Shown here: positions 1-64,000 of the stretch, piece after piece | How positions within the stretch are numbered: position 1 is the first letter of the stretch | How the letters are laid out: each line of letters starts with the position of its first letter | Assembly: GCA_964016885.1 (NCBI GenBank) | Contig: OZ024764.1 | Span: 17,918,001-17,982,000 of the forward strand | Length of the DNA stretch: 64,000 nucleotides | Direction of reading: 5' to 3' | Source: Eledone cirrhosa | Taxonomy: Eukaryota | Position numbers and translations under genes: made by a program | The notes under the pieces: generated by a model | Told to the model about the DNA's origin: nothing | What the model saw: only the letters and a program-made list of their open reading frames with translations | The model's database searches: none

Positions 1-42448: not shown

Positions 42449-45400
42449 CTAAAACTCATTAATATGAGGGGTATTAATAGAGTATATGCCATATATAATA
42501 CAGAAATGGGTTCTAAAGGACTAGACCTCTTTAATTCCCATCAAATAGTGGTGTATATGCAATATTTAATATAGGAATGGCTTCTACAGGACTAAAACTC
42601 ATTAATATGAGGGTTACTAGTAGAGTATATGCCATATTTAATACAGAAATGGCTTCTAAATGCAGGGAACTCATTAATTCGATGGAAATAGTAGTGTATA
42701 TGCAATATTTAATACAGATATGGCTTCTACAGGATTAATACTCATTCATATGAGGGGTATTAGTAGAGTATATGCCATATATAATACAGAAATGGGTTCT
42801 AAAGACAAGAACTCCTTTAATTCCAATCAAATAGTAGTGTATATGCAATAATTAAGTCAGAAATGACTTCTACAAGAGTAAAACTCATTAATATGAGGGG
42901 TATTAGTAGAGTATATGCCATATATAATGCAGAAATGGCTTCTAAATGCAGGGAACTCATTAATTCGATGGAAATATTAGTGTATATGCCATATTTAATA
43001 CAGAAATGGGTTCTAAAGACAAGAACTCCTTTAATTCCAATCAAATAGTACTGTATATGCAATAATTAATGCAGAAATGGCTTCTACAAGAGTAAAACTC
43101 ATAAATATGAGGGATATTAGTAGAGTATATGCCATATTTAATATGGAAATGGCTTCTAAATGCAGGGAACTAATTAATTCGATGGAAATATTAGTGTATA
43201 TGCCATATTCAATACAGAAATGGGTTCTACAGGACTAAAACTCATTCATATGAGGGGTATTAGTAGAGTATATGCCATATATAATACAGAAATGGCTTCT
43301 AAATGCAGGGAACTCATTAATTCGATGGAAATATTAGTGTATATGCAATATTTAATACAGATATGGCTTCTACAGGACTAATACTCATTCATATGAGGGG
43401 TATTAGTAGAGTATATGTCATATATAATATAGAAATGGCTTCTAAATGCAGGGAACTCATTAATTCGATGGAAATAGTAGTGTATATGCAATATTTAATA
43501 GAGATACGGCTTCTACAGGACTAAAACTCATTAATATGATGGGTATTAGTAGAGTATATGCCATATTTAATACAGAAATGGCTTCTAAATGCATAAAACT
43601 CATTTATTCGATGGAAATAGTAGTGTATATGCAATAATTAAGGCAGAAATGACTTCTACAAGAGTAAAACTCATTAATATGAGGGGTATTAGTAGAGTAT
43701 ATGCCATATATAATGCAGAAATGGCTTCTAAATGCAGGGAACTCATTAATTCGATGGAAATATTAGTGTATATGCCATATTTAATACAGAAATGGGTTCT
43801 AAAGACAAGAACTCCTTTAATTCCAAACAAATAGTAGTGTATATGCAATAGTTAATGCAGAAATGGCTTCTACAAGAGTAAAACTCATTAATATGAGGGA
43901 TATTAGTAGAGTATATGCCATATTTAATATGGAAATGGCTTCTAAATGCAGGGAACTCATTAATTCGATGGAAATATTAGTGTATATGCAATATTTAATA
44001 CAGATATGGCTTCTACAGGACTAATACTCATTCATATGAGGGGTATTAGTAGAGTATATGCCATATATAATACAGAAATGGCTTCTAAATGCAGGGAACT
44101 CATTAATTCGATGGAAATAGTAGTGTATATGCAATATTTAATAGAGATACGGCTTCTACAGGACTAAAACTCATTAATATGATGGGTATTAGTAGAGTAT
44201 ATGCCATATTTAATACAGAAATGGCTTCTAAATGCATAACACTTATTTATTCGATGGAAATAGTAGTGTATATGCAATAATTAATGCAGAAATGGCTTCT
44301 ACAAGAGTAAAACTCATAAATATGAGGGATATTATTAGAGTATATGCCATATTTAATATGGAAATGGCTTCTAAATGCAGGGAACTCATTAATTCGATGG
44401 AATTATTAGTGTATATGCCATATTTAATACAGAAATGGGTTCTAAAGGACTAGAACTCTTTAATTCCCATCAAATAGTAGTGTATATGCAATATTTAATA
44501 CAGAAATGGCTTCTACAGGACTAAAACTCATTAATATGAGGGTTATTAGTAGAGTATATGCCATATTTAATATGGAAATGGCTTCTAAATGCAGGGAACT
44601 AATTAATTCGATGGAAATATTAGTGTATATGCCATATTTAATACAGAAATGGGTTCTACAGGATTAAACTCATTCATATGACGGGTATTAGTAGAGTATA
44701 TGCCATATATAATACAGAAATGGCTTCTAAATGCAGGGAATTCATTAATTCGATGGAAATATTAGTGTATATGCAATATTTAATACAGATATGGCTTCTG
44801 CAGGACTAATACTCATTCATATGAGGGGTATTAGTAGAGTATATGCCATATATAATATAGAAATGGCTTCTAAATGCAGGGAACTCATTAATTCGATGGA
44901 AATATTAGTGTATATGCAATATTTAATACAGATACGGCTTCTACAGGACTGAAACTCATTAATATGATGGGTATTAGTAGAGTATATGCCATATTTAATA
45001 CAGAAATGGCTTCTAAATGCATAAAACTCATTTATTCGATGGAAATAGTAGTGTATATGCAATAATTAAGGCAGAAATGACTTCTACAAGAGTAAAACTC
45101 ATTAATATGAGGGGTATTAGTAGAGTATATGCCATATATAATGCAGAAATGGCTTCTAAATGCAGGGAACTCATTAATTCGATGGAAATATTAGTGTATA
45201 TGCCATATTTAATACAGAAATGGGTTCTAAAGACAAGAACTCCTTTAATTCCAAACAAATAGTAGTGTATATGCAATAATTAATGCAGAAATGGCTTCTA
45301 CAAGAGTAAAACTCATAAATATGAGGGATATTATTAGAGTATATGCCATATTTAATATGGAAATGGCTTCTAAATGCAGGGAACTCATTAATTCGATGGA

Positions 45401-48400
45401 AATAGTAGTGTATATGCAATATTTAATACAGATATGGCTTCTACAGGACTAAAACTCATTAATATGAGGGGTATTAGTAGATTATATGCCATATTTACTA
45501 TGGAAATGGCTTCTAAATGCAGGGAACTCATTAATTCGATGGAAATATTAGTGTATATGCAATAGTTAAGGCAGAAATGACTTCTACAAGAGTAAAACTC
45601 ATTATAATAGGGGTATTAGTAGAGTATATGCCATATATAATGCAGAAATGGCTTCTAAATGCAGGGAACTCATTAATTCGATGGAAATATTAGTGTATAT
45701 GCCATATTTAATACAGATATGGCTTCTACAGGACTAAAACTCATTAATATGAGGGGTATTAATAGAGTATATGCCATATATAATACAGAAATGGGTTCTA
45801 AAGGACTAGACCTCTTTAATTCCCATCAAATAGTGGTGTATATGCAATATTTAATATAGGAATGGCTTCTACAGGACTAAAACTCATTAATATGAGGGTT
45901 ACTAGTAGAGTATATGCCATATTTAATACAGAAATGGCTTCTAAATGCAGGGAACTCATTAATTCGATGGAAATAGTAGTGTATATGCAATATTTAATAC
46001 AGATATGGCTTCTACAGGACTAATACTCATTCATATGAGGGGTATTAGTAGAGTATATGCCATATATAATACAGAAATGGGTTCTAAAGACAAGAACTCC
46101 TTTAATTCCAATCAAATAGTAGTGTATATGCAATAATTAAGTCAGAAATGACTTCTACAAGAGTAAAACTCATTAATATGAGGGGTATTAGTAGAGTATA
46201 TGCCATATATAATGCAGAAATGGCTTCTAAATGCAGGGAACTCATTAATTCGATGGAAATATTAGTGTATATGCCATATTTAATACAGAAATGGGTTCTA
46301 AAGACAAGAACTCCTTTAATTCCAATCAAATAGTACTGTATATGCAATAATTAATGCAGAAATGGCTTCTACAAGAGTAAAACTCATAAATATGAGGGAT
46401 ATTAGTAGAGTATATGCCATATTTAATATGGAAATGGCTTCTAAATGCAGGGAACTCATTAATTCGATGGAAATAGTAGTGTATATGCAATATTTAATAC
46501 AGATATGGCTTCTACAGGACTAAAACTCATTAATATGAGGGGTATTAGTAGATTATATGCCATATTTACTATGGAAATGGCTTCTAAATGCAGGGAACTC
46601 ATTAATTCGATGGAAATATTAGTGTATATGCAATAGTTAAGGCAGAAATGACTTCTACAAGAGTAAAACTCATTATAATAGGGGTATTAGTAGAGTATAT
46701 GCCATATATAATGCAGAAATGGCTTCTAAATGCAGGGAACTCATTAATTCGATGGAAATATTAGTGTATATGCCATATTTAATACAGATATGGCTTCTAC
46801 AGGACTAAAACTCATTAATATGAGGGGTATTAATAGAGTATATGCCATATATAATACAGAAATGGGTTCTAAAGGACTAGACCTCTTTAATTCCCATCAA
46901 ATAGTGGTGTATATGCAATATTTAATATAGGAATGGCTTCTACAGGACTAAAACTCATTAATATGAGGGTTACTAGTAGAGTATATGCCATATTTAATAC
47001 AGAAATGGCTTCTAAATGCAGGGAACTCATTAATTCGATGGAAATAGTAGTGTATATGCAATATTTAATACAGATATGGCTTCTACAGGACTAATACTCA
47101 TTCATATGAGGGGTATTAGTAGAGTATATGCCATATATAATACAGAAATGGGTTCTAAAGACAAGAACTCCTTTAATTCCAATCAAATAGTAGTGTATAT
47201 GCAATAATTAAGTCAGAAATGACTTCTACAAGAGTAAAACTCATTAATATGAGGGGTATTAGTAGAGTATATGCCATATATAATGCAGAAATGGCTTCTA
47301 AATGCAGGGAACTCATTAATTCTATGGAAATATTAGTGTATATGCCATATTTAATACAGAAATGGGTTCTAAAGACAAGAACTCCTTTAATTCCAATCAA
47401 ATAGTACTGTATATGCAATAATTAATGCAGAAATGGCTTCTACAAGAGTAAAACTCATAAATATGAGGGATATTAGTAGAGTATATGCCATATTTAATAT
47501 GGAAATGGCTTCTAAATGCAGGGAACTCATTAATTCGATGGAAATAGTAGTGTATATGCAATATTTAATACAGATATGGCTTCTACAGGACTAAAACTCA
47601 TTAATATGAGGGGTATTAGTAGATTATATGCCATATTTACTATGGAAATGGCTTCTAAATGCAGGGAACTCATTAATTCGATGGAAATATTAGTGTATAT
47701 GCAATAGTTAAGGCAGAAATGACTTCTACAAGAGTAAAACTCATTATAATAGGGGTATTAGTAGAGTATATGCCATATATAATGCAGAAATGGCTTCTAA
47801 ATGCAGGGAACTCATTAATTCGATGGAAATATTAGTGTATATGCCATATTTAATACAGATATGGCTTCTACAGGACTAAAACTCATTAATATGAGGGGTA
47901 TTAATAGAGTATATGCCATATATAATACAGAAATGGGTTCTAAAGGACTAGACCTCTTTAATTCCCATCAAATAGTGGTGTATATGCAATATTTAATATA
48001 GGAATGGCTTCTACAGGACTAAAACTCATTAATATGAGGGTTACTAGTAGAGTATATGCCATATTTAATACAGAAATGGCTTCTAAATGCAGGGAACTCA
48101 TTAATTCGATGGAAATAGTAGTGTATATGCAATATTTAATACAGATATGGCTTCTACAGGACTAATACTCATTCATATGAGGGGTATTAGTAGAGTATAT
48201 GCCATATATAATACAGAAATGGGTTCTAAAGACAAGAACTCCTTTAATTCCAATCAAATAGTAGTGTATATGCAATAATTAAGTCAGAAATGACTTCTAC
48301 AAAAGTAAAACTCATTAATATGAGGGGTATTAGTAGAGTATATGCCATATATAATGCAGAAATGGCTTCTAAATGCAGGGAACTCATTAATTCGATGGAA

Positions 48401-51400
48401 ATATTAGTGTATATGCCATATTTAATAGAGAAATGGGTTCTACAGGACTAAAACTCATTCATATGAGGGGTATTAGTAGAGTATATGCCATATATAATAC
48501 AGAAATGGCTTCTAAATGCAGGGAACTCATTAATTCGATGGAAATATTAGTGTATATGCAATATTTAATACAGATATGGCTTCTACAGGACTAATACTCA
48601 TTCATATGAGGGGTATTAGTAGTATATATGCCATATATAATATAGAAATGGCTTCTAAATGCAGGGAACTCATTAATTCGATGGAAATAGTAGTGTATAT
48701 GCAATATTTAATAGAGATACGGCTTCTACAGGACTAAAACTCATTAATATGATGGGTATTAGTAGAGTATATGCCATATTTAATACAGAAATGGCTTCTA
48801 AATGCATAAAACTCATTTATTCGATGGAAATAGTAGTGTATATGCAATAATTAAGGCAGAAATGACTTCTACAAGAGTAAAACCCATTAATATGAGGGGT
48901 ATTAGTAGAGTATATGCCATATATAATGCAGAAATGGCTTCTAAATGCAGGGAACTCATTAATTCGATGGAAATATTAGTGTATATGCCATATTTAATAC
49001 AGAAATGGGTTCTAAAGACAAGAACTCCTGTAATTCCAAACAAATAGTAGTGTATATGCAATAGTTAATGCAGAAATGGCTTCTACAAGAGTAAAACTCA
49101 TTAATATGAGGGATATTAGTAGAGTATATGCCATATTTAATATGGAAATGGCTTCTAAATGCAGGGAACTCATTAATTCGATGGAAATATTAGTGTATAT
49201 GCAATATTTAATACAGATATGTCTTCTACAGGACTAATACTCATTCATATGAGGGGTATTAGTAGAGTATATGCCATATATAATACAGAAATGGCTTCTA
49301 AATGCAGGGAACTCATTAATTCGATGGAAATAGTAGTGTATATGCAATATTTAATAGAGATACGGCTTCTACAGGACTAAAACTCATTAATATGATGGGT
49401 ATTAGTAGAGTATATGCCATATTTAATACAGAAATGGCTTCTAAATGCATAACACTTATTTATTCGATGGAAATAGTAGTGTATATGCAATAATTAATGC
49501 AGAAATGGCTTCTACAAGAGTAAAACTCATAAATATGAGGGATATTATTAGAGTATATGCCATATTTAATATGGAAATGGCTTCTAAATGCAGGGAACTC
49601 ATTAATTCGATGGAATTATTAGTGTATATGCCATATTTAATACAGAAATGGGTTCTAAAGGACTAGAACTCTTTAATTCCCATCAAATAGTAGTGTATAT
49701 GCAATATTTAATACAGAAATGGCTTCTACAGGACTAAAACTCATTAATATGAGGGTTATTAGTAGAGTATATGCCATATTTAATATGGAAATGGCTTCTA
49801 AATGCAGGGAACTAATTAATTCGATGGAAATATTAGTGTATATGCCATATTTAATACAGAAATGGGTTCTACAGAATTAAACTCATTCATATGACGGGTA
49901 TTAGTAGAGTATATGCCATATATAATACAGAAATGGCTTCTAAATGCAGGGAATTCATTAATTCGATGGAAATATTAGTGTATATGCAATATTTAATACA
50001 GATATGGCTTCTACAGGACTAATACTCATTCATATGAGGGGTATTAGTAGAGTATATGCCATATATAATATAGAAATGGCTTCTAAATGCAGGGAACTCA
50101 TTAATTCGATGGAAATATTAGTGTATATGCAATATTTAATACAGATACGGCTTCTACAGGACTGAAACTCATTAATATGATGGGTATTAGTAGAGTATAT
50201 GCCATATTTAATACAGAAATGGCTTCTAAATGCATAAAACTCATTTATTCGATGGAAATAGTAGTGTATATGCAATAATTAAGGCAGAAATGACTTCTAC
50301 AAGAGTAAAACTCATTAATATGAGGGGTATTAGTAGAGTATATGCCATATATAATGCAGAAATGGCTTCTAAATGCAGGGAACTCATTAATTCGATGGAA
50401 ATATTAGTGTATATGCCATATTTAATACAGAAATGGGTTCTAAAGACAAGAACTCCTTTAATTCCAAACAAATAGTAGTGTATATGCAATAATTAATGCA
50501 GAAATGGCTTCTACAAGAGTAAAACTCATAAATATGAGGGATATTATTAGAGTATATGCCATATTTAATATGGAAATGGCTTCTAAATGCAGGGAACTCA
50601 TTAATTCAATGGAAATATTAGTGTATATGCAATATTTAATACAGATACGGCTTCTACAGGACTAAAACTAATTAATATGATGGGTATTAGTAGAGTATAT
50701 GCCATATTTAATACAGAAATGGCTTCTAAATGCATAAAACTCATTTATTCGATGGAAATAGTAGTGTATATGCAATAATTAAGGCAGAAATGACTTCTAC
50801 AAGAGTAAAACTCATTAATATGAGGGGTATTAGTAGAGTATATGCCATATATAATGCAGAAATGGCTTCTAAATGCAGGGAACTCATTAATTCGATGGAA
50901 ATATTAGTGTATATGCCATATTTAATACAGAAATGGGTTCTAAAGACAAGAACTCCTTTAATTCCAAACAAAAAGTAGTGTATATGCAATAATTAATGCA
51001 GAAATGGCTTCTACAAGAGTAAAACTCATTAATATGAGGGATATTAGTAGAGTATATGCCATATTTAATATGGAAATGGCTTCTAAATGCAGGGAACTCA
51101 TTAATTCGATGGAAATATTAGTGTATATGCAATATTTAATACAGATATGGCTTTTACAGGACTAATACTCATTCATATGAGGGGTATTAGTAGAGTATAT
51201 GCCATATATAATACAGAAATGGCTTCTAAATGCAGGGAACTCATTAATTCGATGGAAATAGTAGTGTATATGCAATATTTAATAGAGATACGGCTTCTAC
51301 AGGACTAAAACTCATTAATATGATGGGTATTAGTAGAGTATATGCCATATTTAATACAGAAATGGCTTCTAAATGCATAAAACTTATTTATTCGATGGAA

Positions 51401-54400
51401 ATAGTAGTGTATATGCAATAATTAATGCAGAAATGGCTTCTACAAGAGTAAAACTCATAAATATGAAGGATATTAGTAGAGTATATGCCATATTTAATAT
51501 GGAAATGGCTTCTAAATGCAGGGAACTCATTAATCCGATGGAAATAGTAGTGTATATGCAATATTTAATACAGATATGGCTTCTACAGGACTAAAACTCA
51601 TTAATATGAGGGGTATCAGTAGATTATATGCCATATTTACTATGGAAATGGCTTCTAAATGCAGGGAACTCATTAATTCGATGGAAATATTAGTGTATAT
51701 GCAATAGTTAAGGCAGAAATGACTTCTACAAGAGTAAAACTCATTATAATAGGGGTATTAGTAGAGTATATGCCATATATAATGCAGAAATGGCTTCTAA
51801 ATGCAGGGAACTCATTAATTCGATGGAAATAGTAGTGTATATCCAATATTTAATAGAGATACGGCTTCTACAGGACTAAAACTCATTAATATGATGGGTA
51901 TTAGTAGAGTATATGCCATATTTAATACTGAAATGGCTTCTAAATGCATAAAACTCATTAATTCGATGGAAATATTAGTGTATATGCAATATTTAAGGCA
52001 GAAATGACTTCTACAAGAGTAAAACTCATTAATATGAGGGGTATTAGTAGAGTATATGCCATATATAATGCAGAAATGGCTTCTAAATACAGGGAACTCA
52101 TTAATTCGATGGAATTATTAGTGTATATGCCATATTTAATACAGAAATGGGTTCTAAAGGACTAGAACTCTTTAATTCCCATCAAATAGTAGTGTATATG
52201 CAATATTTAATACAGAAATGGCTTCTACAGGACTAAAACTCATTAATATGAGGGTTATTAGTAGAGTATATGCCATATTTAATATGGAAATGGCTTCTAA
52301 ATGCAGGGAACTCATTAATTCGATGGAAATAGTAGTGTATATGCAATATTTAATACAGATATGGCTTCTACAGGACTAAAACTCATTAATATGAGGGGTA
52401 TTAGTAGATTATATGCCATATTTACTATGGAAATGGCTTCTGAATGCATAAAACTCATTTATTCGATGGAAATAGTAGTGTATATGCAATAATTAAGGCA
52501 GAAATGACTTCTACAAGAGAAAAACTCATTAATATGAGGGGTATTAGTAGAGTATATGCCATATATAATGCAGAAATGGCTTCTAAATGCAGGGAACTCA
52601 TTAATTCGATGGAAATATTAGTGTATATGCCATATTTAATACAGAAATGGGTTCTAAAGACAAGAACTCCTTTAATTCCAATCAAATAGTACTGTATATG
52701 CAATAATTAATGCAGAAATGGCTTCTACAAGAGTAAAACACATAAATATGAGGGATATTAGTAGAGTATATGCCATATTTAATATGGAAATGGCTTCTAA
52801 ATGCAGGGAACTCATTAATGCGATGGAAATATTAGTGTATATGCCATATTTAATACAGAAATGGGTTCTAAAGACAAGAACTCCTTTAATTCCCATCAAA
52901 TAGTAGTGTATATGCAATATTTAATACAGAATTGGCTTCTACAGGACTAAAAGTCATTAATATGAGGGTTATTAGTAGAGTATATGCCATATTTAATACA
53001 GAAATGGCTTCTAAATGCATAAAACTCATTTATTCGATGGAAATATTAGTGTATATGCAATAATTAAGGCAGAAATGACTTCTACAAGAGTAAAACTCAT
53101 TAATATGAGGGGTATTAGTAGAGTATATGCCATATATAATGCAGAAATGGCTTCTAGATGCAGGGAACTCATTAATTCGAAGGAAATATTAGTGTATATG
53201 CCATACTTAATACAAAAATGGGTTCTAAAGACAAGAACTCCTTTAATTCCAATCAAATAGTAGTGTATTTGCAATATTTAATACAGGAATGGCTTCTACA
53301 GCACTAACACTCATTAATATGAGGGTTATTAGTAGAGTATATGCCATATTTAATACAGAAATGGCTTCTAAATGCAGAAAACTCATTTATTCGATGGAGA
53401 TAGTAGTCTATATGCAATAATTAAGGCAGAAATGACTTCTACAAGAGTAAAACTCATTAATATGAGGGGTATTAGTAGAGTATATGCCATATATAATGCA
53501 GAAATGGCTTCTAAATGCAGGGAACTAATTAATTCGATGGAAATATTAGTGTATATGCCATATTTAATACAGAAATGGGTTCTACAGGACTAAAACTCAT
53601 TCATATGAGGGGTATTGGTAGAGTATATGCCATATATAATACAGAAATGGCTTCTACAAGAGTAAAACTCATAAATATGAGGGATATTAGTAGAGTATAT
53701 GCCATATTTAATATGGAAATGGCTTCTAAATGCAGGGAACTCATTAATTCGATGGAAATAGTAGTGTATATGCAATATTTAATACAGATATGGCTTCTAC
53801 AGGACTAAAACTCATTAATATGAGGGGTATTAGTAGATTATATGCCATATTTACTATGGAAATGGCTTCTAAATGCAGGGAACTCATTAATTCGATGGAA
53901 ATATTAGTGTATATGCAATATTTAATACAGATATGGCTTCTACAAGACTAATACTCATTCATATGAGGGGTATTAGTAGAGTATATGCCATATATAATGC
54001 AGAAATGGCTTCTAAATGCAGGGAACTATTTAATTCGATGGAAATATTAGTGTATATGCCATATTTAATACAGAAATGGGTTCTAAAGACAAGAACTCCT
54101 TTAATTCCAATCAAATAGTAGTGTATATGCAATATTTAATACAGAAATGGCTTCTACAGGACTAATACTCATTAATATGAGGGGTATGAGTAGAATATAT
54201 GCCATATTTAATATGGAAATGGCTTCTAAATGCAGGGAACTCATTAATTCGATGGAAATAGTAGTGTATATGCAATATTTAATACAGATATGGCTTCTAC
54301 AGGACTAAAACTCATTAATATGAGGGGTATTAGTAGAGTATATGCCATATATAATGCAGAAATGGCTTCTAGATGCAGGGAACTCATTAATTCGATGGAA

Positions 54401-57400
54401 ATATTAGTGTATATGCCATATTTAATACAGAAATGGGTTCTAAAGACAAGAACTCCTTTAATTCCAATCAAATATTAGTATATATGCAATAATTAATGCC
54501 GAAATGGCTTCTAGAAGAGTAAAACTCATAAATATGAGGGATATTAGTAGAGTATATGCCATATTTAATATAGAAATGGCTTCTAAATGCAGGGAACTCA
54601 TTAATTCGATGGAAATAGTATTGTATATGCAATATTTAATACAGATATGGCTTCTACAGGACTAAAACTCATTAATATGAGGGGTATTAGTAGAGTAGAT
54701 GCCATATATAATGCAGAAATGGCTTCTAAATGCAGGGAACTCATTAATTCGATGGAAATAGTAGTGTATATGCAATATTTAATAGAGATACGGCTTCTAC
54801 AGGACTAAAACTCATTAATATGATGGGTATTAGTAGAGTATATACCATATTTAATACAGAAATGGCTTCTAAATGCATAAAACTCATTTATTCGATGGAA
54901 ATAGTAGTGTATATGCAATAATTAAGGCAGAAATGACTTCTACAAGAGTAAAACTCATTAATATGAGGGATATTAGTAGAGTATATGCCATATATAATAC
55001 AGAAATGGGTTCTAAAGGACTAGACCTCTTTAATTCCCATCAAATAGTGGTGTATATGCAATATTTAATATAGGAATGGCTTCTACAGGACTAAAACTCA
55101 TTAATATGAGGGTTACTAGTAGAGTATATGCCATATTTAATACAGAAATGGCTTCTAAATGCAGGGAACTCATTAATTCGATGGAAATAGTAGTGTATAT
55201 GCAATATTTAATACAGATATGGCTTCTACAGGACTAATACTCATTCATATGAGGGGTATTAGTAGAGTATATGCCATATATAATACAGAAATGGGTTCTA
55301 AAGACAAGAACTCCTTTAATTCCAATCAAATAGTAGTGTATATGCAATAATTAAGTCAGAAATGACTTCTACAAGAGTAAAACTCATTAATATGAGGGGT
55401 ATTAGTAGAGTATATGCCATATATAATGCAGAAATGGCTTCTAAATGCAGGGAACTCATTAATTCGATGGAAATATTAGTGTATATGCCATATTTAATAC
55501 AGAAATGGGTTCTACAGGACTAAAACTCATTCATATGAGGGGTATTAGTAGAGTATATGCCATATATAATACAGAAATGGCTTCTAAATGCAGGGAACTC
55601 ATTAATTCGATGGAAATATTAGTGTATATGCAATATTTAATACAGATATGGCTTCTACAGGACTAATACTCATTCATATGAGGGGTATTAGTAGTATATA
55701 TGCCATATATAATATAGAAATGGCTTCTAAATGCAGGGAACTCATTAATTCGATGGAAATAGTAGTGTATATGCAATATTTAATAGAGATACGGCTTCTA
55801 CAGGACTAAAACTCATTAATATGATGGGTATTAGTAGAGTATATGCCATATTTAATACAGAAATGGCTTCTAAATGCATAAAACTCATTTATTCGATGGA
55901 AATAGTAGTGTATATGCAATAATTAAGGCAGAAATGACTTCTACAAGAGTAAAACTCATTAATATGAGGGTATTAGTAGAGTATATGCCATATATAATGC
56001 AGAAATGGCTTCTAAATGCAGGGGGAACTCATTAATTCGATGGAAATATAGTGTATATGCCATATTTAATACAGAAATGGGTTCTAAAGACAAGAACTCC
56101 TTTAATTCCAAACAAATAGTAGTGTAATATGCAATAGTTAATGCAGAAATGGCTTCTACAAGAGTAAAACTCATTAATATGAGGGATATTAGTAGAGTAT
56201 ATGCCATATTTAATATGGAAATGGCTTCTAAATGCAGAGGGAACTCATTAATTCGATGGAAATATTAGTGTATATGCAATATTTAATACAGATATGTCTT
56301 CTACAGGACTAATACTCATTCATATGAGGGGTATTATTAGAGTATATGCCATATATAATACAGAAATGGCTTCTAAATGCAAGGGAACTCATTAATTCGA
56401 TGGAAATAGTAGTGTATATGCAATATTTAATAGAGATACGGCTTCTACAGGACTAAAACTCATTAATATGATGGGTATTAGTAGAGTATATGCCATATTT
56501 AATACAGAAATGGCTTCTAAATGCATAACACTTATTTATTCGATGGAAATAGTAGTGTATATGCAATAATTAATGCAGAAATGGCTTCTACAAGAGTAAA
56601 ACTCATAAATATGAGGGATATTATTAGAGTATATGCCATATTTAATATGGAAATGGCTTCTAAATGCAGGGAACTCATTAATTCGATGGAATTATTAGTG
56701 TATATGCCATATTTAATACAGAAATGGGTTCTAAAGGACTAGAACTCTTTAATTCCCATCAAATAGTAGTGTATATGCAATATTTAATACAGAAATGGCT
56801 TCTACAGGACTAAAACTCATTAATATGAGGGTTATTAGTAGAGTATATGCCATATTTAATATGGAAATGGCTTCTAAATGCAGGGAACTAATTAATTCGA
56901 TGGAAATATTAGTGTATATGCCATATTTAATACAGAAATGGGGTTCTACAGAATTAAACTCATTCATATGACGGGTATTAGTAGAGTATATGCCATATAT
57001 AATACAGAAATGGCTTCTAATGCAGGGAATTCATTAATTCGATGGAAATATTAGTGTATATGCAATATTTAATACAGATATGGCTTCTACAGGACTAATA
57101 CTCATTCATATGAGGGGTATTAGTAGAGTATATGCCATATATAATATAGAAATGGCTTCTAATGCAGGGAACTCATTAATTCGATGGAAATATTAGTGTA
57201 TATGCAATATTAATACAGATACGGCTTCTACAGGACTGAAAACTCATTAATATGATGGGTATTAGTAGAGTATATGCCATATTTAATACAGAAATGGCTT
57301 CTAAATGCATAAAACTCATTTATTCGATAGAAATAGTAGTGTATATGCAATAATTAAGGCAGAAATGACTTCTACAAGAGTAAAACTCATTAATATGAGG

Positions 57401-60400
57401 GGTATTAGTAGAGTATATGCCATATATAATGCAGAAATGGCTTCTAAATGCAGGGAACTCATTAATTCGATGGAAATATTAGTGTATATGCCATATTTAA
57501 TAACAGAAATGGGTTCTAAAGACAAGAACTCCTTTAATTCCAAACAAATAGTAGTGTATATGCAATAATTAATGCAGAAATGGCTTCTACAAGAGTAAAA
57601 CTCATAATATGAGGGATATTATTAGAGTATATGCCATATTTAATATGGAAATGGCTTCTAAATGCAGGGAACTCATTAATTCGATGGAAATATAGTGTAT
57701 ATGCAATATTTAATACAGATACGGCTTCTACAGGACTAAAACTAATTAATATGATGGGTATTAGTAGAGTATATGCCATATTTAATACAGAAATGCTTCT
57801 AAATGCATAAAACTCATTTATTCGATGGAAATAGTAGTGTATATGCAATAATTAAGGCAGAAATGACTTCTACAAGAGTAAAACTCATTAATATGAGGGG
57901 TATTAGTAGAGTATATGCCATATATAATGCAGAATGGCTTCTAAATGCAGGGAACTCATTAATTCGATGGAAATATTAGTGTATATGCCATATTTAATAC
58001 AGAAATGGGTTCTAAAGACAAGAACTCCTTTAATTCCAACAAAAGTAGTGTATGTGCAATAATTAATGCAGAAATGGCTTCTACAAGAGTAAAACTCATT
58101 AATATGAGGGATATTAGTAGAGTATATGCCATATTTAATATGGAAATGGCTTCTAAATGCAGGGAACTCATTAATTCGATGGAAATATTAGTGTATATGC
58201 AATATTTAATACAGATATGGCTTTTACAGGACTAATACTCATTCATATGAGGGGTATTAGTAGAGTATATGCCATATATAATACAGAAATGGCTTCTAAA
58301 TGCAGGGAACTCATTAATTCGATGGAAATAGTAGTGTATATGCAATATTTAATAGAGATACGGCTTCTACAGGACTAAAACTCATTAATATGATGGGTAT
58401 TAGTAGAGTATATGCCATATTTAATACAGAAATGGCTTCTAAATGCATAAAACTTATTTATTCGATGGAAATAGTAGTGTATATGCAATAATTAATGCAG
58501 AAATGGCTTCTACAAAGAGTAAAACTCATAAATATGAGGGATATTAGTAGAGTATATGCCATATTTAATATGGAAATGGCTTCTAAATGCAGGGAACTCA
58601 TTAATCCGATATGGAAATAGTAGTGTATATGCAATATTTAATACAGATATGGCTTCTACAGGACTAAAACTCATTAATATGAGGGGTATTAGTAGATTAT
58701 ATGCCATATTTACTATGGAAATGGCTTCTAAATGCAGGGAACTCATTAATTCGATGGAAATATTAGTGTATATGCAATAGTTAAGGCAGAAATGACTTCT
58801 ACAAGAGTAAAACTCATTATAATAGGGGTATTAGTAGAGTATATGCCATATATAATGCAGAAATGGCTTCTAAATGCAGGGAACTCATTAATTCGATGGA
58901 AATAGTAGTGTATATCCAATATTTAATAGAGATACGGCTTCTACAGGACTAAAACTCATTAATATGATGGGTATTAGTAGAGTATATGCCATATTTAATA
59001 CTGAAATGGCTTCTAAATGCATAAAACTCATTAATTCGATGGAAATATTAGTGTATATGCAATATTTAAGGCAGAAATGACTTCTACAAGAGTAAAACTC
59101 ATTAATATGAGGGGTATTAGTAGAGTATATGCCATATATAATGCAGAAATGGCTTCTAAATACAGGGAACTCATTAATTCGATGGAATTATTAGTGTATA
59201 TGCCATATTTAATACAGAAATGGGTTCTAAAGGACTAGAACTCTTTAATTCCCATCAAATAGTAGTGTATATGCAATATTTAATACAGAAATGGCTTCTA
59301 CAGGACTAAAACTCATTAATATGAGGGTTATTAGTAGAGTATATGCCATATTTAATATGGAAATGGCTTCTAAATGCAGGGAACTCATTAATTCGATGGA
59401 AATAGTAGTGTATATGCAATATTTAATACAGATATGGCTTCTACAGGACTAAAACTCATTAATATGAGGGGTATTAGTAGATTATATGCCATATTTACTA
59501 TGGAAATGGCTTCTGAATGCATAAAACTCATTTATTCGATGGAAATAGTAGTGTATATGCAATAATTAAGGCAGAAATGACTTCTACAAGAGAAAAACTC
59601 ATTAATATGAGGGGTATTAGTAGAGTATATGCCATATATAATGCAGAAATGGCTTCTAAATGCAGGGAACTCATTAATTCGATGGAAATATTAGTGTATA
59701 TGCCATATTTAATACAGAAATGGGTTCTAAAGACAAGAACTCCTTTAATTCCAATCAAATAGTACTGTATATGCAATAATTAATGCAGAAATGGCTTCTA
59801 CAAGAGTAAAACACATAAATATGAGGGATATTAGTAGAGTATATGCCATATTTAATATGGAAATGGCTTCTAAATGCAGGGAACTCATTAATGCGATGGA
59901 AATATTAGTGTATATGCCATATTTAATACAGAAATGGGTTCTAAAGACAAGAACTCCTTTAATTCCCATCAAATAGTAGTGTATATGCAATATTTAATAC
60001 AGAATTGGCTTCTACAGGACTAAAAGTCATTAATATGAGGGTTATTAGTAGAGTATATGCCATATTTAATACAGAAATGGCTTCTAAATGCATAAAACTC
60101 ATTTATTCGATGGAAATATTAGTGTATATGCAATAATTAAGGCAGAAATGACTTCTACAAGAGTAAAACTCATTAATATGAGGGGTATTAGTAGAGTATA
60201 TGCCATATATAATGCAGAAATGGCTTCTAGATGCAGGGAACTCATTAATTCGAAGGAAATATTAGTGTATATGCCATACTTAATACAAAAATGGGTTCTA
60301 AAGACAAGAACTCCTTTAATTCCAATCAAATAGTAGTGTATTTGCAATATTTAATACAGGAATGGCTTCTACAGCACTAACACTCATTAATATGAGGGTT

Positions 60401-63400
60401 ATTAGTAGAGTATATGCCATATTTAATACAGAAATGGCTTCTAAATGCAGAAAACTCATTTATTCGATGGAGATAGTAGTCTATATGCAATAATTAAGGC
60501 AGAAATGACTTCTACAAGAGTAAAACTCATTAATATGAGGGGTATTAGTAGAGTATATGCCATATATAATGCAGAAATGGCTTCTAAATGCAGGGAACTC
60601 ATTAATTCGATGGAAATATTAGTGTATATGCAATATTTAATACCGAAATGGGTTCTAAAGACAAGAACTCCTTTAATTCCAATCAAATAGTAGTGTATAT
60701 GCAATAATTAATGCAGAAATGGCTTCTACAAGAGTAAAACTCATAAATATGAGGGATATTAATAGAGTATAGGCCATATTTAATATGGAAATGGCTTCTA
60801 AATGCAGGGAACTAATTAATTCGATGGAAATATTAGTGTATATGCCATATTTAATACAGAAATGGGTTCTACAGGACTAAAACTCATTCATATGAGGGGT
60901 ATTGGTAGAGTATATGCCATATATAATACAGAAATGGCTTCTACAAGAGTAAAACTCATAAATATGAGGGATATTAGTAGAGTATATGCCATATTTAATA
61001 TGGAAATGGCTTCTAAATGCAGGGAACTCATTAATTCGATGGAAATAGTAGTGTATATGCAATATTTAATACAGATATGGCTTCTACAGGACTAAAACTC
61101 ATTAATATGAGGGGTATTAGTAGATTATATGCCATATTTACTATGGAAATGGCTTCTAAATGCAGGGAACTCATTAATTCGATGGAAATATTAGTGTATA
61201 TGCAATATTTAATACAGATATGGCTTCTACAAGACTAATACTCATTCATATGAGGGGTATTAGTAGAGTATATATGCCATATATAATGCAGAAATGGCTT
61301 CTAAATGCAGGGAACTATTTAATTCGATGGAAATATTAGTGTATATGCCATATTTAATACAGAAATGGGTTCTAAAGACAAGAACTCCTTTAATTCCAAT
61401 CAAATAGTAGTGTATATGCAATATTTAATACAGAAATGGCTTCTACAGGACTAATACTCATTAATATGAGGGGTATGAGTAGAATATATGCCATATTTAA
61501 TATGGAAATGGCTTCTAAATGCAGGGAACTCATTAATTCGATGGAAATAGTAGTGTATATGCAATATTTAATACAGATATGGCTTCTACAGGACTAAAAC
61601 TCATTAATATGAGGGGTATTAGTAGAGTATATGCCATATATAATGCAGAAATGGCTTCTAGATGCAGGGAACTCATTAATTCGATGGAAATATTAGTGTA
61701 TATGCCATATTTAATACAGAAATGGGTTCTAAAGACAAGAACTCCTTTAATTCCAATCAAATATTAGTATATATGCAATAATTAATGCCGAAATGGCTTC
61801 TAGAAGAGTAAAACTCATAAATATGAGGGATATTAGTAGAGTATATGCCATATTTAATATAGAAATGGCTTCTAAATGCAGGGAACTCATTAATTCGATG
61901 GAAATAGTAGTGTATATGCAATATTTAATACAGATATGGCTTCTACAGGACTAAAACTCATTAATATGAGGGGTATTAGTAGAGTAGATGCCATATATAA
62001 TGCAGAAATGGCTTCTAAATGCAGGGAACTCATTAATTCGATGGAAATAGTAGTGTATATGCAATATTTAATAGAGATACGGCTTCTACAGGACTAAAAC
62101 TCATTAATATGATGGGTATTAGTAGAGTATATACCATATTTAATACAGAAATGGCTTCTAAATGCATAAAACTCATTTATTCGATGGAAATAGTAGTGTA
62201 TATGCAATAATTAAGGCAGAAATGACTTCTACAAGAGTAAAACTCATTAATATGAGGGATATTAGTAGAGTATATGCCATATATAATGCAGAAATGGCTT
62301 CTAAATGCAGGGAACTCATTAATTCGATGGAAATATTAGTGTATATGCCATATTTAATACAGAAATGGGTTCTAAAGACAAGAACTCCTTTAATTCCAAT
62401 CAAATAGTAGTGTATATGCAATAATTAATGCAGAAATGGCTTCTACAAGAGTAAAACTCATAAATATGAGGGATGTTAGTAGAGTATAGGCCATATTTAA
62501 TATGGAAATGGCTTCTAAATGCAGGGAACTCATTAATTCGATGGAAATATTAGTGTATATGCCATATTTAATACAGATATGGATTCTACAGGACTAAAAC
62601 TCATTAATATGAGGGGTATTAGTAGAGTATATGCCATATATAATACTGAAATGGATTCTAAATGCAGGGAACTCAGTAATTCGATGGAAATAGTAGTGTA
62701 TATCCAATATTTAATAGAGATATGGCTTCTACAGGATTAAACTCATTAATATGATGGGTATTAGTAGATTATAGGCCATATTTAATACAGAAATGGGTTC
62801 AAAAGGACTAGACCTCTTTAATTCCCATCAAATAGTAGTGTATATGCAATATTTAATAGAGATACGGCTTCTACAGGACTAAAACTCATTAATATGATGG
62901 GTATTAGTAGAGTATATGCCATATATAATACAGAAATGGCTTCTAAATGCAGAAAACTCATTTATTCGATGGAAATATTAGTGTATATGCAATAATGCAA
63001 TAATTAAGGCAGAAATGACTTCTACAAGAGTAAAACCCATTAATATGAGGGGTATTAGTAGAGTATATGCCATATATAATGCAGAAATGGCTTCTAAATG
63101 CAGGGAACTCATTAATTCGATGGAAATATTAGTGTATATGCCATATTTAATACAGAAATGGCTTCTAAAGACAAGAACTCCTTTAATTCCAATCAAATAG
63201 TAGTGTATATGCAATAATTAATGCAGAAATGGCTTCTAAAAGAGTAAAACTCATAAATATGAGGGATATTAGTAGAGTATATGCCATATTTAATATGGAA
63301 ATGGCTTCTAAATGCAGGGAACTCATTAATTCGATGGAAATATTAGTGTATATGCAATATTTAATACAGATATGTCTTCTACAGGAATAATACTCATTCA

Positions 63401-64000
63401 TATGAGGGGTATTAGTAGAGTATATGCCATATATAATACAGAAATGGCTTCTAAATGCAGGGAACTCATTAATTCGATGGAAATATTAGTGTATATGCCA
63501 TATTTAATACAGATATGGCTTCTACAGGACTAAAACTCATTAATATGAGTGGTATTAGTAGAGTATATGCCATATATAATACAGAAATGGGTTCTAAAGG
63601 ACTAGACCTCTTTAATTCCCATCAAATAGTGGTGTAAATGCAATATTTAATACAGGAATGGCTTCTACAGGACTAAAACTCATTAATATGAGGGTTACTA
63701 GTAGAGTATATGCCATATTTAATACAGAAATGGCTTCTAAATGCAGGGAACTCATTAATTCGATGGAAATAGTAGTGTATATGCAATAATTAAGGCGGAA
63801 ATGACTTCTACAAGAGTAAAACTCATTAATATGAGGGGTATTAGTAGAGTATATGCCATATATAATGCAGAAATGGCTTCTAAATGCAGGGAACTCATTA
63901 ATTCGATGGAAATATTAGTGTATATGCCATATTTAATACAGAAATGGGTTCTAAAGGACTAGAACTCTTTAATTCCCATCAAATAGTAGTGTATATGCAA
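42449..64000 (+). repeat. Large satellite array of about 300 71/72-bp monomers in three classes with higher-order repeats; runs off the window end
   Basis: Class a (72 bp; ...CTACAGGACTAAAACTCATTAATATGAGGGGTATTAGTAGAG...), class b (71 bp; ...CTAAATGCAGGGAACTCATTAATTCGATGG...), class c (71 bp; ...GGGTTCTAAAGACAAGAACTCCTTTAATTCC...). Marker recurrences at 1071, 5213 and about 7073 bp. Confidence 0.97.

Follow-up and report, generated by a model that had tools for sequence, protein, structure and literature searches.

The genome of Eledone cirrhosa contains a satellite with a 71-nucleotide (nt) monomer that corresponds to a single uninterrupted internal slice of a short, dispersed element with a hammerhead, subfamily B2 of a family that we term B. 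We consider it highly probable (around 0.87) that the satellite arose from this slice, likely through a single tandem duplication, and was then amplified and homogenised, and that it is, by prediction, catalytically dead. The DNA analysed is a window of 64,000 nt (GCA_964016885.1, contig OZ024764.1, positions 17,918,001–17,982,000), the features of which are listed in Table 1. No function is indicated for the array.

Table 1. Features of the window, with positions counted from its first nucleotide.
Feature	Start	End	Strand	Remarks
Family A fold-back element	11547	11681		Further copies at 24398–24599 and 32018–32435
Family B, subfamily B3 fold-back element	12050	12214		Hammerhead and tail are those of the L270 terminal repeat
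Second B1 copy, inverted, adjoining the first	23978	24124	−	Motif and repeat search
Family B, subfamily B1 fold-back element	24143	24315		Long arm with tail; short arm ends in (TA)n
B1 slice homologous to one satellite monomer	24169	24236	+	68 nt
Predicted type I hammerhead, B1 short arm	24253	24298	+	Motif match, family-level pairing
Assembly gap	42249	42448		200 N; followed by the array
Satellite array	42449	64000	+	~300 monomers of 71–72 nt, mostly alternating a/b, plus c/d variants
Type-a monomer, example in the corrected register	44474	44545	+	72 nt
Type-b monomer, example	44546	44616	+	71 nt

Segmentation of the window array gave 293 monomers (122 of type a, 122 of type b, 28 of type c, 10 of type d and 11 others), with the plus strand antisense to the hammerhead. 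As assembled, the array is about 49.5 kb in length and extends past the window, with a 1.6-kb inversion close to its far end. Higher-order periods of 143 (the a/b dimer), 357, 1071 and ~7070 bp are present. Long head-to-tail arrays at several loci and homology to a dispersed element beyond chance are as expected of a transposon-derived satellite.

When 500 nt of the satellite were compared by BLASTN with the remainder of the window, the matches were both arms of the element near 24.1 kb (E = 1.2e-10) and, more weakly, the element at 12.1 kb (E = 3e-5). Monomer types a, b, c and d scored 83, 67, 63 and 73, respectively, against the left arm of family B, with maxima of 36–43 for dinucleotide shuffles; 0 of 2000 shuffles reached the score for any type, and the homology exceeds chance. 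A shuffled, AT-matched test had been proposed in a preliminary description of this DNA. The alignment given there (24170–24220 versus 44475–44528, with 45 identities over 51 positions and a single gap of 3 nt) was reproduced, and another arm sequence that it placed in some monomers, GGACTAGAACT, has six exact copies in the array. The gap itself is present against the B1 copy in the window, which lacks 3 nt that B2 and the satellite both have, and vanishes against B2. Compared with the slice of B2 (a subfamily with 107 exact motif matches), the majority sequences of window types a–d show 60/72, 57/71, 57/72 and 56/71 identities (79–83%), gap-free or nearly so and for type b entirely without gaps, and 67 of the 71 slice positions are matched by at least one window type. 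Old monomeric arrays on other contigs have column majorities that agree with B2 at 70 of 71 (L309; 26 monomers, 78% pairwise identity), 69 of 71 (L091; 14 monomers) and 66 of 71 positions (L308; 25 monomers). These old arrays centre on the B2 sequence, which is not merely equal to some single diverged monomer.

Beginning at hammerhead position A9/10.1, the slice takes in stem II, the GAAA, stem III, the GUA site, the 3′ strand of stem I and ~33 nt of tail, and is bordered by AT at each side. Of the hammerhead, the monomer is missing no more than CUGAUG and the stem I 5′ strand, which falls outside it; about two-thirds of the ribozyme is present, contrary to the earlier view that the monomer lies just outside the ribozyme and excludes its core. 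That view also placed the monomer between two ACT microhomologies and likened its remainder to the tail of family A, a register to which we now give scarcely any credence. Over their final ~18 nt, types b, c and d match element sequence that lies beyond the second ACT, with scores that none of 2000 shuffles reached for any of the three, whereas 271, 1789 and 875 of 2000 shuffles, respectively, reach their scores against the family A tail. The tail of type a scores equally and non-significantly against both (6 versus 6; 175 of 2000 shuffles for the B downstream segment and 114 for family A), and A/B chimeric elements occur (L030). However, the old arrays match B2 at 69–70 of 71 positions in the other register, which refutes the earlier one unless type a arose separately, and one monomer in L093 begins as the element does and ends like type a, an intermediate between element and type a. 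Family A is not supported as donor of the end of the monomer.

The window has 6 matches to the hammerhead motif where 0.39 would be expected, none of them in the satellite, and the B1 element at 24143–24315 carries one on each strand. In the short arm the order is CUGAUGA, a short stem II, GAAA, a 4-bp stem III, the GUA site and the stem I 3′ strand. Imposed on a chosen set of 14 copies of the element, the fold had 94% of its cells paired, versus 31–49% in slid controls; one stem I pair is altered on both sides, a covariation of one pair among related sequences, and position 10.1–11.1 is U-U. Free-energy folding of single copies failed to recover the hammerhead, Rfam at its gathering threshold found no hammerhead (the sole match is the tRNA-like head of a SINE), and an inverted-repeat search of the window was dominated by (TA)n. 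No CUGANGA was found in the window array. None of 290 window monomers retains the GAAA half-core, which survives in 8 of 16 monomers in L091+ and in 33 of 1693 overall (some loci overlap); further changes common to window-type arrays erase it. The final 18 nt of the type-b example are the antisense of a decayed GAAA half-core and stem II. Because the monomer lacks the first catalytic half of the ribozyme, the array is likely to be catalytically dead and is predicted to be unable to self-cleave or circularise.

An origin as a decayed non-LTR retrozyme, in which the array would consist of tandem copies of a self-cleaved circular RNA, is very improbable. Tandem hammerhead repeats akin to Penelope terminal repeats are known (PMC7229834; 10.64898/2026.07.22.740005, in the available parts), but the retrozyme units described there are 150–450 nt with whole ribozymes (PMC7229834), whereas the repeat of even the most ancestral arrays covers just 71 of about 140 nt, leaves out CUGAUG, the 5′ strand of stem I and the distal tail, and has its junction about 30 nt from the GUA site. 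Complete type I hammerheads in consecutive units are absent from the window array, which largely refutes a retrozyme.

An autonomous relative of the donor family was found through subfamily B3; the link between an open reading frame (ORF) and family B came from two incidental long B3 copies. In the element L270, a UTR is followed by a hammerhead at 223 and then by a single open frame at 263–2539 (759 codons) with reverse transcriptase (RT) and C-terminal GIY-YIG endonuclease motifs: RWR (a variant of RWK), DKT, YRDD at residue 392, CNCLNKEAC (CxCx5C), YIGMT at 648, CDLC (CxxC) and CMH (CxH). Pfam returned no RT or GIY-YIG match for L270 itself, and a piece of a sister copy gave a sub-threshold GIY-YIG match (E = 0.0044). 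There are 1191 homologues; among the matches listed, PF26215 is frequent and PF01541 and PF00078 occur once each. Among 20 loci chosen by RT/endonuclease DNA, the flanking sequence analysed includes the B3 hammerhead in 12 (one being the query locus and two apparently one duplication); 2 others have the B3 UTR and 6 have neither. A hammerhead in a pseudo-LTR, inverted 5′-truncated copies and (TA)n targets are all present. Judged by motifs and structure, the Penelope-like element that ends in the B3 hammerhead belongs to the Hydra clade.

Hydra-clade elements have RW[K/R], DKT, CxCx5C linker, CxxC and CxH motifs, and, in the available part of their description (PMC8557442), L270 resembles them in all of these, in its single ORF with a C-terminal GIY-type endonuclease, and in its terminal-repeat hammerhead, inverted 5′-truncated copies and (TA)n flanks. 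It differs from those described there in its long microsatellite-containing 3′ UTR and its large family of ~140-nt non-coding relatives; its hammerhead is unlike that listed for Hydra-1_oBim, and a 17-nt motif taken from it has 0 matches in the supplement rows of PMC8557442. The satellite, in turn, is not itself an element. Loci with Pfam GIY-YIG matches (30 and 20 of 150) carried hammerheads of their own and no ORF-linked copy of family B; in this genome, the hammerhead of another RT–GIY-YIG family likewise has a 3-bp stem II closed by U-U and lies 355–408 nt past the ORF (5 loci). We could link no ORF to subfamilies B1 and B2, and found no autonomous parent of B2: in 30 of 31 B2 motif matches examined there was no shared upstream extension or ORF. 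B2 and the L270 terminal repeat are highly similar across hammerhead and tail. The proposal that the satellite was born from a Penelope-like hammerhead element gains support, with an ORF now linked to subfamily B3.

We favour the direction from element to satellite, on the basis of structure and array centroids. In a first tree, with an assumed root, 30 of 33 satellite rows form a branch inside B2 (support 98/89); the bootstrap of a second tree was unsettled, and three unclassified element copies and the B1 copies beyond 12 were omitted from the trees. No hypothesis is rejected by AU tests on 71 columns (the satellite forming one clade, p = 0.124; satellite plus B2, p = 0.449; satellite plus B3, p = 0.106). 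Outside the selected columns, sampled B2 copies are 96% identical to their own majority, a sample picked by a 26-nt exact match and therefore biased young, and old-array monomers are at about 85%; because the B2 copies are less diverged than the array monomers, the old arrays may predate the sampled copies. This divergence, together with tree tests that leave the direction unfixed (p 0.106–0.449), is what might be expected had an element captured an existing monomer, or had elements later converted some monomers, but we find such a reversal hardly credible. The slice supplies half a catalytic core and one strand of stem I, and their partners, located beyond the slice, change along with them from subfamily to subfamily; the same hammerhead terminates an autonomous element, and the second RT–GIY-YIG family bears a similar one after its ORF. 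Nor is the element one diverged monomer, being instead the centroid of the arrays.

The satellite occupies about 0.2 Mb (~0.007%) of the assembly, a lower bound that does not support its earlier designation as a major satellite, and arrays adjoin assembly gaps. Depths from sequencing reads are dominated by reads that stem from the elements and do not represent copy numbers. Eleven large contigs carry arrays, as do some small ones. By exact motif, there are multiple clusters on each of C18, C22, C24 and C25, which rejects a single cluster per chromosome, and, among the matches listed, none on C2–C7, C10–C12, C14–C17 or C19. Strand switches occur within many arrays, and unique flanks are common to array ends at different loci. 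Of the array ends listed for 39 loci, which overlap in part, most adjoin SINE-like pieces, other repeats or such shared flanks, and a 10/20/41-bp repeat abuts the arrays in L091, L092, L093, L097, L098, L102, L103 and L309. Read by eye, only L093 starts at the site at which the fold-back short arms end, beside a CA/TA microsatellite.

The preliminary description suggested looking for loci with 2–5 units still inside an element. Two exact gapped patterns gave 0 matches, 0 of 1693 monomers (some loci overlap) are flanked by element sequence, and among 30 candidate loci only L089/L090 are tandem, the others being shorter fold-backs or unrelated; free-standing near-ancestral arrays were found instead. 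The array ends bear on an unlikely alternative with the same donor and register, in which the first tandem came from template jumps by the Penelope RT during retrotransposition. Because the monomer contains the short-arm end site, arrays might then also spread in trans by the same enzyme. The short arms do end inside the monomer-homologous segment beside (TA)n, many arrays hold strand switches as Penelope insertions do, and an anole element with internal initiation and extension of both strands has been described (PMC11167929, available part). Against this, only L093 among the 39 loci starts at that site and no array has an element terminus; mobilisation of arrays in trans is not supported by their ends.

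The preferred reading is a DNA-level origin. B1 and B2 would be ~140-nt non-autonomous derivatives mobilised by such a Hydra-clade element, and the first duplication would have come about by slippage or repair at the AT microhomology of 2 nt. Spread between chromosomes may have proceeded by block duplication, often with the neighbouring 10/20/41-bp repeat, and the 143-bp dimer and longer periods would have been built by unequal exchange. It is distinctly improbable that the arrays are instead kept as a family of ‘half-ribozyme’ loci. Their transcripts would then be a source of antisense or small RNA against the very abundant family B/Hydra elements or, where arrays are near-ancestral, would provide the substrate half of a split hammerhead that element RNA completes in trans. 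On this improbable reading the 143-bp dimer could also be the mark of a satellite that is young, nucleosome-phased and adjacent to the centromere on a subset of the small chromosomes.

Satellites derived from transposons or related to Penelope are already known, and the process is a known one, not a new mechanism. In the available parts of the sources cited, newt satellite 2, schistosome repeats and cricket pDo500 share with this satellite tandem homology to a Penelope terminal repeat and a type I hammerhead (PMC7229834; 10.64898/2026.07.22.740005). Unlike such hammerhead satellites and retrozymes, its unit is 71 nt, with an incomplete ribozyme and no cleavage site at its boundaries; it has dimeric and higher-order periods, and is predicted to be incapable of self-cleavage or circularisation. 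As in other transposon-derived satellites, an internal piece of a non-autonomous element would have become a monomer, and short arrays grow and homogenise (PMC9659126; 10.64898/2026.09.17.752431, class ii); unlike in those described there, the donor would derive from a Hydra-type Penelope element, and the piece is a fragment of a ribozyme. The main text of the review PMC9659126 has 0 occurrences of ‘Penelope’, and the 2.7-kb unit of catfish HviSat02-2707 is reported only as Penelope-related (PMC11955569, available part). The literature searched, which included few subscription journals or repeat databases, held no description of this satellite or of a half-hammerhead satellite.

One genome holds a nearly complete series of satellite birth: an autonomous Hydra-clade element, ~140-nt non-coding relatives, the 71-nt slice, old arrays that are not homogenised and still centre on the element, and arrays with dimeric or higher-order periods. 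With the ancestral sequence known base by base, the rates and order of homogenisation changes are directly measurable. Retrozyme motif screens that need two complete motifs (as in the available part of 10.64898/2026.07.22.740005) would miss such satellites, which suggest that hammerhead-bearing elements can seed satellites in which catalysis is lost.

The satellite array begins at an assembly gap in a microsatellite-rich window, which covers positions 17918001–17982000 of contig C25 in a 3.0-Gb animal assembly, and extends past the window to a total of about 49.5 kb. It was split into 293 monomers, mostly of 71–72 nt (types a, 122; b, 122; c, 28; d, 10; others, 11), with distances of 143, 357, 1071 and about 7070 bp between repeats. 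The preliminary description had aligned the satellite to family B, a set of dispersed fold-back elements, and its count of 45/51 identical positions plus one 3-nt gap is correct. BLASTN of the satellite against family B gives an E value of 1.2e-10, and types a–d score 63–83 against the family B arm, with maxima of 36–43 over 2000 dinucleotide shuffles. That the satellite was cut from a hammerhead-bearing element is well supported.

A single 71-nt slice of B2, one of four family B subfamilies, corresponds to the monomer, with identities of 60/72 (a), 57/71 (b), 57/72 (c) and 56/71 (d); 67/71 slice positions are matched by at least one type. It extends from hammerhead position A9/10.1 into the tail, and each boundary carries AT. 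The variable ends of b, c and d correspond to the antisense of GAAA and stem II (0/2000 shuffles each) and do not match the tail of family A, another fold-back family, which this part had been said to resemble in the preliminary description; the variable end of type a is ambiguous between the two families. One monomer at locus L093 is element-like in its first part and then a-like. From the variable-end matches and this monomer, it follows that about two-thirds of the hammerhead lies inside the monomer, which had been placed outside the ribozyme; the omitted parts are CUGAUG and the stem I 5′ strand. No CUGANGA was found in the window array, and 0/290 window monomers keep the GAAA half. A retrozyme origin was also considered and is very unlikely, as the array units lack a whole ribozyme.

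Family B is spread genome-wide (2340 first-look candidates, of which 40 were scored) as head-to-head fold-backs of a long and a short arm, flanked by (TA)n/(CA)n. Both arms, read in the sense direction, carry a predicted hammerhead ribozyme: CUGAUGA, a 3-bp stem II closed by U–U, GAAA, a 4-bp stem III, GUA and stem I. Among 14 chosen copies, the predicted pairing holds in 94% of cells, compared with 31–49% in slid controls, and one stem I pair differs on both sides between subfamilies. This hammerhead was undetected by Rfam, and simple folding of family B did not recover the fold. Non-folded B1 and B2 copies start at GGGC next to (TA)n or an inverted arm, although the search pattern itself demanded A/T upstream; no open reading frame was found for either, and we infer that they are non-autonomous derivatives of ~140 nt. 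Locus L030 is a chimera of a family B body and a family A tail, joined within a common short motif. Another RT–GIY-YIG family (L170, L171, L174, L178 and L182) has a 3′ hammerhead with the U–U-closed 3-bp stem II of family B, a feature that is unusual.

In two long B3 copies, the hammerhead is preceded by about 600 nt of shared sequence. Tracing this B3 UTR led to locus L227, in which remnants of RT and endonuclease are followed on one strand by the UTR and then the hammerhead; among 20 loci chosen by L227 coding DNA, 12 have the B3 hammerhead, 2 the UTR only and 6 neither. In L270, a probable Hydra-clade Penelope-like element with a terminal B3 hammerhead, a 759-codon open frame directly follows the hammerhead. 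This frame has 1191 homologues and the Hydra-clade motifs given in section 11 of PMC8557442; Pfam matched no domain in it. The L270 hammerhead differs from that published for Hydra-1_oBim. Copies of the B3 parent element (L247, L227, L248–L251) contain a 0.5–1-kb (TA)n/(TG)n microsatellite within the 3′ UTR and form 5–10-kb inverted structures with nested insertions.

Intermediates were sought with a motif that links element-type sequence to the satellite junction; its 42 places include a 71-bp array of 14 copies on contig C22. Among old arrays, the column majority agrees with B2 at 70/71 positions in L309, the monomers of which are just 78% alike, at 69/71 in L091 and at 66/71 in L308; in dimeric arrays it agrees at 59–63/71. 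Four changes are common to all window monomer types. In a tree with an assumed root, 30/33 satellite rows form a 98/89 branch inside B2. The expected tandem units still within an element did not emerge: no array with element ends was found. As AU tests on element/satellite groupings also rejected none, the direction rests on structure. The slice contains one half of the core and a single strand of one stem, with the partners of both outside it, and the B2 element is the centroid of the arrays, which argues for descent of the satellite from the element. Counting against this direction, old-array monomers have diverged further from B2 (about 85% identity) than have the sampled B2 copies (96%, in a sample biased towards young copies).

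A junction motif has 1006 matches genome-wide, 110 of them within the window. Extrapolation gives about 2800 monomers with a summed length of about 0.2 Mb, equal to 0.007% of the assembly; this is a lower bound because arrays adjoin gaps and diverged arrays yield too few motif matches. Arrays occur on C1, C8, C9, C13, C18, C20, C21, C22, C24, C25 and C26; six of these contigs have them within 1.3 Mb of an end, and C18, C22, C24 and C25 each hold several clusters. Array ends lend no support to a spread through the Penelope enzyme. A 10/20/41-bp repeat of degenerate sequence (TTTTAGTCAT-like) lies immediately beside arrays on C20, C22, C24 and C25, which suggests a composite block spreading together. 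Pieces similar to the tRNA-headed SINE-like copies of the window interrupt or flank several arrays elsewhere. Junction-spanning contigs also occur in sequencing runs whose labels name two other organisms from a single study (X4, record 15; X5, record 22); as one more record agrees between the two runs in both its span and its number of differences, carry-over may be involved.

Locations of repeats and hammerhead-related features
Feature	Location	Detail
B1	window 24.1 kb	68-nt segment
B2		segment 3 nt longer than that of B1; 107 exact motif matches
B3	window 12.1 kb	
B4		single copy
tRNA-headed SINE-like copies	window 8684–8741 and 42093–42231	
72-bp minisatellite	window 1306–1826 and 19066–19560	two sites, opposite orientation
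65-bp minisatellite	window 19572–22984	
101-bp minisatellite	window 14603–15495	
91-bp minisatellite	window 4563–5008	unit contains CTGATGA; similar to dispersed piece at window 23705–23793
Third hammerhead-motif family	window 309–332	GGAC/GTCC stem II; 81% match to L180 2636–2774
Palindrome	window 27390–27714	near-perfect, 325 nt; CTGATGA on both strands
Hammerhead motif series	L179 8068–9553	four motifs, one strand, spacing about 490–510 nt
10/20/41-bp repeat	L091 161–2506; L092 9–1274; L093 5328–6963; L097 641–2893; L098 after 5372; L102; L103; L309 flank	

The motif series in L179 is a candidate intact non-LTR retrozyme array, and the window palindrome is probably another fold-back family.

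Satellites derived from transposons, satellites related to Penelope and hammerhead repeats have all been described before (PMC9659126, 10.64898/2026.09.17.752431, PMC11955569, PMC7229834 and 10.64898/2026.07.22.740005; PMC4209133, PMC11167929 and PMC6765202 were also consulted). In the literature searched, no satellite was found that consists of part of a ribozyme from a Hydra-type element. In the scheme that seems most likely, a single tandem duplication at the AT microhomology would have started the satellite, arrays would then have grown to 14–26 copies and spread as duplicated blocks, and homogenisation would finally have produced the a/b dimers and longer periods.
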